Part shown: positions 1 through 64,000 of the stretch, piece after piece
Layout of the letters: each line of letters starts with the position of its first letter
Numbering within the stretch: position 1 is the first letter of the stretch
Assembly (NCBI GenBank): GCA_001642005.1
Contig: LWCA01000046.1
Location: 3,874 to 67,873 of the forward strand
Direction: 5' to 3'
DNA from: Intoshia linei
Lineage: Eukaryota; Animalia; Orthonectida
Length of the DNA: 64,000 nt
The notes under the pieces: model-generated
Databases searched by the model: none
The model's input: the letters and a program-made list of their open reading frames with translations, nothing else
What the model was told of the DNA's origin: nothing
Translations under genes and position numbers: made by a program

Positions 1-956
1 AGAGTTATAATGTTCTATCTGCATTTTTGTCAAAAATGAAGTTTGTAATGAAAAATGTTTTAAATCATATCTTTTACATTTTTACCAAAAAAATTAAGCT
101 AGAAAACGTATTATTTTATGATATAACGAACATTTACTGGTTCTATCCTATTTAATTTAGTTTAGTTATGAAGTTTATTTTTTTGCGTTAACTAGATATC
201 CCTACAAATCAAAGTTAAAATTGAATCTAAAGAAACAACTAATTTTGCATCAAATACAAACTATATTATACAGTGAGTAAATTATAATGTTATGGTAATT
301 TGGTGGCACTATTTGGTGAATAAATTATGATAATTTTATTTTCTTTGAAATAAATTTTTCTATATAAGCATTTCAATACGTAAATTTATGTTGAAGCTGT
401 AAGTGAATAGACAATATATGCCTGAAAATTAAGATATAAACATAAGATATATAATCATACGCTGAGATATGAATCATCATGCAGCTTATTACTGTACTAA
501 CTGGTAATTAGAAATAATAAATTCAATAATTATGAAATAAAGTTATAATCATATTAAAGTCGCTCAATGTATTTTTGGTTCAGTGTAGTTTTCACAATCG
601 ATAAATATTAAAAAACTAAATTGTATAATTAAATGTCAACATAAAAATTATATTTTAGGCAATGTAGTACTTTTAAACTTTAAAGTCGATTTATGAAAAA
701 TTATGTTTTATGCAAATAGTACATTATAACACTGCGAACTGTTAATAATTAACAGTTGCTTTTTATTTGGATGTCAGCGTTGTTTGGTATTATCAGCTCA
801 GAGCTGCTATCAATAACAAATCGACCATCCCTGTTTATTGGTACAAAGTAAGATTTTGATGAATGTTGTGAAGATAATAAACTACTTTGCAGTCATTTTT
901 ATCAATCTTTATTTATTAAAATAATTTTAAATCATGGAAACAAAATATTAACAAAA

Positions 957-3799
957 ATGATAAAAAGTTTATTTAATAAAAATTTCGTGCGTGGATCGAT
1001 ACAACCTCCAAAGTGGGTTAAAAATGTAAAAAAAGATAAAAAATATTATAAACGAATTGATTACGGCATACCTGTAATAAATGACTACGAGCACACGGAA
1101 ATGTTGGAATTTAATAAAAAAATGAAAGGTAAATAATTATTTTTGTCAATTATAACATATCCATAACATGGTCCATGAAATAACTGTTTAACTGCACATA
1201 TTGTGGAAATTAATTCATCTAAACCAGTTGTGGCATGCTAATTTTGAGATAATATTCAAAAATTATTTTTTGGTGTGTTTTTCAATAAAAAAATTGTTAC
1301 TGAGACTTCCAATTGAAACTAAAGCTAAATTTCTTACATATATGAAAGAAATAGAGTAATTTTTTATTATATTTTTCAATGGAATGAATACTGTCCATTC
1401 AGAAAGCTTGTAAATTTTGATTACAATTGTATACGCAAGTGAACCATATTTAATCATGGATTTTATTTTTTTTAAATTAATAATATATTACCTGTATCAA
1501 AAATGGTGACAATAAAAATAATATCAAAATCTTGATAATTGTAATATTGTCATCTGTGTTAAAAATATTAATATGGCGCGAATAACAATAATACCAAAAC
1601 CTTCATAGTTGTGATAGTAGATATTTTTTTCAAGATTTAAAATACAAAATCATATATTAGACGGAATGGGGTTGTCGAATATTTGACATGGCTGCTGTAA
1701 ATTTATTTATATTAGAGCGTTTATTAAAAAATGAAAAACTTGGAAACTGTATTGGTCCAAATCAATCAAATTTCAAAAACAGAAAATGTATAGATTATTT
1801 TTCGATGGCAAAACTGCACAACATATATAAAGATTTATTCAACAACGACTTTTTCTATAATTTAGAAGATTTTGTACCATATTTTCGTGTCAACGATGAT
1901 AAATATCCTGTTTATTATGGCAATATTATTCCGTGCAACTTGGTAATTATAAAATTTAAATTATTTCAACGTCGATTTAAAATATAAAATAAAAGAAAAA
2001 TTGGAATTTATTACATTTAGACCACAAAACAACCCACTGTAGATATAAAACCAAATCAAATTGTTCAAATAGTCTCACCAGATGGCAATATTTTTCAAGG
2101 AGGAGAATACTTGCATTCGCTTGTGTATTCATAGTTTAGTCATGTCATGCATGTAGTGTATTTTAGAAGCGATAAAACTATTCATGTTTCTTACATTCCT
2201 CCATTTCCAGCTAGAGGCTTTGGGTTTTGTCGTTATGTATTGTTATTATATGAATACAATGAAAAATCGGATATTTCAGGATATGTGGATGAATTTGTTT
2301 CAAAGTAATATATCAAAGTTGTGATTCAACATTTTAGTTATAATCATAACTTGATCGCGGTTTGGCATGTGACATTATTTCAAATTATTAGTTTTTTCAT
2401 AATTATCAAAGCATTATATAAACTATTGTGTTGTAACTTCAAAATTTAATAAATACAAGAATTTAATAGAATCTAGGAACCATCGAATAGAGAATGCTGA
2501 TTTTGATTAAATTATTTTTTAATATAATTGGATAATTCCATTTTAGAGAACCAAAAAGCAGAAAATTTATATCTCATCACTTTATTAACAACGTCAAAGG
2601 TCTTAAACCCATTGCATTATCATTTTTTCAATCTCAACATGATAGTTCTGTTAAGAATGTTTATTACAATATTTTGGGTAAATAGATTTAAAATATGTGC
2701 AGTAGGGTGTGCACTTTTTACACTTTTGTTTAAATTTAAAAAAGTATATTTTACTGAGGTTTGGAAATGTAATTTAGAACATCATTATCCAAAAAAATTT
2801 TAAAAATGCTGCAATTTTATCAACCAATTTTTTTTTGTTCATCTTTTTTATAAACTATAAATAAGAACTTTATAATAGTTTATTTTTGTATATAATATTT
2901 ATGCAATGATAAATGTATTAAAAAAGTGCACTTTGATGTGCAGTATTCTTTCTCTTTGGCAATGTCGACTTGATATAATTTATCGAAATAGTCAAGGAGT
3001 AGCCAACAAACTACATATATAATAATAAATACATTAGGGACAGATTAAGCGGGGCACTTATTCCAAAATGAGTAATATAAAACATACATTTTTTAAAATC
3101 ATAAACATTATAATTCGAAAATCAAAAACTATATACTTTCACAATGAGACCGGCTTACTTTTTTAAAAACAAAAATGGTCCTACACTGTATAGCAATGTT
3201 TGTGTTACCGCAGTGAAATAGTATTTTTATGAATTAACACTGCGTGTTATATACTTCATATGCAGTACTTTGAAAATATAGAAATGCTAAAAAAATTCAA
3301 ATGTTAGCACAGGCAGTGTTAAGGGGTATCAAAGTAGAAAAAGGTTAAGGGAACCCATGATGACTACTCAACTGATGAATTTTAGAGATAATACTTTACA
3401 TTAAATATCATGACACGAAATGAAACTAAAAATTTATTCACTAGATACGAAACAACCAATTTTTAAATATCAAGGAGATATAAATTACGTTGAACAAATC
3501 AACCCTTACGAATTTGGTGTTGCGTTTGATGAGTAAATTTTAATTTAAAACTTGACACCAATTTTCCATGAATATAGAAAACCTTTAGATACTTGGATCA
3601 GTATCAGAGTAAAGAAGATTTGGACGAAAGAATATTTAAGGAGAAGATGTCAGAAATATCTCCATTCTATTCAGATTATGTAAAAAATCCTTTGAAATAT
3701 CCTTTGGTGCACAAACTCAAAGAAAGTGGCTCGTCTTGGTTAAAAACCAAACGACAACATCAAATTAATGGAACGAGTGTATATTTCAATCGGAATTAA
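957..3799 (+). CDS. MRPL38: Mitochondrial ribosomal protein mL38 (PEBP fold), 7 exons: 957-1128, 1716-1942, 2021-2124, 2167-2303, 2547-2677, 3445-3532, 3589-3799
   Basis: Manual GT-AG splicing gives one open frame containing IDYGIP, IYKDLF, PVYYGNII, SPDGNIFQGGEYLHSL, YIPPFPARGFG, LSFFQSQHDSSV and YLDQY. These are collinear with mL38 motifs (IDIGLP, YRDLF, PVYCGNEV, EYLHW, YLPPFPARGSG, LSFFQCRWDDSV, YLDRY). It also has a C-terminal extension like the insect protein. Confidence 0.93.
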
Positions 3800-4284
3800 A
3801 CTATTATTATGTACACTAGGACCTAGTGACTAGCGTGTCAATTATTCTAGAAACTTAGGTGTGTATTCAAAATATTTAATGATTTAAAATCACTTGGTCA
3901 AAAGGTTGATCCTGATATTTTTAAAAAAAATTAGAATGGAACAATATTTCATCAGCAACTGTTTCACAAGTTTAATACGCCAATTAATGTGCTATTCGTA
4001 TTTCCAATGAGTTTTTTTTGGAAATTTTTTTGTATCAAATTAAGCATGGTTCCAGTTTTTTAATTTTGTGTCTTCGATCTTATTTACGAACGTTAGGTGT
4101 ATAGAGTTTTAAAAATATAATATATAATGCAGTTTTTCGAGGATTAGGATTCAGAAATTTAGTTTTTCAAGGTAAAAACACCAAATTCCCCATCCTATTT
4201 TTAAATATAAAACGACACCTATAATTTTTTTTAAATTTTAGTAATAGTATTTTAAAAAAATAATGAATTTTCAGTTTTCGTTCA

Positions 4285-4772
4285 TCTTAACTTATTTAAT
4301 ATGGTACGCGCTTTTTGTTTGTGTGTGTTCCACTTTATTGAAATAACTAACAGTCTTAGAATTATAAAAAGTCCACATTTCAATTACAGTTTTTTCCGGG
4401 ACGTATAATAAGATAAATTTCAACCTTTCAAATTCACATCTTACGGGTCAAAAACCTCAGTTGTCCCTCTTTTTGAAAATCAAACGACTTTAAATTAAAT
4501 ATAATTTAAAAATAGTTTTTCAGGGCCAAAACCACAAATTACCCTTTTTTTTTTAATGAAAACAGCCCTATAATTTCAAAAAATTTACAGGTTGTACAGT
4601 TGTACCTTGTTAACACACACAGAAAATTTCAATTCGAATAAGTGACGACTTCACAGTCAAAAAAGCATTTTAGTATTCATATTTTACGTGAATTTACTTT
4701 TTAAGTATAATAAAAATGTGCTCTCGGCAGAGCTTGGTCCTATTTGTACGTAGTACATAACAGTCAACCTAG
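4285..4772 (+). mobile_element. Non-autonomous Helitron, apparently complete copy
   Basis: A|TC 5' end; 3' hairpins GCTCT-CGGC-AGAGC and TGTAC-GTA-GTACA followed by CTAG|T; no TSD; body repeated many times in the window. Confidence 0.75.
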
Positions 4773-5410
4773 TATTAATATAAAATAATATTTGAATTTT
4801 AATAGAAACTACATTTGTAGTATCATTAAAAGGAGATAATTAAATTTGTTAAGGGTTAACAAAAAATAGGTTATTAATTACTTTTTGTAGACATGAAATT
4901 TTTATTGTATTTTAAAATTCAGTTTCAATTAATTCTGGCGTAATCCTAGTTCTCCAAATAGATGTGATTAACCTCACTGCAGAAAATTTATTTTTAAATG
5001 AATATATTTCAAATGTTATTAATAATAACTTATATTATAAAAGGTGTATAAAAACTAAGCAAGCTCTCCTTTTAATTTTTTGAATATACATTCTTGACAA
5101 TACTAGTTCTACTGTGATACATAAAATTGTATTTTGCATGATCCAGATCGAAAGCTGATCATTTAATTATATTACTAATATATTTTTAAAAAATCAATGA
5201 AAGTGAACATTGTTACATGTCATCTATCAAGTTTATTTTATATGCAATTTTGTCTAGTCAAATATAAACTTTAAAATATGCATTTTTAATTTTTTTATTA
5301 GATTGTAGATATAACTTCACCATATTAACCCCTACACCCATAAAATATTCAATTAAGTGTCTATATTAGTTTTTGTATAATTTAATGTAAAGAAACCAAA
5401 GTGTCTAAGG

Positions 5411-6267
5411 CAGTGGTTCTCAACCCGTGTTCCGCGAAACTTAATTGGGGTTCCGTGAAATATAAATGCGATATTTATCAATTTAAAGTTTTTCTAAATT
5501 ACTGTTGTATGCAATGAAACAACATCATTTCCAAATTTAAATCAAAAAAGTATTATACGTGGTGTGTATTTGTTGTGTGTACGTTGTGAGTATGGGAACC
5601 TGAAAAATGATGTTTAAAAGTAATAATTCAGATTATCTTTATGAGAAATATTGTAAAGAAGGTGGGTTTTTACTGGTCCAATTTTCTTAAATAATTTAAA
5701 TAACTTACTTACCTCTTTGTAATGGTATTTAACTGAAAAGTTATCTCTCATGCTTCTTAGTAGTGTGAGGGAGGCAACTGGTTTTACCGGCTAAATTCCG
5801 TGTGTTCCTTACTCCTTGTGGGGAGATGGGGGATCTTGGCAAAGAGCGTTATTAACTCTTCAAAAAAAGGACTTTAAAAAATTTAGGATGTTACTTAGAA
5901 GAGTACCATCCACCACTGATAATCAAACCTCGAAGAGGGTAGGATTAGGGGTTTCCCGGGAAATTGTGAGTATTTAAATTTTGGTGACGAACAAGCTTTC
6001 CAAGTATAAATAAAATAGATTTTTTTAATTAGAAAGTTATAAGAAAATTGAAAAGAAAAAGCTCTTAGATATATTTTAAGAACCATTCTCATTGAGAAGG
6101 AAATATAAATTTATGTTTTCAATATTTGAAGCGTAATTTTTTAATTAAAAATCAAATTATTTTATATATGCGACATGCGAAAAAAAATTTTGATCATGCT
6201 TTTAGGTACCGCGACTTTTGGCAATTTCATAAGGGTTCTACACAGTAAAAAAAGTTGAGAAACACTG
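5411..6267. mobile_element. hAT (Buster/Charlie-type) non-autonomous element
   Basis: TIRs CAGTGGTTCTCAAC / GTTGAGAAACACTG; perfect 8-bp TSD GTCTAAGG at 5403-5410 and 6268-6275, with TA at positions 4-5 as in Buster-group targets. Confidence 0.88.
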
Positions 6268-6507
6268 GTCTAAGGGTTAAATAACTCCGTACTTTTTAAA
6301 AAATTAAACACACTAGTTTACACTTGCAAATTCCGGTAAAGAAAATATGCTTTGGATGCCTAAAATTTCAAAAAATTGGATGCGATATTATAAATTTGTT
6401 ACGCTTTCCATAAAGGGTTGCCTTACTTAAAAGGAGGTTACTAGGGTTGCATGATTTGAAATGTAAATATCAATAAAATTAGTACAATTTATTCACAAAA
6501 AAGTATA

Positions 6508-9500
6508 CTATAAACGCTTTGCAAGGTGGCGATCCTTCATCTAAAATAAATACATTATTAACCATTACTAAATTCTCGATAATATCCATTTTTGAACATT
6601 ACACACAGTACAATTATACCATTGAATAGTATCCATACAGTACATTGTACGGTAAGTTCAGGGGGAAATGTTTTAATCCGTTTGATACTGGATTTGTAAT
6701 TCAGAATAAAGTGTAAATTACCACGTTCGGTGAGTTTGATTTTGTTCCTAAAATAAATTAAATGAAAATAGCCGAGTACGCTCGAAAAAAAACAATCTCA
6801 AATGAATAACAATGAACAAAGTGACAATTAAATAAATTGAAATTTATAAAATGCAGATTGTGCTATGCACTGTATAGTAACTACACAGAGCTGGAGGAAT
6901 ACATCAACCTCTCAAAGCCCCTAATCACATGTTCATCGGACTCAACTTAAAAGTTTTGATATTTTGAATTTGACATAAAATAAATTTCATTTCATGCTCA
7001 ATTTGGAAAAATGAGGCTAGCATTTTGCAAATTTTTTTGAGGCATCCGAAGAGGTCTCTTGTACAGTAGCTACCAATTTAAATCAGTCCATTATTTTTCA
7101 ACGTATTGCCTATTCTCATCAACATTACAGTACATACCACAACCAGTTAATTCCAACCACCTTAGCCTTATAATTTCAGCTTCAACTTGATAACCATTCA
7201 TTTAAATCAAGGATGGGAAACCTACGCCCGTGAACTGATTTAAAGCGGTCCGCTTGCTTTTATTTTAAATTTTTTTATATTTGTTAATCATCTTTCATTT
7301 TACTAAATACTAATAGTGAGTAGTAGGGTTGGCAATCGATAAAATGTTTGGGTAAAATTAGTTTTATCGGTAAATTCTTTTTTAAATTTATAACGTTAAA
7401 TCCTTACTTATATAAAGTAATTTATTTAAAAGGTATGTCTGTTTAATTATTTTTTTGTTTCAGTTTATTTAAGAAAGTCAGAGGAGTTGAATTTTAAAAA
7501 TGAATATTTATATTACAGTTTTTCGAGAGTGATGTTTTATCGCAAATTTTATTTTTATTATTAAAAATTTCGCGAATTATATAAAAAATACACAATCTGA
7601 TAAAAATTTTAAAATCATCTACATTATCATAAATCGCAAACACAAAAAAGTGCATTTTCACGATCCATTCACAGATTACTCTTTTTTAAAAAAAAGTAGT
7701 TGATACAGATCCAGATAACACAAAAACTATTAAACACATCAATAGATTAATTATCAATTTCGAAAGACAAATAATGAGAACTGGTAATGTAAACATGATA
7801 TAGCCTCACTGAAAAGTATTAAACCTACAATTGTAAGTCAGAATTGTATTTTATGCTGTCGATAATATAATTACTAAATTTCGACTAAGAATATCCGCAG
7901 ATGTTAATAATAAATTGACATTTTTAAAATACTATTTCAAAAAATAAAATAAATTAGTTTTGTCCTTTCAAAAAAAAAAACCGGTCAAAATAAAATGTAT
8001 CGGTAATTTATAAGTTAAAATGTATTCGGTAAATTGCCAACCTTAGTGGATACTAATTATCTCATTTAATGAATTAATTCTCAAAGGTTAATTGTTTGAT
8101 GAAAAAAATTTTTTGATAAGATAGAAAGGTTTTTAAATAATAAGTAAAGAGAGCATAACAGAATCATTAATATCGTGTGGTAAAATGAATGTTATTATTT
8201 AAATTTTTAATGTGTCCTGAGTCAGTAACTAGACCTCCAAATTATGAGAATCTACCATCCGTCCGTTACCATGATAAGGTTTCCCACCCGATTTAAATGA
8301 TGACACTTCACTAAAATTGGTAATTTTTCGAGGTAGTTTAATTATTACTATCATCGTGATCTTTAAATCTTTTAGGACCGACGAGCATGTTAGGCTACTA
8401 AAATAGTATCATAATAACAATTGACAAACCTTTTCAACTTTGCGTTTTTTTTCTAAAGGTTAAATAAAGTTCGAACAATGTTAAACATACTATCAGAAAT
8501 GTCGATATTTTCCATATCAAAATTTTTATTTAATCCATCCGATGCGAGATCCTTCATTTCCAACTTTTTATTGGTCAATTTAGCGATATCGTCAATTTTG
8601 GAATTTTTTTTAGAATTGTAATTATCTCCATCCCTGTCTCTTTGATCAATGCTTTTGGATTTTCTATTATGCACAGACGAGGGAGTTTTACTTTGTTTCC
8701 GAGACATTCTATCATTGTAGGTTGTAATAGGCGATATTGCTATGATATTTAAATTTAAAATGTTAACCAATAACAGTACAAGGTTTTTTCAATTTGTTGG
8801 TATCCGAGGGTTTATCTTTATCAGTCTAAAATTAACGTTGGATTTTCACTTTGATTTTAACAATGCTACCTTTGGAGACAATGTTCCGTTGACACGCTTT
8901 GTTCCAGAAAACGTTGATTGAGAAACCCAGTCCTTTCGATTTGACTTTATTCTTCCTGTATATCTAGGTTATCGTTATATGAATATCGCAAGTTTTTGGA
9001 GTTACCCTAACGCTAAAAGATGTAAATCAGGGCGTTTTTCTTTTTCTTCTGTGCAAACAGTTTCTAGTCGTTTAATTAAAGCGTCCCCCAAAGTTTTTAT
9101 CTTTGGATAGCTTTCAGAAATCTAAATAATTATATACGTTTGTTATTTTTCAACTTTAACTATAATTACTTTAACTAACCTATTCAAATAAAAACACAAA
9201 AAGGATTTTTAACAGTAATTATGTATCATCACATCGTATAATACTGTTGATTTAACCTGTACCAAGAAGCTGAAACAGCAGAAATTTAAAATTAGATAAC
9301 AGAAAAGCGTTTGGACCATACAAAATATTCGAAAAAATAAACCTTAATAAGAACAATAAGACAATTTCTAATTTGAACAAAGCTTTCACTTTCCAAACAA
9401 ATAGCAAAGGACTAAATGAAACTTAAAATGACAATAATAAAAAAATACCCGAGCAAGCATATGTTGCCACTTGTAGCAAACTTGTTTATAATTTTCGTAT

Positions 9501-12500
9501 TTAAGGGGACTGGCTTTCGAAACGGATTGAATATTATTAGATCGTCTGAAAATTGTAATAAAACCAGGATACCCATCACACTCCTAAAAGAAATAAGATA
9601 CAATAATATCGTTTTTTACTTGATTATAAATAGTTTCACTAGAATGCCACCGCAGAATAATGAGTAGACACTCATTTAGAAATCTACCATATCGGTGAGC
9701 TTCATTTTCAGAAAAAGAAGATATTTGATATCGTATATCTGAAAATATCTAAAAATTGAAATAGAATTAAAATCAACATCATATCTCCTTAAGTTGTATA
9801 ATAATGAATGTCTGTGTTTTCTGTTTCATTTTACCTGATCAATTAAAAGATCACATTAAATAGTCTTAGAATTTAAAAAAAATTATCTCTGAGATCTCAA
9901 ATTTCATTCCCAGAAATGGTAGACTTCAGAACCAAAAATACAAATTAGAGCAATAATTAACATCATCGTAAATTTCAATGTCAGAATTTACATCTAAATG
10001 ACCAAAACAATAGATTACCCGATTTTTTGAAATGAAAAGAGTAATAAAATTCATGAATTTCCAGTTAACACAAAAAATTACTCGATCATAAATAATAAGT
10101 GAAGGAAAATCGTTAGCTTTGGACAAGTGTAATTCTTTAATAAAATTAGCACAGTAAATGGAATCAATGGCTGTTTTAGTACATCTAGAAAAAATACAAT
10201 TTTGCAAAAAAGAGGAAGCAATAAGATGTTTGGTCCCTTCTAAAAAAAAATAATATTTAAATATAAATGTAATTGACTTCCAGGAATCCACAAATCCTTA
10301 TTCAATGTCAACCAAGATTTTACACATCGAGTTACCAAATTTTCTATATTCAACTCCTCAGCAATTTTATCAGTAAATGTAGTTAATCTCTCCTTTTCAC
10401 GTTTACGTTTATAAGATGACTAAACAAGAATCATGCGACAAAAATAATAAATAGTTACTGATATTCGGTCTTCATCTATAGCACCAAGTTGAGTGGATAT
10501 AATAGAATTTAATTTTTTGTAAGATTGATTGGGTGTCATTATTTCACTAGCCGTCATTATCCAAAAAGTTATATACAATAATGGTCTAAAATACATTTTT
10601 TTAAATATACAAATTTTCAATACGTCATTTCTGTCCAATTATCACAAGAAATGGCTTCAGAGGAATCTGAAACAATAGCCGTCAAACTTTCATTTATAAA
10701 TTCAATTATATTGTCAGACTTGACATCCTTAAAATTTAAATATTAGTTTGATTAATAATTATAATCAATTTGAAATAAAATTTTAGATAATTTGATTAAA
10801 TTACTTTGTCCTCCATTGTAATTTGATTCTTGCATTCGTTCTATTAAAAATTAAAATTTCAAATATAAATGTAAATACCCGTAGAGCGCTCGTAAATCGT
10901 TTTCTACCCAACAAGAAACAAAATTCACTGGGCATGTCATACTTTTTGTATAATTCTGTAATAGATGGCATGAACGTCTTATGTTCTGATAAAGATAGTC
11001 TTAATTCCAAAAACATTGTAAATTGAATGAGTGTGTCTTGACACTAAAAATTAAAGTAATATTGAGTTTTTTTAAATTACAACTCAACAAATCTTATCAA
11101 CAAGATAATATATCAAATTAATTTTGACCGAGAAAGCGTAAATTTCTGGAGTTGAAATTTTTTGTTTTAATATTATAGTTACTTATTTTATAAAACGTAA
11201 ATAAAAAAAATGAATACCAAAGTGCTTTTTTTACCAATAAGGCATTACTTTATGAGATTAAAAATTTTTCTGTGTGTCAACTGGAAATAACTAATATTAT
11301 TTTTAATTTCTAGGACTATTTTTATTTTTTAAAAAAGGGGTAGGTTAAAATCTAAGATTTTGATCGTGAAAAAATACTTTTTTAAGGTTACCATTAATGA
11401 TGATGCTTATGGTTTTAAAAACCACCTAAAATTTATGTTTTATAAAATTTTACGACATTATCCAAAAAATTAATTAAAATAGGAAAATTTAACCAAAAAT
11501 GCTACCATTCACTATTATCAATCATTTAAAGGAGTGGTTCCAAACTTGTTACACGTGTAACCGTCATATCACATTACCTTTTAATTTAAATTATTCCACG
11601 TTAAATTTATTTTGTTAACGTTTGTGTAAAAAATTTAAAAAAAAATTGTTATCCCATTTTTTTAATTTATGATTTACATTTACAGAAAGTGTGTGTATTA
11701 TTATACACACTGTGTACATTATTAAAAATAAAATAAAAACAGTCCAATTCTAAAAATTGTCATAAACAGCATAAATTCCAGAAAAAATAAAATTGTAAAA
11801 ACCTATTTTGTCATTTTCAACGTAATAATATATATTCAGTACAAATTATGTATCTACAATTAACGGAATCAGCAATTTATAAACATATTTCAGGTGAATT
11901 TAACCAATATTGCAAAGCATTGTAATAAATATAAAAATGATAATAACAAAGTTGTAATACTTTTAGTAATTCGTCAATTTTTTTTAATAAAAGTTTCGAA
12001 ATAAAAAAAATATTGATTAAAGTACTTTTTTGACTTTGAAGGCGTCACTTATTCAAATTAATTTTTTGAGTGTCTTAACAGCATACAACTGTACCATCTG
12101 TAATTTTTTTAAATTCTAGGGTTGTTTTCATTAAAAAAAAATGTTAATGTGGGGTTTTGATCGTGAAAATTAATTTATTTAATGTTTCAATTTATAATAC
12201 TGTTCATAATTTTGAAAAATATCCCAGAATTTATGTTTAAAAAAAGTTTAAGAGATGTTTCATTTTTAAAACAACGGGTAATTTGTGGTTTTGACCATGA
12301 AGGTATGCGTTTCTGAGGCTGAGATTAACGACAATATTAATAATTTTAAAATGCGTTTGAGAAAGTACGTTTTATTAAATTTTTGAGTTTAATTTTTTTA
12401 AACAAAAGGGAAAATGGGGTTTTTGACCCTGACTCAAATTCTGAAACTGAAAAATGCATAAAAACACGTCGTAGGAAAAACTTTATTAGAAATTGGGTGT

Positions 12501-15500
12501 TTTTAATTCCTCCGAATGTCAATGTTTTCAATAAATGGTTACACACACAGATATTGATTTTTATAAGTAAAGGAAAAGGATACTAGTAGAATATCATATT
12601 TTTTAAAATCACCCCTAACAGAATTAAACTCGGTGAAAAGTATTTTGTTAAAATTTACAAAAATTTAGAGAGACACAACCTTATATTATGATTATAGAGG
12701 ATTATTTATTATTATTTTAAGAAGAGGTCAAAGTAAATGAAATCAATTATTTCTTGTGAAATAACCGTATAAATTTTTCAGTATATATATGTCGTATAGA
12801 ATGTGTACAACTGTCAAATGTACACATTCCACGGGCAAGTCGTAGAATGTAAACATTTCATGGATAAGTCGTACAGTATACAGTACAGATTAACGTAACA
12901 ATATAGGATATATTATTAAGATTAAAAATAATCCTAATATTAGTTGATTTTTAAGATTATTAGTTAATTCAATTTATTAAATATAAAATTTATAAATGGA
13001 AACACGATATTTGACACAGAAATCATTGATAATCAATTATTTTATTTTCTAAAAATCTTAAAAACCCCTCTTGAAAGTTTGGTTCAAAAAAAATCGTAAT
13101 TAAATGGTTTGATATTAATTTAAAATCAATTTAAAAATAANAGTCCAATCCTAAAAATTGTTATAAATAGCATTTTTTTAATTTTCGGACCGTTAATTAT
13201 TTCACATTTTTTGTTTTAATAAAATATTTTAATAAAAAAATATATGAAAACTAAAATGTTTTTTTGGCCGTGAAGGCGCACTTATTAGATTCACATTTTT
13301 TGTGTGTGTTAACAGGGTACAACTATACCACCTGTAAATTTTTTAAATTATAGGGCTGTTTTCATTAAAAAAAAGTGTAATTTGGGGTTTTGGCCCTGAA
13401 GATGTATTTTTTGAAATTTAAATATATAATATTTATGATTTTAAACTCCGTATTAGAGTGTATATTTTTTAAACTCTTGAACTCGTTTGATTTCAAAAAA
13501 AGGACAATTGGGCTTTTTGACGCGTGAGATGTGAGTTTGCAAGGTTGAAATTTATTTTGCTAACACTCGGAAAAAAACTGTAATTGAAATGTGGACTTTA
13601 TAAAATGCTAAGACGAGTAGTTATTGAAATAAACGATAACACACACAGACAAACAAATATTGCAAATCATATTATATAAGTAAGGATTTGTAATAATCAT
13701 AAATATATTAAAATATTTTTTTATTTTTTTTTAAAAATAATTTGATAGCATTGGAAAACATGTTTTACCTCCAAATAATACCAGATACTCATATCACAGT
13801 GGCGCTGGACGTGAAAATTTTGTTAAGAATGTAAAGATTAAAAAATATGAAGATTTAATCGCAGATGATTTAAATTTTAAATCTGTAATAACTGAAGAAA
13901 CTAGTAAAGTAAATAATGACATTATACATTTTAACATAGAAAGCGTCGATAGTGACAAATTTGGAGATTTTGTACAAAGCCGCACACCAAAAAAACAGGA
14001 TACCATTAATATTAACAATAGTATTTATGTTAATAATATTGATGATGATACTTCTCAAGTTGATAATAGTACAAATTTATTTAATACTCTCCAAAAAATC
14101 GATTATGATTCATTTTCCGGTTTCTCTACTGAACAAAAAAATGAACCTATTGTACTTATTGACAAAATTATTAAAAATCCTCAAAATGAACAAAACTCTA
14201 CACACATAGAAATGGACTTATTAGACATGTCATCTAAATTTGTTAATAATGAAGATCTTTTGAATACTGTAAAAATGATTATTAATTATAATTATATTTA
14301 CATTTAATATTTATTTTTAGTTTGAAAAACAAACCTCATCTTTATGTAATTATTTCATCTAAAATTTATGTATTTTTATTTTTGTATGCAGTTAAACAGC
14401 TTAGTATTGAACAAATTCTTCTTACAAACACGTCATGCTCATTATTGATAAATAGTGAATCTGTTATGATTTTTTTCATTGTTTCTTTGAAGTGATAAGC
14501 AAGGAAAATTATAATTTTTGCAAATAAATGTTTTTGTTAATTTTTTATATATTCACAGAGGGGAGTCCAAGGTGTGAAAAAATTGAAAAAAAAATTTTTT
14601 CTACATCGGTATATAAACTTTGCACATAGAATCATATAATGTATATTTGATGTTTTAATTGATATATTCTGATTTTACTTTTCATCCAAGATTACATTTT
14701 ACATTTTCATAGAAATAGAATTTAAAGTATACATTTAGCCATATCTACATTGGACAATTTTAAAAGTCTCACACCTTCAAAGTCACCAAAAATTAGTGTA
14801 TCAGGTTTGAATATACTATATTGTGGTTAATAATTAATTTTAATTTAATTTAACTGCCTTTATAGAATATCTTTTAGTTTTAGTAACCCATTAAATATTT
14901 TCCAACCTAATTTTTTTTAGTTTTTATTTATTTTTTTAGTTAATTAGTAACTTTGACCAAAATGTTTTTGTAATTTATAATTTACCCAGAAAGGACCATA
15001 GAGTGAATAATTAAACAATAGTTTTCCAAAATTTAGATTTAATTAATAATAATAATATATAACTGTTTTTAGAATTTAATGTTAATAAAAATTGAAAAAA
15101 TTAACCTCATATTCATCCATTTTATTTTCATTAATTTTATAAATTTAGAATCAAAACATTCTAAAAATGATGTATTCAGTGACTTGTTTGATTCCATGTA
15201 TACCACTAATTAATTTTTTTATTAATTAAAAATGTAGTTATGTAATTAAAAAAATCACTAAATTGTTTATTCGTGTGTACCTGATAAAATTCAATTTAGA
15301 AAAACTAATTTTGTTGATACTTTTCGATATATTATTATATATTATATATTATTTGAATTAATTTATCGATTTTATTGTATTTTTAAAAGAATGACTTCTT
15401 ATACATATATAGATAATGATGACATTTTAATTATAGATTTATGTAAAAAATTTATTTGTACATTATGAAAAGTATTTTAATTTATTTGAATAAATTGTAA

Positions 15501-18500
15501 CAATCATTCTTAGTCTTTCAGATATCTAAAAGTTTATTATTAGTTAAAAATATTATTATTAATGAAATGGTTTATTTTCAAATAGAAACATCACATCAAA
15601 TACAAATTATAAAATTAATGAAAAATGTGTCAGTTAAGTATTGTTTACCTCATTTAGTTCATTATTTTCATAGTTTCCTTTTGTTTCATTCTGGTAAATT
15701 TCTCCATTTTTCTAGCAATTTTAATAATTAAAATTTAGTATTACATTTGCAGTGGGATCGTCACTATTTATTCTTATCTATTTTTTAGTTCTGGTGATTT
15801 TCATATAACCCTGCGTTATCCGTCAATATTTTTTAAAATAAATACAAAACTGTTTTGAAGTTTTGCCCCAGTTAATAAAATAAAAAATATTGGATTTGCG
15901 AGCAATATGATAAAATTTATAAAATGATAATATTTTAAAATATATATTAAATTATTAAATTAACGACATTGCCGTGGAGAACTAACAATAGACTTGGAAA
16001 AATTAAAATTTTAGGCCCATGGACAACTAAACAAAATTGGTCTAATCATTACTTACATGTACAATGTACATGTATATAAAACGCTTTGTTTGTCTGTGTG
16101 TGTTATCATTTATTTCAATAACTAAGAGTCTTAGAATTTTATAAAGTCATCATTTGTATTACAATTTTTTCCGGGTAAAAGTAATATAAATTTCAACCTC
16201 TGAAATTCTCATCTTACCGGTCAAAACTCAATTATCTTTTATTATGAAAATCAAATCAATTCCACAAGTTAAAAAAATATAAACTCTGATACAGATTTTA
16301 AAATCATAAATCTTATCATAAATTTATATTTAAAAAATATATCTTCAGGGCCAAAACCACAAATTAGCATTTTTTTTAAAATGAAAACAGCCCCAGAATT
16401 TAAAAAAAATTACAGGTGGTAGCTGTATCCTTTTATCACACAAAAAATTTCAATCTAAATGAGTGACGCCTTCCGGTAAAAAAAGCACTTTAGTACATAC
16501 TGTATTTGTATTCATATTTTTATTTCGAAACTATTTTATTAAAACAAAAAATGCGAAATAATAGAAGGTCCGACAATTAAAAAAAAAAAATTATTCTTAT
16601 ACAGCTTATTCTATTTGACATAAATACAAAAGTTCAACCCGAGAAATCTACGCATTCCCGATGAAAAATAAATTTTAATATATTATCAACCAATATTATT
16701 CAAATATTTCGATTAAAATAAAAATTGAAAAATCAAAAACTGATCCTACAATTTCAAAAAAAATGTGCATTGAACGTCTACACATTTCCAATAATAAATA
16801 TAATGAAAATCTATATAATTTATTCCTTCGAATTTTTTGTCATCTCAAATACTGTACTCATTTTCAAAGAATTTAACGAAATTTATTTTAAAATTACAGC
16901 AACTAAAAGTAAAACTTTGTTATTAACCCATTTTCTCCCAATGTGACCATATGGTCACACAAAAATAAAATATTAAAAGGTGAATAAGTTTTGAATTAAA
17001 CAAGGTAAATATTAATGCATGGCATATTTAGAATCATGTAAGCATTCACAATGTATTTTTGACGGTCATTAGGTTAATAATGTCGTAACTTAGTGTCCAC
17101 AGGTAAAAATATTTTGTGTTCTGAAATAAAAATAAAATTAAAATTAAAGATTTTTCGATTTAGGTTATGCACAACTAGGTTCAATTTTAGATAAAAAATA
17201 TTATGGATACATTCATTACTTATGATTTCTGAAAATTAGGAAGGATTTCAACTAGTAGTTTAATATATATCCACTAATAAGCGTGTGTGACCATATGGTT
17301 ACATTGGGAGAATATGCTAATTTTAATGTATGAAATATTTTATATCAGTCATTTTGCTATACATTTTGTATTAAATTGCCATTAAATTCATTTTAATTGA
17401 ATTTTGAATAATTAATAAATTTATTAATAAATAAAGTTATTAGAATGCATTTGAACCATTAAATTATTATATATTTGAATTGAAATTATCAAAATTTAAA
17501 ATGGAAAACAAGCAAAATGAAATGTTTAATCAAATTTTGGATGATATCGATGAAAACAATGATAAAGAATACATATTTATCGATCCTCCTGATGCTTACG
17601 ACTTAACCGATAAGGATTCGGCGGACTCGGAAGATGAAACGAAAAATTTGCCATCAGTTTTGAGTGGTAATCAGTTGCGTGCTTCAGCTGAAAAAAGACA
17701 CATTGTGAATGACTCAGATGATGAAAATGTGCCGTTATCATATTTTTCAAAGGTATCTCATTGTTTCGACTGGAATCTCTCAACAAAGAATATGTATTGT
17801 CCAGCATTTCCTGAATCTAATTATACAAAATACAGAGGATACTCGTCCATTAAATTTTTTGAATTGTTTTTCGATGGCGAAGTAGTTAACCATATTATGA
17901 AAGAATCTAACATATATTCTTCTCAACAGAATTTATTGAATATACCCATAAATGTTGGAGAGTTCAAAAAATTTATTGGTATACTTATTATATCTGGATA
18001 TAATAATTCGCCGAGTAGGTCATCTTATATAAGCAGCAGTGATGACCTCAAAAACTTCGCTATATTTAATGCAATGCGACGTAATAGATTTAACGAAATA
18101 ATGAGATCCGTACACTTCAAAGACAATTTAAGTCTTAATTATGGGGATAAATATACCAAATTAAGACCACTAATATTATTACTGAAATCCAGTTTTATGA
18201 AACATTTTGTAATGTCTCAAAATATTTCTCACGATGAATCTATGGTGNATCAATTTAAAAATAAACATAAGCTTGTTAATTTAACTGAATTGGTAAATTC
18301 GTTGTTAGCAAAGCATCAATTATGTATCTAACTCTGAATTGGCGTCTAAGACATATTTTTAGTCAAATACATTCTACGACTTGCCCGTGGAATGTGTACA
18401 TTTCACAGTTGTACACATTCTATACAACATATATAAACTTTTAAAAAAAATTACTAAATCATACAACCTTCCAATAAGCTTAACATTTTTTTCAGATTCA

Positions 18501-20650
18501 TCAATTTGAGAAGTAGCTGAATGTTCATACAAAATAGACACTCTCATCCTACCAATTAAAACGAGAAGAGGAGTTAAAACATCATAATTAAGTAAAACAT
18601 CCTTCAAACGATTAATAGATTTTCTATTTGTTTTAATTTGACTAAAATATCCAGATTCTTGTTGAAGAATAGTACCGCCAGCCAAAGAAGAAAGTTGGTC
18701 CTTTGTTATATGTTCGTTAGCTTCAATACCAGAAACTTTGTGAATAATATCTCGTAAAATGAGCAAATAACAACTATTATTTTGAAACAATTCCAGAGTA
18801 ACATACTCTAAAAGACCAGTCATGTCCATAGAATACCTCTTAAACAGCAAGCTTGACAAATTAGAAAGGCTCTGCAACCACGAAGAAATGTTGGTATCAT
18901 ACGCTTTGATTCGATCTTTATTTTTCTGAGAAAATCCCTTAATAAGAGAAAAACTCAAAATATCCAACGACAATTTATTGAGATATTTAAAACTGTCCAC
19001 TATTGGTGGAATTAAATTATTAAACTGTTGAATTTGGCTAAGAATGTAATCGAATATTACGACAGGGTTATTGTGACTAATTTTGCCAATATGACGACCA
19101 AAATGTTTAATATTTTCTTTGGTAAGTCTTTTCATAATGTATTTAATTTTATACATTGATTTTGACGTAGATTCAACAAAGTCCGTGTTAAAAGTGTTTA
19201 TGTGTTGTTTCCAATATTCATAAATAAGATAACGTTTTTTTTGGGAAAAATTTTTAATAACTAACCAAATGTGATTAGATAAGGCGCAATTTGCAGGATT
19301 TAAAACGAGACACGGTATAATGACACTTGTGAGTAAATCAAACATTTTTAATTTATAATTAGACTTGTATTGTGTCTGTTCTGGGTCTTGAAGGTAATGT
19401 TGAAGAATTCGACAAATTTTAAAAATTAGAGGTAAATGATAATGTACAATATATCCCAGTTCTTTAGCAATAGGATAAGCAATTTTAAAAAAATTTGAAT
19501 AGTCTTGAAAAGTAATCGGTTCAATTGTGTCAGATTGAAAATTTACTGGATAAATGACTTTAAAAATTTTGTTATGAAGAGGGTCGATAATCTTTTCAAG
19601 TTGAATGCAACATTTTTTGCCAAAAATGGGATTTGATTGTAAATAAAATTTTGGAAGTAATTTCAAAAACTGATGCATTTTTTCAATGTACCCTAAATCT
19701 AGAAAAGAGACACCCAATGAGACAATTTGATTTAGTTTGTCCTTACTGTCCGGTACAGGCAAAGGGGCGATAAACGTCTGTAATGCAGTGCTAGAAGTAT
19801 CTAGGCTGTTGTCGGTAATGACATGAGTACATCGGATTTCCGTATCGGCCAAAGATTTAATGTTGGGTTTCATGTAAGGTAGGATTTCACCAAAACTAAC
19901 AACACCTGTATTTATATATAAAGCAATTATATTGAAAATGTTGTCAGTTAAATTGGAGTTATTGGAAAGTTTACTTTTTTCGTAATAAATCAAATTTAAT
20001 CCCATTATCTGAATAAAACATTTTCGACAGTTTTCATTTTCAATAAACATGTTTAGTAATGATTCAAAGTAACTGGTAGAAGAAAAATTGACTCGAAAAC
20101 ATTGGAAGACAACATCCATACACCGGTTAGGGTCCAAATCAAACGATCCCATTATATTCCTAATGTCGCTTTTAATTTTAGTAATCGTGTCGTTTGATGG
20201 ATAAAAACTTCCCATCATGATTGTTTCTATAAATTTAGCATAGCCTTCCGATTCTTCTGAAAATAAATTAAATTTCGTTTGTTTGTAGTACATTTTTGTT
20301 TTCATACGAATACATTTCGTCTGAAACATGTTGGCTCTAGTTTTCACTAAACCAATTTCATATAGAGTGGTGGATTCTAATCTTTCCAAAAAAAATGGTG
20401 TGGTTTTTGAGTTTACTAGTTTTTTTATTAATTTTATAAATTGCTCTTTGCCGTCAATTATCGACATTTCCATTTCTAAAACTACTAGCAAATCTACCAT
20501 TATTGAAATTTCTTGTGGTCTTGTTTTACATATTTTTAAGCATTCACATAATGCCAATTCAAAGTTTTCCTTTTTATCTTTTATTGTTGAATTTTTTAGT
20601 ATGTTGTACAAGTTTTTTGTATAATCTAAACTACAGTGTTCATTTTCCAT
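6508..20650 (-). CDS. THOC2: THO complex subunit 2 (Tho2), about 18 exons; exon 1 = 20650-18455, exon 2 starts at 11043, last exon 6540-6508
   Basis: Motifs [47 protein letters not shown]|[47 protein letters not shown] and [16 protein letters not shown], in frame across GT-AG junctions. AATAAA (6488-6493, - strand) follows the stop. The last micro-exons are less certain. Confidence 0.93.
7208..8290. mobile_element. hAT MITE in a THOC2 intron, containing nested elements
   Basis: Imperfect TIRs CAAGGATGGGAAACCT / AGGTTTCCCACCCG; 8-bp TSD ATTTAAAT at 7200-7207 and 8291-8298. Confidence 0.72.
7324..8045 (+). mobile_element. hAT deletion derivative with a dimerization-domain remnant
   Basis: TIRs TAGGGTTGGCAAT / ATTGCCAACCTTA. 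About 7808-7950 translates, with a frameshift, to LKSIKPT...[28 protein letters not shown], resembling the hAT C-terminal dimerization motif. TSD is degenerate (5/8). Confidence 0.68.
11950..12580 (-). mobile_element. Diverged copy of the Helitron family (further fragments at about 11220-11460 and 7401-7680)
   Basis: Shared blocks such as gaaggcgtcacttattc, acaactgtaccatctgtaa, gttttcattaaaaaa and acacacacag; A|TC 5' end at 12580. The 3' boundary is approximate. Confidence 0.6.
13142..13686 (-). mobile_element. Helitron family copy, cut at the N at 13141
   Basis: A|TCCTTACTTATATAAT 5' end at 13686; body matches 4285-4772 and 55114-55654. Confidence 0.72.
13749..15860 (+). CDS. Partial multi-exon gene of unknown identity (exons about 13749-14268, 14321-14344, from 14392, 15390-15441, 15513-15692, then short 3' exons)
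   Basis: A stop-free frame of about 173 codons ([25 protein letters not shown]...[11 protein letters not shown]...DYDSFSGFS...EDLLNT) bounded by tag| and |gtaaaa. It is missed by the ORF track because it has no early start codon. Further AG/GT-bounded open frames lie downstream. End coordinate approximate. Confidence 0.5.
16070..16580 (+). mobile_element. Helitron family copy with degenerate ends
   Basis: Matches 4300-4720 throughout (tgtgtgttatcatttatttcaataact ... aatgaaaacagccc ... gtgacg). Boundaries approximate. Confidence 0.7.
16927..18247 (+). mobile_element. piggyBac transposon, 5' part, truncated at N 18248
   Basis: TTAA|CCC left terminus; 18-bp palindrome TGTGACCATATGGTCACA at 16942; inverted subterminal copy at about 17285-17320; transposase ORF downstream. 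Confidence 0.88.
17501..18247 (+). CDS. piggyBac transposase (PGBD2/3-like), N-terminal ~249 aa up to the first catalytic Asp
   Basis: [65 protein letters not shown]. Similarity ends exactly at the N. Confidence 0.85.
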
Positions 20651-21216
20651 TTTTTATCTTTTTTTATATTCAGTTTGCATGTAAAATAAAGTTTGTAGTA
20701 ATATTATTATTTTTGCTGTTATCGTAATAGTAACAAATCTAATTAGTTTAGTTTACAAGTATTTATTTTATGCTACACTTTTGTTATATAGTTTTATACT
20801 TTTTGTAACTTGATTGATATGTAGTTTATACAAACGGTACCTAATTCTACCGAGGCGGACCTTTAATTTTACAAAAAAATAATTTAATCGGTAATGTAGA
20901 TAATGTTGGACAATAATTAGATTAGTTAAAGCTGCCAGATTAAAAACGTACTCATATTACTTAGTTACAAAGTTATAATGTTGAATTGGAATTTTACAAG
21001 TTTTTAGTTTTAAACCATATAAAATACAATTGAAATTAAAATTTAATTTAAATATTTTATTATTTGAATTGTAAATGCTTTCACATTATTTCAATTCATC
21101 GTATACCATAGCGTATTACATTTTAAAAATTATTAAAGTTTATTATAATAAACTTAAATTTTTAGTACGTTTATATTAGTGCTGCCTAAAATGTACTTTT
21201 GGTAGCTTTAGATTAA

Positions 21217-21590
21217 GTAGGAGTAAAAAATAACAAAAAGGGACCTGCAGCAATGCAGTGTCCCCGATTCGCATATGGTCAAATTGAATCTAACTTTGTC
21301 CTCTCGCTAGCTAAGCGTGTTTTACTGATTTTATTTCTTTTTTCGTGTCTTGTAGTTTCTTGTAGTAGTGTACCACGTTCCATGTGTCGTTGTAATCGCG
21401 TCTTGTATTGTTTAATTGTGGACAGCACACCACAGTATATGTGGAAATAATTGTTTATATACTATTAGATTTAATTAAAATATTAAATATAATTATCATA
21501 ATATATTCACAAATTTACTAACTATTCATGTTATAGTTATTTTAAAAAATAAAATTAAATTAATTGAAATGCGTCATTTGATTTCAAAAG
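21217..21590. repeat. Direct repeat, copy 1 (possible decayed solo LTR plus flank)
   Basis: Collinear similarity with 22671-22990. Confidence 0.6.
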
Positions 21591-21886
21591 ATTATAAATT
21601 AATCTATCATTTAATTTATCAATTTTTAGCCATTAAATGTTTATTTTTTCAATTGATATGTTGTTTATGGCAATTTATTTAGTTAGCAATTAAATTATAC
21701 AGTGTAAATGTAATTAAAGTACAAATGTAAAATTTATAACTTTCATTTACTAAAACTTAATAGCTCTTAAATTTCATCACATTCATTGATTATCGTGTCC
21801 GTTCAAATGATTATAGATCTACAGATCTATTTTTTTTATTATTAATTTTTAATTGTCCCTATAAGACTTGACTTGATCATCTAAGC

Positions 21887-22480
21887 CAGTGCTTCTCAAT
21901 CCGTCTTCCGCGAAATTTAATTGGGGTTCCGTGAAATATAAATGCGATATTTTTCAATTTAAAGTTTTTCAAAATAAATAAATTTAAAAAATATAAATTA
22001 AAGTTTCTAAATTAATATAACCAAAAATCACATTTTGATATGCTTTTTTAATTAAGATAAATACGATCAGTCAACTTGATTAAAATACTTTTTGTGTTTA
22101 TTTTAAATTATCTTTTTTAAAATTTAAAAATAATTATTCTAAGCCAGTTTGTCTGATTTTATATAATTTAATTCTGCATTTTAATATATTCAGTACTTAT
22201 TTTGATCAAAACAAGTCATAAAATAAATTAATGTTATGTATATAGGAAAGATCCAAATAAGCTTACTTGTATTGACAGCAATTAAGCATACAAAACGGGC
22301 AAAGCTGCTGTCGGTAAAAGAACTTCGTGTATGTCTCTCAAAAACGCGTCCAAGAATTAAAAACCTCTGTTAAAAATATCAGGCCAAATTTGTCATTGAG
22401 AAGGAAAAATAAATTTCTTTATTAAAAAATTTGTTTTTAATATTAGAAGCGTAATTTTTAAATTAAAAATCAAATTGTTT
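21887..22480 (+). mobile_element. hAT Buster-type remnant of the same family as 5411-6267, without a right TIR
   Basis: First ~85 bp match 5411-5495. 22290-22400 encodes KRAKLLSV/KELRVCLSKTRPRIKNLC*KYQA, a Buster/SPIN-like transposase C-terminus. Confidence 0.72.
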
Positions 22481-22670
22481 AACTAATTAAATTCAGCGTC
22501 TAATTTAATATTTATAACGCATAATTTAATTAATTTACCATTATTTAAAAGAACTGTGGTCGTCTAATTTAATGCTTAAGCGTGTAATATAATTATTGTA
22601 CCATCTAACTTAATATTCGAAACGTTTGAATCAATTTAATTCGTTAATTCGTTTTGTGAATGACCTAATA

Positions 22671-22990
22671 GTTGGAGTAAAAAACAACAAAAAGGGATAA
22701 GCCTTGCAGCGTCCTGCAACGCGTCCTGATTCAGTATGATCAAATTAGAATCTAACTAGTATCACGCCAGCTAAGCGGGGTTTTTTCAAGTACCGCGACT
22801 GCGTACTGTGTTTTTTTATTTTCTTTTTTTTCGTGTAGCGCGTACCACAACATAAATGCAAATAATTGTTTATATACTATTACATTTAACTAAAATAATA
22901 AATATAATTATAATATATTCACAAATTTACTAACAATGAATGTCATAATTATTTTAAGAAATAAAATTAATGCGTCATTTGATTTCAAAA
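22671..22990. repeat. Direct repeat, copy 2
   Basis: Collinear with 21217-21590; (a)GTTG...CAACA ends at 22670-22852 look like LTR termini. Confidence 0.6.
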
Positions 22991-24460
22991 TTTAGTGCTA
23001 AATAATTATAGAAATTGTAGCGATGCCATCGGTAACCGACACTATCGCTAAGGAATATTATTGATTGATAATGTATTTATTTGGTGAACGAATTTGTAAT
23101 ATAAATTAAATTTTAATGGTTGAAATATGTCTAAAATAAATTATTTTATTTTACAAAGCTTCGAAAAAACTACAGAAATAAGTAATAATTTAAATTTAAG
23201 TCTTAAGTTGTAAATAAAGTGCTAAATGTCGAAATTAAATGACGCTTTAAAATTTAACTTAAATGGTGGCCTAATTTTAACATTTTTGTATAATTATAAT
23301 TATCAAAAAACTAATTAGTTGTTATTAAATGAAAGTTAATTTTTACATTAAGTTTTAATGCCTTTGTGGAAATTTTTTAAAAAACAAAACTGCCAATTGT
23401 TTTAAACCGTTAAGAGGTGGGGAAAGTGTGGTCTTACTGACGATTTAGTGCGACCTTCTGAACAATTTGAATTATTTTGCATTTAAAATTATTCTATTTA
23501 TTTTTAAAATATTAATTTTTGGTAAAATAGGATTTTTCAAAAAAATATTGGTATAAAAGAGGTTTTTTTCATTAAGGATAAGTAAAATTTTGATTTTTTC
23601 TCTTAATATTTTCTAAATCTTATGAAATATGTTAAAAATTTATAATTCACCCCAGCGACTCTCCAACTCGGACTACTTAATCAAAGCCCGAGTTGATATT
23701 TTTATATTTTTTGAAAAATTTACTTACACTTACGTTAAATTTATAAGAAGCGCACCCACAAGGGGTTTATGACATTTATCACTAAGTCATTTGTTTGTTG
23801 CACAATTATCATCAATTAAACAGACATCATCAAAACTTTTATTATAAAGTTTTAAAACCCATAAAATAAAATTGAAATGAGCTTCTACACCAAAATTCAT
23901 TTCTTCCATTAATGAAAAAACCCAATAAATTTTAAGCAGAAAATTTTTAATCGTCATTATAGATAAGTAGTTTTGGCTTTAGATTTAACACCAAATAATC
24001 TAAAATTGATAGTACGTATTTTTTCTGGTCACTTTAATTTAAGTTTTAATATATTCGACAATTAATTGTCATATTCAAATTAGTTAATTGGGTTTTATAT
24101 ATTTTAACAATTTAATTCAATAACAATTAATTTTTTTGCAATTAATTTTTTCCAATTGAAACGTTATGGCAATATCGAAGAGAAAAATTAAGGAAAGAAG
24201 CTCTAGAAATATATTGAAGCTTAATGAAATGTTAATGAAAGAATAAATGTTAATAGCTCAAGAAACTACCCAAAATTTTGCTTTATGTATGTTAAAACGT
24301 TCTAAAGGTGTTTTTAGGGAAAATGAAGACAACACAAAATAATTAAATCTTTAAATAAGAATTTTAAAGTTTTAATTAAGAAATATATGTTACAAATGGT
24401 AAATAAGAATTTAACAGTATATATAAGTTATATATTAACATATCTTTGTATGATCTTGAA

Positions 24461-27400
24461 TCATTTCGTCTCATTGGAACACATTTGATATAATTTTGGA
24501 ATAACCACAAACACTATCGCCAAAAATAATATTGCACTAACAACTGATGCTATAATGATTATGATTCGTAAGTCTAAAATTAAAATTAAATTGCATGACG
24601 TAAATACTATTATATTAAATAAAATTATGTTTATGTGCCCAGTTTTCTCGGTTTAGACTTTATCTCATGTTTCTAACTCAGTCCAATTTACTGTGTTACT
24701 TACTTAAATATTCGGTTCCTCTAAATGTCACATCTCTGTTTATAAACAATAATATTCAATATTATAAATTACATGATTTATATTGATCACTCATGATGGA
24801 CACATCGATACTATCACAATAAATTCCAGTATATGGGGAAGTACAGATGCATTTCGGTGATTCAATTACTGTTTTATCACAAATTCCGCTATTTTTACAA
24901 TATTGAGTATCACACAAATCTAAAGAAAGATATATTTTCAATAAACCAAATAACAACGTTGACATCCAGAAATTTTTTTGGTCCAACCTGCTCGACATTT
25001 ACAAGTAAATCCAGTTTTTGTATCGACACAAATATTACCATCTTCAAAAGATCCACAATTGTGGTTTTTATTAGTGCATTGGTTAGCTAATAAAATGTGA
25101 TTAAATTAAAATATCCAAGATGTGTATGTGTATTAATTACAAAAACAATCCATTTTTGATATTGATCCTACATCAGCTGTTGTAAAGGTTTCCGGACAAG
25201 AAATACAAATTTCATTATGTACAGTATCGTTTGTTGAAAATGTACCGATAGGACACATTTCGCATACATTATCTCTGGTTATAAATTGGCCAGCCTTACA
25301 ATCAGCTAAATATTACAATTAGAAATAGATTCGATTTGAATTACAACAATTATAAAACAATTACCTATATTACAATTCTTGATAGATACAGAACTTAAAT
25401 CCAAAGTAGTATAATTTAATGGACAATTTTTACATTCTTTGTGAATTGTATGATTTCTATATGTTCCTTTTTTGCATGGTTGACATGTTAAAGCATCTAC
25501 AATCTGTTCATATCCAGATTCACAATAATCTAAAATAAAAATTTAAATAGTAATAAACGTTGACTAGTATAAAAAGTTAAGTTAGTTTATTATGTGTATA
25601 ATCATTGGTTGTGGTCATTTATAAGCGTTTGATAGATAAGAAACGAAAGATAAATTGTTATGAAATATGAGACAATTCTTTAACGAATTATCAATTTTTG
25701 TGAAATGTCAATAATAGAAGTGGGCGTGGTCAATAATGTCTACAAACCAAACAAAAATATGTTATTATTTTAACTACAATTTTTAACTAAAATAACAATA
25801 TTTAATCTGCAAAAGTTAAAATTCAATATATACTTACAAATACAATCTGATTTGACCGTCATTCCAGTTTTAATTGTAGTGTAATTTTTAGGACAGTCGA
25901 TGCAACTCGATTGTCCAATGTTTGGTTGATATGTTCCTCTTTCACATTCGATGCAATCACTCAATATTCTTTTAAAACCTTTATTGCAATTGACTAAATT
26001 AATATATATATATAAAATTAAAAATTAAAACTAAAATATAGCAGAATAAATAGGGAACTCATAAATAAATATTTACAAATGTACAGTCCAAATTTATAAT
26101 CTTAAATATACAATACATTTTACTTTCTACATTGTAATACTTGTTAATTGCAATTTATATTATAATATAAATAATTATATAAATTGTATAATTATACATG
26201 TAAATATATTACTTATGTCGCAGTCAAGTTCCAATGATGCTGTTGTTGTCGATGTGGTTAATCCATTTTTACATTTATTGCACTTCAGAGGATCATCAGT
26301 AATGGATCTATAATATCCGATACCACAATTTTTGCAAATGTCAAATTTTTTGTCGTAATATGTTCCTTGATTGCATAATTCTAGTAAAAAATTAATTGAA
26401 AAAACGTACAAAATTAAAATAAATGTAAAGTGGACATTATGTCAGTTTCGAACCTACTGTACTTTATGTCCCTCTTCGGGGAGTGGTTTGGACTGATGTA
26501 AATTTTTGTAAGATGGAAGACATATCTATGATTGCGAAAATTATTTTTGGCTTAAAATTTTTTCTAAATAAACTAAAATTTAATCGAACATGATTATATC
26601 GAGATATCACTGTAATACTAAATCTATATCTCCGATATTCAATATCTAAATCACTGCAATAACCATACTGTATATTATGTTTTTATTTATTGTTATAATA
26701 TATTTAATAAATAACCATAATTACATATGCATAGTTATTAGCCATTTTTATTAGTTTTATATTTCTAGGCCAAAATAAAATTTTGTCACTGTGATTTCAA
26801 ATTTAATTTAAATTTAAATTTACTGTATTTAAAATTCAGATCCAACAAAGTTCCGGTTTATTTTATTTTTTTAACTTAAAATTTGATTTTTTCTTGAACT
26901 TATAATTAATATCAAACATTTATATTGTAAAAGAAGTATTTTATTTTTTGTACAAGATATTAATCTATAAATACACACCTACTATATTGCAATACCTTAC
27001 TTTAATGGCTATTGAACGATTTCATTAAATATCGAAAAGCGACATAAAACAATAAAAATTAAAACATACCTATTGTGCAATCATCGATCATAGTAGACGC
27101 AATAAATTCAGTTATTTTATTGTTTGGGCATTTGATGCAATTGGAGGTATCACTGAGATATTTATAATAGCCAATTTTACAAGGAATACATTTCGCGTCC
27201 ATATATTCATGACCAGAGAAACAATTGCGTATGCTACAGTTTTCTAGAGACGTGGATCCAGTTTTCTCTGTCAAAAGTTGATCGGGACATTCAAGACATT
27301 TAGATAATGTTTCATCTTTGTAAAACCCAATCTTACAAGGTACGCAAACATTTTCAACATCTTCGAAACCATTCAAACACAAATGTATATTGCAATATTT

Positions 27401-30400
27401 TGATTGAACTGTTCCAGTGTACTGAGTAGTATAATTAGTTGGACAAGGTAAACATGTTGAATTTGGTAATTCATTATTTTTGAATGTACCAATAGGACAT
27501 GAAACGCATTTTTCATTTTCTACTTGATATCCCAAAGGACAAATCTTAATATTACATTCATCTTTACTAATAGATGCTATATTATTAGTTGTCGTAAACG
27601 AGGGACATTTGACACAGTATGTATTAGGCAAATTTGATTCTTTATAATATCCCATCTCACAGAAAACACATAAACCGTTAATTTCTTGATAACCAGCTTC
27701 GCACATAAACACATTGCATTGACCTATTTTTTTAGAACCTGTAGTTGGTGTAAGGAAGCTTGACGGACAAATTTGACACGTTCTTGAAGGAATTTTATTA
27801 TTTTTGTAATAACCAATTTTACAGGGAGAGCACATATTATTAGTTTCTTCATACCCCTCATCGCATACGAGTAATTTACAGTCTTTTATAGACGTAGACC
27901 CCGTACCAAGTGTTATAAATGTGGATGTACATCGGGTACAGCCTTCCAAATAATTTTCATTATCCTTGTAATAACCGATTTTACAGGGAAAGCACGTGCT
28001 GTTATACCCTTCAAATCCTACGGGACATTTATGAATAATACAATCTGTAATAGATGTACTTGCTACCGAAACTGTTACAAATGTTGCTGGACAGATTGTG
28101 CAGATTTCACCAGGATTATTATTATCTTTATATTCTCCTACTTTACAAGGTTGACATTTATTATTTACACTTTCATAACCAGCTTCACAAATTTGAACTG
28201 TACAGTCTAAATTGGAAGTAGATGCTGTATATTTTGTAACAAATGTGGTTTTGCATTTAATACATTTCTTTAGTGATAATTCATCTGACTTGTAAAATCC
28301 AATTTTACATGGAACACAATTACCGCTAATTTCTTCGAATCCCTTAAAACAAAGTTTTTCGCTACATTCATATTCAAATTTTGATCCCAAATGCAATGTT
28401 GTAAAAGTAGCCATGCATTGTTTACACTTCGTAAAAGGAGATGTATCCATCTTAAAATAACCCAATTGACAAGCTTTACAAACGTTATTTAAATTTTCGA
28501 AACCTACCGGACAAACTACGACATTGCAGTCATTAGCTGATTTAGCTCCTTTTATAACAGTTAAATATCCTTTTGGGCATTTTTTACAATTCTTGTAGGG
28601 TTTGACAGTATCGCTATAAAATCCAATATCACAAATTTCACAATTTCTATTAATTACTTCCCGACCTAAAGGACAAACGAGAACATTACAATCTAAAATG
28701 GCTGTAGAACCAACATTGCGAGTAATCGTTGTGGATGGGCATGCGGTACATTCTATGTTTTCATCAACAATTTTGTAAAATCCATGTTTACATGGGTGAC
28801 ATTCATAATTGATGGGTTCATATCCTTTTGAACAAATGTGAACATTGCAATCGTCTATGAGAATTGTTCCGGTGCTTTTAGTTGTATGACGCAATGGACA
28901 AGGCTTACACCCTCGTGGTGAGTTTTCTTCTTTGTAAAAACCAATTTTACAAGGGACACATACTTCCTTGAAGGCTTCAAAACCTTTTTGACACACTAGA
29001 ACAGTACAATCCGTTTCTTTTTTAGACCCAATAAATATAGTGGAATAAAATGACGGACAACTAATACACTGACTTTTGGGTATGTCATTATTTTTATAAT
29101 AACCTAATGGACATGGTTCACACTTTCTATCGACTTCTTGTTGTCCGATTGGACATTGCAAAATGGAACAGTCTTCAATTGATATTGAACCTGTATTCAG
29201 TGTCAGAAAATTGGTTGGACATGGACTACATTGAGCGTTAGATGTATCTGTTGGGTTGTAATGAGCAATGGCACACATCTTACAAGTATTTTCAATTTTT
29301 TCATAACCCTTTTTACACATGAGCACATTGCAATCATCTTTAGAAATGGAACTAGTCGATTGTGTAATATAACCATCTGGACAAAGTATACAAACACTGT
29401 TAACATCATCTTTAGACTTATAGTAACCAACATCACATGGAATGCATTTATTGAATTTGGATTCACTTCCAATGGGACATTTTAAAATGTTACAGTCTAA
29501 TTTTAGCTTAGTTCCCGTTGTGGCGGTAATATATGGGACCGGACATGCGGTGCATTTGCCCTTAGGAGTAGAATCGGGTTTATAGGTTCCAATAGGACAA
29601 AATATACAAGATTCCACGTTTAAATCGTTTTGATACTGTCCAGAATCGCAATAAAACAAACAATCTTTCACTTCAGTAGATGCGTCATTAATGGTTGATC
29701 TTTGGGAAGAGCATTTTTTGCACACATTTTGCCATTTGATGTCTTGATATTCGCCAATTGGACACTTTTTGCAAATATTGCTAGTTTTATCTCCATAATA
29801 ACCAATTTCACACGCAGCTACAGTACACTGGGAAGAAGTTTTTGATGCAGTCATAGTAGTAATATACCCGGGAGGACACATAACGCAGTTAAATTCTTTA
29901 CCTTTGGTCCTATACTTTCCAATTGGACAATCTTTACACCCATTCAAAGTATCTTCCTGGCCATCAGGACATACAATAAAACAATCGCTTATAGAGTTAG
30001 ATCCAGTGAATTGAGTTGTTTTATCAGCATCACAAAGTTTACAAAGTAGTTGACCACTCTGGTCTTGGTATTTACCAATTTCGCATTCTTCACACGTAGG
30101 AAAATTCAACTTTAGTGTATGATACGTACCGATCTTGCACTTTTCCACACACTTTGTCTCAAATTCCGATCCAATTCTCAAAGTAGTCGTGTTTGTTGGA
30201 CAAGATTTACAGTCTGATTGTTTAGTCAAGTCTTGAAAAGTACCGATAGGACAAGATAAACATTTCTTATTTTTATAGAATGTACCTGCCGGACATTCCA
30301 CACAGTAACTTCCTATTGAAGCCATTCCCATGAGGCATAATGTAGTCGATTTTAATATAATATCTGTTGGTATCCCATTGACTATTAATTTACTTATATC

Positions 30401-33400
30401 TCCAACATTATCATCAACCAGATAGCTTTTTATCAAATTTATTATATTTTCATTATAAGCACCTTGGTATACCGTTTCAGTTAATCTATTCAATACGAGT
30501 TGGATCAAAGCAGAATCAGCTTGTTCAATTTGCCGTTTTTTACGTTTTAATTTTGGAACTGCAACATTCAATAAACTATCCAAATAAGATTTAGTAAAAC
30601 AAGACATAGTATATTCAAAATTGCTTTTTTCATTGCAGCAATCTCCATCCTCACACAATCCATTTTTACTTCCGAGCTGTTGTCCCCATTGAGAACTGAG
30701 TATGTTAAATTTTTCACAGAAATGAATCTTTATTTTTGATATATGTTTTAAATTATTACATGCTGCAATTTTGTCATATCTAATTTGAATCTTTGCAGAA
30801 ATTGAGGGTATCTTTATAACTAAATATTTTAATTTCAATTTACTATTTATTACTTAATCCATAAAAAATAAATATAAAAACCTTGACATTTTGGATATTC
30901 AAAATTGGATTTGGACAATTGTTGATTAAATGATCCTAATGGACCACACGTATATAAATTTGGATGTGGTTCCACAAATATTCCATTATTTGGACATTTC
31001 GGTTTACATTGTCTGAATGGATATAACTCATCGGAACAGGTTTGGAATCCCGATTTATCAAATATGCTGAATGAAGGTTTGACGCACGATTGCTCTAAAA
31101 TTATAATTTTTTAAAAAATTTTTTTGTAATTCTTTTACCCTGAATATTGTAATGAAATTGGCATGTGGCGACATTTTTAGCAGAATCATATGAAACATAG
31201 ACGATATGATATTGCCCAATATTCATATATGCACCGAGTGGATAATTTGACGTCATAGTACTTGAACCGCCTTCAACGATCGGTAATTTCCAATTGCTAA
31301 TTATTCGTCTATTATCAATAGTTAAATAACTGTTTGGAGGACAAAATGTGAATACAGGTGGAATTTTGTCTAATTATAAAAATAAAAAATTAAAATTATC
31401 AAACTCAAAATTAACGTTAAAATACCTGGTATCAGAATTTTACAGTCTACTCCTTGAAATCCCTTCGGACAGGTGATTGTAATTGTTTTTTTATTGGCAT
31501 TGCTAGGTCTAATTACAGAAACACCGCTAATAATAGCATAACGACCCCAATTTAAAAGTAGGTTGCTAGTAATTTTGAATATCGGACCGACAGATAGATT
31601 ATCAATATCTGCGTGTGATAACTGCACAGACCAAACATTTACCTGGCTTATGCTACCAATTATCTTTGTATTTTTCACATAATTTTTCAATTTTGTGTCA
31701 TATGAAGCTCCTAATACCATAAAGCCGCTAAATACATATATTAATTAAAAATAATACAGAGTACATTAGGTGTTTAACGGTATTAAACTAAACGGGGAAA
31801 GCCTGATTAGTGTAAAAAATATTTAAGTACAAACCACCAAAGGGTCCAGGGATCTCAATCGGGAAAAACTACTCTAATATGTAAAGACTAATTAGTGCGA
31901 CCATACATATATTAAATATTATATAATATATTATAATATTACTATTTAAATAATCTAGCATCTCCCGCAAAATTTGGATATTTAAACATTATTGTAGATC
32001 CAACGCATATATTTAAACTTCCTCCATTTTGATTTGTCCAACCAACAGTTAAATAATACCATGTATCCACAGAAAAAGTGTTTGATTCTGTAGTAAAACT
32101 TTTTTCGTTTTTATTTATAGATAAGGTTATCTTTTCTGATGTAATTTGTAGTGTTCTATACACATCATCGTTCCGGTACATAGATCTAAATTTTATATTT
32201 ATATTTCAGACATAGATACTATTGACATACAAGTAGAAAAATGCAATATAAATATATATAATGATATACATTGATAATTGATATGATCATTATAATGATT
32301 GTTTATCATTGAAGGGCCAAAAAGAGTTTCCAAGTTAAACGATGCCAAGTCTCTTATAATTTTAAAGATTGGCCGCTATTATCTAATAACATTTTTAAAT
32401 AAAAATTTTGTAAAAATTGAAAGATAATCCCGTTAAGAGTCAAACTTAACTATCCATTTATTTCAGGGGTCGGCAACCTTTTGCAAATAGTGGGTCACAT
32501 TTTTATATGAAATTATTCTAATCTATCCCCGTTTTTAAAAATTGAAAATACACATGATAGATTTCAATTTTAGTTGAAGAGTAGCGGTTCCAGTATATTA
32601 AACAAAATAAAGTCCAGGTTGATTTAAAAATTCAGTATTAAAATGATTATAATGATCTAATTACAGTAGAAATTGATTAAAACGATGTTTATAAGTTGAA
32701 AAATAAATAATTTACATATTTACTCAAAGGCCCACCAAAATTATTATGTGGTCCACTGGTTGCCGATGCAATCCATTTAATTAAATTTATCCTATAATAT
32801 AAATCTACATTTAACCCTGTAAACGACGACAGGAAAAAATTGCGTCATAATTCGTGTTTTAAACTTCGACAACAGTTTTTAAAATAAATGGTTACTGAGA
32901 CAGACTCTATCGTAATTGTAATTAATATTATACTACATAAATTCATACTTGATTGAGTACAATTCTAGAAGAACTCCTTTTAATTTAGACAGTTTAAACC
33001 AAAATCCGACTGTAAGACTTGAACTGTCTAAAACAAAATAATCTTGAGATTTAACTCCATCATGTCGTTCGTTCGTTTCAAATTGTAGATCAAAATCAGA
33101 ATTTGTGACTAAATAAAGTAAACTTACTACTATAATTATAATAATTATTATTGTTATTGTTTTATACATTTGTGTAATACACAATGTGTATACGAGATGA
33201 AAGTCTCACGGCAGCGTAAAACTTCCTGATTTTTCCGATAACTTTCTTTTGATTCATAAGTAAATTTTATTATTATGTAAGAGTTGAATTGTTATCCCCT
33301 TGAAGTTTTTAAGCCAAAATAAAAACATTTTTTCTGAAAATAAATGTTCAATAATATTTATTTTTTTCTCGCGGAACTACATTTGGAAACCTTGCTTTTA

Positions 33401-36400
33401 ACATGAAATTTTGATTGTAAGATTATTTCATTATTTTAAAGTACAGTATCCTGTATCTAATTTGACACTGGTTTGGATCAGTAATAGCCCCTATATAATG
33501 AGATTTATACATAATATGGGATTCTGGTGACAAAAATATCGTAATATAAAATGGCAATATTGACTACATATATTGTATATGTAGATTAAGAAAAATTTCA
33601 TAAGTTGATATAATATATCAAATATACCGATTTTGCAATCATTTCCTTCAAACCCAGGAGGACAGAGTGTAAAATATTGATGAATACCATCTATGCATAA
33701 TAATGGGGGTTGTACAGTTATATCTTTACAATCGTCTTTACTAGTTTGGCACAAATCTCCTTCGTAGTCTAAATAATTATGAATTACTACTACATTATAT
33801 CACTATATATGTATATCTTTAAATAATGTTTATGTAATTGTACAATGTGCATTAGGGTGTCACATTTTGAGAAAAATATACAATTTTCTTAATGCTAATA
33901 ATAATATTAATTTTATTAATTAATAAATAATAATGATTTTAATTATTTGATACAAATATAGCATACAAAATAATACATTTAATTTTATTTGGGTAAATAT
34001 TTTATTTAAACCATCATAAAGAATAGTTCCATAAAATCGACATTTGTGTGGAGCCAAAGTTCACATGGACTAATTTGAGGGAAGCTGATCAAAACATACA
34101 CTTAAAAGTGGGGAATTATACATTAAACTAATCATAATGATGAATAATATTTAGATACCTAAGACACATTGACATATATATTTAGATCCTGTTTGTACAA
34201 GTAAACCATTTTGACATATAATTTGTTGGCAGTTTGCGTCATTATAATCGCAAACGGTTCCAGTACTTTCTAAATAATAGATTAATTACAGAAAATGTAA
34301 ACAAAAAACAGAACATTAAAGAACATGTAAAATTAATAAATTTCTAAGTAAATAATAATTATAATTATTTAATTTTGAAAATTGGTAATAAATCTATCAA
34401 AAATCAATGTAATTGATATACTACTTATGTATTTTATAGTATATACAGATTTTATTATTAAATTCAAAAAAAATGTGCATTGAACGTCTACAATGTAGTT
34501 AAATTTAGTTAAATGTGTAGACTCTACACATTTCCAATAAAGAAATATGGGTGAAAATCTATATGTATTATAATAATGTAATATTTGATAAACCTGAACA
34601 CTGGCAAGTGTATTTAACCGTATTTTTGATACATTGATCCGATTTCTCTATACACCACATTGAGTCACAATAAGATACTTTATTTTCACATAATGAACCG
34701 TAAAAGTCATTTGTACAACTAAAAACATACAATGAAAAATGTAATAAAAAAATTTAATCTAATTTAAAACTTAACAAAAATTTAATCTGAGGTTACCAAT
34801 AATAAAATTCTTACAAAAATGTTAGTGATACAGATGACGATTGGCTCAACCAAAGTATTGATAAACATTTTAAATTTGTTGGTTAAAAAAGTTGTAAAGA
34901 AATATTAGGTCCAAAAATACATGGCGAATGATATGTAATACATAACTGATAATATCACAATTGAAAATAATGTGAGTGGGTGTAGCTTTTATAATTTGAA
35001 TTTGACTTACACTCCTACTGCTTATATTGCATTCCCTAATATGCACACAAACTATAATTTAGAGTCCATCATTAACAGTTTTAGCCTTAGTCCCTACATA
35101 AAAACATTAATTTTACCTACAAAAAATATCATTAAACAATGAATGACATATTCCTTTATTTTGACAATTTTTATTGTCACAAATATTGATGGATTCATCG
35201 CAATTTTTTCCGGACCATCCAGCTTGACATACACATGAATACGAATTCAATGAATTTTGACAAACTCCTGCGTTTTTACATGGTTTCGTCATGCAATTGT
35301 CGTAAAGAGTCTATAATAAATATATATTCTAATACATAAAATTCAATATAATAAGAATCGTTATATAGTCGTGGAACAAAAAAAGTGAAAGTATGAAATA
35401 ACGTATAAGGAACTTTTTAATTGATATAACAGAAAGCATTTAATGAAGCTGCTCAGAAGTTTAAGTATATGCCAGATCCTTACTTATATAATGTGCTTTT
35501 GCAATATTTGTTTGTCTGTGTGTATGTTACCGTTTATTTCAATAACTACCATTCTTAGAATTTTATAAAATCCACACTTCAATTACAGTTTTTCTGGGGT
35601 GTTAGCAAAATAAATTTCAACCTCCCAAACTTACATCTTATGGGTCAAAAAGCCCAATTGCCTTTTTTTTAAATCAAACGAGTTCGAAAATTTAAAAAAA
35701 TATATACTCTAATACGGATTTTAAAATCATAAATATTATCATAAATTTAAATTTAAAAAAATATATATATCCTCAGATCCAAAACCACAAATTACCCTAT
35801 TATTTTTAATGAAAACAGCTATAAAATTTAAACAAATTTAGAGGTGGTACAGTTGTATCCTGTTAACACACACACAAAAATTTCAATCTGAATAACTGAT
35901 GTCTATATACATGATATGTATGATAATATGATAATATTATAATGAAATCATTAATTAAACTTTTCAAACACTTCTTTCATTTTTTATGTTCATTCCCAAA
36001 TGTTTTCCCTAATTTATAAATGAACTGTTAACAGTTAACTTAACTCAATGTTGAAAATTGTCTGTAACATATACATGTAATAAGTAAAAATTTTAGCAAC
36101 TTCGTGATGTGTCATCTGTTTTATCAATTATAACCGTAATTAAATAAATTTTTAAACTTTCACTTTTTTTGTGTACAATGTACATTTTAATGTAAACCAT
36201 TCAGTTTCTTAGTAACAGTTCAATTCATCGTTTAATTGTGGCATTAATAAGGGTATTTATCCTTTTTAACGGATTTACACATAATATAATTGTAATAGTT
36301 TCACGGGCAGCAAATTATCATTTATTTATACAAAATTGAATGTATTCATGTGTGTAACGGTTTGTTTAAAAATTAAGAGTCATAGAAGTTAAGCAACCAA

Positions 36401-39400
36401 ATTTTTAATATAATTTTTCTAGAGTGATGTTTTATCGTAAATTTCATTTTCAGAAATAAATATGTGGACCAGCATTTGGGAAATGCTACGTTAAAGTTAA
36501 AGTTAAAGTTAAAGTTAGGTGACCCGCAGTTTAAGTTTGAGTTTGAGAGTTTGACAAAGGCTGATTCAAATAATAATAATTTTATATTATTAACATTAGC
36601 TTGTCCACTAATTTCATGAAATAATTAAAATCGACAAAAATCGTATAAAAACTAAAAAACGTGGACGCATATGCATAAAGATTAAGAACCTGGCATAAAT
36701 TTCCATAATAACCACGTTTGCAAGTGCATTGAAACAACGACTGAACTTCGATATCATTACATCCTTCATTCGGAAGAGAAATGTTTGTACCAATGCCATC
36801 ACACTTTTTTGTTAAACAACCGCCAACATAGGTTTCACAATTTTTGCCAGAATAATCTGACCCACAATCACAATTGTACGCATTTATACCGTCAAAACAA
36901 ATTTTTTCGTTTAAACATGGATTTGGAACGCAATCGTCAATATTTACTTGACAATTTTTTCCTTTGAAGCCAGTCACACAACTACAATCATGTGTGTACA
37001 TTGATTCATTGCAAACACCCCCATTTTGACATGGGGTTGTACTACAATATGTTTTAATGGCACATTTTCCACTATTCACATAAATTTCGTAATTCCACAT
37101 TTTTAAAGACAACGGAGCGGAAAGATGATTACTGGGACAAATACAATAACCATTGTTGGTAGGATAGTGTGATAAACACATTTCTGTTTTTAAATCACAT
37201 TTACCTGTACAATAATCTGGCAAAACTGTACAATATGGTCCACTATATAAATCCAAGCAAGTGCATTTGAATCCATTTGTATCAGAAATGCAAGTACCTT
37301 TTGGTCCACACGGTTTTATAGCACAATAATCTATTTTATTTATGCAAAATTCTCCATTATAACCCTTGACGCAGTTACACATACTACGAACACCAAATGA
37401 AACACATTTCCCACCATTTTGGCAAATTATTCCTTTGGAAGTGCAATAATCGTCAATCACAGAACAATCTTTGGATGAAAATGTTGGTAAGCAGAAGCAT
37501 TCAAAATCTGATCCAATATCATGGCAAACTCCTCCATTTTTGCAGGGCATGTTAGCGCAGTAATTTATCGCTTTTGTTTCACAGTTATCGCCAGTATAAT
37601 CCTTTAAACATGTACACTTTGCGATGGCTGGATTAACCTGTGTGTTGGAACTACAAATTCCACCATTAAAGCAGTTTTTTATGATACAAACTTCATCATC
37701 TTTAATACAATCAGGTTTTAGTTTACCGCTTGGGCATGTATTGCATACTGAGATGTGATTAATGATTGTACAATCGTTTACGCAAGCAGAAGGACAAACT
37801 CCTGTGGCATTGTTATCCAAGCATTGAATTGAGTTAATAGATCCAGATTGATTCGTCAATTGATTCAATTGACAAGGGATGCAAACGGTTTGACCAATTT
37901 TATCCTGATAAAAATTTTTGGGACATTTCGCACATGCACCATATCCTGTTTTTGAATTATATCCTTTTGCACAAACTGATATGCAAATATTATGTATTTT
38001 CTCGACTACTTTTTGACCAACTGGACATGCCACACACTTTTTTTGGATATTATCATATTTCTCACTATCAGCGCAAAATACGCAATCTTTGTATTGTTTT
38101 ATTGGGTCTTTCGGAATCATATTAACAATATGGCAGCTACCTAGATTATAATATATATTTATATTCACATTACACCAAACTTAAAACAATAAAAATTCTT
38201 ACTTATGCATTCAGACACGGTCCAAGTGTAAGGGCCGACAGTTGTTAAACCATCTGCACATTTTGAGCATGTATCAGCACCAGTAGATGAATGATATCCA
38301 ATGCTGCAACTATCGCATTTGTTTGAATTGAATACGGTTCCACTGGGACATTTTGCTAGATAAATTTTAATGTAAAATATATGGAATTATCCTTACTGCA
38401 TTTCCCATTTAGTAAAATTTGTTTATCGAGACATTTTTCTATAATGTTATTAGTTATTGAAGTGTATGTCAATGTAGGACAATCAAGAACAATACTTGTA
38501 GTAATTTTCGAAAATTTAACGAAATTTGCCACAAAAAAAGTGTAAACCAAATCGGTTTTAAAGTTGAATTGAGTAATGTAAGCGTACTAAAATAATTAAA
38601 ATTATTCATTAAAATTGTAAAATCAGCACTTGATAATGGGAGTAGTACTTAATTTTTGCTTCTAAAATTATAACCAATAATATTACCTCCGTCGATGACA
38701 CCTTTTCTAGTTTTTGTGTAATTATCGATATTACACAATCCGTTTTAACGTTGTATTCTGTATCACAGTAATTTTTAAACCCTATAAGATCAACAGCATT
38801 TAAAGCTTTGATATTATTTCCGTGACCAGTAATACAAACTGGTGTTAAATCACTCAAAACTGAAAATTTGTATTTAATAGTGTATTCTTTTATTGCATCA
38901 ATATTAGCTAAATTTCACATTATATTACATTGTATAAGACTATTATAGTATTATAGCCAAGACTGTAGAGATCCAAAAGGTAGGCCCTATATAAAAATTA
39001 AAAATAACATTGGTTCTTATATCCATTGTTTAAAATAGCGTTAATCAAAAATTTCATCAGCGTATCTTACTGGAAGTAAAAAAATTCAAACCACCATACG
39101 AAAATATTTTCTAACATTACTTCTTAATTTAGATTAGTATGTCCGTAATATTGTCCCTAGCCCTTTCATCACAATCCTGATTATAGTATAAGAAGTATTA
39201 TCTTCTACTTAAATAAAATTGAATGTCTGTGTATTTCTGTGTGTTACAGTTTACTTAAAAAATTAACAGTCCTAGTATTTAACTAAAAACCTGATTTATA
39301 ATAAATTTTTTTAAGAGTGGTGAAGTATAGCAAATTTTATTTCCCGAAATTAAGTTCTTCAGGGTCAAAACCCAATGCCTCTTTTAAACAAAATAAAATT

Positions 39401-42400
39401 AAAATTTAATTGAGGAGACCTGTGATTAAATCAAGCAAATTTGAGAACAGATCTATAAAAATTCCAATACCATGTAATTTAGACCGTTCAAAAGTTATCT
39501 ATTAAATTTTAAATTTTTGTGTGTAAATTGTACTATTTATCTATGGATACAATATCATTTTTTTGTTTAGGGGGTGTGAGCTTAAAAAAGGTTAGGTACA
39601 CTTGTTGTTGACAATTCATTTTTTAATGCAATTTTTTATTCAAGGTATTGGTCTATTTAAAAAATAGTTTGTAAAAACTGTACAAACACAATCTTCGATG
39701 AAATTGATATTTCCATTTAGCCATATATTGTCTGCCGTATTGCATTGATAACTAGCAATTTCTTTATTAGTTGATTGAAATATATAACCGGCGTTGCATT
39801 TTAAATTTGCAGTTAGGATTCCATTAGTTGGACCAACATATGTGACTTGAGCATTAATGATTTGATTTAGTCCATTCTTAGTACAGTGATCTGAATAATA
39901 AAGGAATATCTTTTAAAAATATTAATAATACCTAGTTCAATTGAATACGAATAATAACAAACTCCAGATTGATCTTCTTTGGTACCACTAACTTTAAATT
40001 GTCTCAATTTCCCTTTATCACTGGCTGAAACTGTTGCCTTGTCAGTTATTAATGTATACCCAACAGCATTGCTAATTGTATATTTAGAATCGTACGCATT
40101 TACGGTTCCGGTTGACTCAACTTTGATAACATATGATGCAGGGCATGTAAATAATACATTGGATATTACTAAATTAAATTTTAAACTAAACAAACAAGTA
40201 TGGATTTCATTGTACATTGTAATTATAGTTAATTTCTATTTGGAAAAAAATATAAATTTGTAATGTTGACCAGCCATTCTGAACCTTTTTCGGCATAGAC
40301 TAGAGCCGAAATCACCATACCCAAAGCTACATTGAATACTCAAAATATTATATTCATAAATGTAATTCTTTATTAAACTGCTCAATTTGGAAAAATGAGG
40401 ACACAAGAGGGGTCTAGATATAGAAGCTATCGTAACAACACTATAAAATTGAATGTTTATAAAATAAAGATAACTTGACAAACAATTTTTCTTTAGTTGC
40501 ATCTTGTACTTAATTATTACTAATCTGTACTAAATTTAAATTAACGCGTCTTCCTGAATGACTTGATTAGACACTTAAAAAATTATATCAATTTCAAAAA
40601 GACATATTATGAAATGTACATTTAAGAGTGACCTTAAATTGTTTATATCCACCTCAAGAGTGACGTGGCCACGTTGATATTGGCTGATCTAGAAATGTTG
40701 CTATGTAGAGTCTACATAAAAATGTATAACTGCATAATAATAATAATAATATGTATACTATACAACATACGTTCTCTACCCATTATAAATATGGACCCCT
40801 ACGATGGCATTGAAAAAACCTGTAAACCCCAAAAAATTATATAAATTACATTATCTACCTATGTAAAATTTAATGTTCGTGTGTTACCGTTAATTTAAAA
40901 AACGTTAATTTCTAAAACAGTTTTTCAAAGGTGATTTTCTGAAATTGATACCTTCAGGATCAAAAACCCAATTTCACCATTTTTTAAAAATAAAATTAAC
41001 GCTAAAATTAAAAAAACACATATTCTGGGACGCGTTTAAATTCATAAAAATTGTGGTAAATTTAAGCCTCAGAAAATTATTTTTTCGTATTCAAAGCTAC
41101 AAATTACTTAGTTCTTTTTAAAATGAAAAAAGTCCTAAAATTTTATAAAACATAAATTTTGTGATTATTTTTAAAATTATGAGCATTATCATAAATCGCA
41201 ATTCCAAAAAAGTGCAGTTTTACAATCTGTCCATGGTGAAACAAGTTTGGAAACCATTCCTTGATCCGAAATCCATGATGGAAAAAACTGTTTAATACAT
41301 GTATTTAAAATGACATTAAATTAAATAACAATTACTACAGGTATATAGTATTATTGTTTTTGATATCCACTTAAATTTAGTATTAATGGAAAATAAACAT
41401 TATATGAGATGCCGTTAATGGGAAATAATTACTATAATTATCGAAATATAATTTTTCACTTTTTTTTGTTTCTGTAAATAATATAACTATTAAATTTTTC
41501 TTGGATTCCAAAAAAATGTTGTGGATCCCAGGGGTCCACATGGACTCCGTTAAGAATGATTGCTATACATTATGCACAAAGTAAAGTGCATGGAGAACTA
41601 GAGTGCATCCATCTCCAGGCAAACCAGTTTGTGCAAAGTGGTACAATAGTTTGTATCAGAACACTGTAATTATAATGTAAAATATTACACTTTACTGAGG
41701 CTGTTATGGCACATGTTTTAGTATTTTGAGACGGATCGGTAGCTGTATAAATTATAGAAACACTTTTATCACGTTCCATGGTTGGATCGAAATATAATAT
41801 ATTGTTAGTTATCTTGACCATCCCCGAATTGTCCCTGGCCGTTATTACGAGATTTGGACTTGTTAATTGAGTAAATGATAAAACCTTTGGACAATTATCA
41901 AATGTAGGTTCAACTTTATCTAAAAATAATGTTAAAACGATATTTTATATTATTGAAATTGATCAGAATTTTTTATTTTTAATGAATTACCTAGACATGT
42001 AACTACAGCAGGGCTCCATTCTGCTTTACCAGAATTGTAAACACATTTTATTTCTGCTACAGAAGCAGTATAACCAGTTGAACATTTTACGCTTAAAATT
42101 GACGTTATTTTATACGATTTAGAATTTGCAAAAGAGTAAGTCAATTGGGGAACTAATGGTGGATCTGAGCAGCTAGGATCTATAATTTATAATTAAATTT
42201 ATTATAACTATTATTACTATTCTTATTTGTATAATTAATAAACATTACCAATGCATTGAATGGATTCATAATTCCAATATGCATGACTTCCACCAGTATC
42301 AAATTTACACTTTATAGTAGTGACAGTTTTACTTGGATCATGCGACAAGTGATAATTTGTTTTACATGTAATTGTTGCGGTAGAATCAAGATATGTACTT

Positions 42401-45400
42401 GTTGCAGCAACATTTGCATTTTCTATTGTTGGTGGAGTTCCACAATCATCAACTATAAATGTATATAATTTAAAATATATAACCAATCAAACCCGGGCAT
42501 TCAAGTGTTGTTCCATATAACAATTTATATGTATTGTCAATCGAATTGTATATGCAGGGTAATTCTGTTTTTAAACCGTTCTGAATACTTGTGCAGTCTT
42601 TAGAAACTATGTCACCATGATTTACAGTTTCTCCAAATGTTGGTGTCAAAATAGGAATATTTTTGGTTGGAGCTTTTGGTATTGTACATTTTTGAACTAG
42701 TAATCATAAGTAAAAATTTTATTATTGTATTATAAATATTAATATTATTGTATTTAACTTAATTATAATTAATTAATTTAGTTAATAAGTCAATTACTGG
42801 TACATGTGGGAGCAATAATTGTTTCTTCATTACTACATTTGTGTGAACTTGCCCCAGTCAACGAATATCCTATATTGCATCCAAAATAGACAGTTTCTCC
42901 TACATAAATATGCGTTTTTGATTTTATCGGAGATGCAATTATAAATGGTCTGTCTGTTCCGAGAGTCAGTGTCGGTAGAGAACATAATTTGTCTAATTTT
43001 ATTAATCATACAAGTTTTATAAATTATAATAAACAAGTACATTTATTCAACTGAATACGTTAAAAATAATAAAATTCATCTTAAATTTACTTATGCACGA
43101 ATGGTTTATTCTTGGAATGTCTCCCGGTTTTGTTCCGTCTTCATTTTTTCCTAATGGAATACCATTCAAATTTGCAGATGTGTACAAAACTTTGCTTATA
43201 GTTGTACAACTACAAGTATACGATCCCATTGTATTTGTACACTTTTCATCACAACCTCCTCCCTGTGTTAAACATTCGTCGATATCTTAAATATACAATT
43301 ATAAACATACAAAACATATTTAAATATAACATTAGACATATAATGATCATATTAATAATATCATTAATAAATAATAATTCATAAACATATAAAAATGAAA
43401 CGTGAGTGTATTTTTTCTAACATTTTATTTAGAAAAGTAATTCCTAGAATTAAAAGAAATGTACCCAGTATTTTCCAGTTCATTTACGGAAAGATTTATT
43501 TCATATAAAGTACTTTCCAATCTTTCGAACAATTCTTTTTACATTTTTGTATGATCAATGATCGTATTATCATTATTAATATGATTGTAATATTAGTAAT
43601 ATTATCATTGTAGTGTAATTAATTTACACTAAAATAAAAAATTTTGAGATGCAATGTAAAATAAAATTTGGGCTAATACATTTTGAAAACATAAATGAAT
43701 TAATTATATTTTTGGAATCTGTAAGTGTATTGTTCCAATTTGTAATTTAATTGTTGGAATGTGTAATCACATTATTGGAATTTGTAATTTAATTGTTGGA
43801 ATGCATTGTAAATTTTAATAATAATATTTGTAGAAATAAAATTAAAAATAGACTGAGGTGTTTTCATTAATAAACAAGATATTTATTTTTAAATGATTTA
43901 AAGATTCAATTTTAAACACACTTAAATGCATTCATAAAAAAACGAATCAAACAACCAATAAACAAAATACACGAATATTGAAATACCTTCACAAGTATTT
44001 TTATCTTTTTTTTTATAACCATCTTTGCAAGCACACTTAAATCCACCAATCATATTGATACATATTGAGTTTAGATCACAAGGTTTAACAGTTATGCATT
44101 CATCAATATCTATATTAAATACAATAAGTTATGTATTGTATGTACACTTCACAGTGGGAATTGCACATTATAAAGAATTTTAAAAAATATAGAAAATGTT
44201 ATTTTCACCAAATAATACCTTCACGGTAAAAAATTACTCTAATATTGATTTTTTTTATTTGGTAACTATTTTATTAAAAAATATTTAATATAATAGTTTT
44301 AGAATTTAAAAAAACAATATTCTGATTAAATAATTTACCTATACATTCAAAATCAGTCAATTGTTGATTTGATTGACACTCTACTGTTGTCTTTCCACTT
44401 TTTTCTATAAATCCAGGTAAACATGCAAAATCAACTTTTTCTTTATATTTCATAATATCCATATCGAGTTTTGTTTTAATAAAACTTGAATATTGATACA
44501 TTCGTAAGTTACACGAGATGGCTAATTATATAATTAATGAAGTAATAGTATAATAATAATTGAATTAATTAATCAACATGTGCGGTCATTCAAACTAATA
44601 AAAGTACCTAGCTTTAGAAAATTAACTTTATACTTTATATTGCGACCGAGATGATTTATTTGATATTTTTGAAATTATTTCACGCAATCTCCAATTCTAA
44701 CTGCGAATGCAAGATTAAAATAACACAAAACCACTTAATTCATGAAGCCACTAATCCAGAAAACCTGAAATTGTTCGAAATTGAACCGTTTCACGCAACA
44801 TCCGACTCTATGTGCAAATCCAATAACATAATATAACAATAACAATAGCATAATGAAATAACAAAACAATTAATTGATAAGGAAACTAATCCTAAAAACC
44901 TGAAAGTGCCCGAAATTGAAACACTTAAACCTCGTTCAACTTTGAATACAATCAAAAAATCCAATTTCAACAGTGAAACCAAAATGAAATATCAGGACGA
45001 CAATTAATTCGTAGAGAAAATATATTAAAAATAAAATCTTTTTTTTCATTTTAAATCAATACTTAATATTCTTTTCAATGGAGTGAATACGATATTACGA
45101 TAATATCACCTTATTATATTTCAAATATTTAACTACATATTACAATATTATAACCACTTAATTTAATTTGCTTTTAATGTGTTTAAACCGGATATTTTGG
45201 ATATTTTTTGTTAACCATTATGACCATTAAGGCACAGGCAAACTTACCATACTCGAGGAACCCAAAAATCAAAAATGGAATTTTAGTAAATTTTTAATAT
45301 AAAATTGTGATACAATATACAGTACATACATGTTTTTCTTAAGTATTTCTTAAGTGTTACTTAATAAATTAAGAATTACGTAAACAGGTTGGTAAATCTG

Positions 45401-48400
45401 GGTTCCATTTTGTATTTTCACCACATTGAACAATATTTATGGAATACGCATAAAATCCAGATTGACATTCAATTTTCCAAATAGAATTTGATTCGGTAGC
45501 TTTTCCATAAATAAGTTTAGGTATTCCATTTTTAACATTAATAATGGGACAATTGACAGCTATAAATAAAAATATTCGTATTACCACGATGAAAGATAAT
45601 TACATTTGCAAGTTGGAGCCAATGTCCAACTCCCATTTTCTTGGCAAACTGATTTCAATTCTTTAGATTTTGTAGTATCTAAAATTGTGCCAGCTACACA
45701 TAAATAAATAGCCAGTGATTCATAAGTAATTCCAGTTTTTGACACAAACACAGTATTAGTTCCTTTTGGTGGATCTCCACAAATTATTCCTATTAAATTA
45801 AATTAAATTTTAAATTAACACCCATAAACTTAACAACTACATTTATGTACGTTTCATTTCTGATTGATAAAAACTAATTAATATGCAATAGCAAACTCAA
45901 TGTATATAAAAATTATTCACAATAATGGAAAAATTACTATCACAGTTAGGTATAGGACAAACACTCCATCCATCCACTTTACACTCAGCTTCAACAGATT
46001 TTAAATGTTTATATTTCGTTTGAGTAAAGACATGTCCAACTTTGCAAGTAAAAACCGGTTTGTCGCCCCTTTTACGACTTTTTGGAATCATGATTGTATT
46101 TTCATTAATTTTTGGATCGAGACAATAAATAACATAATCAAAAATAAACCCTATACCCTGCTTTATAGAATTTGAAGTAAATTCAATCAAAAAATGTCCT
46201 GAATCTGATGTAAACATTAAATCAGTCAACCCGCTATCCTCGGTACTTTTATACACAATTGTTTCAACATTTAAATTTACAGATTTAATAATAAGAGAAT
46301 CATCGGAATAGACTTGGAATTTTTTTGATTCCTTGATCAATTTTAATGAAGCACCAAATGGAAATTCAATTGGCTTTATATTCCAAATACATTTATTTTG
46401 ATTGGGTGGATAATTAGTTATTCCATATCCTGGAGAGTTAATTTGTTTTTCATTTGAAATAGTTTCGTAACCACAACCTAATTTATACAATTTATAAGGT
46501 AAATTAATATACGTTTTGCAATGATTATATTTAATATCATATACTTATTTTAATTTTATATTCAACCTGTTTTGTATTCAATACTAAAAAGCATATCATT
46601 ATTTTCGTTTTGAATGACAATAGATATTATATTCGTAGTAGAAATGATGTATTCTTCATTTTTCCATGAATATATGTTTCTGTATTCAGCTAATATTGGA
46701 CCAGCTTTCTCCTCATAATTTGAATCATAAATTGATAGAACAGCACCATCTTTTAGATGTAAATTTACAATCTAAATTTTTAATATTTAACACTTTCAAA
46801 TAAACTTAATGAGTACCTTTAATGTTATTAATAGAGTCGATGAAATAACATAGACTTTGTTAAATGATGGATAGGTGTATAATGGATACAATGGGGTATC
46901 TAATGTTTTTACATTGGTTGTAGCAATTAACATTTCCGTTTTAGACAATTCCATATCATCAACTAAAATTAATTATAAAGTTGTGAAATGCTATTAAAAT
47001 AGAAGTGTTGAACTTAACAATGGGTAGAGTTTACATCTGCCTCTTTATGTAGGGACTATCAGTTTTTTTGTTATATATCAATAATTGCGTTTATAATTTT
47101 AAAAATATACAAAAAATAATGTAAACCAGCTGTATATTGAATCTTAAAATTCAATTTCGATGAATCTTCAATTTTCATGAATTTTATAATAATATTATTA
47201 TCCAAACTAACGAGAGTTGTTTCATCTACACTTAATATTCCAGAGTATACTGCAATTAATTTAGCATCCAATATACTTTTTCCAGCACTCCAAAATTGAA
47301 CAACGTCTACGTTTTTTACCGATTGAAAACTTTCAATCTAAAAATATATTGATTATAATTGATCTATATCAGTGTTGACCAGCTTAATTAACTCACGTGT
47401 CACATTCCACAAAATTTTGAATTGCGTTAACGACAATGTTAATTATATTGACATATCTCATGGTTCAACCAAAAATTAAAACGTTTTTCCACTTTCACAT
47501 GAATTGAATTAAAATTTAATCACTACACTAAATTTTACATTTTAAAATATAGAAATCGGATGAATAAGGATTATGCTCATTTCAGTTCATTGTTTGGATT
47601 TAATTTATTTATTTGAATGGCGGGCCACCATATTTCCAAAACGCATCTATATTAATTCTAAACTTGTGGAAAGCACCACAAATGACCTACTGCTGAAAAC
47701 GGATAGCCATCGTAGCATATAATGTACATAAAAATCCCTTAAAACTTCACTTTAAGTTGAAAACCTTTGTAAATTTATTGTTCAGTTTTGATGGTAAAGC
47801 AATGTAAGTAATTTGGGTCTTATATATTTTATAATTATAATTTACCTTTAATATTATTCTTGTACCAATCATAGTTGTAATTAACCAGCTAAAATGAGTA
47901 AACGATTCAGTGGTTACATCAAATATTACAACGCCTTTATCGTTTTCAATAACTTTTGAAAAATTATAGTCTAAGACAAATGAATATAATTTTTTATTAG
48001 TGTATGTTACCGCAATTTAATTCATCAAATCCGTCTGAACAATCTTTAGTCTTATCACATATGAAAGAATTATTAATACATTTTCCATCATTACAGAGAT
48101 AATAACCTAAATTACGTTGTATAAAAGTTGTACGTGTAAAAAAATCAACTACATGTATACATGTAGTTTGAATTAAACGAGGTACCTTTTAGGCATGTGG
48201 ATATTTTTTCGCAAATGTAATATTTTGCATTTAAACATGGATTAAATTTAAATGCAAACTGGTAAATATAGTCGGGATCACTTTTTGACACAGAAACACA
48301 ATCATTGACAGAATTTGAAGCAGTATCTGGTTCATTCGGGGCCCAAAACCCGTCGGATAATGATTCAATTACTGGACCATTGGACCATTTCATCCAATTT

Positions 48401-49810
48401 TTATTTTTCAAATTCAGTCGATTCATACCTTTTAAAATATATTATTAATTTAACATTAAGCATTACCGATCCAATATTCACTTGTTTGGATACTTGTACT
48501 TGTTGCAAAATTAAAAATTTTTTCGTTTTCTAATTCTCCCCATATCTTTACCAAATTAGCTCCTTCGCTATTAAAATATTATAAAATGGTATCTGCGAAA
48601 TTTTTTTATTTATGCACGGTAAACCTGAAAAAAAAGTGACAAGCACTGAATGGAGGAACTAAGATAAAAGGAATTTTTATATATGGACAATATTTTTTAT
48701 TTAAATCCTGAGTACTAGATAAACAATATATTTAATTATGAAGAAACATTTTTTCTTTCTAATACATTTTACATTTGTACATTTTATAATCAAATCTTAA
48801 ATTATAATTGCAATTTAATATATTAAATATATTACCTTTGGCATACATTTTCTGCACGAATCCAATTTGTCTTATGATTTGTGAATTTTAAACATTTATG
48901 CAAAATTAACGTCCATCCTAATTATTTATTTTACATTATTGAGTATTATTGTAATATGTTACCATATATTAAATGATAACAAATGTATTAAAATATATTA
49001 GTTATTAATAATAAATAATTATATATGGTATTATTATTATTATTATACATAAATTTATATACCGGGTTGGTATATAATGGTATATAATATATATTGTATA
49101 TTATGGTGTTCACCGTATCAAAATATTTAATAGTTTAGGTACATTGTACCTGGTACAATTACAACATTTGTTACAATAATAATGTCATTTTAATTTTTGA
49201 CTTATATAAAATGTAATGTGTTACTATATTTTTAAAAATAGAATTTAAAAAAACAAAATTTCTATTACAATTTTTCGCAGAGGATGTTGATATCTATGTT
49301 TTATTTTCCGAAATTGAGTCTTTAATGATCAAAAACACTATTTTCACTTTTTTTTAAAAATAAAATCAGCCTAAATATTTAATAAAACATAGATTCTGGG
49401 ACGCGTTTTAAAAATATTTTCGTAAATCTCAGGCTTATTAATGCATATCTTCATGGTCAAAACCCCAAATTAACCTTTGTTTTAAACATAAAATTGCAAG
49501 CTCTATTTGTCATACATGTGTAACACATGTAACACGTCTGGCATATAGCGATTCTAACCATCGCATGTAAACCTCAAATTATTAATGAGTTGAATAAGTG
49601 ATTATTCCCAAACTAAACAATTATTTACAGAACTAAAAAAGTTACCTTTCGGACATTCAAATTCAATGTTATCCTAAATAATTTATAAATTTATAAAAAT
49701 TAATATACACTTTATATTTTTAACATAAATTAAACGACAATTTAAACCTGACAAAAACCTTTGTACAATAATAAATTTAGAAAAAAAGGAAATATTATTA
49801 AAAATAGCAT
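24461..49810 (-). CDS. uif: Uninflatable-like giant type I membrane protein, paralog A: signal peptide, C-type lectin, LDLa, 3 CUB, CCPs, 2 EGF, CCPs, 2 HYR, CCP, GCC2/GCC3 repeats, EGF array, LamG/pentraxin, HYR, CCP, 24 GCC2/GCC3 (Ephrin_rec_like) repeats, 2 EGF, TM, 12-aa tail
   Basis: Exon 1 (49810-49748) reads MLFLIIFPFFLNLLLYKGFCQ and splices to DNIEFECPK|GWTLILHKCLKF. Domain order matches Drosophila Uif, including the distinctive EGF insert LYTSANLNGIPLGKNEDGTKPGDIPRINHSC. The last exon encodes IIIIIASVVSAILFLAIVFVVI then PKLYQMCSNETK*. Confidence 0.85.
26438..26527 (+). ncRNA. Candidate Sm-site small RNA of unassigned family
   Basis: 63-nt hairpin with G-U pairs and a cUUCGg loop, then AAUUUUUG, then a weak 3' hairpin. 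Confidence 0.25.
35364..36182. mobile_element. Tc1/mariner-like MITE remnant hosting a Helitron copy
   Basis: Inverted 17-bp core ACAAAAAAAGTGAAAGT near both ends; TA flanks; outer TIR bases diverged. Confidence 0.45.
35477..35905 (+). mobile_element. Helitron family copy, 3'-truncated
   Basis: A|TCCTTACTTATATAAT start; body matches the other copies. Confidence 0.72.
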
Positions 49811-51255
49811 ATTAACTTTTACAAAATAAGAAATGACTAAATTTATTTATATTCGTATTATAATCTTTATTTTCATCACAATACACACAATGTAATGCAA
49901 TATAATTCAACCTTACAATAGAAGCAAGAGAACAACGACGAACAATAGGATAATCTGATATAGCATAAACAAATAAAAAGTAATGGATTAATATATTTAT
50001 TTTAAATGTCAAAATCGTCAAATCATCATACTTTATTTTTAGATTTATTTTCTATAATACCTATTGTCCATAATAATTGCTCAATTAAATTAGGTTGTGT
50101 TTAATGCATTTACCATTTTCAATTGAAATATGAAAATCAACTTCTTGGATTATATACAACTGTAAACAATCATGCATAATGGAATTTACTTTCATTCAAT
50201 TTTTACTTAAATTTAATCTAAACTTTATATTCTAAAGTTATAATGTACAAATGCACAAATTAATGATTGTGATATCAAATTATTCTAAAATTAAGTTTGA
50301 AAATATACAGCCAATGTACAATAGTATTAATTAAAATTTAATTTTTATTATACAATATCTCCACTATGTTTATCTTCAATATTCATTATTAATATTCTTA
50401 CTCATTTTTTGGTATCTAAGATACCAAATTTATTAAACCATTACATTAAACTTTAATATAATAATTCTAATGTTAGTTATTTAAATTAAGAGAGCCGCAT
50501 GAGAAAAATCATTTTCACACCAGGGTAATAAACACTCTAGTGAACATGACCCTTAAATGTGGTTAAAAATAATAATATACTAAAAATTGAGCATTATATT
50601 GTAAAAAATTAACATTTAAAAAAATTTACTGTTAAAGTTAACTTAAATGGACTAATACAAGAGCAAACAAAAGGAAATATAAATGAAATATAATGAATCA
50701 ACAAAATTTAACATGCATTACTATTATATTATTAGTTACCAACTCGGTTTCAAGAACATTGATTAATGAAAAATAATTATTTAGTTTAATTAACGTGCTA
50801 CAAATGAATTTAAAAGCCAAGTTTTTTGTTTAAATTCTATAAATACAATGGAGAGGTGATTAAAACACATTACAATGATAACTGAAATTAGCCAAGAAAT
50901 CAATTATTTGTCTTTAGTACATTCATTTATTTTCTAAATTCCACAATGACAAGTACTTATTAACTGTTGTCCAATTATTACCATGTCAGTTGCTTCGTCG
51001 ACCACTAGTTTAATTGTTCTTTTTTATTAAGAAATGTTATGGACTAATGATTTACCGTACTAGTATATTCTTGCAGTGTAGTGTTAACAGCATATATAAT
51101 AATTAACGTAATAATTTCAATTTACATTTATTTGTTTTGGATTCCTTTATATTTCAATTTAACGTATCCAAAAATTTACAAGATTAATAATTTTGAATTA
51201 TATTATTTACATTGAATTTAAAACTTACCAAAAAGCGATCAGACGTTACTAAATA
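49811..51255. promoter_or_regulatory. 1.45-kb spacer between the divergent uif start codons; putative shared or bidirectional promoter
   Basis: Positional inference only; no specific motif identified. Confidence 0.4.
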
Positions 51256-54200
51256 ATGATTAGATTTAAATTAAAAATTCGTTTAATTTTATTTTTCATC
51301 ATTTTATCTCAATGTACCATAAAGGTTTTTTTTCATTAATTTTATTCAATTTATGTATTTTATGAAATTTTTATTTTATATTTTTTAGTAATTGAGTTAT
51401 ATTTTAATTTATTTAAAAATTTAGACAACGAATATTGTCGAATTTGAATGTCCAACAGGTTAATTTTTATACGAATTATAATAACATTTAAGGTTAGATT
51501 GACTGTTATGTACTTGGCATAAAAAGTAGCTGGCTCCAGAGAGGGTCGAATTTTCAATTTTAATGCCCATTTCTTTAATTAATTATAATCATTATATTTA
51601 TGAAAATGAGAGTTAAATCTTAAAAACAAACCAAACAGACATTATAACACAGATTAAATCTGACAAACACCTTTTATATTATTTCATTTTTCATATTATT
51701 GCACATTTTGAAGGTATGACACAAATATAAAAATTTAAATAGAGGAAGACTTTCGCCATGTAAACTTTACATTAAAATTAATTTAATCTTATAATGAAAG
51801 TGAAACAGGCACATTAAAATTCAGGCTACTGCAGTGAAGTAGTTAAATCAATTTTTTTATTACGCGTCGTACATTTTTGTATTAACTTACTAATCATATT
51901 GGCCCGCCATTTGCTGATGTATACCACGTTCAAAGTAATATATTTTAATAATTTTAGGTTGGACTTTAATAGATGATAAATGTGTGAAATATTTCAGCCA
52001 TTTAACGACCTGGGAATATGCTCTTAAAAGTTGTGATAGGTAATATATATTTTTATTTATTTTTTCGGTTACTTCATTTGTTATATTATTGTGGCAAAAG
52101 AAAAAAATTGGTTACTCAAAAACTTTTAAACGTCAAATTATCTGTATATTGATTGTTATTTATTCAAAAATATTTCATACCTTAATGATAATGAATTATT
52201 TACAACGTATAATAAACATTTTATATATGTAATACATACTATGTATATTAAAAATGCTTAAAATTTTAATAAATAAGTTTTTGTCTACGTATCTAAGGTT
52301 ACAAACATAAAAAAGTTTCAAAATGATTGATAAAAAATATACGAAATAATAATAATAATAACTATAAAATAAAAGAGTAATAAGTTATTTATACACTATA
52401 TTTTTATGATTTACACAGTTTTAATAAAGTTTACTCAGTATTATTTAATTTTACGGATTATACATACTTTTTACACATATTGTAATAAAATAATCAACAT
52501 TTCCACTTACTTTTACACTAGTTCCTAAATTTATTTGGATACAATACAAAATATATAATTGTATAATTAAATTTTTTTAATTTAATATTGACCTGCTTTT
52601 ATTGTATGTATGATAAAAATATTATTAATTAATTTTTGAATAATAAATAGATTAATTCGTATTTATATATGTACATGTATGTATGCATATATATAAATAT
52701 ATATCGATTAAAATTTAATTAAAAACATAAGGCTTAAATGTATTTTAAGATTTGAAACCATTTGCGCTGTTGGAATATACATATTATCTAATTTAAAATT
52801 ATAGTATGCAAAATATAAATTCTGTCTACGGTTTTGTAGAAAAATTTATGGATTAGAATTTTAAAAATAAATATGATTAACCAGTCTATCATGGTCAGAT
52901 ATAATTAATTAAACATAGAAATGAATATATTATTATAAATCAGTTAAAAAGAAATATATGCATAAATTTCGAAGATAAAATTGGTCCCTACAAACCCCAG
53001 TTAAGAATGAAATGCTGCAGAACCAAGAATATTTACATTTAATTATACAAAAATTTGAAAAATATTGGTTCATAATATATTAAAAGTTATTTTTGACTGA
53101 ATAAGTAGATTTTTGAGGTTAAATTTTTTAATTTTTAAGAATTAGAATAATCTATTTTTTTAAATTCAAAGACTATTAGTGATTGGTTTTTTTTTTAAAT
53201 AAATAGTTATCAGATAATAAGAATCAAATACTAAAGTACTTTGTTCTTTTCAACGTGAAGGCCTCAATGTGTGAAATTTAACTGAAGTGTATTTTGTGTA
53301 TTAAATTATAGATTTTAAATTACCTTATTTTAGTGAAGGAGCAAATTTAATTGAAATTTGGGGAAATAAACAAAATGACAAGATTTTCGATTATGCCAAA
53401 TCTCAGAATCCCACTGTGAATGAGTATTGGATAGGTAATTTATAAATAATAAATTAATACATTATAAATTGATGCTGTATTTGTTTTTTTCATATTTAAA
53501 AATGTGGTTTTTTATAAAGACCCACTTAAAATAAATAATGTGACCATTTTGAGACATGTGGTACACAATGATAGATTTAAAGGCAACTAATTTAAAATAA
53601 ATTTGGATACTTTCTACATAAAGGCTTACGTAAAATTATGTTTTCAAGCATTTTAAACGTTTATTCTGATGTACACACAGAACCGAACTTACGGTATGTA
53701 AACCCCTTCTCGAAGGATATTCTTGTAATTTTTCTAAAATTGTGCCTTGTTTTTCCAAGTTGAAAATTTAAAAAAAATATGGTATTTTTTAATAAAAAGA
53801 TGGATTCTTAACTACTAAGTATATAATGAGACTAAAATATGAAAATAATATGTTTATTTTTTAGGAATGAACAGAATTGGTTTACTTGATAAGACATGGA
53901 TAAAATGGTCAAAAGGTACTACGATAAAATCTCAGGATAGCGGATATTGGGCAAATAAACAACCAGATAACACTGCTAATTCTATTAAGGATTGCGTATC
54001 TGCTAAAACTCAACAAAAAGATTTTATATACCCTGTTGCCTACCTTTTTAACAAATGTTCCGATAAAAAGCACTACATTTGTCAAAAGAAATCTGTATGC
54101 CTAAAAAGTAAATTTTACAATATTTGATTGCAGTGTCAATAGTAAACTAGTTTGTAATTATTATAATTATCCATATATAAATTTAAATTTGTGAGTATTC

Positions 54201-57200
54201 TAACCACTATTTAAATACTTAAGTATTTAAGTTATGGAGTTTTAAAAAATTTTAATATCTGATAACAAACATACCAATATTACAACAATACAACCTGTCG
54301 ATCGCAAATGATTTTCTAGTCGATCGCCAAAATTATAATTAATTTTTTATTTTAATAATATTCGTCATTAAAATGATTTCTATTTTAAAACAATTTATTA
54401 TAATATTGATAAAATTTAATTGTATTTATATATTGTTAAAAAGAATTTAATTATATGTGGAGTGGGTACCGAAACTATATTTATTTAATCCCTTCTCTAG
54501 CAATATTATTAAATGATGTACTTGCTACATTAAATTATAATATTTGGATTAGTCCATTATTTATTATACTTGGTTTGGCCGATAATTTTCAAATATACCG
54601 CGAAAGTGCTTCGAATTATTCAGAATTTTAATTTTTATGTTTTCTACGATCATCCTTTTTAATTTTTAACATAGGTTCCGATCAGAAACATTTTTCTAGT
54701 CAATGTATTAGTCGATCGACACTCACTGAACATTTTTAAAGTCGATCACATAAAAAAAAAGTTGGGCACCCCTGTACTACACAATGTAACATGTATATTA
54801 TACATAGTATACTTTTTATAATGATTAATTTTAGATTACTTCAGCTGTAATGAAGGAAAATGCATTAAAAATGAAGATTTATGCGATCAATATAATGATT
54901 GCATTGATGGGTCTGATGAATTAAATTGCCGTATATTTTTAAAGACGTTTATATATATTTAATATTTAGCTAATAAATTTTATAAATTATTATCTCTTAC
55001 TACTGGAACCATTACGTTCTCCGTCGGTTCGACAAAATATAATGAATACAAATGGCTTATATCTTCTACACCTGGAAATCGAATTCTACTAAAGGTTACA
55101 TTTTAAATTAATACTAGGTTGACTGCTATGTACTACGTACAAACAGGACCTAGCTCTGCCGAGAGCACATTTTTTGTTTTAATAAAATATTTCGGAAAAA
55201 ATATATATGAATATTAAAACGCTTTTATGACCATGATTGTTTTAAATTCTAGGGCTGTTTTCATTAAAAAATTAAGGGTCATTTGTGGTTTTGGCCCTGA
55301 AGATATAATTTTTTTAAATTTAAATTTATGATAATGTTTATGATTTTAAAATCTGTATCAGCGTATATATTTTTTTAAATTTTCCAACTTGTTTGATTTT
55401 AAAAAAAAAAAAATTGGGGTTTCTAACCAGTAAGATGTGAGTTTGGGAGGTTAAAATTTATTTTGCGAACACCCGGGAAAAACTGTAATTGAAATGGAAA
55501 CTTTATAAAATTAAACCATTTTATATATAATATAAGAATATAAATTAATATATATATAAGACGAATATAATTATAAAATAAGACGGATATTTATTTAATT
55601 CAAGTGGAACACACACAAAAACAAAAATCGCGTAACATATTATATAAGTAAGGATTATTTTGGCACCAAATGAATAACTGCAAAATATTTTACATAAATA
55701 TATATTATATGCTGTGAAAGCCATCTTATAAATTATATTTTAATGGTCATTAAAAAACCGCACCCGATACCTCTATATATTATTAATATCATATTCTTCA
55801 ATTTGAGCTATTTTAAATTTAAATTTAATATCAAAACTCTAGAAAAGATGGTTAGAGCTATATGTACTATACATATAAAAATTTTTGTGGATATATTTTG
55901 TTTTTCGTTATTTACAGCATTGTATTTGGTTTTGCTTGATAAGACATGTTTAGGAACCTCTGCCTTAAAGCAGCGTTTCCCAACCATTTTGCTCTGGGTC
56001 CAAATTTAATTTGATTCCTAGAATTTTAACAAATATACATTAATAATCAAATTTTTCAGAGCATAAATTAAAATAAATGTCAATCTCAGAAACTTACCGC
56101 TTTCCGGTGAAAAACCCTAGTTCAATTATATTACTTGATTAAATTTAAACATATATTGATAATTTGTGTTGCGGCTGTGATTATCAAATTCGCACCGGTT
56201 GGGTTTTTTAATCATTTGTGGATAATTTTTATTACATTTTATTTATTTGTAAATTTAGTTTACACAATTTATTTCTCAAAAAGATATTGATATTGTAAAA
56301 ATATATAGTGGAGCAAAAAACACTATAGACTCGACATGTATTGCAATTTACTCTGGAGTTTTAACTGCCGATCAGTTATCTCTGGTCAGTTTAGATAATA
56401 ATGTTATTATCGAGTTTATACCTTCTTCTGTTACATCAACATTTTCTTTCACGCTTTCTTATAATGCAGGTAGTTTATTTTTTATTTTTATAATAATAAT
56501 AATATTAATAATAATTAATTTATTATATAGTAAATATTATAATTACTATAATTGCTTCTAATTAAAACATGAAATATTTAGTGGATGATCAAGAATTATC
56601 GAAAAAGGAAATTTTAAAAGCTAAGACTACATTGATTGATTTAACATCACCAAACTACCCTAATCCGTCATATGGTCTATTTCAAAAATATTGGGACATC
56701 ATTGGAGTAGAAAGATCTGTGATTACATTGACGGTAATTATACATATTGTATAAATTAAAAAATGTAAGTAAAAATTATTGATCAGGAAAATTCGAATTA
56801 TAATTCTATGATGCAGAGGTCATCATTATGGTACACTGGATGAAATTAAAATAAAATTTAATTTATACCTGTGTATGTTACTGTTTTATTAAAAAATTAA
56901 TTATTCTAGAATTTTGTCTTTAATTTTTTAATAATTTTGACTTGTACGAGAAATTTGAATTTATTTTATAGATTAAAGATTTACATTTGGAGAAACAAGC
57001 CACAGTTCAAATTATAGATAATAATAATGGTAATCCCATAATATTGGCAAATTACCACAATGAACAATTTTGGAAGAAAGAGATTAGCGTAATATCAATA
57101 ACAAACATTGTTTCTGTTGTTTTAACAAACAATTACAACGACAAGGCGTATTTTAAACTTAGTTATATGCAAGGTAATTTTTGGATCAATTTTTACATTA

Positions 57201-60200
57201 TAATAATTAACAAACTTTTGATAGCATTTAAAAAAATTTAAATTTAAAAATTAAGGTTGTGGATTCAATTTGAAAGCAATGAAGGGTGTGATAAGTTCAC
57301 CAGGATTTTCATTATTTGACTATCCACCAAATCAAAAGTGCGTATGGACGATTGAACCAACAAACTATCCATTTTCATCCTCTTTGACACTAAAAAGATC
57401 ATTAGCGTCTGATAACTACAAAATTTTTATTGATGATTTTTTGATTGTAAATTCTGTTGATGCTAATAATAAAGAAATTTCCATATTTGAAAGTAAAAAT
57501 GATATTGGAGCTTTAAATGACTTGGTTTTGGTATCTGCTACTGGAAAATTTACCGTAAAATTTAACACGAATGCAATCAATCAAGCTTCCGGTTTTCAAT
57601 TGACATTTTGTATTGATTGTACTGATCCCAAAATTGATAAGTTTACCGTTATGACTCCAAACACTCGAAAAATTGGAGACAAACCTGTTTTTACATGTCT
57701 GAAGGGTCACGTATTTGTACAGGATGCTTACAAAACACAAAATTCAATTAATTCTGAATGTAAAAGTGACGGTTGGAGTATTTGTCCCATTCCGAATTGC
57801 CAACGTATGAATATCTTTATATTTTATTTAATATATTTATAGCTATTGTGTGCGGGAATCCCATCATTGATGCAAACACTATATTAATTTCTAAAACTGG
57901 AATTGTTTATCAATCGGTAGCAACTTATAAATGTACTCCAAATTCTATACTTGATACTTCTGTAACTACCGTGTTAACTGCCACGTGTCTTGACACTGGT
58001 AAATGGTCCACCTCTCCAAAATGCAAAGGTGAAATAAATTTTGTAAAAATTTAATTTTTTAATTTAGTTGTAAGCTGCCCAGTTATAGTTATTGTAAATG
58101 GAGTAGCAACAAAAACATTTGGAACTTTAACTGAAGTTAATTCGATATATTCCGTCAAATGTAATCAAGGGTATTATACTTCCTCTGTTAATTTGGTTAA
58201 ATGCGGAATCGATTTGAAATGGTCTCCTACATTACCTAGTTGTTTAGGTATGTATTTTAATTTGTAGGTATTAATTAAAATTTAGCTGTGTCATGTCCGA
58301 CTAGAATTTACCCTTATTCTGATTATGTTAAAACTAACATTGATTTGAAAATTTTGAAATATAAGGAATCTACTCCAGTTTCCTGTTTGGTTGGATTTAA
58401 AGAGAAAAATGGAAAAACTACAGTTGAATGTCAAATTAGTCAACTTTTAACAGATTTTGAATGCATAAGTAATATAATTAAACTAGCTTAATTATTATTT
58501 CACATTTTTTGTTTTAATGAAATATTTCAAAAAAAAATATATGAATGCTAAAAAGTTTTTTTGACCGTGAATTTATCACTTATTCGGATTAAAATTTGCT
58601 GTATGTGTTAACAGGATACAACTGTACAACCTGTAAATTTTATGAAATTCTAGGGATATTTTCATTAAAAAAAGAAAGGTAATTTAAGGTTTTGGCCCTG
58701 AAGATATAATTTTTTTAAATTTAAATTTATGGTAATGTTTATTATTTTAAAATCCGGATCAGCGTATATATTTTTTGAAATTCCTTAACTTGTTTGATTT
58801 TTAAAAACAGAAATAACTGGGGTTTTTGACCCGTAAGATGTGAAATTAGGAGGTTGAAATTTATCTTATTATACGTCGCGGAAAAAACTATAATTGAAAT
58901 GTGGTCTTTAAAAAATTATAAGACTAATAGTTATTTCAATAAAGTGGAACACACACACACACACACAAACAAAAATCGCGTAGCATATTATATAAGTTAG
59001 GATTATTTACACAACACAGAAATATATGTAAACTACTGTTTTAGAAAATATTTTTACAATTATAATAACAAATGATAAAATTAGATATCGATGAATGTGC
59101 CACAACTAAGCCATGTGATGTTAATTCAGTGTGTGAAGATTTATTAGGTGGATACAAATGTAATTGTAAAGCTGGATACTCTCAAAAGGATCAAAATACG
59201 TGTCAAGGTTTAAATTATTAATTTATGAGCAATTATTAGCTGGGGGGCACCTGTTATCATAAACAATGAAAGGGTTAATAAAAAAATTATTTACATTTTT
59301 TTTAAAGTTTGAGTTGATTTTACAGTATATTCTTGACAAATAAAATATTTGAAGGGGTTCATAGATTGAACAGTTTAAAATTCCATCATAATATAATAAT
59401 AATTATTGTATATAAAATAATTTTAGATATTGATGAATGTCTGGTAAATAATGGCGGTTGTGAGGAAAAGTGTACCAACACTTTGGGTTCATATACTTGT
59501 AGTTGTACGACAACGGGTAAAATAATATATTCTGCGGCAAACTTGAATAATATTCCTTTGGGAACTAATGAAGACGGTACAAAGGTTGGAGACATTCCAC
59601 GAATTCAACATTCTTGCATCTGTAATTTGTACAATATAAAAATATAAAGTTTAATAGATAAACAATGTACTCTGCCGACATTAGTTGCAGCTGTTGATAA
59701 ACCTTTCAGGGTGGTATCACCGGTTAAATCAAAGACAATCATTTATGTTGGCGAAACTGTTTATTATAGTTGCAATCTTGGATACATTATAACTGGTGCT
59801 GCGTTTCACAAATGTTTAAATGGCGAAACAATAGTTGCTCCAACTTGCGCTCGTAATTTATAATTCATAGAGAATAATTTAATATTTGATTTAAATAACT
59901 AGCTTTTGAGTTTTATGTATTTTATAAAAACAATAGCTAGCTCTGCTGAGGGTAACTTTTTAATTTTAAAACCGATTTCTTAATTTATTAGACAATGAGT
60001 ATATGATTTTAAAAAGAATCAAATTATAGTTATACCCCGAAAAAATAGTCATAATAAACATGAATCCGAGAAAAAATAAAATTTAAAATACACATTTTAA
60101 ATGTACCTGTAATACATAATTTTTTTTTCTATTGTCCCACTTTCCACGTCTAACTTACCACGTCTCATGTTTAAAAAAAGGGTATATGAGTTTCGTCTGA

Positions 60201-63200
60201 GAAGGATATATAGTTTTTATAATGGACATTAATCTTAATCTTTATGATTTTAAGTGATTTATGATTATTTATGATTTTCAAAAAAAAGGATAATTGGGTT
60301 TTTGACCCGTAAGATGTGAGTTTCGGAGGTCGAAATTTATTTTACTTTTACCCGGAAAAAATTATAATAGACTTTATAAATTCTAAGACTCGTAGTTATT
60401 TAAATAAACGATAACACACACAGATGAACAAAGCATTTTATATAAGTAAGGAAAGGATAGGTAGATTTTATTAAATATATTAATATATATTTAGAAGCAA
60501 AATGTGTTATTCCTACCGCACCAATCAAAAATGCTCCAGTATTAACGCCAACCTTTGGAAGTAGTGTAAATTTTGGAGATAAAGTTTCCAAAAATTGTGC
60601 AGGTATTCAAAATGGTGCAACAACGGATCTATTTTGTATTTATGACTCTACAGATAATAGTTACAAGATACATTACGGAGCATCTCTAGAATGCCCAGGT
60701 TTTATCATTTTGTATATAATTTAATTTTTAAACAATAGTTATTGACTGCGGTGTGCCTCCAACTGTATTGAATGGTGATTTAGTTTATACATTAACTTAT
60801 GTGGGTTCAAGTGTTGCGGTCAATTGCAAAACGAATTTTCATTTGGCTGAAGATGTTAATAAAAATAGTAAATCTGTTTTGTGTAAAATTGATACAGGAG
60901 GAACTCATGCTTATTGGGATTATCAAAGTGTTGAATGTGTTGGTAATTTTGATTGTTTTATTTTGTATTTATGATTTTTTAGCGATTAGTTGTAAAGAAC
61001 CTACTTTACCTGCTGAGGCAACATATACTTTCCCGGATCTAAACAATAAAAATTTTGGAGTTGGAACAGTATTAACTATAAGTTGTAGTCTAGGATATAC
61101 ACCAAATGTAGCAACAATGACGTGTACGGTTGCAAATAACGTCCCCGCTTGGAACCCTGTGGCAATTTTGTGTGAAGGTATTTCACTTGTATTATTTTTT
61201 ATTATTATTATTATTAGAATTTACTTAAAAAAAATTTAGATAAAGAAAAGCCTGTTTTTACTGCGTGTAGTACGGCGGTTTCTTTTGAAAGTGGATCTTC
61301 ACCAATAATATCAGTGACAGTCACTGATAATTCTAATCACTATGTAATAACAAATGATTATCTCGGTTTTCATTTTACAACTCTACCAGCAATGATCGCT
61401 CCATTAACCATTATTTATACAGCTACGGATCCCTCGCAAAATAAAGCAACATGCACTGCAGTTTTAACTCCATATGGTAATTTTTAGTTTAATTATAAAT
61501 AATTTATAATGTAGATACTGCACATGTTTATTTTACATGCCCTACGTCGTATGTAATAAAAGTCAATCCTAGCGGCAGTGTGCCAGCATTTGATATTGCA
61601 AAAACTCCAGTGACAGGAGCCGTCGGATTTTCATTAGTGACTGATTCAGCAACTGTGAGTGCAGTCGATGTAGGAAAAATCAATGTTTTTAAAATAACTG
61701 GTACCAAAGGCATGCAAAAAGGATCGTGCTATTATAGTTATTCTGTCGAATTAAGTATATTATCGTTAATTAACATTTTATATCGAATTTAGATCAATGC
61801 ATGAGTAATGGATTAACTCAAATAAAAAACGCTGATATTACCTATACTACAGACGTCAACAATGATTTTGTTGCTAACTTGAAATGCAAGGCTGGTTTTG
61901 TTTTTATGAGTACAGGACTTGACGCGGCTGTGTATAATTGTAAACTTGCCGATAATCTTTGGAAAAATGGAATCAAAGTCATTGAAGATTGTGTCGGTAA
62001 ATAAAAATAATATAAAAATAAATTATAAAAGATACACCTGTATAAATGATTTAATTGATATTTTAGCCCAAACGCCTAGTAGCAAAACGACAAAAGTGGT
62101 TCACACTTACGCTACAGCCAGTTTGTTGACTCAAATATGCATGGATGGACATTTAGCTGCGTTTAAAGTATTTGAAGCAACATTATTATTAACGTTGACA
62201 AACATATGCAAACAAACATATACTGTACCCGGTGGTTGTACGGCAACTACCTCTAATCATGCTATTGCAAAAATTAATGATAAAGAGGTTTCTTTTATAT
62301 GTCTATATTACGCTGTATTCATTTTTGACCTGTTTCTTCACTACCTTCCCTCCGTTTTTTTAAGATCAAGAGGAAAATAAACTTTTGAGAAGACTATTAT
62401 ATACTATTTAAAATTACTGATACAAATATATAAAAATTACTGAAGGGACTTTTTGAGAAACAAGCATGTTTATTTATTTCTTGGTTTATGTTTATTTGAT
62501 TTTGGTTATTATTAGGTTTTTAAAGTTATGAAATACCAATATCGCCTATATGATTAATATAATAATTTCAAATTTTAGTATACAATAACGGTTATTTTCT
62601 CATTCTTACCAGACAGTTTGTATGCTGTGTATATTGCTCAAATGAAAGTTTTTCTTGACAAAATTGTGGCATTTCCAGCAAACATATTAAAAACAACAGG
62701 TTGCGTAGATGCTACATATGGTTCATATGCACTGACATTAACTGAAACATGTGCGGCTAATCGTATTAAGAAATTGATTGGAACCTACAATTTTTGCTGT
62801 AAAATTTTTATTATTGCATAAGTTACTATTAGTAATTATCATTTAGTGGCTTGTCCTGCTGGTACAAAAGCAGTTACTACCAATACCGTCGTGACGTGCC
62901 CAGTTTGCGCAGTTAATACATTTTCAGCTGCAGACTCTTTGACATGCACTGCCTGCCCCACCGGTAAAATTACAGTAGCTACGGGATCATCCTCTGCAAA
63001 CGATTGTATCGGTACATATTTTTATAATGATAAATTTGGTATAAAATGATATTTAATTTGTTAAATAGATACATGCACTTCCAAGGGATGGATAGCTACT
63101 AACGCAGAACTTTACAAAATTTGTAAACTTTGTCTTATAACAGAAAAATTCGATGCTGCACAAAATAAATGCGTAGCATGTACTGTGGGTGAACAATCAT

Positions 63201-63639
63201 ACGATCTACGCACTACTTGCACAGCTAAATGTTTAATAGGCGAATATTCGCCGACAGGATATGGTCCATGTAAGTCGTGTCCCAAAAACTTTTATCAAGA
63301 TTTAACTGGGCAAATGACATGCAAATCATGTGGCGCAGCCAAAGTCACACTGGCTGAGAAGGCATCTGCTATCGCAAGTTGCGTTGCTAACACAGATGCA
63401 GGAGGTTTATTTTAACATTATATTTAATATAATTGCTTTAGTATGCCCTGCAGCATGTGCTGGTGCTTGTTCAGTAACTAAATTTATTGCGACGTGTAAT
63501 ACATGTGGGAATGGACTTGAGCTACCAGATTGTGTCAAAGATAAAGCTGTTTGTGCTAACCATATTTGTCATTATAAGGGAACATGTGCGATAGACAAAA
63601 CAAAAAACCCGGCTAAACCAAAATGCACTTGTGTTCCAG
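51256..63639 (+). CDS. uif: Uninflatable-like paralog B, 5' part (28 exons, about 1,780 aa traced; continues beyond the window)
   Basis: Exon 1 (51256-51324) reads [23 protein letters not shown], then [11 protein letters not shown]|[13 protein letters not shown]. Exon-by-exon homology and matching splice phases with paralog A run through the lectin, LDLa, CUB, CCP, EGF, HYR and GCC domains. No stops or frameshifts seen. Confidence 0.85.
54290..54774. mobile_element. hAT MITE remnant
   Basis: Right TIR GTTGGGCACCCCTG; repeated subterminal GTCGATCG motifs at both ends; left TIR truncated. Confidence 0.5.
55114..55654 (-). mobile_element. Non-autonomous Helitron, complete copy
   Basis: A|TCCTTAC 5' end; same double hairpin and CTAG|T 3' end as 4285-4772. 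Confidence 0.78.
58483..59002 (-). mobile_element. Helitron family copy
   Basis: A|TCCTAAC 5' end; CTAG|T 3' end; body matches the family. Confidence 0.72.
59899..60457 (-). mobile_element. Helitron family copy, internally rearranged
   Basis: A|TCCTTTCCTTAC 5' end; CTCAGCAGAGCTAG remnant at about 59937-59950; CTAG|T at 59899. Confidence 0.6.
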
Positions 63640-64000
63640 GTTTTTTCAATTCAAATTTATTAATATTTTGTATTACACCTTTTCTACACATTGTATGTTA
63701 TATATTAAGGGTGTGAACGAATTTTTATATCAAAAGTGCACCCTTGCACCATATGAACATTATAAAAATATTCAATTTGCACTCAATCTTACCACTCAAC
63801 TGTTAAAAAAATCCTGAGGCATCGCCTCTGAAGTTTTGAACAACATATCGCTCACAGTAACTAATATATGATAATTTTGTTAAAAATATTATTTTAAATA
63901 TAAAAATTTTTATACATATAGCTAAAATATAAAGATATATAATATATATAAAGATGCGCAAAATTATCGTCTAGCGAATCATGAACGCCGAATTGATAAA

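Follow-up and report, generated by a model that had tools for sequence, protein, structure and literature searches.

The window, a stretch of 64,000 nucleotides from the orthonectid Intoshia linei, contains two genes arranged head to head, A on the minus strand and B on the plus strand. In a splice-aware model, gene B comprises 28 exons (51256-63639, plus strand) that encode 1801 aa, are free of stop codons and are all joined by GT-AG introns, in agreement with the 28 exons, about 1,780 aa and signal peptide proposed in an earlier note on this DNA. The retained model is the one stable at intron penalties of 11-13, with the signal-peptide exon at 51256 taken over from that note; when the splice matrices were re-estimated and the intron penalty was set low, the models took in dozens of spurious micro-exons and were discarded. 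The gene structure is a computational prediction, arrived at independently in the earlier note and in the present analysis, in which exons 1-2 and 24-25 are weakly supported. The 23-aa exon 1 at the 5' start is signal-peptide-like, leaving a mature part of 1778 aa in the window, and the modelled exons are colinear with those of paralogue A (48% identity over aligned exon pairs). The contig stops at window base 64000, exon 28 closes with a GT donor, and gene B runs on past the contig end. Cys content is ~6% in the window part of B and 8-10% in A and in the 3' halves. Joined translations served for motif counts, local pairwise alignment and the tree, and domains of B were called exon by exon with Pfam; three of the Sushi matches lie under the curated cut-off, as do Lectin_C (0.0046), HYR (0.027) and the second CUB (0.027). 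The features are:

24464-24652, minus: probable transmembrane exon of A (IIIIIASVVSAILFLAIVFVVI), outside the A model; mean Kyte-Doolittle hydropathy 3.26 over 20 aa
24762-48917, minus: paralogue A, head to head with B, 42 modelled exons, ~4250 aa (alignment, gene model)
51256-51324, plus: B exon 1, start codon and signal peptide (23 aa); donor AAG/GT
51425-51458, plus: B exon 2, linker leading to the C-type lectin domain; acceptor TTTAG, donor CAG/GT
51958-52039, plus: B exon 3, C-type lectin, part one; 56% identity to A 48921-48826, both exons 82 nt
53334-53434, plus: B exon 4, C-type lectin, mid part, containing NPT (~53407) (model, motif count)
53865-54107, plus: B exon 5, C-type lectin, final part; Pfam Lectin_C under cut-off, 48% identity to A
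54835-54930, plus: B exon 6, LDL-receptor class A module; Pfam Ldl_recept_a E=5.8e-11
54970-55094, plus: B exon 7, probably first half of a CUB-like domain; colinear with A 47952-47846, no Pfam match
56259-56469, plus: B exon 8, CUB-like domain, second half; Pfam CUB weak, 42% identity to A
56582-56733, plus: B exon 9, CUB-like, containing NPS (~56662); A alignment and model, no Pfam match
56972-57173, plus: B exon 10, CUB-like, second half; A alignment and model, no Pfam match
57256-57804, plus: B exon 11, CUB and Sushi; Pfam CUB E=3.4e-8, Sushi E=0.0055, aligns with arthropod Uif 433-607
57843-58028, plus: B exon 12, Sushi; Pfam E=4.5e-5
58068-58247, plus: B exon 13, Sushi; Pfam E=1.2e-8
58286-58468, plus: B exon 14, Sushi-like; 51% identity to A 44564-44331, no Pfam match
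59085-59207, plus: B exon 15, calcium-binding EGF; Pfam EGF_CA E=2.7e-10
59427-59621, plus: B exon 16, calcium-binding EGF and linker; Pfam EGF_CA E=1.4e-6, 77% identity to A
59658-59852, plus: B exon 17, Sushi-like; 63% identity to A 42996-42793
60495-60698, plus: B exon 18, Sushi-like; 64% identity to A
60739-60942, plus: B exon 19, Sushi; Pfam E=0.0017
60983-61177, plus: B exon 20, Sushi; Pfam E=0.0044
61240-61476, plus: B exon 21, HYR-like; Pfam HYR weak, homologous to A 41923-41711
61515-61754, plus: B exon 22, HYR-like, containing NPS (~61565); 53-54% identity to A 40178-39918
61793-61996, plus: B exon 23, Sushi-like; 49% identity to A 39906-39712
62067-62314, plus: B exon 24, no Pfam match, least certain boundaries of the model; 25% identity to A 38911-38669
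62579-62798, plus: B exon 25, no Pfam match, true acceptor may be further 3' (model)
62847-63038, plus: B exon 26, ephrin-receptor-like Cys-rich repeat; Pfam Ephrin_rec_like E=5.3e-7
63069-63404, plus: B exon 27, ephrin-receptor-like repeats; Pfam E=7.1e-11
63442-63639, plus: B exon 28, Cys-rich EGF-like, closing at a GT donor; 42% identity to A 37799-37584
63700-64000, no strand: interspersed repeat of ~300 bp at the contig end that breaks the assembly of gene B; at least 40 genomic copies, 79-91% identity

Uninflatable (Uif) is a giant protein of the apical surface that crosses the membrane once, ends in a short cytoplasmic tail and is assembled from C-lectin, LDLa, CUB, Sushi, EGF, HYR and ephrin-receptor-like modules. 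B carries a domain mosaic of this type, with Pfam matches at E<=0.0055 that include Ldl_recept_a, CUB, Sushi (five), EGF_CA (two) and Ephrin_rec_like (two). Its module order matches that of Uif from Drosophila, other arthropods and spiralians, often annotated as 'SVEP1-like' or 'fibropellin-1', and runs from a signal peptide through C-lectin, LDLa, CUB, Sushi, calcium-binding EGF and HYR modules to ephrin-receptor-like repeats, EGF, LamG-like modules and a long ephrin-receptor-like array. The Uif ectodomain has been described as a mosaic of CLECT, CUB, CCP/Sushi, HYR and many EGF-like repeats (PMC3340373), and proteins named uif also carry LDLa, LamG-like and ephrin-receptor-like repeats in their Pfam strings. 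Searches by tblastn with an arthropod uif (P0183) and the Lottia orthologue returned colinear HSPs of 23-51% identity, among which EGF matches are promiscuous; the window exons correspond to Uif 433-2015 and a second contig, C2523, to Uif 2055-3350. The two F5/8 type C domains (FA58C, PF00754) used as a mark of Uif were matched on no B exon. As FA58C is also missing from the precomputed Pfam strings of mollusc and annelid orthologues, this domain probably characterises the arthropod proteins and does not define the family. B would represent the 5' part, 1.8 kaa long, of one of three lineage-specific Uif paralogues in I. linei. In a quick tree, which contained no outgroup families and carries long-branch and composition warnings, the three Intoshia copies form a single clade on a very long stem opposite the other Uif-like sequences. 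Besides the lack of F5/8 type C matches, these three fast-evolving copies and their very long branch set Intoshia apart from other Uif, while A shares with them a transmembrane-like exon.

Contig C2523 is likely the 3' continuation of B, because its alignment to A and to Uif orthologues begins where the window gene ends; the join is inferred from these alignments rather than assembled. It encodes the NCBI I. linei protein P0122, with precomputed Pfam matches to PF13385, PF07699, PF25024 and PF00008. C2523 also runs off its contig, no hydrophobic segment was found in P0122, and neither the transmembrane segment nor the tail that would form the true 3' end of B was located.

The mature window part of B contains no N-glycosylation sequon (N-x-S/T, where x is not P), whereas 21.5 +/- 4.1 are expected from 5000 shuffles (Poisson P(0) ~5e-10) and 21.0 when shuffling is confined to 30-aa blocks. 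The earlier note had likewise read zero usable sequons, with a lower expectation of ~14 and P <1e-6. It had also estimated ~120 Asn; we counted 123, along with 18.1% S+T. The sole N-x-S/T motifs are the three previously reported, NPT at aa 87 and NPS at aa 348 and aa 1273, with the same positions and identities. Mutational supply in the window part alone amounts to 267 single-nucleotide changes, at 180 positions, that would create a sequon. The reversed motif S/T-x-N occurs 24 times (21.4 expected), and this and five further control motifs are normal, including N-S/T (21 vs 22.4), K-x-S/T (30 vs 25) and N-x-C (9 vs 6.9). A frequent replacement by D-x-T, also proposed in the earlier note, did not hold up: D-x-S/T occurs 15 times against 16.9 expected, and Asn was not systematically swapped for Asp.

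The depletion persists in the 3' half that the earlier note could not see, with 2 sequons in P0122 against 27.8 expected. Over the window part and P0122 together, 2 sequons stand against 49.1 expected in 4074 residues (Poisson P ~6e-19), while the reversed motif is found 56 times (49.3 expected). Both sequons sit within the last 170 aa of P0122, and one of them, CP-x-NYTT, is common to A. The loss of sequons in B is real. An artefact or chance effect, arising from misplaced exons, misread frames, a pseudogene, or composition or nucleotide bias, might be suspected for a gene model built from sequence alone, with the weakly supported exons named above, in a genome of 26% GC and unusual composition. 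This explanation is close to refuted by 28 open GT-AG exons that are colinear with A at the identity given above, by the independent NCBI model of the 3' half with the same outcome, by the combined P value and by shuffles of local composition that give an equal expectation. Compositional or nucleotide bias in particular is ruled out by the normal counts of reversed and shifted motifs.

Sequon scarcity is not a habit of the Uif family. Orthologues in other animals carry 27-102 sequons, mostly at 0.9-2.4 times the expected number, as opposed to the 2 in Intoshia B. Twelve arthropod sequences, several of which bear the NCBI name uif, each contain 27-34 sequons (ratio 1.1-1.5), and full-length spiralian orthologues range from 0.67 to 2.36. 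These sequon-rich orthologues rule out a general trait of the domain types involved, and Drosophila Uif has been reported to be N-glycosylated (PMC3340373). Moderately sequon-poor sequences are found in the bivalves Ruditapes (0.41, from a partial protein) and Mizuhopecten (0.67); low sequon density is therefore tolerated elsewhere in the family too.

The I. linei genome encodes two STT3 loci, ALG7, ALG3, UGGT and a calreticulin-family gene, and its ER is accordingly predicted from gene content to have a working oligosaccharyltransferase. The presence of these genes rules out that the glycosylation machinery was lost, and such a loss would lead to neutral sequon density rather than depletion. 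Cadherins of the same genome (11 ectodomain exons or ORFs from ~9 loci, 9075 aa) served as control, a single unrelated ectodomain family, and contain 114 sequons against 128.7 expected (ratio 0.89), indistinguishable from the reversed motif (116 vs 128, ratio 0.91). With these normal cadherins and the oligosaccharyltransferase and ALG genes in place, the purge is specific to this gene family and not genome-wide, in line with the gene-specific rather than lineage-wide effect assumed in the earlier note, although a wider class of depleted secreted proteins may exist. The alternative that depletion is lineage-wide and affects a large share, or the majority, of Intoshia secreted proteins, for example through unusual N-glycans, with Uif merely the largest of them, draws on the depletion seen in all four family members examined, on the restriction of the controls to cadherins, and on a genome search for the GNT-I and ALG6/ALG8 families that returned no match and hints at an unusual glycan repertoire. 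It appears quite improbable given the cadherin counts, which equal those of the reversed motif, and three generic long ORFs of the same genome with 15 sequons against 12.5 expected.

The purge is graded and family-wide in this lineage, and complete in the window part of B. Paralogue A has 18 sequons against 51.3 expected (~three-fold depletion), the third paralogue (C, P0001) 8 against 24.7, and a shorter family member (P0003) 4 against 9.4. The earlier proposal of a glycosylated A paired with an N-glycan-free B stands for the purged B only; since A, the third paralogue and the shorter member are also depleted, the pair is not upheld. Among the sites in A on which it drew, exon alignment recovered the A/B pairs INNS/IKNE, NGSW/TGKW and INHS/IQHS, and TNQS and NNAT were seen in A, while YNFS falls just 5' of a modelled exon boundary and NNIS turned up in no frame. 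When A is divided into distal and membrane-proximal parts, a division picked post hoc for both A and B after inspection of the data, residues 1-3600 have 10 sequons against 42.8 expected and the final 648 aa have 8 against 8.8.

As the best explanation, at a probability of roughly 0.62, we propose that selection has stripped sequons from the Uif copies by acting on the mature distal ectodomain. The signal peptide would take B to the ER, where oligosaccharyltransferase is predicted to work, and purifying selection would have removed, and would still be removing, every N-x-S/T acceptor over the distal ~3,800 ectodomain residues. Mature B is predicted from sequence to be nearly free of N-glycans and would be displayed in this form, alongside the ~three-fold depleted sister copies A and C. 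We infer that the target of selection is the mature, distal, outward-facing part, because sequon density stays neutral in the membrane-proximal repeats of both A and B. As cause, either the surface must not show N-glycans to its surroundings (host lectins, immunity), or bulky glycans would get in the way when the modules pack or bind; the data fit lectin evasion and packing alike.

Selection might instead act in the ER, as an economy of folding and secretion, rather than on the mature surface. N-glycans on a slowly folding protein of ~4000 residues and ~400 Cys would commit it to the calnexin/UGGT cycle and to mannose-timer ERAD; the genome has UGGT and a calreticulin-family lectin, Cys content is extremely high in these proteins, and folding-related negative selection on sequons is documented for buried sites and the ER Hsp70 BiP (PMC5562741). 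We consider this unlikely. The last repeats of A and B keep neutral sequon density, with one site conserved between them, so that both would still be glycoproteins in the ER, where one glycan suffices for recognition by lectin chaperones and ERAD; moreover, orthologues of equal size and Cys content carry 30-100 sequons.

Under selection on the mature ectodomain, it is tentatively conceivable that orthonectids coat their outer surface with Uif-derived giants whose exposed part evolution has stripped of N-glycans, and thereby escape the lectin-based innate immunity of the host. Such a 'glycan stealth' coat could, just as tentatively, be regarded as the inverse of the viral glycan shield. Oligomannose is a classic lectin target, and the leftover N-glycans would be oligomannose if the absence of GNT-I is true.

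Sequon frequencies are usually taken as weak, proteome-level signals. Here, one animal gene family gives an all-or-none signal, with 2 sites against 49 expected and 30-100 in orthologues, which allows selection against N-glycosylation to be seen directly, and tested, within one protein. The three Uif paralogues are candidate key surface components of a very poorly understood parasite. Their graded depletion, with the membrane-proximal repeats as internal control, provides a natural experiment, and comparison of A, B and C could reveal the price of N-glycans on an exposed metazoan surface, or what they give away there.

Medus et al. (2017, PMC5562741) described negative selection on sequons among proteins of the secretory pathway. 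As in their cases, N-x-S/T is specifically under-represented in B, with control motifs at their expected frequency, in a protein whose exposure to oligosaccharyltransferase is predicted from exon 1 and the STT3, ALG7 and ALG3 genes; the shortage is interpreted as selection to avoid a harmful glycan. Specificity is likewise apparent from the cadherin and orthologue ratios, with cadherins as the one control family. Their examples concern positions buried in the fold or a compact chaperone that resides in the ER, whereas in B the entire distal part of a ~4000-residue modular cell-surface ectodomain with sequon-rich orthologues is affected. For Plasmodium and Toxoplasma, too, secreted proteins have been reported to be under selection against N-glycan sites (Bushkin et al. 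2010, cited in PMC5562741). As far as that citing account goes, these resemble Intoshia B as parasite secreted proteins with fewer sequons than composition predicts; they differ in being a proteome-scale case in protists with truncated glycan precursors, whereas the depletion in Intoshia is specific to one gene family of an animal that keeps ALG3, UGGT and a calreticulin-family gene and whose cadherins are unaffected.

The window (GC content 26%) corresponds to C2734:3874-67873 of the 41.6-Mb assembly and encodes two paralogous Uninflatable (Uif)-like genes arranged head-to-head: B (uif-B), a multi-exon gene on the + strand between 51.2 kb and the contig end, and A, which extends on the - strand from ~48.9 kb down to 24.7 kb. 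Both genes are colinear by tblastx, with A 48921-37584 matching B 51954-63656. Gene structures were modelled by splice-aware dynamic programming in a purpose-written gene finder, with long open exons and introns of the window as training data. It yielded 26 internal B exons (51958 to 63639) that were stable at intron penalties of 11-13. Two exons were added to these:

51256-51324, + strand, putative signal-peptide exon of B
51425-51458, + strand, 34-nt exon of B

The resulting model reproduces the 28 exons proposed in the earlier note, has GT-AG borders throughout and introns mostly of 30-110 nt, and predicts a stop-free product of 1801 aa. Each B exon corresponds in length to an A exon, in many cases exactly, and aligned exon pairs share 48% identity. 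Pfam searches of single B exons identified LDLa, CUB, Sushi (five exons), cbEGF (two) and ephrin-receptor-like repeats (two), with sub-threshold matches to C-lectin, HYR and a second CUB; joined translations were used for counting, local alignment and tree construction. Exons 24-25 are weakly supported, and they are sequon-free under any plausible choice of boundaries. Introns of B (55236-55512, 58579-58988, 60262-60458) and of A (35895-35488) carry copies of a repeated element other than that at the contig end, with tblastx identities of up to 85% in several frames, which probably represents a transposon-derived repeat rather than coding exons.

In the window part of mature B (1778 residues, 123 Asn, 18.1% Ser+Thr), not a single N-glycan acceptor site (sequon, N-x(not P)-S/T) is present, compared with 21.5 +/- 4.1 expected from whole-protein shuffles and 21.0 when shuffling inside 30-residue blocks (Poisson P(0) ~5e-10). 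The lack of usable sequons noticed by manual translation thus holds in a computed one, and the sole N-x-S/T triplets are the same NPT, NPS and NPS, at identical coordinates. Related motifs occur at normal frequencies, including S/T-x-N (24 vs 21.4 expected), N-S/T (21 vs 22.4), K-x-S/T (30 vs 25.0), Q-x-S/T (11 vs 8.2) and N-x-C (9 vs 6.9). Replacement of Asn by Asp, also suggested in the earlier note, is unsupported, as D-x-S/T occurs 15 times against 16.9 expected. In the window part of B alone, a sequon would arise from any of 267 different single-nucleotide changes, which are spread over 180 positions.

The contig stops at window base 64000, within a ~300-bp interspersed repeat (63700-64000; at least 40 copies at 79-91% identity across the assembly), which coincides with the break of both contig and gene B. 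With A's 1264-aa exon as query, three further loci were identified on contigs C2523, C1684 and C1687, matched at 97-100% identity by the NCBI proteins P0122, P0001 and P0003, respectively, all labelled Intoshia linei. The alignment of C2523 (11.6 kb, minus strand) to A starts at about 37600, the exact stopping point of B, and C2523 covers Uif orthologue residues 2055-3350, compared with 433-2015 for the window exons. In the giant exon, identity to A is 46% for C2523 and about 40% for C1684, which belongs to a third paralogue; in exon 11, identity is 48% between A and B and 40% between B and the third paralogue (C2138). Based on these alignments and identity levels, we infer that C2523 is the 3' continuation of B across a join that is not assembled; the transmembrane segment and tail at the 3' end of B were not recovered. 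P0122, the NCBI model of C2523 (2296 aa, partial at both ends), contains 2 sequons vs 27.8 expected, and our own model 2 vs 26.5. Taken together across the putative join, the 4074 residues of B contain 2 sequons against 49.1 expected (Poisson 6e-19), whereas S/T-x-N, the reversed motif, is found 56 times vs 49.3 expected.

The assembly encodes at least three full Uif-like paralogues and a shorter ephrin-receptor-like protein, all of which are sequon-poor. The 5' half of the third paralogue is located at C2138:13599-14135 (+), and additional 3'-type members on C1684 (P0001) and at C1687:28942-33654 (P0003).

Sequons in Uif-like proteins and same-genome controls (observed; expected)
B (window + P0122): 2; 49.1
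Paralogue A: 18; 51.3
Third paralogue (P0001, C1684): 8; 24.7
P0003 (C1687): 4; 9.4
11 cadherin ectodomain ORFs (9075 aa): 114; 128.7
Cadherins, reversed motif: 116; 128.0
Three generic long ORFs: 15; 12.5

The earlier note had contrasted a glycosylated A with a bare B; B indeed has no sequon in the window, but the contrast is overstated since A is depleted as well, with a near-expected reversed motif (47 vs 51.3). The cadherin ectodomains, the sole unrelated ectodomain family serving as control, show no sequon-specific depletion. Between two HYR-like exons (41625-40271, - strand), the model of A contains about 76 codons beyond B, which represent an additional module or read-through into an intron, and one counted sequon (NYSV) falls within this doubtful part. 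The exons compared are:

41919-41625, - strand, A exon, against B 61240-61476
40440-40271, - strand, A exon, against B 61240-61476

Directly downstream of A's last modelled exon lies a strongly hydrophobic open stretch, IIIIIASVVSAILFLAIVFVVI (24464-24652, - strand), probably a transmembrane exon of A, which would mean that the model stops one or more exons early.

Orthologues were collected by a homologue search from a bivalve relative and comprise full-length proteins of like architecture, several of them named uif at NCBI. Twelve arthropod Uif-like sequences contain 27-34 sequons (observed/expected 1.09-1.51). Spiralian ratios include 0.67 in Mizuhopecten and 1.0 in Lottia and Saccostrea and reach 2.0-2.4, with 102 sequons vs 51 expected in Argonauta and 94 vs 40 in Owenia; the lowest ratio (0.41) is that of a partial Ruditapes protein. 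Sequon depletion is therefore not a habit of the Uif family elsewhere, and N-glycosylation has been reported for Drosophila Uif (PMC3340373), in contrast to the two sequons of Intoshia B. In a quick maximum-likelihood tree of C-terminal halves, which carries program warnings for long branches and composition, the three Intoshia sequences group in a single clade (SH-aLRT 100) with a very long stem.

The assembly encodes N-glycosylation machinery, including two STT3 loci, ALG7, ALG3, UGGT and a calreticulin-family gene, among them the oligosaccharyltransferase and ALG genes that the earlier note had proposed to check. Had glycosylation been lost, sequons would be expected at neutral density rather than depleted. 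Neither Pfam GNT-I (MGAT1) nor Alg6_Alg8 gave a match anywhere in the assembly, although a profile miss alone does not prove absence; if both are truly absent, precursors would be unglucosylated and N-glycans exclusively of the oligomannose type.

The counts show statistically that purifying selection has acted against N-glycan acceptor sites in this Uif-like family in the orthonectid lineage. In the predicted B gene with its putative 3' part, removal is complete in the distal ~3800 residues, and its only two sequons lie within the last 170 residues of P0122. Likewise, residues 1-3600 of A contain 10 sequons vs 42.8 expected and its last 648 residues 8 vs 8.8, a distal/proximal split set post hoc that recurs in both paralogues; one sequon, in a CP-x-NYTT repeat motif, is common to A and B. 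Sequons might have been removed purely for folding or ERAD economy, but as membrane-proximal sites persist, both proteins would still carry N-glycans in the ER, which argues against this explanation and favours a requirement that the distal, outward part of the mature protein be N-glycan-free. Either this part might expose no N-glycans to its surroundings (host lectins or immunity), or its modules might pack or bind without glycans. Negative selection on sequons is known for buried sites and BiP (PMC5562741), from a paper that also refers to a comparable proposal made for apicomplexan parasites. The present case differs in affecting a single modular animal ectodomain with sequon-rich orthologues, and is unusual in scale and sharpness.

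Sequon density of spiralian Uif proteins also varies by group (P0006, P0120 and P0219 vs P0134 and P0136), with bivalves at 0.4-0.98 of expectation and one cephalopod and one annelid at 2.0-2.4. Uif proteins may act more generally as a sensor of pressures on surface glycans that are specific to individual lineages.
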